This document shows positions 1 to 32,000 of a stretch of DNA of 32,000 nucleotides, piece after piece. The stretch's first letter is position 1. Every line of letters starts with the position of its first letter. The notes below the pieces were generated by a model that was not told the DNA's origin, made no database searches, and worked only from the letters and a program-made list of their open reading frames with translations. Position numbers and translations under genes: made by a program. The stretch comes from Cylindrospermopsis raciborskii Cr2010 (GTDB taxonomy: Bacteria > Cyanobacteriota > Cyanobacteriia > Cyanobacteriales > Nostocaceae). The stretch spans positions 3,725,846 to 3,757,845 of the forward strand of contig NZ_CP065936.1 of the NCBI RefSeq assembly GCF_003367075.2, given 5' to 3'.

Positions 1-405
1 GAAAAAGTGGCACAACAATCGACCAGTTCTGGTGAGAATGTCCAGGGAGATATACTACGAAAGTTAGTAGGTAATAATTTGGATTTAATCACTGGGCAAA
101 TAGTCAGTTTAGCAGCATCAAATGGAGATGAGTTAGCAAAATCGGTTTTATATACAGCAGCTTGGGCTTTAGGAGTAGGTATTGGCAATGTGGCTAACTT
201 GATCAATCCCCAGAGATTTATCTTGGGGGGTGGGGTTACAAAAGCAGGGGATAGTTTTTGGACCATTGTGAGAAAAACAGCCCATCAAACTGCTTTACCA
301 GAGGTGAATTTCGAGATTGTGCGAGCGGTTTTAGGAGATGATGCTCCATTGTGGGGAGCGGTAGCTTTGGGTTTAGATATTGGCTATTCTGGATACAGAA
401 TCTGA
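1..405 (+). CDS. ROK family sugar kinase (glucokinase-like), C-terminal fragment; the 5' end lies outside the window
   Basis: Frame 1 is open from the window edge to the stop at 403-405. The C-terminal sequence is ROK-type: NPQRFILGGGVTKAG ... LGDDAPLWGAVALG. Confidence 0.7.
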   Translation, partial: EKVAQQSTSSGENVQGDILRKLVGNNLDLITGQIVSLAASNGDELAKSVLYTAAWALGVGIGNVANLINPQRFILGGGVTKAGDSFWTIVRKTAHQTALPEVNFEIVRAVLGDDAPLWGAVALGLDIGYSGYRI

Positions 406-510
406 TTAAATGAGATATTATTAAATTATATTATATAGATTACAAATCCATAGAAATTGTGTAAATCCTGAACAGCTCTACAAACTCCAAAATGATTCCA
501 CAGGATAAAC

Positions 511-1260
511 ATGACCATTCCTTTACTACAATATTCTCCATCCAGTCAAAACCAAAGAGTAAAAAGTTTTGAAATTCCTGGAGATGAAAATCCGCCAGTT
601 TACACCATGGAAGGTAGTCCTTCTATCCCAGAGGTTAATGAATTAATTTGGGCTGCTTATCGGCAAATTTTTAATGAGCAGCAAATTTTGAGGAGTAATC
701 GTCAGTTAACCCTGGAGTCCCAATTAAAACACAATAGCATTAGCGTCAGAGATTTTATTAGAGGACTATTGTTATCAGAGACCTTTCGTTTACGGAACTA
801 CGACACGAACAATAATTATCGCTTCGTAGAAATGTGTATCCAGAGAGTGTTGGGAAGAAACGTCTACAGTAAACAAGAAACCATGGCTTGGTCAATAATT
901 TTGGGAACAAAAGGAAGACAAGGTTTCATTGATGCACTGCTCAATAGTGAGGAATATGAAAGTAATTTTGGTGATTATACAGTTCCCTATCATCGGCGAA
1001 GAGTAATTGCCCAACATAGTATGGGAGAATTACCTTTTAGCCAATTTCCCCGTTATGATCAGTATTATCGTCAACAACTAGAGAATTTGGGTTATTTCCA
1101 AAATAAAGCGCCTCTAAGCTATCTATGGAAATGGCAACAACCTCCTTACCATCCAATTTATCTAGTCTTATCATCAGGCTTTGGAATATTAGGAAATCTG
1201 TTGATTTTAGCTGGGACAATTTATGTGATTCTCACTTATTATGGTCTAGTTAATTTTTAA
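511..1260 (+). CDS. cpcL: Phycobilisome rod-core linker of the CpcG family, CpcL (CpcG2-type) variant with a C-terminal membrane anchor
   Basis: The N-terminus MTIPLLQYSPSSQNQRV and the PBS-linker domain (AAYRQIFNEQQIL, VRDFIRGLLLSETFR, YRFVEMCIQRVLGR, FIDALLNSEEY) are typical of CpcG. The last ~35 residues are hydrophobic (IYLVLSSGFGILGNLLILAGTIYVILTYYGLV), as in CpcL. Confidence 0.8.
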   Translation: MTIPLLQYSPSSQNQRVKSFEIPGDENPPVYTMEGSPSIPEVNELIWAAYRQIFNEQQILRSNRQLTLESQLKHNSISVRDFIRGLLLSETFRLRNYDTNNNYRFVEMCIQRVLGRNVYSKQETMAWSIILGTKGRQGFIDALLNSEEYESNFGDYTVPYHRRRVIAQHSMGELPFSQFPRYDQYYRQQLENLGYFQNKAPLSYLWKWQQPPYHPIYLVLSSGFGILGNLLILAGTIYVILTYYGLVNF

Positions 1261-1269
1261 ATACATAAC

Positions 1270-1307
1270 TTAGCCAGAATTCTATTGGGTTTCAGGATTT
1301 TGGCTAA
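1270..1307. terminator. Possible bidirectional hairpin between the convergent cpcL and channel genes
   Basis: TTAGCCAGAAT (1270-1280) pairs with ATTTTGGCTAA (1297-1307). That gives an 11-bp stem with one mismatch and a 16-nt loop. There is no clear U-tract. Confidence 0.3.
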
Positions 1308-1339
1308 GGTATTGAGGAAATGGGGATTTTTATCAAGCA

Positions 1340-3025
1340 CTAACCCACCATTTCCTGTTCCTCACGCCATAACTGATATAACCGATTGGCTGGAATTGTT
1401 AAATATAAAATGTCCCCCGGACTTAAATTAGTTTCTAACAAATCCCAACCATGTAGGGTTTGATTATTGGTTTCTACATATAAAGGCACAAAATCCGCAT
1501 ATCTAGCTACGTCCTTTACCCACTGACCACAAAAGGGGTGATTAGGACTAATCAATGTTGCAAAGGCTACCCATAAGTTATCACCTATAATACCATTGCC
1601 AATAATTCTTCCCCCCAATGCAGCAGCAGCAAATGCTGGCGCTGCTAATTCTGCAGGACTTAATACTGCTTCAAAACCAAATACTTGTTTGGCCATTCCC
1701 GCAAAATCAGGGTCAGCATAATTCACCACTACGGGAATTTTTGGGGCTAAACCTTTAGCTTTTAAGGCAATTTCTAAATTGATTGCATCGTTATTAGTTA
1801 CCGCTAAAACTGCATTTGCTGTATCTATATTACTAGTTTGTAAGGTTGTCCGAAAACTGGCATCCGCTAATATCACCGGAATGCCCATTCCCCTAGCTGT
1901 GCTTACATATTTATTATGAGTATCAGTTTCAATTACTACTACTTCATTACCACTGGCATTTAATTGCTGCACAATTTTAATCCCAATCCCACTTAAACCA
2001 CAAACAATATAATGGTGTCTTTGAGGAATTCTCGCTGCATCCCAAAATTGTTTCAGACGACTTCCTAAGACGAAATCTGTTAACATGGCATACCAAAGAC
2101 CAAATACCACTGCTCCTGCTAACATCATAACAATTGTGAATACTTTAATGCTGTTTGGTGCTGCTTCCACAACTTTATCATTACCACCCGCACCTGTAAT
2201 CATCCCTACAGCAAAATATAAGGCATCCACAAATGAAATATTTAATTTGGCATATACATAAGTAAGTGTGGCAATTAAAATGATTATAAATAATACTATT
2301 GCCATGGCAATTACTGATTGGGCATGCTTCTGAAAATGCCTAATACTGGTGAGGATTTTAATTATTTTCCTAGCCCATGATTTGCGTGTGTAACTGACCC
2401 GTGGTTGAATACCAATAATCAGGCGATCGCCCATTTTTAAACGTTGTTCTGATAATACTGCGGATACCAAATTCATTTTTCCCGTGGTTGGTAAATAATA
2501 AATCAGCATTCGTGTTTTTTCTTCCCATAGGTCACTAATTTTTTTTCCTTGCCATGGATGATTGTCATCAATATATTCCTCATGAATTGGCCAGGTTTGA
2601 TCAAATAATTTAATTTCTCCTATAGCTTTATTTCCTAAAGCAGCAAAGGTAAATACGGGTGCTGCTAGACCTACAACACTCATACTCAGATGATCTATCA
2701 GGGTATGATCTAAACGTTCTCCTAAATTAGTATTATAAAATCGGTTAATAATGCGAATATTAGGATTTAGTACCCGAGCTTGCATCATAACTGATAAATT
2801 TATACCATCATCAGCTGTGGCAATTACTAGAGTATGTGCCTGTTCAACTCCTGCTGCTTGTAGGGTAGAAGCTGCACATAGCTCTCCAATAATCACATCT
2901 CCTGTAGTTTCCCCTGCAATGGGTCTACGATGAATACCAACAACTAGGGCGCCCTGTTGTCTCAGTAGACGAAAGATCTTATAACCAGTTCGACCTAATC
3001 CACAAACAATAATTCGAGGTTTCAT
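1340..3025 (-). CDS. Two-TM ion channel flanked by two RCK/TrkA-N NAD-binding domains (potassium channel family protein)
   Basis: Two Rossmann GxGxxG motifs are present: IIVCGLGRTGYKI at the N-terminus and YIVCGLSGIGIKI after the pore. The layout is TM1, pore helix, filter-like MITGAGGND, then TM2 at residues ~237-320. Confidence 0.75.
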   Translation of the reverse strand: MKPRIIVCGLGRTGYKIFRLLRQQGALVVGIHRRPIAGETTGDVIIGELCAASTLQAAGVEQAHTLVIATADDGINLSVMMQARVLNPNIRIINRFYNTNLGERLDHTLIDHLSMSVVGLAAPVFTFAALGNKAIGEIKLFDQTWPIHEEYIDDNHPWQGKKISDLWEEKTRMLIYYLPTTGKMNLVSAVLSEQRLKMGDRLIIGIQPRVSYTRKSWARKIIKILTSIRHFQKHAQSVIAMAIVLFIIILIATLTYVYAKLNISFVDALYFAVGMITGAGGNDKVVEAAPNSIKVFTIVMMLAGAVVFGLWYAMLTDFVLGSRLKQFWDAARIPQRHHYIVCGLSGIGIKIVQQLNASGNEVVVIETDTHNKYVSTARGMGIPVILADASFRTTLQTSNIDTANAVLAVTNNDAINLEIALKAKGLAPKIPVVVNYADPDFAGMAKQVFGFEAVLSPAELAAPAFAAAALGGRIIGNGIIGDNLWVAFATLISPNHPFCGQWVKDVARYADFVPLYVETNNQTLHGWDLLETNLSPGDILYLTIPANRLYQLWREEQEMVG

Positions 3026-3048
3026 GAAATATCAGCACAATTGTCACT

Positions 3049-3076
3049 AATACTCTGTATTTAATACTCTGTATTT
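3049..3076. repeat. Perfect tandem duplication of the 14-bp unit AATACTCTGTATTT
   Basis: Positions 3049-3062 and 3063-3076 are identical. The repeat lies in the spacer upstream of the channel gene start. Confidence 0.9.
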
Positions 3077-3194
3077 ATTTGTATTTATAATTGATTTCTC
3101 CCAATATAACTGTATCTCCACATACGGTATAGAATACTGGGAGATTAAATATTTCAGAATAGACCCATTGTTAATAAACGACTTAACAAATGAA

Positions 3195-4793
3195 TTAATA
3201 ACCAAAACTATCCTCAGCTATGGGAAAAGCATAGTTAGAGAATAGGGAGTAATGATTAATTTCATTATTGGTTTCTTGGTCGAGCACATGAATAACCCGA
3301 TTATGAATTTCTTCTGCTTGTTCAGGGGAATTGCCAATGCTAGTTAAACCTAGTTTGCCAAACTGAGAAATACAACCCATCAGATGAAATACAGTTCCTG
3401 TTTCTGTTCCACTCTCAAAATGTAATCGGTGATGGGCAATAATATCCATTAAGTCACTGGGTAATAGCCCACGGTAGGAGTCTTTTTGTAAATTGTCCGT
3501 AGCAACATAATATTTAGGTTTTCCTTGCTGACTGTAAAATAACCCGGTGGATAAATCATAGCTCCCATTGGTTAATAACTTTAAAGTCATAAAGGGGTGA
3601 GTAGTACCGCCTTTACGTAAATTAATTTCAATAGCTTGGATATCCCATTTACCATTACCTTGATCCACTACTACAAAATCCACGCCAAATCTTTCCAATG
3701 CTCCTTTTTCTGCCAGTTTTTTGCCTACAGCTAAACCAATATCTTGTAATTCTACTCTATAATTCTCATTAGCTGGAAACCGACACCCTAGATAAATTTG
3801 TCCATCCGGACCACCTAGAATTTGATCATGGGTGGAAAGTATTTCTACTGTCCCATCGGGGGTGATTCTTCCCTGCACACTGGGAGAATATTTGATTTCA
3901 CCTTCTATAAATGATTCGGCGATCGCTCCCATTTCTAAAATAAGTTGAGAGAAGGTTATCCAATTTTCTTGTTGAGCTTGAAAACGTAGATTGACAAAGC
4001 TTTTTTCAATGGCTTCTGCTCTTTCAACATGGTTGGTTTTACCGGGAGCAAAATCTCTTAAAGGAAACAAATTTAAGATGGCATTTCCCTTTCCAGATAT
4101 ACCCTGGTTTAGTTTGACAACTATTTTTTTTAAATGTGGTTGACGTTCCCACAACTTAGCCACTTCCCTGGCCAGCTCTTTTGCATTCCAGACCAACTTA
4201 CTACCATCTGGATGAGGTACACCAGTTTGGGCAAAAATTTCTCGACTACCACTTTTTGTTCCCCAAATCTGTAAATCTGGCGCAGCAGCATACAGAGGTA
4301 TATTCAGTTTTAGAGATAACTCTGCTTCCCAAAATGTGGAGTTATAACAACTTATAAAAGCTTTATCTACCTGTAATGCTTGGCGTATTCTTTCTATTAA
4401 TCGGGGGCGTTCTAAGATTTTTTGACTGAGCGGTTTTAAAGAAGAATCGTAGGTAGAAAGCATTAATAGACGATGGCGAGCATGGGAAAAAGGAATTCCC
4501 GGTAGCAATTGTAAATAATAGTCAATAATGCTAGGATGTATGGGCATTGATGTGACATAAATTAATCTATTTCGGGGGTTGCGCAAACGAATGAGAGAAA
4601 ATAGTAATCTTTCTTCATAATGCTCGCAACCTTGAACTTTTTCTAGTTCTCGCTGATCAATACTCAAGGAAGGTATGATTAAAATATCAGTCTCACTATT
4701 GTCAAATATCTCACTGGGTTTCCATCGCTCCCCTAGGGTTGATTGTAAACTACGAAATTGTTCAATTCCTGGTAATATATCTTTCTCAGTCAT
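3195..4793 (-). CDS. ATP-grasp family carboxylate-amine/peptide ligase-like protein (PGM1-like), function unknown
   Basis: The C-terminal half has ATP-grasp hallmarks: VVKLNQGISGKGN, SFIEGE, FGVDFVV ... IQAIEINLRKGGTTHP. The ORF is long and uninterrupted at 532 aa. Confidence 0.6.
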   Translation of the reverse strand: MTEKDILPGIEQFRSLQSTLGERWKPSEIFDNSETDILIIPSLSIDQRELEKVQGCEHYEERLLFSLIRLRNPRNRLIYVTSMPIHPSIIDYYLQLLPGIPFSHARHRLLMLSTYDSSLKPLSQKILERPRLIERIRQALQVDKAFISCYNSTFWEAELSLKLNIPLYAAAPDLQIWGTKSGSREIFAQTGVPHPDGSKLVWNAKELAREVAKLWERQPHLKKIVVKLNQGISGKGNAILNLFPLRDFAPGKTNHVERAEAIEKSFVNLRFQAQQENWITFSQLILEMGAIAESFIEGEIKYSPSVQGRITPDGTVEILSTHDQILGGPDGQIYLGCRFPANENYRVELQDIGLAVGKKLAEKGALERFGVDFVVVDQGNGKWDIQAIEINLRKGGTTHPFMTLKLLTNGSYDLSTGLFYSQQGKPKYYVATDNLQKDSYRGLLPSDLMDIIAHHRLHFESGTETGTVFHLMGCISQFGKLGLTSIGNSPEQAEEIHNRVIHVLDQETNNEINHYSLFSNYAFPIAEDSFGY

Positions 4794-5234
4794 ATTTTTT
4801 CTCCCTAATATATACTAGTTAATATATATCCCAGGTAAGACTCTTTTGGCTGATTTTATCTGTATATTTTTGTAAATTTTTTTAGCTATAAATTGATTGA
4901 GAAAAGTCAATTATTAAATCAGTTATCAGTATATTGAATTAGCTATGCCCAATAGATATCTAATCTATATCTGAAGAGTGATAAAATCAGGTTTTTTTTT
5001 ACTTCCGATGCACGATAAATAACCAAGAATTAACAGTTAAATTAAGAGCAGATAAACGGGATCAAGCCTTCATGATCAGTGATTATCTAATGGTTAGAAA
5101 TAATTGGATTAAGAGCCTATGAAGGGATGGTTACGCTCATTTATGGACGAATATGTTACTAACTGAGTGTACCAATATCCAATCATCAAGTCTCAAGTTG
5201 TTAACAGCTCCCAGGAACGAAAGCAGAAAATAAG

Positions 5235-5272
5235 TTTCTCAAAATGAGTTTTTAAAAACTTGTTTTGAGAAA
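5235..5272 (-). terminator. Probable Rho-independent terminator downstream of the pyruvate-kinase-like gene
   Basis: TTTCTCAAAA (5235-5244) pairs perfectly with TTTTGAGAAA (5263-5272), and inner GTTTTT/AAAAAC pairs extend the stem. On the minus strand the hairpin is followed by CTTATTTTCTGCTT. It lies 37 nt past the stop codon. Confidence 0.5.
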
Positions 5273-5308
5273 TTTACCTATAGATACTTAAAACCTATTT
5301 CTTATCAA

Positions 5309-6853
5309 TTAAATGGTGTCGTCCCCTGAAGCAGAAAAGTTCTCCCAGGAACGCAGGGCCCGCAATTGGGGGGTTTTCTTTAATTGATGGGCTTCCATCC
5401 TAGTAAGCACATCATCTAAGATGGTGACAGCTTGGGTAATAAATGGTCCCTTATTCAACATAACACATTCAGCTCTTTCGGCCATAGCTGCATCTGTCAT
5501 TTCTCCACGAGATGGGGCACCTTCCTTGACTAAACTCTCTAATACCTGAGTTGCCCAAATCACTGGAACGTGCGCAGCTTCACACAACCACAGAATTTCT
5601 TCTTGTATCTCTGCTAATCTTTGATAGCCAATTTCTACCGCTAGATCCCCCCTAGCAATCATTACTCCAAAGGGGTGTTTCCCCGCTGCATGAACAATTA
5701 GTTCGGGTAGGTTAGTAACTGCTACAGCGGTTTCAATCTTGGCAATAATCGCTGGATGTTCTCCCTGCAAGCATCTTTGCGCCAGTTCGCTTTGTAATAG
5801 TTGGATATCTGTTGTTTGTTGGACAAAGGAATAACCAATAATGTCCGCATGGGTAGCTAGGAAGTCTAAATCAGTTAGATCCTTTGGTGTGAGCGGAATT
5901 AGGGGTAATACTATGTTGGGAAAATTTAGTCCCTTTTCTGGAGATAGCTTCACTCCCTTGGGTTTAGCATGGGTCACCTCCAATAAAAACCCAGAACTAC
6001 CATCTGGTAAAGGATAATCTTGATCAACTACCCGAGTACGTAATTTACCATCGTCAATATAAACTAAGGTGCCCACTGTTAGTAAGTCCAGAATTTCTGG
6101 TACTGTACAACTAATGTGAATATTATCTATAGGATCTGCGATCGCTTGGTTAGATAAACTACGACACAAAACAATTAAATCTCCTCGGAAGACGCGATTT
6201 TTACCTGCAGGGGCTAAAACTATTTCGGTGCGAATTTTTGGACCACCTAAATCCATCATCACTGTACATTGAGATGAAAGTTCTTGTTCAGCTTGACGAA
6301 TGTTCTGAATCATCTTTTCCCAAATAATAGGATTGTCATGGGCGCAGTTTATTCTTAAACAAGTTGCACCTCGCTCAATTATCTCCCGCACCATTTCATA
6401 TTCACTAGCAGCTTCTGTGGGTAGGGTGACCATAATTCTCACCCGACGATGGGGTAACGCTGGACCAAATAAGCACTCTGTCTGTTCTCTTAACCTATTC
6501 TCTCCCTCAAAAAAAGATGTGAGAACAGGACGAGTAACAGGAGCAGGAATGGGAACTTCGCAAATTAATGCTAGAGTAGCAATAACCGCATCTAGATTAG
6601 CCATCACCCTTGCTTCTATACGACCCAAAGAAGATAAACCCCAAGGCATAAGAGCAGCTTGCAAAGGACGCAGGTCGTGTCTCCGCAGGGCTAAATACTG
6701 GGCTAGGTTGAGGGCGCTAGGGAGAAATTGGGAACGCTGGATGTGCGATCGCCATTGGTCAAAAATAGCTTTCCCATCTCTTTCTACTGCTTCTCGAAGG
6801 TTGAGCAAGCTATCTAATAAGATGGGTGGACTTGAGAGATCTGTAATATTCAT
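5309..6853 (-). CDS. Pyruvate kinase-like protein, divergent: N-terminal extension and no C-terminal allosteric domain
   Basis: PK barrel motifs are recognisable but altered: RVRIMVTLP, LRINCAHD, MMDLGGPKIRT, AKIET, VMIARGDLAVEIG, ATQVLESL, PSRGEMTDAA, CVMLNKGP. Confidence 0.7.
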   Translation of the reverse strand: MNITDLSSPPILLDSLLNLREAVERDGKAIFDQWRSHIQRSQFLPSALNLAQYLALRRHDLRPLQAALMPWGLSSLGRIEARVMANLDAVIATLALICEVPIPAPVTRPVLTSFFEGENRLREQTECLFGPALPHRRVRIMVTLPTEAASEYEMVREIIERGATCLRINCAHDNPIIWEKMIQNIRQAEQELSSQCTVMMDLGGPKIRTEIVLAPAGKNRVFRGDLIVLCRSLSNQAIADPIDNIHISCTVPEILDLLTVGTLVYIDDGKLRTRVVDQDYPLPDGSSGFLLEVTHAKPKGVKLSPEKGLNFPNIVLPLIPLTPKDLTDLDFLATHADIIGYSFVQQTTDIQLLQSELAQRCLQGEHPAIIAKIETAVAVTNLPELIVHAAGKHPFGVMIARGDLAVEIGYQRLAEIQEEILWLCEAAHVPVIWATQVLESLVKEGAPSRGEMTDAAMAERAECVMLNKGPFITQAVTILDDVLTRMEAHQLKKTPQLRALRSWENFSASGDDTI

Positions 6854-6941
6854 GATCCTGGTTCACCTGAAGCAGTTCGCTACCGTAACCAATGATAATC
6901 TGGTTTTGTACAAACCGCTTTATCTTCATCCATTGGACACT

Positions 6942-7580
6942 ATGGCACTCAACTTATATCTGCTACGGCATGGCGAAACAAATTTTAGTCAAAGTGGCAA
7001 TTTCTGTGGTGAAACGGATGCACAATTGACACCGGAAGGAAACCAGATGGCTCATAGTTTTGCTGATGTTTATAAAAATTTATTTTGGGAAGCTGTTTAT
7101 GTGAGTCCTATGAAACGAACCATTGCTACAGCTCAACCTTTTTGTGATGCAACTGGTCTAAATATGCAGTTAAGAACTGGTATCCGAGAAGGTAGTTATG
7201 GAGAATGGGAAACCAAAAGCAAGTCCTTTGTTCAGGAAAATTATACTGAAAACTATATTAAATGGTTGACGGAGTCCGCATGGAATGCACCTCAAGGAGG
7301 AGAAACAGCTGTAGAAATTGCTAACCGATCTATTCCCGTAATTAGGGAAATTAAAGAAAAACACCATCAGGGTAATGTTTTGCTGGTCTCCCATAAGGCT
7401 ACGATTCGGATTATACTTTGCAGTCTACTGGGAATTGATTTAGGATGCTACAGATATCGTATTAATATTTTGGTAGCATCACTTAGCATGGTTAGGTTTG
7501 ATGTTAATGGTCCTATGTTAGAAATGTTGGGCGATCGCAATCACATACCAGAACATCTCCGTCTCCGTCCGGGAACCTAA
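6942..7580 (+). CDS. Histidine phosphatase family protein (phosphoglycerate-mutase-like)
   Basis: The protein starts MALNLYLLRHGETNFSQSG, which carries the RHG catalytic motif, and has LVSHKATIR later. I chose the ATG at 6942 because the upstream part of ORF 6333-7580 is antisense to the pyk-like gene. Confidence 0.8.
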   Translation: MALNLYLLRHGETNFSQSGNFCGETDAQLTPEGNQMAHSFADVYKNLFWEAVYVSPMKRTIATAQPFCDATGLNMQLRTGIREGSYGEWETKSKSFVQENYTENYIKWLTESAWNAPQGGETAVEIANRSIPVIREIKEKHHQGNVLLVSHKATIRIILCSLLGIDLGCYRYRINILVASLSMVRFDVNGPMLEMLGDRNHIPEHLRLRPGT

Positions 7581-7604
7581 TGGAGCAGAAGATTGGTATG
7601 AAGA

Positions 7605-8033
7605 TTATGATGCTGCTCCCTTTTTATGCTTTACTTCTACCACCATATGTACGTTACCACGAGGATTAAAATCAGCTTTTACAGTCATTTCTAAGGGTGC
7701 ACAGGCAATAACCAGATCATCTAATATTTGATTGGTCACTTCCTCGTGGGAAATGTACTTGTCCCGGTAGCTGTTAATATATAACTTTAACGCTTTTAAC
7801 TCTACTACTCTTTGGTCTGGTATGTAGGCAATATGAATCGTGGCAAAGTCGGGATAACCGGAAAAAGGACATTTACAGGTAAATTCAGGTAAGGTAATAT
7901 CAATTGTGTATTCCCTACCTACGCGAGGATTGGGAAAGGTAATTAGTTTGCCCTCTTCGATTTCTCGCTCACCATATTTTACTTCTTTAACGGGGTCTTC
8001 ACTTGGTAGAATGTTACTGACGGAATGACTCAT
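7605..8033 (-). CDS. queF: NADPH-dependent 7-cyano-7-deazaguanine (preQ0) reductase
   Basis: The size (142 aa) fits a unimodular QueF. The catalytic-Cys region FTCKCPFSGYPDFATI and the QueF motif VELKALKLYINSYR are both present. Confidence 0.9.
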   Translation of the reverse strand: MSHSVSNILPSEDPVKEVKYGEREIEEGKLITFPNPRVGREYTIDITLPEFTCKCPFSGYPDFATIHIAYIPDQRVVELKALKLYINSYRDKYISHEEVTNQILDDLVIACAPLEMTVKADFNPRGNVHMVVEVKHKKGAAS

Positions 8034-8095
8034 AATTATTGGGACTAACTAAAAAGCACATATAAATCATAATGTTTTATGATACAAAAAAATTT

Positions 8096-8455
8096 CTATC
8101 CCCCCCAGTCGGGACACTTTTCCCCATCCCAACCATAGGGATGCATGGCACAAACCAGTAGGTTCCCACCATATACTTCTCCATGATAATTACTACAACC
8201 CACACATGCAGGATTTTTCAGTGAATCAGCTTCCACCTCATATGGGAGGTTAGGATCTTCCAGATCCCAATAGAACCCCACCACCGGTTCTAACAACTCA
8301 CTTAAACACGTACCTGCACTCCCAACCTGTTCGCCAATTTCCTCGGTTAAATCGAAAAGAGTATCCACTATCTCATCGATTTCCTCGAATAGTCTTTCTG
8401 CTTCACCAGATACGGTTAAAACAATATCAAGTAATTCTTCTTGCCACCATGTCAT
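8096..8455 (-). CDS. Hypothetical protein with an acidic helical N-terminal half and a C-terminal four-Cys module
   Basis: The ORF is 119 aa. The C-terminus reads NPACVGCSNYHGEVYGGNLLVCAMHPYGWDGEKCPDW, giving a CxxC...C...C pattern. It is co-oriented with its neighbours and separated by short gaps. Confidence 0.55.
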   Translation of the reverse strand: MTWWQEELLDIVLTVSGEAERLFEEIDEIVDTLFDLTEEIGEQVGSAGTCLSELLEPVVGFYWDLEDPNLPYEVEADSLKNPACVGCSNYHGEVYGGNLLVCAMHPYGWDGEKCPDWGG

Positions 8456-8496
8456 AGGTTTTCATGCAATAGCTAAACCAAATTGCATCTTTATTA

Positions 8497-8799
8497 TCAC
8501 TTGTCTTTCTCTTCCACCTCTTCCACATCCACTATTTCTATCAAACGAGGTTCTGCGGGGGTGGTTTTATCTGAGTCTGGTGCTGTACCCCGAGACTGCT
8601 GAGCCTGTTGGATCATCTCCTCCACAAAACGGCGAGCTTCCTCCGTGGTCATCTGTCCCTTTGCTTCCATTTCCTCCGCTAATTTTTCAATTTGCGATCG
8701 CATTTGGTTGAGGGTTTCACCACCTCTTTCGCCAGCATAAGCCGCTAGACCTACACCTAGGTAAAAAGCTTTTTCTACAAGTTTTCCAAAAGCGGGCAT
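8497..8799 (-). CDS. Hypothetical small helical protein (phasin-like sequence flavour)
   Basis: The ORF is 100 aa. It has a hydrophobic N-terminal helix (KAFYLGVGLAAYAGE) followed by charged helices and an acidic tail. An AGGAG Shine-Dalgarno lies at 8816-8812. Confidence 0.55.
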   Translation of the reverse strand: MPAFGKLVEKAFYLGVGLAAYAGERGGETLNQMRSQIEKLAEEMEAKGQMTTEEARRFVEEMIQQAQQSRGTAPDSDKTTPAEPRLIEIVDVEEVEEKDK

Positions 8800-8816
8800 T
8801 GCCGTAAAGCACTCCT

Positions 8817-8922
8817 AAAAATGGGGGAACCCGGAGACTACGCCTACCACAAGCATCCCGTATTGCTGCTACCTTCCGGTCCTGACAAGGTTTAGGCGTT
8901 GAGATCGCATAGATCCAGGTCT
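8817..8922 (-). ncRNA. ffs: Signal recognition particle RNA (small bacterial 4.5S type)
   Basis: The minus strand reads ...CCUUGUCAGGACCGGAAGGUAGCAGCAAUACGG..., which is the conserved domain IV with its GGAA tetraloop. The 5' ACCUGGA pairs with the 3' UCCGGGU. The RNA ends in CCCCCAUUUUU, and its length of ~106 nt fits the family. Confidence 0.8.
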
Positions 8923-8928
8923 GAATTT

Positions 8929-8958
8929 ATAATAACACGAAATTTCTAAAATGGTCAA
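8929..8958 (-). promoter_or_regulatory. Sigma70-type promoter for the SRP RNA
   Basis: On the minus strand there is TTGACC (8958-8953), an 18-nt spacer and TATTAT (8934-8929). The predicted start at ~8922 coincides with the 5' arm of the terminal SRP helix. Confidence 0.5.
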
Positions 8959-9231
8959 CTATTCTAAAACAATTTTCCACTCGTGCAGTTGGTAATTAAC
9001 ACAACCGTTAATTACCAAAGGATCTGCGCTAACAATTGCCTGGGCTTCTTCCATAGAATCTGCCTCAAATAACATCATCCCTCCACCTTTTCTCGCCCAG
9101 TAACCAGTTTTAGCTTTATGTCCTTTGTCTATTAGTGCTTTTACGTATTCTCTATGGGCTGGCACATACTGATCAAAGGTGGCTTTATCCACTAGGCCTG
9201 CTTCTATTTTGACAAACCAAGGCATATTCAC
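8959..9231 (-). CDS. YciI family protein
   Basis: The ORF is 90 aa and has YciI-like features: HREYVKALIDKGH, GGMMLFEADSMEEAQAIVSADP, W at the C-terminus. Confidence 0.75.
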   Translation of the reverse strand: MNMPWFVKIEAGLVDKATFDQYVPAHREYVKALIDKGHKAKTGYWARKGGGMMLFEADSMEEAQAIVSADPLVINGCVNYQLHEWKIVLE

Positions 9232-9417
9232 TAAGCATTTACAACTGACTACACAATACCATGAATTGACTGTTTCCGCTGTTAATAATTCTTAACATTA
9301 GGTGGTTGCCAATTTTTTATAGAACAAATATACTAATAAGGTAGTGGAACCTTCCAGCTGTAGGGTGGGATTGGTTACCCGGTTCATTGTGTTGATCAAT
9401 TAAGTAGGAGGCAAATT

Positions 9418-10152
9418 ATGACGAACATTGATTCACTATTATCTAGTCATCAAGCATTATTAGAAGAACATGCTAAGCAGATTGGATACCAAATCGTAAA
9501 TATACGCCAGATTGTAGATAAGCGAATGAAGGAGATTCATGATGGGGAAGATCATTTACTAGAAGCCCAGTGTGTCGGGTTAAATAGGATAATTGATACT
9601 TTACGGACTGATGCTAGATGTATATTATTTACAGAGGGATTTAAAAATTTTCTAGGCAAACTTGATCACATAGAGTATAGTTGGGACGTGGATTATATAG
9701 ACATAATTAGAACGGATCCAAGTAATTGGATGTTGGCAAATTTTAAATTGCCCATAGGTTTAATGGATTACAAGGTTATAGAGTGTACGAATGCCTATGA
9801 TGATGAAGAATTTTATACCGGGTATGAGCATGTAGTGTCATTAGAGATAGACGGAGAAAAAAGTCCCTTAATATTAAATTACAGTCGCGACCGTGATCAG
9901 TATATCGAAGAATGTTCTCTGGCAGAAATCGTACAAGAATACGGAGACTGTGATTTTGAAAGGATCTTGGAAAGTATTACCGAAAAAGAGGAAGAAATTC
10001 AACAGTTAGGTCGGGAGATTGCCATACTGGTAGTCTATTCAATCAGTTTGTTTACACTAAAACCATCCGTGTCAGTGTTTGAATATAATTCATCAATTCC
10101 GGAAAAGTACTTATCCTGGTTTGCGCCTCCCAAGATATCTGATAACTGTTAA
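9418..10152 (+). CDS. Hypothetical protein, paralog A of a tandem pair (no family recognised)
   Basis: The ORF is 244 aa. A strong AGGAGG Shine-Dalgarno at 9406-9411 lies 6 nt before the ATG. It shares motifs with the next gene along its whole length. Confidence 0.7.
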   Translation: MTNIDSLLSSHQALLEEHAKQIGYQIVNIRQIVDKRMKEIHDGEDHLLEAQCVGLNRIIDTLRTDARCILFTEGFKNFLGKLDHIEYSWDVDYIDIIRTDPSNWMLANFKLPIGLMDYKVIECTNAYDDEEFYTGYEHVVSLEIDGEKSPLILNYSRDRDQYIEECSLAEIVQEYGDCDFERILESITEKEEEIQQLGREIAILVVYSISLFTLKPSVSVFEYNSSIPEKYLSWFAPPKISDNC

Positions 10153-10203
10153 GTTATAGATTTACGGTTGCCATTTTTCAACTATATCCATACAAGTAAA
10201 ACT

Positions 10204-10905
10204 ATGACTAGTATAGACAAAATACTGTTAAAATACAAAGTATTAGTCGAAACCCATGCTAATCGATTTCTTCCTCAACTTGATGCTTTATACCATTTCG
10301 TAGATGAGTCCATGAAAGAGATTCAAAATACTGAAAGAGAAATATTAGAATCACAGAATGTAGAGCTGAAGAAGATAATTGATGCTTTGCAGGTTGATCC
10401 TCGTATTTTGTTATCGACGGACGAATTTAAGCAGTTTGTAGAGATCCTAGGAATAGCCGAGTGTTGGTGGGAGTGGGAAGAATTAGAGGATCTACCTGCT
10501 ATTGACAAAGATCCTACCAATTGGTTACTGGCAAAATTACAACTGCCTTTAATTATTAGGGATTATCAAGAATTTGAGGATCCTTATGCCTATGATGACA
10601 CAAGCACATATACCTTGTATGGATATAAAATTTCCCTAAAACTAGGAAATAGAATATGTACTATGGAGGTAGAGCGTAGGCGTGTTTATGAAAACAGATG
10701 CAAAGAGTTTTCTCCGGAGAAGCAGATTGCCTACTACATCTTATCTCCCATTAGGGATCTATTAAGAAGTATGAATTACTCAGAACAAGAAATAGACCAG
10801 CTAGGGGGAGAGATGGGCATATTAGTTTTTTATGTGGCCAAGCTTTTTGAGTTAAAACCTACAGTGTCAGTATTTGAATACAATTCAATGAAAAGAATTT
10901 ATTAG
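10204..10905 (+). CDS. Hypothetical protein, paralog B of the tandem pair
   Basis: The ATG at 10204 gives MTSIDKILL, which aligns with MTNIDSLLS of paralog A; the track's TTG start at 10168 adds 12 unaligned residues. Shared motifs are VD..MKEI, IID.L, DP(S/T)NW.LA, AYDD, EI.QLG and LKP(S/T)VSVFEYNS. Confidence 0.7.
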   Translation: MTSIDKILLKYKVLVETHANRFLPQLDALYHFVDESMKEIQNTEREILESQNVELKKIIDALQVDPRILLSTDEFKQFVEILGIAECWWEWEELEDLPAIDKDPTNWLLAKLQLPLIIRDYQEFEDPYAYDDTSTYTLYGYKISLKLGNRICTMEVERRRVYENRCKEFSPEKQIAYYILSPIRDLLRSMNYSEQEIDQLGGEMGILVFYVAKLFELKPTVSVFEYNSMKRIY

Positions 10906-10916
10906 GAAATAAACAG

Positions 10917-11738
10917 ATGGAATTATATTTTAGTACTTCTGCCTATGGTGGAACATCAACCCGTCAAGTTTTGACCATGTTCTGGGAATTAGGAATCAAG
11001 GAGGTAGAACTAGCAATTGGTCCACGCTGTGATCGGGATGCAGTCAAAGCGATTACAGAATTTCAGCAAAAAGGCATGACTTATAGGGCTCATCATGCCT
11101 TTGTGTGGGGAGAAACTCACAAAAGCTTCAACCTAGCGGAACCCCAGGAATGGAGCTATTTTGAGCGCATGATGGACTGGTTAGGAGATTTAAAAGTAAC
11201 AGCGTATTCTGTTCATGGAGGAGATTTTCATAGAGGTCAAGAGAGAGAAAAAGCCTATGGGCAGTTTAAAGAAAATGTTCAAAATTTACAACAAATCTGT
11301 GAAAAGCGGGGAATTGTCCTGGGGGTAGAGACCATGTATCCCACACCTCCTAATAGTTGGAATTACTATCTGTTGGATAACAGTTGGGAATTGACCCGAT
11401 TTTGTGAGGAGCTACCTGAGATGAAAATCGTAGTTGATTTAGCACATGTTAATATTTGGCGTAATCAGAGCTTGTCAGAAAAACTAGAGTGGCTAAAACT
11501 TCCATCAGAGAGGATTTTGGAGATTCATATATCTGATAACGATGGCAAAAGAGATATACATTCACCAATTACAGACAGCACCTGGTGGGTTCCATACGCA
11601 GCACAGATTCCTAGAGCAATCCCCATCGTAATAGAGAGTAGATTAAATAGGTTTCCCCCATCAATTGTCAAAGAACAGTACTTGTACACCCACAACCTGC
11701 TCAACCACAGTCCATCAACTTCCCTCGTCTCCAGGTAA
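10917..11738 (+). CDS. Xylose-isomerase-like TIM-barrel protein (sugar phosphate isomerase/epimerase / AP-endonuclease-2 superfamily)
   Basis: The spacing of metal-ligand-type motifs is typical of the fold: AYSVHGG, VLGVETMY, VVDLAHVNIW, LEIHISDNDGKRDIH. The gene starts 11 nt after paralog B. Confidence 0.7.
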   Translation: MELYFSTSAYGGTSTRQVLTMFWELGIKEVELAIGPRCDRDAVKAITEFQQKGMTYRAHHAFVWGETHKSFNLAEPQEWSYFERMMDWLGDLKVTAYSVHGGDFHRGQEREKAYGQFKENVQNLQQICEKRGIVLGVETMYPTPPNSWNYYLLDNSWELTRFCEELPEMKIVVDLAHVNIWRNQSLSEKLEWLKLPSERILEIHISDNDGKRDIHSPITDSTWWVPYAAQIPRAIPIVIESRLNRFPPSIVKEQYLYTHNLLNHSPSTSLVSR

Positions 11739-11773
11739 ACTGGTGGAATTGATTGATAAACATTAGTAAAACC

Positions 11774-13924
11774 ATGACTGCGTTTTTATTAGAAGTTGGC
11801 ACAGAAGAACTACCAGCAAGCTTTTTGAGTAGCGCGATTACACAATGGCGATCGCGCATTCCCCAAATGCTGGAAGCTCATGGTCTCCCCATAGAAAAAG
11901 TAGCGGTTTTTGGTACCCCTCGTAGATTAGCAGTGCTGATCACCGGGTTACCATCCCAGCAACTGGATCGGGAAGAAGAAATTAAGGGACCACCTGCCCA
12001 AGCAGCATTTAAAGATGGTAAACCAACCAAAGCAGCAGAAGGGTTCGCTAAAAAGCAAGGGGTAGAATTATCTGCTTTAGAGGTTCGTTCTACAGATAAG
12101 GGGGATTTTATCTTTGTCAATAAAAAGACCCCAGGGAGACCCATAACAGAAATTTTGACCGAACTAGTTCCCCAATGGGTTTGGAGCTTAGAAGGAAAGC
12201 GGTTAATGCGCTGGGGGAGTGGGGATGGGAGGTTTTCTCGTCCTATTCGCTGGTTAGTTGCTTTATTGGATGGGGATGTTTTACCCTTAGAATTAAGAAA
12301 TGGGGAAAAAATAGTTAAGAGCGATCGCATTTCCTGGGTACATAGGGTTTTACATCGGGGAAGGGTGAGTATTTCCCATGCGACAGAATATGTGGAAACA
12401 TTGGCCAATGGTTATGTGATAGTTTGTCCAGAGGAGCGGGAGAAAATAATTGTAGAGCAGGTAAATAGAGCTGTAGAAGAGTTGGGTGGTTGTACAGAAA
12501 TCTATCCAGAGTTGTTGGCAGAAACTACCAATTTAGTAGAATATCCCACAGCGGTGGTGGGTAGATTTGAAGATGAATTTCTCCAATTACCAACAGAAGT
12601 ATCCACCACTGTCATGGTTACCCACCAGCGTTACTTCCCAGTTTTTAAAAACCGGGATGGAAGAGAACTACTACCAAACTTTGTCACCATATCCAATGGC
12701 GATCCAGCAAAATCAGATATTATTGCACTGGGTAATGAGAGAGTAATTCGAGCGCGGTTAGCAGATGGGAGATTTTTCTATGAAGCGGATTTAGCCAAGT
12801 CTCTAGAAGAGTTTTTACCCCAATTAGAAACAGTTACATTTCAAGAAGATCTAGGTTCTGTGCGAGCCAAAGTCACAAGAATCGGGAATATAGCCCAGGT
12901 GATTTGTCAACAATTGGGATTAGGAGAAACTGAAACCGAGAGAGTGCAAAGAGCTGCTCTATTGTGCAAAGCGGATTTAGTCACCCAAATGGTATATGAA
13001 TTTCCCGAATTACAAGGTATCATGGGTGAAAAATATGCCCTAGCTAGTAGAGAGGATGAGGAAGTAGCTAAAGCCATTTTTGAGCATTATCTACCCAGAA
13101 ATGCTGATGACATTTTGCCCACCACCCTCACAGGGAAAATCGTGGGCTTAGCTGATAGACTAGATACCCTAATTAGCATCTTTGGTTTAGGTTTAATTCC
13201 CTCTGGTTCCTCCGATCCCTTTGCCTTACGTCGGGCCGCCAATGCCATTGTGAATATTACCTGGGTTGCTAACCTACCAATAAATTTGGAGTATTTATTA
13301 GAGTACACAGCAACTTCCTTTGCTCACACTTTCCATAAAGATGCTCAATCTTTAATATCCATCCTGCGAGAATTTTTCATCCAACGTATTCGCACCCTAC
13401 TCCAAGAAGAAAAACACATAGATTACGATCTAGTTAACGCCGTGTTAGGAGAACAGGATCCGGAATATATAGAACGCGCACTACAGGATCTACTAGACAT
13501 TCGCGATCGCGCCACCTATCTACAACAAATCCGCCATAATGGCACCCTAGAGAGAATCTATGAAACCATCAATCGTTCCACTAGGTTAGCAGCACAGGGG
13601 GATTTAGACTTGCAACAGTTAATCCCGGATGAATTAATTAATCCCACATTGTTTCAAAAATCATCCGAGACTGCCCTTTATCAAGCCCTAGTAGCATTAG
13701 TGCCCCAGACCCAACTTGCACAACAAACGCGCAACTATCAGTTACTAATAGCCGCCCTGGAAAAAATTGCCCCCACGGTCAGCCAATTCTTTGACGGAGA
13801 AGATAGTGTGCTAGTTATGGATCCAGACCCACACATTAAACGCAATCGGTTGAATTTACTAGGTCTACTACGTAACCACGGTCGAATTTTAGCAGATTTT
13901 GGAGCCATCGTCAAAAACTTGTAG
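11774..13924 (+). CDS. glyS: Glycine--tRNA ligase beta subunit
   Basis: The protein starts [17 protein letters not shown] and contains TPRRLAV, FRPIRW-like [18 protein letters not shown] and DPFALRR. The ATG at 11774 is preferred over the track start at 11753. Confidence 0.92.
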
Positions 13925-14004
13925 CCAAAATTAACAAAAACCAGTGTAATTTTTGCCAATTAACGCTAAGATGGGGGAGCTTAACCAGGGATGCTGCACA
14001 GTCT

Positions 14005-15405
14005 ATGCCAAAAGCCATTGTAATGGGATTAGGAAAGTCCGGTATTGCTGCGGCGAGATTGTTGAAACAGGAAGGATGGGAGGTAGAAATTTGGGACAGT
14101 AATACCTCCCCATTTCTCCTGGAACAACAACAAAAACTTGCCCAGGAACAAATCACTGTCAAATTAGGAAATAACCCAGAATTAAAAGAGAACCAGTTAC
14201 CAAAATTAATCGTAGTTAGTCCAGGAGTTCCATGGGATATTCCTCTGCTGGTTAAAGCACGAGAAATGGGAATAGAAACCATGGGAGAAATGGAACTAGC
14301 ATGGAGACAACTACAAAATATTCCCTGGGTGGGAATTACCGGTACTAATGGTAAAACCACCACTACAGCTTTAACAGCGGCTATTTTTCAAGCAGCTGGT
14401 CTTCATGCTCCTGCTTGTGGTAACATTGGTTATGCTGTAGCGGAAGTAGCTCTAGAAGTAGCTTTAGGCGCAAAACCACCAGACTGGGTGATAGGGGAAC
14501 TCAGTAGTTACCAAATAGAATCTTCCTGGAGTCTTTTTCCTCACATAGGAATTTGGACGACTTTTACACCAGACCATTTAGCTCGTCACAAAACTCTAGA
14601 AAACTACTATGATATTAAAGCTAAACTGCTGAGAAACTCCCGCTTACAAATTATTAATGGTGACGACGCTTATTTAAGTAAAGTTGGTTTACAACATTGG
14701 CCCCATGCTTACTGGACAAGTGTCAAAGGACTAGGTCATTTAATAGGGGGAAAAGGGTTTTATATAGAAAATGGCTGGGTAACGGAAAAACTATCTGCTG
14801 ATTCTGAACCTCAACCAATAGTAGCAGTCACAGATCTAAAAATGGTGGGAGAACATAATCAGCAAAACCTACTCATGTCAGTGGGAGCAGCAAGATTAGC
14901 TGGAATAGAAATTGCTGCTATCAACCATGGAGTCCAACAATTTCCCGGGGTTCCCCACCGCTTACAACATGTTTGTACCTGGGAAGGAATTGAATTCATC
15001 AATGATAGTAAAGCGACAAACTACGATGCAGCTGAAGTAGGTTTAACATCGGTAAAAAGTCCAACAATTTTAATAGCTGGTGGTGAAGCAAAAGCAGGAG
15101 ACGACACAGGTTGGTTGAAGAGAATTCAAGAGAAAACCGCAGCGGTATTATTAATTGGTAGTGCTGCTGAAACTTTTAGTAAAAGGTTAGAAACTGTAGG
15201 GTATGGTAACTTTGAAATTGTGGAGACTATGGAAAAAGCCATTCCCAGAGCTGCACAATTGGCTAAACAGCACCAAGCCACCACGGTTTTATTATCACCA
15301 GCTTGTGCTAGTTTTGATCAGTATGCCAACTTTGAAGTTAGGGGTGAGCATTTTCAGCAATTATCGCTAGAATGGGCCAGTTCAGCAATTACTAACAACT
15401 CCTAG
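14005..15405 (+). CDS. murD: UDP-N-acetylmuramoyl-L-alanine--D-glutamate ligase
   Basis: The N-terminal Rossmann motif [13 protein letters not shown], the P-loop [14 protein letters not shown], and NDSKATN and SPACASFD are all present. Confidence 0.92.
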
Positions 15406-15419
15406 CTAGACGTGCTTGC

Positions 15420-16931
15420 TCATGCCAAAAACAACTTATAGGCGGGGTTTTGAGTTTCCTCCCAATAGCGGTAACCTAAGGAATCCAGAAAATCCCGCCA
15501 TTCTTGCGTTTCACCCGGTGGTACTTGCATTCCCACCAGAATGCGCCCATAATCCGCTCCATTATTGCGGTAATGAAACAAACTGATATTCCAGTCGGGG
15601 GACATGGAACCGACAAATTTCATCAGCGCTCCTGGACGTTCAGGAAATTCAAACCGATACAATAGTTCGTGGTGAGCTAGGGAAGAGTGTCCCCCCACCA
15701 TGTGACGTAGATGTAGTTTGGTCAGTTCATCATCGGTCAAATCTATGGTTTTTAAACCATGCAGTTCAAATTTCTCTACTATTTTAGCAGCATCAGCTCG
15801 ATTTTCAATCTGCACACCCACAAAAATATGAGCTTCTCGATCATCTGCAATGCGATAATTAAATTCTGTTAGGTTTCTATCACCTAAACATTCACAAAAT
15901 TGTTTAAGACTCCCTGGTTTTTCAGGAATATTCACTGCGAAAATTGCTTCCCGACGCTCTCCAAATTCAGCTCTCTCTGCAACGAACCGTAAACGGTCAA
16001 AATTCATGTTCGCACCACAAGCTACCGCCACTAAGGTTTTTCCTTGAAGCTGTTCCCTTTCTGCATAGTACTTAGCTGCTGCAATAGCTAATGCACCTGC
16101 AGGTTCCAAAATTGAACGAGTATCTTCAAAAACATCTTTAATGGCTGCACAGGTGGCATCCGTATCTACTAGCATAATTTCATCCACATATTCCTGACAC
16201 AGACGAAAAGTTTCTTCTCCCACTTCTTTTACTGCTACCCCATCAGCAAATAAACCCACTTGGGATAAGCGCACCCTATGTCCAGCCTTTAAGGATTGAT
16301 ACATAGCATCAGCATCTACGGGTTCCACACCGATAATTTTGATTTCGGGACGTAGACGTTTCACATAAGCTCCTATCCCGGAAATTAACCCACCCCCACC
16401 AATAGCTACGAAAATTGCATCTATTGGTTGTTGGTATTGACGTAGTATTTCCATACCAATAGTTCCCTGACCAGCTATGACATGAGGATCGTCAAAAGGA
16501 TGGATAAAAGTTAGTCCCTTTTCCGCTTCTAATTTACGAGCATAAGCATAAGCATCATCATAGGTATTTCCATATAAAATTACTTCTCCCCCACGGGATT
16601 TAACAGCATTTACTTTAACTAGAGGGGTTGTAACCGGCATAACAATCATTGCTCTTGCTCCTAAGCGACTAGCAGATAGAGCTACGCCTTGAGCATGATT
16701 ACCAGCGGAAGCAGCAATAACACCCTGTTTAAGTAGGTCTTGGGGTAAGTTGGCCATTTTATTATAAGCACCCCGCAGTTTAAAGGAAAAAACTGACTGC
16801 ATGTCTTCCCGCTTGAGCAGCAGTTTATTGTGAATGCGGTTTGATAAGTTGGGAGCATATTCTAGGGGTGTTTCCTGGGCTACGTCGTAGACTTTGGCTG
16901 TGAGAATTTGTACTAAGTAGTCACAATACAT
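15420..16931 (-). CDS. ilvA: Threonine ammonia-lyase, biosynthetic (two C-terminal regulatory domains)
   Basis: The PLP-lysine motif SFKLRGAYNKM and the GGGGLISG loop are present. The length of 503 aa includes a duplicated ACT-like C-terminus. Confidence 0.92.
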   Translation of the reverse strand: MYCDYLVQILTAKVYDVAQETPLEYAPNLSNRIHNKLLLKREDMQSVFSFKLRGAYNKMANLPQDLLKQGVIAASAGNHAQGVALSASRLGARAMIVMPVTTPLVKVNAVKSRGGEVILYGNTYDDAYAYARKLEAEKGLTFIHPFDDPHVIAGQGTIGMEILRQYQQPIDAIFVAIGGGGLISGIGAYVKRLRPEIKIIGVEPVDADAMYQSLKAGHRVRLSQVGLFADGVAVKEVGEETFRLCQEYVDEIMLVDTDATCAAIKDVFEDTRSILEPAGALAIAAAKYYAEREQLQGKTLVAVACGANMNFDRLRFVAERAEFGERREAIFAVNIPEKPGSLKQFCECLGDRNLTEFNYRIADDREAHIFVGVQIENRADAAKIVEKFELHGLKTIDLTDDELTKLHLRHMVGGHSSLAHHELLYRFEFPERPGALMKFVGSMSPDWNISLFHYRNNGADYGRILVGMQVPPGETQEWRDFLDSLGYRYWEETQNPAYKLFLA

Positions 16932-17016
16932 GTTGATAGATGCAAGATAGAGAGTTTCTTGGAGTTAAATCGTCAATTTTATCTTAAACCGCGACCCCGG
17001 ATTTATCGGGGGAGCG

Positions 17017-18363
17017 TCAAGCTAGGACATTTTGTGAACTTTCATCTTTCAATGTTTGGGGTATGGATGCAGATAATAAAAGCATATTACTAGTCATATA
17101 AGCTAACAAGCTAGACCATAATAAATGATTACTATGAAAATACCAAGCAGCAATTACTAGTGGTATGAAACTGACTATGAAGGACAATAATACCACATTA
17201 CGCAAAGTACCTCCTTCTCTTAAACCAATAAAATAACCTTCTAAAACAAAAGTCATACCTGTAACTACGCAAATGGGAAGTAACCAAATAGTATATTGGT
17301 TAATATCTTGATTGACTTCTGTATGATTAGTTAATAGTCCAAATATCTGATTGGGAAATAAAATAGATGTTCCCGCAAAGCTTAATGCTATGACCAAACT
17401 AGTTAGTCCAGCAACTATCAATAAAGGTATTATTTGTTGAGTGTTACCTTTAGCTTTAAAATTAGCTGTCATAGTTTGTACTGTTAGTCCCACACCGTTA
17501 ATTGTGAATTGACTTAAAAGAGCAATTTGTAACAATAAACCGTTTTGTGCTAAGACATTTGTTCCCATGATCGCACTTGAATTAGTAAATACAGAATACG
17601 CGGAAATCAATAATATATAGCGAACCAAAATATTACCTTTTAAAGCCACAACTCCTTTCAATGCTAACCAATTAAATAATTCCTTAATCGCCACTGGCAC
17701 AATTTTCCAAGGGATAGTGCAAACCATCCATATTAAACCCACGATTAGAGCTAAATACTGGCTTAGAGCCGTTGCTAGACCCGCTCCCATACTTGCCCAA
17801 CCCCATCGAGAAATCATTAAATAATCTAACAATACATTGGAACCATTACCCACAATTGACATTAATAAGACTACCCAATTCATTTCTCTGCCCAAAAACC
17901 AACCGAATAAAACAAAATTTAGTAGCACCGCAGGTGCAGCCCAAATTCGCGCAGAAAAATAATCGGCTCCAGCAGCTTTGATATCTGAAGAACCACTTAA
18001 AATAAAAAAGCCAATTTTTTGTAAAGGATATTGTAGCAAAATAATAACTAAACCCAATAATAAAGCTATTAAACCACTACGCAAACCGGCTAAAATTACC
18101 TCTTTGTTGTCATCTTTACCTACAGCTTGCGCAGTAATAGCATTGGCGCTAGAACGCATAAACTTTAATATTCGATAAAGATAATCGAACAAAATAGTTG
18201 CTAAAATTACCCCTGCTAAATGTCGAATATCTGTTAGGTGTCCTAAAAAAGCAATATCTACCAAACCAGCTAAGGGAACCATCATATTGCTAAGAATGCT
18301 GACACTGCTTAATCGGTAAAATCTGACCAAGAAGTCGTACTGAGTTGGAACTGTAAATGTCAT
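17017..18363 (-). CDS. MATE family efflux transporter (DinF-like)
   Basis: The 448-aa protein is highly hydrophobic with about 12 predicted TM segments. Its N-terminal sequence is MATE-type: ILSNMMVPLAGLVDIAFLGHL. Confidence 0.85.
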   Translation of the reverse strand: MTFTVPTQYDFLVRFYRLSSVSILSNMMVPLAGLVDIAFLGHLTDIRHLAGVILATILFDYLYRILKFMRSSANAITAQAVGKDDNKEVILAGLRSGLIALLLGLVIILLQYPLQKIGFFILSGSSDIKAAGADYFSARIWAAPAVLLNFVLFGWFLGREMNWVVLLMSIVGNGSNVLLDYLMISRWGWASMGAGLATALSQYLALIVGLIWMVCTIPWKIVPVAIKELFNWLALKGVVALKGNILVRYILLISAYSVFTNSSAIMGTNVLAQNGLLLQIALLSQFTINGVGLTVQTMTANFKAKGNTQQIIPLLIVAGLTSLVIALSFAGTSILFPNQIFGLLTNHTEVNQDINQYTIWLLPICVVTGMTFVLEGYFIGLREGGTLRNVVLLSFIVSFIPLVIAAWYFHSNHLLWSSLLAYMTSNMLLLSASIPQTLKDESSQNVLA

Positions 18364-18512
18364 GATTTTTTTTACTACATGGAACTATTATCCATATAAA
18401 AAATAGCACAAGTTTGTAAGATTGGCTGGATTTAAAGAAAGAATTTACAATTAGTATAGTAATAAGTCTCAAGAATATTAACTTAGACTAGATGTTTAAA
18501 AGCCTAGTAATT

Positions 18513-18616
18513 TACAGCAGATTCTTTCGTTATGAAGTACATCATAGCCCCTCATCGCTTGCGGGATGGGGCCCGGGGTGCGGTTATTGTACCTCATGAC
18601 AGTGGAAAGTGCTGTA
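18513..18616. other. Nested-hairpin element of ~104 nt with a GC-rich core (candidate sRNA or miniature repeat)
   Basis: The outer arms TACAGCA(gatt)CTTTC (18513-18528) and GAAAGTGCTGTA (18605-18616) pair. The second arms TTATGAAGTAC (18530-18540) and GTACCTCATGA (18589-18599) also pair. The inner sequence is GCCCCtcATC...GATGGGGC. Confidence 0.35.
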
Positions 18617-18738
18617 TCAATACATTGAGAGTTAAAAAGATCTGTATTAGAAGAATAGGGTTTTAGGACTAAACCTTTAATGAGATAATGATTATATTAA
18701 AACGGCAAGTTGTGATTCAATAGAGAAGAACACGGAAG

Positions 18739-19374
18739 ATGCAGATAACTAAGATAAAAAGGAAGATAGAAATGATTACATTGATTTACCGACGGAATTT
18801 GACAAGAATTTTAATTCTGGCTTTTTTCTCGCTCATGACCTGGTTGAATTTCACTCCCCCAGATATTACTCCTACAGCTATAGCTCTGGGTGGTAAATTG
18901 CCCCCTGTTAATCAGCTCGCACCTACTTTTACTCTACCCACAAATACGGGGGATGGGAAGATTTCTTTGGCTGATTTTAGAGGTCACTGGGTGGTTTTAT
19001 ACTTCTACCCTAAGGATTTTACCTCTGGTTGTACTATTGAAGCACGACGCTTTCAACAGGATTTGCCCAAGTATCTGGAAAAAAATACTAGGATTGTTGG
19101 TGTGAGTGCGGACAGTGTGGACTCCCATGCTAAATTTTGTGACTCCCAGGGATTAAAATTCCCTCTGTTAGCTGATACTGATGGTGCAGTTAGTAAAGCA
19201 TACGGATCCTGGATTGGTTTTTTCTCCATGCGTCATACTTTTATTATTGACCCACAGGGTACTCTCAGAGAAATTTTTCTGGGAGTTAATCCTAATGTTC
19301 ACAGTCAAGAAGTTTTGGCACGTTTGGTAGAATTACAGAAAACATCTCTAGAACTGTCTTTAAATGAATCATGA
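18739..19374 (+). CDS. Peroxiredoxin of the BCP/PrxQ type with an N-terminal hydrophobic signal/anchor
   Basis: The active site is FYPKDFTSGCTIEARRF and the fold is AhpC/TSA-like. The N-terminus RILILAFFSLMTWL suggests export or anchoring. An alternative start at 18772 is preceded by AGGAAG. Confidence 0.85.
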   Translation: MQITKIKRKIEMITLIYRRNLTRILILAFFSLMTWLNFTPPDITPTAIALGGKLPPVNQLAPTFTLPTNTGDGKISLADFRGHWVVLYFYPKDFTSGCTIEARRFQQDLPKYLEKNTRIVGVSADSVDSHAKFCDSQGLKFPLLADTDGAVSKAYGSWIGFFSMRHTFIIDPQGTLREIFLGVNPNVHSQEVLARLVELQKTSLELSLNES

Positions 19375-20269
19375 TGTCTTTCTTGTCCCTCCAGGAAAGA
19401 AAATCTCCTTGGGGGACTATGACCCCAGCTACAAGGCTGAATTTCATCAAAAAGTTGATGCTGTTAAAAAATTAAGAGCGGGTATCAAAGAACTGGCTAG
19501 ATATCAAGATGTTCTCTATGCCCAAAATACCTATGCTCTCCTCATTATCTTTCAAGCTATGGATGCTGCTGGAAAGGATAGCACCATTAAACACGTTATG
19601 TCTGGTGTAAATCCCCAAGGGTGTCAGGTGTTTAGTTTTAAAGCACCTAGTGATGAAGAGTTGGATCATGATTACCTATGGCGATCTACTAGGTGTTTGC
19701 CAGAACGAGGTAGGATTGGTATATTTAACCGTTCTTATTATGAGGAATTATTGGTAGTAAGAGTACATCCAGAAACCCTCGCTAGACAACAACTTCATCA
19801 TTTTCCCCAGGGTAATCAACTCTGGAAACAGCGGTTTGAGGAAATCAACAATTTTGAAAAGTACCTGGTTAATAATGGTATTGTTATTCTCAAGTTCTTT
19901 CTCCATATCTCACCACAGGAACAGAAAAAACGCTTTCTCCAAAGAATTGAATCCCCAGCTAAACATTGGAAGTTTTCTGCAAGTGATGTTCGAGAACGCG
20001 CTTTTTGGCATGATTATATGATTGCCTATGAGGATGTATTTAACCACACTAGTACTAAACACTCCCCTTGGTATATCATCCCGGCAGATCGTAAATGGTT
20101 TACAAGGCTAGTGGTGTCGGAGATTATCTGTGATAAACTAAAAGAACTAGACTTGCAATATCCAATTGTTAGTGAAGAACATCAGCAACAACTTCTACAA
20201 GCTAAAAAGCTTCTTGAAAGTGAAGACATCACTAACTTCCACCCTAGAACGAGCGATCGCATTTCCTAA
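19364..20269 (+). CDS. Polyphosphate kinase 2 family protein (polyphosphate:nucleotide phosphotransferase)
   Basis: The PPK2 Walker-A-like motif FQAMDAAGKDSTIKHV is present, along with FNRSYYEE and the lid region. The start overlaps the peroxiredoxin stop by 11 nt. Confidence 0.85.
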   Translation: MNHDVFLVPPGKKISLGDYDPSYKAEFHQKVDAVKKLRAGIKELARYQDVLYAQNTYALLIIFQAMDAAGKDSTIKHVMSGVNPQGCQVFSFKAPSDEELDHDYLWRSTRCLPERGRIGIFNRSYYEELLVVRVHPETLARQQLHHFPQGNQLWKQRFEEINNFEKYLVNNGIVILKFFLHISPQEQKKRFLQRIESPAKHWKFSASDVRERAFWHDYMIAYEDVFNHTSTKHSPWYIIPADRKWFTRLVVSEIICDKLKELDLQYPIVSEEHQQQLLQAKKLLESEDITNFHPRTSDRIS

Positions 20270-20279
20270 GAGCGATCGC
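20253..20279. repeat. Two HIP1 palindromes (GCGATCGC) 19 bp apart bracketing the PPK2 stop codon
   Basis: GCGATCGC occurs at 20253-20260 and 20272-20279. Further HIP1 copies are at 2423, 3919, 6138, 6745, 7531, 8694, 11848, 12321, 13503, 25650 and 27550. Confidence 0.9.
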
Positions 20280-20307
20280 CAGGAATAGAAAACTAACCAA
20301 GTCAGTT

Positions 20308-22194
20308 TTAAGGTGTTTTTTCCGCCATTAATAACTGACGAATTAATCTGGCCATAGCTTTTTGGGTAAAGCGACCAGCAATTTGCTGACCTAAATGATG
20401 GACTTTGGGATTCACCAAAATCTCCATTAATTGGGGAGCAAGTTTGCTAGGATCAAAACCTCTGGTTTGTTGTAAAATGCCTACAATTCGCTGAATATGT
20501 TCTAGTGTCTGTTGTTGTTCAACTGTTGCACCAGCTACTTCATTAACTGCTGTCCAACCGAATTTTTGTCTAAGTAAAGAGGTGAAGTTATGGAGAACAT
20601 TTTTACCCACTGCATCTAGTCCATTGACAACCTCATCCACCAATTTATCGCGAATAAATCCACCACGCTGGGAAGATAAAAATTCCACAGTTTGATTCAT
20701 GACTAAATTCAAGTCATAGTCCTGATTATTACGGGCATTTTTTAACAAGTTCTCTAAACGATTCCAGCGAAATTTGCCATCTTTAAATAGTAGATCTTGT
20801 AGGGATGCTCGCAATTCTTCCGATGGGTCAGTTAATAGTCTTTTGGAAACATAGGGATAAGCTTCACTCAGAACTTTGAAGTTTGGATCAATATAAATGG
20901 CAATCCCTTCTAAAGTAACTAAGGAACGAATAATCAAAGCATAATAAGGAGGTACTCTAAAAGGATACTCATACATTAACTGTGATAAATCATCCGTGAT
21001 ACTTTTAATATTTAGTTCAGCTACGCTTGCACCCTGAGCATTAGCAAAAACTCTGGCAAATGCAGGAACTATAGGTGTTAAATCCGTATCTGGAGTGAGA
21101 AACTCCAGTTTAACATAGTCTTTTGCTAAAGAGTCAAAGTCCCGATTAACAACATGAACGATGGCCTCAATTAAACCATAACGCTGGGGTGGTTTAACCT
21201 CACTCATCATCCCAAAGTCTAAATAGGCTAGCTTACCATCAAAGGTGGCTAATAAGTTACCAGGGTGAGGATCTGCATGAAAAAATCCATGTTCTAGTAA
21301 TTGTCTGAGGGAACACTGTACTCCTATTTCTATTAGATAACGCGCATTGATGCCTAGGGTCTCAATTTCTTGTGGTTGGGTCAGTTTAATCCCATTAATC
21401 CACTCCATTGTTAATACACGCCGGTTGGTATATTCCCAGTAGATTTTAGGTACGTAAATATCTGGGAGGTGTCCATACAATTCAAAAAAGCGTTCAGCAT
21501 TTTCCCCTTCCCGGATATAGTCCATTTCCTCAAAAATGCGACTACCTAATTCGTCCAAAATTCCCACCAGGTCACTTCTGACCCGTTTCACATTTTTTTG
21601 CACCCAACCAGCTAAAATTCTTAGAATATATAGATCAATGGTGATTCTTTCTCGCAAATCTGGACGCTGAACTTTGATTGCTACTTCTTCCCCAGTTTTC
21701 AGTCTACCTTTATAAACCTGTCCTAGGGAAGCTGCTGCAATCGGGTGGGGTGATATTTCACTGTATATATCTTCCGGTAAACCACCTAACTCTTCTTTGA
21801 TAAATTGGTATGCTATCTCATTGGGAAATGCTGGTAGTTGATCTTGTAATTTAGTTAGCTCTTCTAAATATATGGGAGGAACTAAATCTGGTCTAGTGGA
21901 TAGAGCTTGTCCTATTTTAATATATGCAGGCCCAAGTTTTGTTAGCAATTCTCGCAGTTGAATCGCTATGGGGCGGTGGTTTTCCACAACTATCCCTCGC
22001 CTTTTATCCCACCATAAGGCAAAAATTAAGGATAATACAGGTACTATTACTGCTAATATTCGCTGTAAAACTTGTCCTAGTTTATCTTGGTAATGTGCTG
22101 CAATCTGTTGAGGATCATAGTATAATTGTTCTGGCTCGGCTTCAGCCAGGACTTTTGGTTGATGGTGTGTTCTTGATCTGGTTGTACTAATCAT
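20308..22194 (-). CDS. ABC1/UbiB (AarF) atypical kinase family protein
   Basis: ABC1 motifs are present: FIKIGQALSTRPDL, AAASLGQVYKG, VAIKVQRP, FFHADPHPGN, LDFGMM. Confidence 0.88.
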   Translation of the reverse strand: MISTTRSRTHHQPKVLAEAEPEQLYYDPQQIAAHYQDKLGQVLQRILAVIVPVLSLIFALWWDKRRGIVVENHRPIAIQLRELLTKLGPAYIKIGQALSTRPDLVPPIYLEELTKLQDQLPAFPNEIAYQFIKEELGGLPEDIYSEISPHPIAAASLGQVYKGRLKTGEEVAIKVQRPDLRERITIDLYILRILAGWVQKNVKRVRSDLVGILDELGSRIFEEMDYIREGENAERFFELYGHLPDIYVPKIYWEYTNRRVLTMEWINGIKLTQPQEIETLGINARYLIEIGVQCSLRQLLEHGFFHADPHPGNLLATFDGKLAYLDFGMMSEVKPPQRYGLIEAIVHVVNRDFDSLAKDYVKLEFLTPDTDLTPIVPAFARVFANAQGASVAELNIKSITDDLSQLMYEYPFRVPPYYALIIRSLVTLEGIAIYIDPNFKVLSEAYPYVSKRLLTDPSEELRASLQDLLFKDGKFRWNRLENLLKNARNNQDYDLNLVMNQTVEFLSSQRGGFIRDKLVDEVVNGLDAVGKNVLHNFTSLLRQKFGWTAVNEVAGATVEQQQTLEHIQRIVGILQQTRGFDPSKLAPQLMEILVNPKVHHLGQQIAGRFTQKAMARLIRQLLMAEKTP

Positions 22195-22343
22195 TAAGCT
22201 TTTATTAGTGTTCTTGGGTGTTTAATTGTGGACAATTCCCTTTCAGAACTGTCCTTGGTACCATGTCAACAAGCTATAAAATAAGGTTTGTTAACTATTG
22301 TAACGATATGTTGCTCTTTTGTCACATAATTGGTGAGGAGAGT

Positions 22344-24482
22344 TTATAACCGAGGTAAAAGTTTGGGAATCAGATTGCCAGGAATTTTAGAGAGGGCTAG
22401 ATTTTGCCCCTGAATACCTAGCTCATGATGGAAAGTGCGAATTATTTTCACAATTTGGTTAAATGTTTCCTGATAAGGTTGTGTATTTTCTTCTAAACCA
22501 TTGAGAGTTTTTAAAAAATAATCTAGGGATGTTTGTAAATGGTAGGAAACAATTTCTTTATCACCTTTAAAATGTGAATCGGTTATGAGTTGATAGTGAG
22601 CTAGTGCTAGGTTATTTTGTGTCCCTAAGATATCAAAACTCAAATCTTTCTGATGGAAAGAATTGGCTATAGTTAAAGTATCTTCGTAGGTCTCAATAGA
22701 TAATTTTAGTAAATTTTGGCGATTTTCTCCTTTCATATGTGGTAGATTGCTCAATTGCCAATAGGCAGTTCCTAAATTGTTACGGGTGACTGCACAACCA
22801 ATGGGAATATTCTCTGGAGTCCTATATTTTAAGGCTTCTTGGTAAAAATCTATTGCTAATTGTAAATTCTTTTCTGGTGTTTCATAGTGGGATAAGTTCC
22901 AATAAGCAGTGCCAATATTATTTTGAATCATTCCATACTTAATAGGATCCTTTTCCGCTTGATAATGACTTAGGGCTGAACTATAAGCGGAAATCGCTTG
23001 TTTAAGATTTTTTTCTGGTTCACTATGTTGCGCTAGATGCCAATAAGCAGTACCTAAATTATTTTGACAGGAAGCATATTTATGAGAATCCATTTCTTCC
23101 TTGCGATAATTCAATGTTTCCTTATATGCTTTTATTGCTGCTTGCCAGTTTTCTAAGGGCTGATAAAATTTTGCCAGGTCACCATAAGCTGTGGCTAAGT
23201 TATTTTGCACTCGAGCATAGATCTCTGGCTGACTATCACATTCAATCATCTTTAAAACTAATTGGTAAAACTCTAAGGACTGTTCTATATATGTTTGTGC
23301 CTCCTGGCTGCTTACGGATGTACGATGTAGCATCCAATATAGAGTACCTAAATCATTTAAAGTATCTGGCACTAAAGGTGAAGTTTCATCATAACTGAGA
23401 GATTCCTGGTAGGCGATAATTGCTACCATTAAATTGTCTAGATTTGCATCTCCCTGTTCAATGCGCAGGCGATATAAAGTTCCTAGGTTGTGGTAGGCCT
23501 GAGCAATTTCTTCTTGGGAGTCTTGCGTGAGGTTAATTGTTAATTTCTCAATTTCCCATAGTAGTTGTTTAATTTGCCAATTAGTATCTCTATCCTCATC
23601 AATGTTTGGGTTCAGTGTTTTAGGAATTAGGGAAATTAACTCCTGATTAATATGTGAAAAAGATGAAAGTTTAGGAATATTAAGAACAAACGGAACTACT
23701 TGATTCTCTCTCTCTGTAGTTTCTTTAGTTTCATTGTCCAAAGATTTTCCATTATCTTCATCAGGTTGATAGTTGAAGATGGTTGATTCCTCAACTACAG
23801 ATGAGTCTAATTTTTCTAATCTGATACTTCTCAATTCAGAAGAATTCTGTGGATAATTAGGATTTTCTATACCTCCTGTTGGCTCTCCCTCAAAAATAAA
23901 TACGCCTGTTCTATATTGCCAAAATTGCGGAGCTGATTGTTGAATCGCATACAACCAAGGACGGGTAACCCAAAACAATAAGTTGGAATCTACAATTGAA
24001 GTGCTTTGCTTCTTGCTAAAGTATTCTTCGCTCAGTTTTAAATTATGTAAGAATAACCTCTGTACTGCTATTGACTGTTTGGTCAACTGCTCTACCCCCA
24101 CAATTTGAAATGCTGGGATTGGTAAAACCTTACCTGGTGAGTCTTGTGATTTCCCAACTCTTGGTGGTGGGTAATTCCCTAACCACTGGTTAATTTGAGC
24201 TATGGGATTGGGATCATTTAGGTTTAATCTCACGGTTACTAATCGAGGATAAGCTGGAGTGCTAATTCCTTGTTTTTCTCCAACAGGGTACAGCACCTGT
24301 TCTACTGGATAAGCCAAATTAGAATGTAGTTTGCTGGCTACCTGATTCCTAATATTTATATTATCACATACTGCAAAAAATATTTGACGTCGTAGGGATA
24401 CGCTTAATGCTAATCTTAAACGTCTATATACTTGCCGATTTAAAGTAAAAATATCCGTAGTGGGATTTTCATTCACATTCAT
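22344..24482 (-). CDS. Tetratricopeptide-repeat protein with a ~330-aa non-TPR N-terminal region
   Basis: The C-terminal half contains many units of the form NNLGTAYW...A(I/L)..Y..AL. The N-terminal region (RQIFFAVCDN...) has no motif I can name. Confidence 0.8.
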   Translation of the reverse strand: MNVNENPTTDIFTLNRQVYRRLRLALSVSLRRQIFFAVCDNINIRNQVASKLHSNLAYPVEQVLYPVGEKQGISTPAYPRLVTVRLNLNDPNPIAQINQWLGNYPPPRVGKSQDSPGKVLPIPAFQIVGVEQLTKQSIAVQRLFLHNLKLSEEYFSKKQSTSIVDSNLLFWVTRPWLYAIQQSAPQFWQYRTGVFIFEGEPTGGIENPNYPQNSSELRSIRLEKLDSSVVEESTIFNYQPDEDNGKSLDNETKETTERENQVVPFVLNIPKLSSFSHINQELISLIPKTLNPNIDEDRDTNWQIKQLLWEIEKLTINLTQDSQEEIAQAYHNLGTLYRLRIEQGDANLDNLMVAIIAYQESLSYDETSPLVPDTLNDLGTLYWMLHRTSVSSQEAQTYIEQSLEFYQLVLKMIECDSQPEIYARVQNNLATAYGDLAKFYQPLENWQAAIKAYKETLNYRKEEMDSHKYASCQNNLGTAYWHLAQHSEPEKNLKQAISAYSSALSHYQAEKDPIKYGMIQNNIGTAYWNLSHYETPEKNLQLAIDFYQEALKYRTPENIPIGCAVTRNNLGTAYWQLSNLPHMKGENRQNLLKLSIETYEDTLTIANSFHQKDLSFDILGTQNNLALAHYQLITDSHFKGDKEIVSYHLQTSLDYFLKTLNGLEENTQPYQETFNQIVKIIRTFHHELGIQGQNLALSKIPGNLIPKLLPRL

Positions 24483-24640
24483 ACTGGCTATAACAGCCTA
24501 AATAGTGGTGGTTGAAAAGGTATTTCGCCCAAGAGAGGGAATGATTCATTGGTCTTTCCCTACCATTAACCTGTTTTTTGATAATTTAGCATAGTAAGCG
24601 TACTTATTTATATTTAAAGTCTCTTTAATTCTATCAAAGA

Positions 24641-24676
24641 ATAAAAAAATCAGGTTCCCCCTAAGATGAGAACCTG
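24641..24676 (-). terminator. Rho-independent terminator after the small membrane-protein gene
   Basis: On the minus strand the stem CAGGTTC/GAACCTG (24676-24670 with 24657-24651) encloses a 12-nt loop and is followed by ATTTTTTTAT. It lies 63 nt past the stop codon. Confidence 0.65.
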
Positions 24677-24739
24677 ATGGTCAGGGATATTAAGTTTTAT
24701 GAATTTTATCAGCTGCTTAGGTTTTAGAAAGATGGTTTT

Positions 24740-24919
24740 CTAACTGGCATTTGACACTGCGAAGGCAATAAAAACTACGCCAACTATTAAAAGTGCTCCG
24801 AGTCCGCCTAAAATTACATAATTCAGTTTTTGTTTACCCGTTGGAGGTTCAGCTTGATAAACCTTGGGCTCCTGGGCAAAATTGTTGAGCCGACCGCCCT
24901 CTTCTGTTGTGTATGGCAT
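24740..24919 (-). CDS. 59-aa single-transmembrane-helix protein (resembles the cyanobacterial Ssl1498-type light-harvesting-like small proteins as I recall them)
   Basis: Hand translation gives MPYTTEEGGRLNNFAQEPKVYQAEPPTGKQKLNYVILGGLGALLIVGVVFIAFAVSNAS. An AAGGAA Shine-Dalgarno precedes the ATG and a dedicated terminator follows. It is absent from the ORF track only because it is shorter than 60 aa. Confidence 0.7.
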   Translation of the reverse strand: MPYTTEEGGRLNNFAQEPKVYQAEPPTGKQKLNYVILGGLGALLIVGVVFIAFAVSNAS

Positions 24920-24932
24920 GAAATGATTCCTT

Positions 24933-25011
24933 GTTACATTTCTTTATTTCAGGTTACATAATTATAATTTTAATGTGACATTTTTCCATAAAACTTTACA
25001 TGAGGTTACTT
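24933..25011 (-). promoter_or_regulatory. Phased GTTACAT-type boxes (HLR1/RpaB-like half-sites) with a candidate -10 element, upstream of the small ORF
   Basis: The boxes are GTTACAT at 24933 and 24953, GTGACAT at 24975, TTTACAT at 24995 and GTTACTT at 25005. On the gene strand, TATAAT lies at 24966-24961. Confidence 0.4.
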
Positions 25012-25071
25012 TATATTATTGTGGGTAATAGCCCAGCTTATAAGTCTTACTGAGCTATTTACACCGCTAGG

Positions 25072-25425
25072 TTAGTCGAGAAAACCCATTAATAGTCCAG
25101 AATCATCAATTTCATTTGACGCTATGGGACGATTGCCAAAAACCGAGTAGTTCTCTGAAATTACTAAGGAGCTGGAGCCAACAGGACGAATTCCGGATAG
25201 GTTAATACTATTGACAACAGTAAACGTGTTGGCACCAATAGGGCGAATACCTAGTGCATTGTAAGTTTCCACTACTTGTAAGGTGCTGGTGCTAATAGGA
25301 CGCAAACCAGCAATGGAGACTGTTCCAGCTATCTGCAATCCACTGCTACCAATGGGACGTTCCCCAGCTATGACAATTGTTCCTTGACCAGTCTGCTCTG
25401 TATTACTTTGTTGATTTTCTTCCAC
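25072..25425 (-). CDS. Repeat protein of 117 aa: five 19-residue units with a G-x-R-P-[IV] core, function unknown
   Basis: The GTG start is preceded by AAGGGAGA. Arg-Pro pairs begin at residues 23, 42, 61, 80 and 99, so the spacing is exactly 19 aa. The protein is rich in Ser, Thr, Asn, Ile and Val. Confidence 0.65.
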   Translation of the reverse strand: MEENQQSNTEQTGQGTIVIAGERPIGSSGLQIAGTVSIAGLRPISTSTLQVVETYNALGIRPIGANTFTVVNSINLSGIRPVGSSSLVISENYSVFGNRPIASNEIDDSGLLMGFLD

Positions 25426-25595
25426 TTTTTTATCTCCCTTAGGATATTAACAGAATCCAAGTAGGCGCTTATAAACTAAATTCATCCACTGTGTTAAGTG
25501 AATTTTACAATAGTTAAGGAAAAGTATTTTTTTCCTCATATACTAAAGTTTACCCCGAAACAGCTACAATATAATTATCTTGTTCCGCTCAGATT

Positions 25596-27593
25596 ATGGC
25601 CCAATTTACTCTCCAAGCTCCTTTTTCCCCCACCGGAGATCAACCCCAGGCGATCGCTCAAATGATTAAGAACATTGAAGGGAAACAGCGGTATCAAACT
25701 CTACTGGGTGCGACGGGAACGGGCAAGACCTTTTCTATTGCAGCAGTGATAGAGAAGGTGGGCAAACCCACCCTGGTGCTGGCCCATAATAAGACCCTGG
25801 CGGCCCAGTTGTGTAATGAGCTGAGGGAGTTTTTTCCCCATAACGCGGTGGAGTATTTTGTCAGTTATTACGACTATTATCAACCAGAAGCCTATATTCC
25901 CGTTACCGATACATATATAGAAAAAACATCAGCTATTAATAGTGAAATAGATATGCTGAGACATTCTGCGACACGATCTTTGTTTGAGAGGGAAGACGTG
26001 ATAGTTGTAGCATCTATTAGTTGTATATATGGTTTAGGTATGCCTGCTGAATATTTAAAAGCAGCAATAACTTTAGAAATAGGAATGGAGATAGATCCCA
26101 GAGAGGTAATAAGGAAACTAATCTCCGTGCAGTATAGTCGTAACGACATAGAAATTGGACGAGGTAAATTCCGAGTTCGTGGGGATGTGATAGAAATTGG
26201 GCCTGCGTACGAAGATAGAATTGTGAGAGTGGAATTTTTTGGTGATGACATAGATGCCATACGTTATGTGGATCCGGTGAATGGAGAAATTATGAGTAGT
26301 TTAGAAAGGATAAGTATTTATCCTGCACGTCACTTTGTCACCCCAAAAGAGAGATTAGAAATTGCCTGTTTAGAGATTTCTGATGAGTTAAAAGCATATA
26401 AATTAAAATTGGAAGAATTAGGAAAATTAGTTGAGGCACAAAGAATAGATCAACGGACGCGTTATGATATAGAACTGTTAAGAGAAGTAGGATATTGTAA
26501 CGGCGTAGAAAATTACTCCCGTTATTTAGCAGGGAGACAAGCAGGAGAACCTCCAGAATGTTTAATTGATTATTTTCCCCAGGACTGGTTATTAGTAATT
26601 GACGAGTCTCATGTTACTGTTCCCCAAATTCGGGGGATGTATAATGGTGATCAAGCCAGGAAAAAAGTTTTAATTGATCATGGTTTTCGGTTGCCTAGTG
26701 CGGGGGATAATCGTCCTTTAAAAGCTGAGGAATTTTGGCAAAAAGTGTCTCAGTGTATTTTTGTTTCAGCCACTCCAGGCGATTGGGAAATAGAAGTTTC
26801 GGGTAAGAATATAGTAGAGCAGATTATCCGACCTACAGGAGTGTTAGATCCACAGATTTACGTTCGTCCCACAGCTGGACAGGTGGATAATTTGTTGGGA
26901 GAAATTCACGAGAGAGTGGATAATAATGAACGGGTGTTAATTACTACCTTGACTAAGAGAATGGCAGAAGATTTAACTGAATATTTAGAAAATAGATCCG
27001 TTCGGGTGAGATACTTACATTCAGAAATTAATTCCATTCAGAGGATTGAAATTTTACAAGATTTGAGAAATGGCAGTTTTGATGTTTTAGTAGGTGTCAA
27101 CTTATTAAGAGAAGGTTTAGATTTGCCAGAGGTTTCTCTTGTGGTAATTATGGATGCAGATAAAGAGGGTTTCTTACGTGCAGAACGCTCCTTAATTCAA
27201 ACCATTGGTCGTGCAGCACGTCATCTGCGCGGTAAGGTAATTATGTATGCTGATAATTTGACTGGTAGTATGATCAAAGCCATTGAAGAAACTGATAGAA
27301 GAAGGGGAATTCAAATGGCCTATAATAAAATACATAATATTACCCCCCAACCGGTTTTTAAAAAATCTGGTAACTCTATTCTCTCCTTTTTAGATGTTTC
27401 GCGACGCTTAAATGCCAATGATTTAAAGCTGGTGGATGAACAATGGCATGATTTGAATTTGGAGGAGATTCCACAACTGATTACTACCCTAGAAAAACAA
27501 ATGCACGATGCTGCTAAAAAGATGGAGTTTGAACACGCTGCCAAACTGCGCGATCGCATTAAGTCCTTGAGGGATAAAATACTGGGTAAGTGA
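25596..27593 (+). CDS. uvrB: Excinuclease ABC subunit B
   Basis: The Walker A motif GATGTGKTF is present. So are [10 protein letters not shown], the DEAD-like DESH box, helicase motifs and the C-terminal UVR domain ([12 protein letters not shown]). Confidence 0.95.
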
Positions 27594-27713
27594 ACGTTCA
27601 CGGGTAAATCCCTAGGTTTTGTGTACCGGATTTGCATCTGAATATGACATAATGGTTCAAGCTATGGAAAAATAATCAATCTAAATCACTCTAAACTGCT
27701 GAGGAACTAAACA

Positions 27714-28598
27714 ATGGGATATGTCATTGCAACTGCAAATATGAAGGGAGGAGTAGGTAAAACTACGGTGACTGTTAATTTGGCAACTTGCTTGGCTAAA
27801 CATCATGGTAAAAAGGTGCTGGTTCTTGATTTAGATAGTCAAATCAGTGCGACCTTGAGTCTAATGTCACCGGGAGATTTTGCCAAACGTCGTAAACAAA
27901 GAAAAACCCTGAGATATTTATTAGATGAGGTAATTAATCCTGATCCTCAACCTGAATACAAAATTCATGATGTCATTGAGCCCGAATTGTGCAAGCTACC
28001 AAGTTTGAGTCTCTTACCAGGAGACATTGACCTATATGATGAATTTGTAGTTTCTGAAATGTTACACAATCAAGCTGTAGCTCTGGAAGAACGAGATTTT
28101 GAAACTATTTGGAATCGTTTTGAAAGGGTCTTAGTTAGGGATATTTTACAACCCGTTCGTGACCAATATGATTTTATTCTTTTAGATTGTGCTCCTGGTT
28201 ATAACCTGATGACTCGTAGTGCTTTGGCCACTAGCGATTTTTATTTGCTCCCTGCTAAACCTGAACCTCTTTCTGTTGTCGGTATTCAATTGTTGGAAAG
28301 ACGTATTGCTAAGTTGAAGGATAGTCATGAACATGAGGCCAAAATCAATATCCAAATGCTCGGTATTGTATTTAGCATGTGTAATACCAATATGTTAACT
28401 GGTAGATATTATAAACAAGTCATGCACAGAGTTGTAGAAGATTTTGGTGTAGAAACTATTTGTCAAGCACAAATCCCTGTTGATGTGAATGTGGCTAAGG
28501 CAGTTGATAGTTTTATGCCTGTAACCTTATTGAATCCTAGTTCATCTGGATCTAAGGCGTTTATTCATTTAACTGAAGAGCTGCTACGCCGTCTGTAA
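27714..28598 (+). CDS. ParA/MinD-family P-loop ATPase (orphan; no adjacent partner gene)
   Basis: The deviant Walker A motif NMKGGVGKTTVTVNLA and DLDSQ are present, with Walker B at FILLDCAPG. A GAGGAA Shine-Dalgarno precedes the ATG. Confidence 0.85.
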   Translation: MGYVIATANMKGGVGKTTVTVNLATCLAKHHGKKVLVLDLDSQISATLSLMSPGDFAKRRKQRKTLRYLLDEVINPDPQPEYKIHDVIEPELCKLPSLSLLPGDIDLYDEFVVSEMLHNQAVALEERDFETIWNRFERVLVRDILQPVRDQYDFILLDCAPGYNLMTRSALATSDFYLLPAKPEPLSVVGIQLLERRIAKLKDSHEHEAKINIQMLGIVFSMCNTNMLTGRYYKQVMHRVVEDFGVETICQAQIPVDVNVAKAVDSFMPVTLLNPSSSGSKAFIHLTEELLRRL

Positions 28599-28614
28599 CT
28601 ACATAGGTCATGGG

Positions 28615-31600
28615 CTATTGTAGTTTAATGCCTAAAACTTGAGTGTAAGCACCTCTGGCTTGGGTTACACCTATTGTTCTTTGGGCAGACTCTATCATAG
28701 GACGACGCAAGCTGACCACAATAAACTGTGCTTGTTCTGCTTGTTGTTTAATCATTTTTGCCAATCTTTCAACATTAGCACCATCTAAGAACATATCCAC
28801 TTCGTCAAAGGCATAAAATGGCGATGGGCGATAACGTTGGAGGGAAAAAATAAAACTGAGCGCTGTCAATGACTTTTCTCCCCCGGACATAGAAGCTAAA
28901 CGCTGCACAGGTTTACCCTTGGGATGGGCAATCAGGTTTAAACTGCTATTAGAAGGATCCTCCGGATTATCAAGTTGTAAATATCCATCCCCATCTGATA
29001 GGGTGGCAAAAATTGATTGAAAATTCTCATTAACTGCATCAAAGGCTTCTTTAAATGCAATTTGACGTAGTGTGGTAAAGTTTTCAATCCTTAATAACAG
29101 TTCTGTTCTCTCTGCTTGTAGAGTATTTAGCTTTTCTGTTAGCTCTTTTACTCTTCCCTCAACTACCTCATAGTCAGTTAATGCCAACATATTAACTGGT
29201 TCCATTAACTGTAATCTTCTACCCAAACTGCGCAGCTCCTTTTGTAAATCTTCCAAGTCCACCTTATCAGGTACTTCTGGTATGGGATTGGGCAATTCTG
29301 TTCCCAGAGTTTGCAGTTGACCGTGTAGTTCGGTTAACTGTTCGCGTCGTTTCTCTTGAGTCTGTTGCAGTTTTTCAATTTCCCATTGTAATTTTTGCTG
29401 GGATAGGATCATATCCCTTAATTCTTGCTCTGTCCTATCTCTTTTCCTCTTCTCGTCACCTAGATTCTCCTCAATTTCCCTTAATCTGGATTGGATATGG
29501 ATAATTTCTTGGGTTAGTTCCTCAACTTGATGGTTAACTGCGGACTGTTGATTAGTTAGAGTGATCTGGTCACCCTCATATTCCCCAACTCGCATTTGGG
29601 CTTCTCTAATTTTCTCTTCTAACCGCTGTTGTTGATTCCCCAAGTTTTGCAGTGTCTGCTCCATCTCCCTGACAGTGTTATCTTTTTGTTGTAATTGTTG
29701 CTCCCAACTTCTAATGGTAGTTTGGATTTCTTGCCATTCCCTAGGGGTTTGGGAGGCTTCCAATTCCGCCAGATTATGTCGTAATTGTTGCAATTGTTCT
29801 TCTTGAGTTGGCAGTTCCCGATCTAAAATTTCTAACCGGGTTTGAGCATAATTGACTTTCTCCGTATTTTGATGGAATTGTAAACGGGTAGTTTCCACTT
29901 GTCCATGCAAGTTATGGACTTCTTTCTTGAGCTGCTCTAAATACAACTGTTGCTCTCTACGTCCTTGTCTAGCTTCTGTTAATTCTAATCCCAGTTGTTT
30001 GCTGCGAGGGATTAAAGTGACTATAGCTTCCGCACAACGTTCTAAAACCCTATCAATATCTGCCAATCTAGTTCTTAAATTAATGAGTTCTTCTGATTCC
30101 TTACCCTCTCCAGTATCGAACTTTAAACCAGAGCGTTGAGTCTGACTACCACCTGTCATCGCACCGCTAGTTTCTAATAATTCCCCTCCCAGGGTGACGA
30201 TTCGATATAGTCCTAATTGGTTTCTGGCCTGTTCCAAAGTTTTGAAAACCACCGTATTACCAAAAACATATTTAAATACCTCCTGATAGCGGTCATCACA
30301 TTCTACCAGGTTCATGGCATATTCGACAAAACCATCAACATAACGAAGAGTTAAATCAGGAGTAAATTTAGAAGCTTTTATTTTATTTAAAGGTAAAAAG
30401 GTAGCTCTACCGGCACGTTTTTGTTTTAACAATTCAATTCCTGCTGAAGCCACACGTTCATCTTCCACCACAATATGACCTAGTCTTGCACCTGCAGCGG
30501 TTTCTAGGGCTAGATGATAGCGGGAATCAACCTTGCCCAATTCCACCACCAGCCCACATAATCCTGGTAAACCAGACTGAATAATAACCTTACTGGCTTG
30601 AGTTCCTTGTACTTCTTGTTGTGCTTGAGTTTGGGCCTCCAGTTTATCCAAAAGTCTTTGTTTTTCCCGCTGTTCTTGTAACAGTCGCTTTTGTGTATCC
30701 TGTTGGATTTGTAATTCCTGCTCTGCAGCTGCTAGTTTAGTTGCCAGATTCTCAATTGGTGTGGTAGAACTATTAAACTCAAGGGTTAATTCTTGGCATT
30801 CCGCTTGTTTTTGAGCTAATTGTGGTTCTAAAACACTCACAAGCTCTGATTGTTCCCGAATTAGTTCCCGTAACTGAAAATTTCTCTCTCTTAATTGGGT
30901 TTGTTCCGTTCTTTGAGGTTCTACGGTTTGTAGCAAAGTCTCAATTTGACGATTAACAGACGACTGTTGTTGTACCCAGTGTTCAGAAGCAGTAGCAATT
31001 TCCGCCGCAACTTGACGGTAAGATTCTAACTGTGCCCTTGTTTGTTCACGTTCCTGTTGGTGATGGCTTAAAGTTGAACCCTCTAAAGAGTATTCTTGTT
31101 GATTTTGTTGCAAAACAGCCTGGTATTCTTCTATTTCCCCTTGGGTTTGATGGAGTTTTTTGATTGTCTCTTGTAAATGGGATGCTATTTCATTTTGTCG
31201 TCTATATAGTTGTTTACGTTCAGCTTCTTGATTAGCAAGGGTAGATTGAACTGCCAAAAGCTGATCTTCCCCTAGGGATTTAACGAGGATATTCAGTTGG
31301 TCCAATTGGCTATTTTGGTCTTGGATGTTTTGATTAGTTTGAGTTAAACTCCCAGTCAGTTGATTAGATGTTGCATCTCCAGCTTGAATATCCGTAGCCA
31401 ATTGTTCCTGTTTGGACTGGAGAGAGCGCCAAGTTAAAACCAATTCCCAGGACTGTTTCTCTTGCAACTCTTTTTTAATTTGCTGGTATTTCTCTGCTTT
31501 TAGTTTATCTTGGTATAGACGATCTCGCTGTGCAATTAACTCACCTTCAATAATTCTACAGCTGTCTTCCTTTTCCTTAACTTCTTCCAGAGTCCCTTTA

Positions 31601-32000
31601 GCTTGGTTGATTTTTCTGTCATACGCTGCAACACCAGCCAACTCATCAATAATTTCCCGTCGTTCTTTCCCATTCATGGAGATAATGCTGGTGACATCAC
31701 CCTGTAACACCACATTATAACCCTCTGGGTAAATTCTTAATCTTTCTAACTCTTCATGTAATTCCGTCAAAGTACAGGAACTGCCATTAATGTAATAGTT
31801 AGAGGTGTAACTACCCTGGGAATTGACCCGTAAACGTCGAGTCACACTCCATTGTGTTAAGGTAGGAGATTTATTTTCCTGTCCGTTTTGTGTAACTTCC
31901 TCTGTAACCTCTGGGGGTGACACCATATCAGAGATATCAAAGGTGACGGTTACAATGGCTTCAACAGAATTGCGCCCTTTAGCAGTTTGATTGTTGTTAA
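28615..32000 (-). CDS. smc: Chromosome segregation protein SMC; the N-terminal head (Walker A) lies beyond the window end
   Basis: The frame stays open upstream of the track's Met out to position 32000 (...NNNQTAKGRNSVEAIVTVTFDISDMV...). Long coiled coils are present, with a hinge (GLCGLVVELG ... GRATFLPLN). The signature motif LSGGEKSLTALSFIFS and Walker B FYAFDEVDMFLD are also present. Confidence 0.92.
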   Translation of the reverse strand, partial: NNNQTAKGRNSVEAIVTVTFDISDMVSPPEVTEEVTQNGQENKSPTLTQWSVTRRLRVNSQGSYTSNYYINGSSCTLTELHEELERLRIYPEGYNVVLQGDVTSIISMNGKERREIIDELAGVAAYDRKINQAKGTLEEVKEKEDSCRIIEGELIAQRDRLYQDKLKAEKYQQIKKELQEKQSWELVLTWRSLQSKQEQLATDIQAGDATSNQLTGSLTQTNQNIQDQNSQLDQLNILVKSLGEDQLLAVQSTLANQEAERKQLYRRQNEIASHLQETIKKLHQTQGEIEEYQAVLQQNQQEYSLEGSTLSHHQQEREQTRAQLESYRQVAAEIATASEHWVQQQSSVNRQIETLLQTVEPQRTEQTQLRERNFQLRELIREQSELVSVLEPQLAQKQAECQELTLEFNSSTTPIENLATKLAAAEQELQIQQDTQKRLLQEQREKQRLLDKLEAQTQAQQEVQGTQASKVIIQSGLPGLCGLVVELGKVDSRYHLALETAAGARLGHIVVEDERVASAGIELLKQKRAGRATFLPLNKIKASKFTPDLTLRYVDGFVEYAMNLVECDDRYQEVFKYVFGNTVVFKTLEQARNQLGLYRIVTLGGELLETSGAMTGGSQTQRSGLKFDTGEGKESEELINLRTRLADIDRVLERCAEAIVTLIPRSKQLGLELTEARQGRREQQLYLEQLKKEVHNLHGQVETTRLQFHQNTEKVNYAQTRLEILDRELPTQEEQLQQLRHNLAELEASQTPREWQEIQTTIRSWEQQLQQKDNTVREMEQTLQNLGNQQQRLEEKIREAQMRVGEYEGDQITLTNQQSAVNHQVEELTQEIIHIQSRLREIEENLGDEKRKRDRTEQELRDMILSQQKLQWEIEKLQQTQEKRREQLTELHGQLQTLGTELPNPIPEVPDKVDLEDLQKELRSLGRRLQLMEPVNMLALTDYEVVEGRVKELTEKLNTLQAERTELLLRIENFTTLRQIAFKEAFDAVNENFQSIFATLSDGDGYLQLDNPEDPSNSSLNLIAHPKGKPVQRLASMSGGEKSLTALSFIFSLQRYRPSPFYAFDEVDMFLDGANVERLAKMIKQQAEQAQFIVVSLRRPMIESAQRTIGVTQARGAYTQVLGIKLQ

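Follow-up and report, generated by a model that had tools for sequence, protein, structure and literature searches.

The A-B-TIM cassette, three genes wedged between yciI and glyS in the 32-kb stretch of Cylindrospermopsis raciborskii Cr2010 DNA analyzed here (hereafter, the window), belongs to an unannotated system, and the evidence presented below supports a strong link between a protein family without a known family or fold match (hereafter, the A family) and a TIM-barrel enzyme (hereafter, TIM). The cassette appears to represent a mobile accessory module of two genes, one copy of which has become fixed in the chromosome. At the core of this module would be an A-family protein whose translation is coupled to that of a TIM-barrel enzyme with several metals; the partner gene seems to have been duplicated in this Cylindrospermopsis lineage, giving rise to A and B. 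The explanation that we favor, with a probability of about 40%, is that the sequences encode a partner-gated, metal-dependent nuclease module of the defense or addiction type. Under this scenario, TIM would be a metal-dependent phosphodiesterase or nuclease with a ligand set like that of endonuclease IV, whereas A would be an obligate partner by which TIM is held, targeted or activated, much as by an antitoxin or a sensor. Such a module would serve in antiphage or antiplasmid defense, or else as an addiction system, with the second partner copy, B, being an optional extra or replacement partner rather than a required subunit.

ORF calling places the three genes on the same strand in the order A-B-TIM, with intergenic gaps of 51 and 11 nt, and the TIM stop codon is separated by 35 nt from the glyS ATG at position 11774, exactly the arrangement given in the preliminary description of this DNA. 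The locus contains the following features:

9306..9334, + strand: promoter-like candidate TTGCCA-17-TATACT in the yciI-A intergenic region, upstream of A (consensus scan, 10/12)
9406..9411, + strand: perfect Shine-Dalgarno sequence AGGAGG, spaced 6 nt from the start codon (ATG) of A
9418..10152, + strand: gene A, A-family protein of 244 aa, acidic (pI 4.5), with a 19-residue C-terminal extension
10204..10905, + strand: gene B, A-family paralog adjoining TIM, 233 aa, 38% identity to A
10277..10719, + strand: segment of gene B missing in the sister lineage, 443 nt, a length not divisible by 3 (alignment)
10917..11738, + strand: TIM, xylose-isomerase-like TIM barrel (PF01261), 273 aa, with invariant residues of the metal-ligand type

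The open frame of B starts upstream, at TTG 10168, and it is the ATG start at 10204 that yields the 233-aa protein. The ribosome-binding site of A, previously singled out as the strongest in the window, is the only AGGAGG in the 32 kb that is properly spaced to a long ORF. The promoter-like sites in the region upstream of A do not exceed in number the expectation from shuffled sequence, and the one at 9306..9334 is a candidate only. Across the intergenic segment 9232-9417, identity to C. raciborskii L006 is 93%, compared with 88% for gene A, and no RNA element was found by Rfam within the cassette. As had been noticed at the outset, the surrounding genes are of the housekeeping kind (queF, the SRP RNA gene, a yciI-like gene, glyS and murD); the GC content of A and B is 0.355-0.365, against 0.42-0.45 in the flanks. 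The A-B-TIM cassette is cargo in a variable slot and not a member of a housekeeping operon. In Okeanomitos, the same yciI...glyS slot is filled by an AriA/HEC-01A-like ATPase and a HEC-01B-like gene, an alternative occupancy that was found via YciI homologs, an exact look-up of the YciI-like protein of the window having returned nothing.

The end-to-end kinship of A and B proposed in the preliminary description is borne out by their alignment (56% positives, E = 3e-45), along with the shared motifs MT(N/S)ID, AYDD, DP(S/T)NW, EI.QLG and LKP.VSVFEYNS. The suspicion that these genes represent an undescribed system has held up as well: profile searches against Pfam, NCBIfam, PADLOC and PHROG gave no match for either paralog, and the predicted AlphaFold model of A (pLDDT 89.4), which combines an N-terminal helix of 68 residues with an antiparallel sheet of 4 strands and helices at the C-terminus, returned no similar fold from PDB or BFVD (best PDB E 0.03, TM below 0.25). 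The A family includes 111 cluster representatives at E<=1e-3; the tiny size suggested by a word-indexed search (7 clusters among 5.8 billion proteins) was discarded as a sensitivity artifact after a full HMM scan and an HMM scan of the fetched loci. All A-family proteins are acidic, with pI values of 4.4-5.4 and a median of 4.75, and the tail motif L.P....FEY.S is conserved near the C-terminus. The 19-residue extension of A recurs in an orphan paralog at another place in a Cylindrospermopsis genome (P0003, locus L001). The exact A sequence is present on 101 public Cylindrospermopsis contigs, the annotation of C. raciborskii Cr2010 includes B with exactly this sequence, a cluster of >90% identity to B occurs on 85 contigs, and a 100% identical TIM protein is found on 89 Cylindrospermopsis contigs.

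Beyond Cylindrospermopsis, HMMs of both families, run on the six-frame ORFs of 52 related genome loci, revealed an A-family gene adjoining a gene of the TIM subfamily in 51 of these, almost always directly upstream. The loci span Nostocales, Leptolyngbya and Chamaesiphon, with one in Polyangiaceae. About 45 of them carry one A gene with TIM, so that, of the three-gene unit envisaged earlier, it is the A-TIM pair that is conserved elsewhere and not the A-B-TIM trio. Clustering of flanking ORFs (>=70 aa) from about 60 loci detected no conserved third gene. In 16 of the 19 loci checked, a Shine-Dalgarno-like motif for TIM, typically GGAGG, lies inside the last codons of A, and the stop codon of A usually overlaps the TIM ATG. 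The pairwise distances of A and TIM are correlated with r = 0.96 (Mantel, 0 of 999), which shows that the two proteins are passed on, and diverge, together. The exceptions to the pairing are asymmetric: only at L053 does an intact TIM lack an A-family gene in the locus, whereas A-family genes stand alone at L001, form a fusion without TIM at L094 and, in 2-5 copies, surround one TIM at L045, L056, L097 and L100. About 7 of the 52 loci contain split genes. An apparent A-TIM fusion ORF of 454 aa in Polyangiaceae (L057) was rejected, since the TIM frame there stays open upstream of its gene and overlaps A, which is read in a different frame. Within the pair, A evolves 1.3-1.5 times faster than TIM, a rather small difference if A is to act in sensing or immunity.

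The identification of the third gene product as a xylose-isomerase-like TIM barrel is confirmed by Pfam: its PF01261 score of 62.3 bits exceeds the gathering cut-off of 31.1, and PF01261 is matched by all 37 members of the subfamily. An alignment of these 37 sequences shows H59, H60, H100, E138, D174, H177, E202, H204, D207, N208, D209, D213, H215 and E240 to be invariant. The comparison on which the putative nuclease activity of TIM draws is with E. coli endonuclease IV (Nfo), a trinuclear-Zn AP endonuclease that belongs to the same superfamily (the PF01261 clan), is similar in size and shares with TIM the local motifs HxG, DxxH, H(I/L)xD(N) and DxH. In a full-barrel hhalign comparison, the overall E of which (0.12) is not significant, 8 of the 9 Nfo residues that we take to be its metal ligands (H69, H109, E145, D179, H182, H216, D229, H231 and E261) are in register: H100, E138, D174 and H177 of TIM lie opposite H109, E145, D179 and H182 of Nfo, and H204, D213, H215 and E240 lie opposite H216, D229, H231 and E261. 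The ninth ligand, H69, is not cleanly aligned, falling 5-9 residues off the invariant H59/H60 of TIM. The two enzymes differ in that Nfo acts alone as a housekeeping repair enzyme, whereas TIM is mobile cargo and nearly always has a partner gene beside it. Among the PDB sequence matches to TIM at E<=1, there is no Endo IV chain, and the NCBIfam deoxyribonuclease IV profile (PRK01060) is matched by a single subfamily member of the 37, with E 6e-4, far under the cut-off; this paucity of matches, together with the rank of the ketose 3-epimerases as the nearest named profiles, speaks against the nuclease reading.

It is these epimerases that raise the prospect of ordinary metabolism, in which TIM would be an isomerase or epimerase of sugars or sugar phosphates and A an accessory or regulatory subunit, a reading that we consider very improbable. 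The best named similarities of TIM are to D-psicose/tagatose 3-epimerases, hydroxypyruvate isomerase and L-ribulose-5-phosphate 3-epimerase, with NCBIfam PsicseEpim matched by 17 of the 37 members (best E 4e-7) and a tagatose 3-epimerase in PDB at E 1e-3, and the E-D-H-E core common to these enzymes is present in TIM. Furthermore, the genes are fixed among housekeeping genes and are under purifying selection, with dN/dS of 0.29 for A (in comparison with C. raciborskii L006) and 0.21 for TIM. All these matches, however, are far under the family cut-offs, the window TIM scoring 25.9 bits, or about one-tenth of the 300 bits required by the NCBIfam D-psicose/tagatose 3-epimerase equivalog, and the additional invariant residues H59, H60, H100, D207-N208-D209, D213 and H215 exceed an epimerase site, H100 aligning with a Trp in tagatose 3-epimerase. 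Nor is there a recurring sugar kinase, transporter or regulator beside the pair in about 55 loci; unlike the epimerases, TIM has a presumably obligate, unannotated partner, and its plasmid-borne, multicopy and often pseudogenized distribution would be unusual for such an enzyme. The database label of TIM, "sugar phosphate isomerase/epimerase", finds no support in any gene neighborhood.

A different kind of chemistry has to be considered in view of the multinuclear iron oxidases (MNIOs). These are TIM barrels in which a conserved site takes up to three irons and which function as heterodimers, the other subunit being encoded next to them (PMC11252979). If TIM were an MNIO related to MbnB, TglH and ApyH, A-family proteins would be its obligate partner or even its substrates, and the outcome would be a product modified after translation; we regard this as unlikely. 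The ligand pattern of TIM would suit the MNIOs too, its invariant His/Asp/Glu set being compatible with a three-iron site, and MNIO pairs such as MbnB/MbnC, HvfB/HvfC and TglH/TglI resemble A-TIM in combining a multi-metal TIM barrel with an adjacent obligate partner. Weak matches were obtained to NCBIfam RiPP_MNIO_ApyH (7 of the 37 TIM members, best 4.4e-5) and to the MNIO family PF05114 (1 of 37, E 0.004; none for the window TIM at E<=1), and the several A paralogs around one TIM at four of the Leptolyngbya loci recall multi-precursor clusters. The conserved tail motif of the A family would be in line with this reading, too. Against this, all 37 TIM members fall within PF01261 and 36 of them have no PF05114 match, and the partner in A-TIM is encoded upstream. 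The predicted model of A has no match in PDB to the folds that would be expected of an MNIO partner (RRE or winged helix, of the DUF2063, DUF1772 or MbnC type). Moreover, A is a folded protein of 230 aa and not a peptide, the clustered ORFs (>=70 aa) contain neither a precursor gene nor a protease or exporter that is conserved beside the pair, and the mobile-element and defense context is atypical for MNIO clusters. The acidic C-terminus of A (..RED, ..EED), which was entertained as an ApyH-like modification substrate, is accounted for by the GGAGG ribosome-binding site of TIM that these codons encode. The MNIO landscape paper makes no mention of cyanobacteria or PF01261.

The module moves horizontally and turns up repeatedly in defense or mobile-element contexts, as shown by its locations. 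Copies reside on plasmids typed as conjugative (pNSMS102 of Nostoc MS1 and a plasmid of Aulosira laxa), on plasmid3 of Leptolyngbya NIES-3755, which is typed as non-mobilizable, and on a plasmid of Anabaena azotica; modules adjoin genes for integrase, relaxase/MobC and a CyRepA-type replicase, lie near Tn7-type TniQ/TnsD and integrase genes, and on some plasmids are embedded in long co-directional arrays of small unknown genes. Several copies can coexist in one genome, as in Leptolyngbya AN10, with five loci. None of 50,697 phage records contains the module, and a single distant relative is all that IMG/VR has to offer. Across Cylindrospermopsis, the module is stably chromosomal, between housekeeping genes and far from transfer genes, and such fixation, combined with purifying selection, is unusual for a selfish module and so weighs against addiction.

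The same surroundings could be read as those of a mobile-element DNA repair or anti-restriction device, with TIM being an enzyme of the AP-endonuclease type and the acidic A proteins aiding plasmids or integrative elements to become established in a new host, for instance as DNA mimics or by counteracting DNA-damaging host defenses. The proximity to relaxase, MobC and integrase genes, the arrays of small plasmid genes, the uniformly low pI of the A family and the Endo IV-like ligand pattern of TIM are all in line with such a role, which we nonetheless deem improbable: the predicted structure of A has no similarity to known DNA mimics in PDB, the module is missing from phages, where anti-defense genes are common, and is chromosomally settled in Cylindrospermopsis, and an independent anti-restriction protein requires neither strict pairing nor translational coupling with TIM.

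The defense or addiction role of a partner-gated nuclease that we prefer is suggested by another set of observations. Besides the AriA/HEC-01-like system that fills the yciI-glyS slot in Okeanomitos, the defense-type neighbors, at a handful of loci, include DndB, NACHT, UvrD+PD-(D/E)XK, DUF87, TGT and GmrSD_N; at others, for instance L096, the context looks ordinary. The PADLOC model PDC-M70B is matched by 36 of the 37 TIM members (best E 3.8e-10; 3.8e-9 for the window TIM), with the match confined to the C-terminal half (profile positions 124-229 of 238), and PDC-M70A is matched by none of 49 A-family proteins. PDC-M70 is a two-gene phage defense candidate, FAM_01459>>FAM_02243, found by its embedding in defense systems (preprint, 10.1101/2024.01.29.577857). 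It resembles A-TIM in the two-gene layout, with a TIM-like protein in second place, and in the linkage to defense loci, and differs from it in the first gene, the product of which belongs to a different or unrecognizably diverged family; like the A-TIM module, it is a candidate only. In the literature on PDC-M70 and on xylose-isomerase-like TIM barrels in defense, we found no description of the A-TIM module. Type II toxin-antitoxin and abortive infection systems offer a further parallel: A-TIM, too, is a compact, translationally coupled bicistron in which the smaller, acidic, faster-evolving protein comes first, the distribution is mobile, patchy, multicopy and often decayed, and extra or orphan copies occur of the first gene, with the second found alone only in 1 of the 52 loci. 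Unlike in classical toxin-antitoxin pairs, both proteins are much larger, and no DNA-binding autoregulatory domain was detected in A.

A single metagenome contig encodes, just upstream of the DISARM genes DrmD/DrmMI, an A domain fused to a GIY-YIG nuclease domain, and because of this fusion, the sequences suggest that A can pair with alternative nuclease effectors. One could go further and propose, as a rather doubtful extension, that the A family represents a novel fold by which interchangeable nucleases are gated or targeted, usually the Endo IV-like TIM and once the fused GIY-YIG, in an undescribed, mainly cyanobacterial form of immunity against mobile elements, itself spread by plasmids and integrative elements. 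The expansion of A paralogs, up to five copies of which occur in Leptolyngbya plasmids, would then broaden sensing.

What remains is the role of B. The preliminary description took A and B for a retained pair working as a hetero-oligomer with the barrel enzyme, and it named decay of the genes in relatives as an outcome that would count against the system; such decay is found for B. A frameshifting 443-nt deletion disrupts B in C. raciborskii assembly GCA_049958775.1 (L006) and on three metagenome contigs (L007-L009), where HMM matches identify the 5' and 3' remnants of the gene, and of the B gene of Raphidiopsis brookii D9 (L010), no more than the 5' end can still be detected. In this Cylindrospermopsis/Raphidiopsis sister lineage, A and TIM stay intact. 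Because of this deletion, B is, so far as sequence comparison can tell, dispensable. Scans of metagenomes for further intact B copies yielded no usable loci. An obligatory A-B hetero-oligomer is therefore not the rule and strikes us as a remote prospect, considering the loss of B beside conserved A and TIM and the prevalence of loci with just one A gene; in its favor are the intactness of both genes on at least 85 Cylindrospermopsis contigs and the two divergent A-subfamily copies that, independently, flank or precede one TIM in Leptolyngbya (L045 and L056). Because loci at which a single TIM is joined by at least two A paralogs have recurred independently in Leptolyngbya (L045, L056, L097 and L100), extra partners may matter. 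Of the two copies in the window, B, which is next to TIM, is probably the ancestral partner, judging by its greater identity to the Nostocales partners (46%, versus 40% for A), its shorter branch in the neighbor-joining tree and a terminus like that of the canonical partners.

Defense and addiction systems of cyanobacteria are poorly charted, and the bloom-forming Cylindrospermopsis/Raphidiopsis are of ecological and toxicological importance. The present analysis defines a clean two-gene unit that consists of an unannotated protein family and a TIM-barrel enzyme, and the yciI-glyS slot in which it resides here offers a convenient marker for variable cargo among the genomes of Nostocales. Should TIM prove to be a partner-controlled nuclease, a TIM-barrel class of effectors would be added to bacterial immunity or addiction, and the candidate PDC-M70 would acquire a meaning; should it be an MNIO-like modifier, the MNIO class would be extended to a new type of partner.

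The cassette in the yciI-glyS slot is laid out as the preliminary description had it, with three open reading frames exactly where they had been placed:

9418-10152, + strand: gene A, open reading frame of 244 aa
10204-10905, + strand: gene B, 233 aa from the ATG matching the family N-terminus MT.ID
10917-11738, + strand: TIM, open reading frame of 273 aa, xylose-isomerase-like TIM barrel (PF01261)

The open frame of B begins upstream, at TTG 10168; the gaps are 51 nt between A and B and 11 nt between B and TIM, and the glyS ATG, at 11774, follows 35 nt after the TIM stop. The earlier reading of A and B as tandem paralogs alignable end to end was borne out (38% identity, E 3e-45), with all the motifs listed for them found in both sequences, and so was the TIM-barrel call (PF01261, 62.3 bits, cut-off 31.1). 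The Shine-Dalgarno sequence singled out for A does stand apart: AGGAGG at 9406-9411, 6 nt 5' of the ATG, is the only one in the window at the correct spacing to a long open reading frame. The GC content of A and B is 0.355-0.365 versus 0.42-0.45 in the flanks. Exact protein matches are an annotated B in C. raciborskii Cr2010 and 'MULTISPECIES Cylindrospermopsis' entries for A and TIM. The yciI-A intergenic region (9232-9417), which had no match in an Rfam search, is 93% identical to that of a C. raciborskii assembly of the sister lineage, versus 88% for gene A, with a 24-nt insertion in relatives close to the yciI end; divergent promoters or a 5' leader may be located in this region. Farther upstream, a full-length bacterial small SRP RNA gene (RF00169; 8825-8921, - strand; 58.8 bits, gathering score 40) lies between a 100-aa open reading frame (8497-8799) and the yciI-like gene.

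The conserved unit is the A-TIM pair, not the trio. A word-indexed homologue search with the A family gave only 7 clusters; a full HMM scan, over 1.84 billion representatives, extended this to 111 relatives at E<=1e-3, 67 of them at E<=1e-10, and the TIM alignment, scanned against one genome per species, yielded 80 loci. When both family HMMs were run over every six-frame open reading frame of the fetched loci, an A-family gene adjoined TIM in 51 of the 52 loci with this TIM subfamily (L010-L061), nearly always directly upstream; one locus (L054) has the reversed order, TIM-A, and L053 is the lone locus with TIM and no A gene. The pairs come from Nostocales, Leptolyngbya, Chamaesiphon, Phormidesmis, Chroococcidiopsis, and one member of the Polyangiaceae, and genes are split in about 7 of the 52 loci. 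A Shine-Dalgarno-like motif for TIM (typically GGAGG) lies inside the last codons of A in 16 of the 19 loci checked, where the A stop mostly overlaps the TIM ATG (TGATG or TAATG). The pairwise distances of A track those of TIM closely (r = 0.96 over 44 distinct pairs; Mantel test, 0 of 999), with A evolving 1.3-1.5 times faster.

The second partner gene appears to be a local elaboration. A neighbor-joining tree groups A and B with P0003, an orphan paralog that lies at another site of a Cylindrospermopsis genome and has no adjacent TIM; the sister group of this clade is the Nostocales partners, and the duplications are therefore lineage-specific. B, which adjoins TIM, has an end resembling the canonical partners and is closer to those of Nostocales (46% identity, versus 40% for A), and A and the orphan have in common a C-terminal extension (..PEKYLSWF..). 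The intact trio is common in the lineage of the window (at least 85 contigs). In the sister lineage (L006-L009, one C. raciborskii assembly with metagenome contigs related to it), the locus has kept synteny, reading queF, two small genes, yciI, A, TIM, glyS, murD, and 443 nt of B, corresponding to 10277-10719, are missing, a length that is not a multiple of three, so that only 5' and 3' remnants are left; in Raphidiopsis brookii D9, syntenic too, B can be detected only by its 5' end. Given that A and TIM remain intact in the sister lineage (dN/dS 0.29 and 0.21, respectively, against 0.08-0.15 for neighboring housekeeping genes), B is dispensable. The hetero-oligomer of A and B that the preliminary description drew from the retained duplicate pair is improbable as an obligatory assembly in view of this loss and of the single-partner loci that make up the majority. 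In one C. raciborskii assembly (1,046,095-bp contig), all three genes are annotated as fragments of 140, 170, and 144 aa (TPX27250.1, TPX27251.1, WP_258316449.1), reflecting either decay of the whole cassette or assembly frameshift errors.

Two or more A paralogs accompany a single TIM in four Leptolyngbya loci: L045 (A-TIM-A), L056 (A-A-TIM), L097 (two copies, 7151-7771 and 9209-9904), and L100, on plasmid3 of Leptolyngbya sp. NIES-3755, with four or five. The latter, some of them partial (1861-2514, 7087-7353, 8525-8980, 9801-10514, 14399-15031), are scattered among many small hypothetical genes that form a long array in one direction. In L097 and L100, the partner family has expanded well beyond the enzyme, and such recurrent expansion suggests that extra partners can be useful.

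The pair is found on plasmids typed as conjugative (Nostoc MS1 pNSMS102 and an Aulosira laxa plasmid), as well as on the Leptolyngbya plasmid3, typed as non-mobilizable, and an Anabaena azotica plasmid. Its neighbors include tyrosine integrases, relaxase/MobC, and CyRepA-type replicases, and one module has Tn7-type TniQ/TnsD and integrase genes in its vicinity, in a stretch that also has a GmrSD_N gene. Some genomes hold several copies: Leptolyngbya AN10 has five loci, and Scytonema hofmanni UTEX 2349 has two identical inverted ones (L017 and L018; NZ_KK073767.1, 30854-47618 and 57415-74179), integrase-A-TIM blocks with equal HMM scores that face opposite ways at a distance of about 27 kb, with a 1436-aa open reading frame after each. 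The module was absent from the 50,697 phage records searched, and IMG/VR held only one distant relative (24% identity). We put at roughly nine in ten the probability that the two proteins of the module function together and that the module moves horizontally, the cassette being a copy of it fixed in the chromosome and with the partner gene duplicated. That the module provides a repair or anti-restriction function serving the mobile elements among which it is found is unlikely.

Invariant in the TIM alignment of 37 sequences are H59, H60, H100, E138, D174, H177, E202, H204, D207, N208, D209, D213, H215, and E240. The TIM profile aligns with E. coli endonuclease IV (Nfo) over the whole barrel at a non-significant score (E 0.12), and this alignment pairs H100/H109, E138/E145, D174/D179, H177/H182, H204/H216, D213/D229, H215/H231, and E240/E261, the Nfo residues being, in its published structure, the ligands of its three metals. 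The nearest named families by sequence profile are ketose 3-epimerases, all far below cut-off, and databases annotate TIM as a sugar-phosphate isomerase; nothing in the gene neighborhoods supports that label, and a true sugar isomerase is improbable. Weak matches to the MNIO ApyH model are rarer (7 of 37), as are those to DNase IV (1 of 37); the former would fit an MNIO-like oxidase that modifies proteins and has a partner of a new type, which is somewhat less improbable than a sugar isomerase, yet unlikely. The PADLOC model PDC-M70B, the second gene of a two-gene 'phage defence candidate' proposed from embedding in known defense systems, is matched by 36 of the 37 TIM members; the A family has no match to PDC-M70A.

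A and B match no model in Pfam, NCBIfam, PADLOC, or PHROG. The AlphaFold model of A, built from a 49-sequence alignment, is confident (pLDDT 89.4, pTM 0.77) and predicts a 68-residue N-terminal helix, short helices, a four-stranded antiparallel sheet, and C-terminal helices; Foldseek against PDB and BFVD found nothing (best E ~0.02, TM <0.25), and profile searches of PDB sequences were empty. Every A-family protein is acidic (median pI 4.75). Long variants of ~350-410 aa (P0169, P0216, P0232, P0186; L059 5563-6651; L063 6765-7856) carry an unannotated N-terminal domain of ~130 aa, MPL(F/Y)AI(L/V)H..GLH..SCTL(I/V)(E/Q)A..., with no match in Pfam.

Defense genes near the modules include those for DndB, NACHT, UvrD with PD-(D/E)XK, DUF87, and TGT. 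The content of the yciI-glyS slot itself varies across Nostocales: in Sphaerospermopsis kisseleviana (L091 3494-4900), it holds LigT and a phage-type lysozyme, and in Okeanomitos corallinicola (CP150886.1; L092 2705-4362), LigT and an ATPase matching PADLOC AriA/HEC-01A (E 5e-21) with a HEC-01B-like partner, a 183-aa gene; neither A nor TIM is present in these two slots. In P0149 (L094 1883-3025), the one example of its kind, from a single 8.5-kb metagenome contig, a GIY-YIG nuclease domain (37.2 bits, cut-off 22.6) is fused N-terminally to an A domain, directly upstream of DISARM DrmD (1133 bits) and DrmMI (downstream stretch 3749-8509) and beside an ISAZ013 transposase fragment, with no TIM nearby; going by this fusion, the A domain may be able to pair with other nuclease effectors. 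Other genes recur 3' of TIM: in Leptolyngbya-type loci (L056, L058, L053, L063), a Cys-rich protein of ~155 aa (..CYGFCCGDGWFDLIWQL..; e.g. L058 2605-3075), without match in Pfam or PADLOC, lies directly downstream; in L097, a gene annotated as DUF4240 (10830-11330) comes after TIM; and Nostoc loci have a HEAT-repeat protein or an unannotated 235-aa protein on the opposite strand.

We tentatively favor, at somewhat below even odds, a scheme in which TIM would act as a multi-metal phosphodiesterase or nuclease, A would serve as its obligate gate, sensor, or antitoxin-like partner, and the module would work in defense or addiction. Several lines of evidence point this way, namely, the asymmetry of the pair, with intact TIM lacking an adjacent A in one locus only and A found by itself or in additional copies, the translational coupling, the defense and mobile-element contexts, the relationship to PDC-M70B, the GIY-YIG fusion, and the endonuclease IV-like ligand set.

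Our literature search found no paper describing the A-TIM pair. The A family lacks annotation, no relative of its fold was detected, and the nearest described entity, PDC-M70, has the TIM component alone in common and is itself a candidate. The system could be a mobile two-gene candidate defense or addiction module, and the A-TIM pair is a well-defined, easily testable unit.
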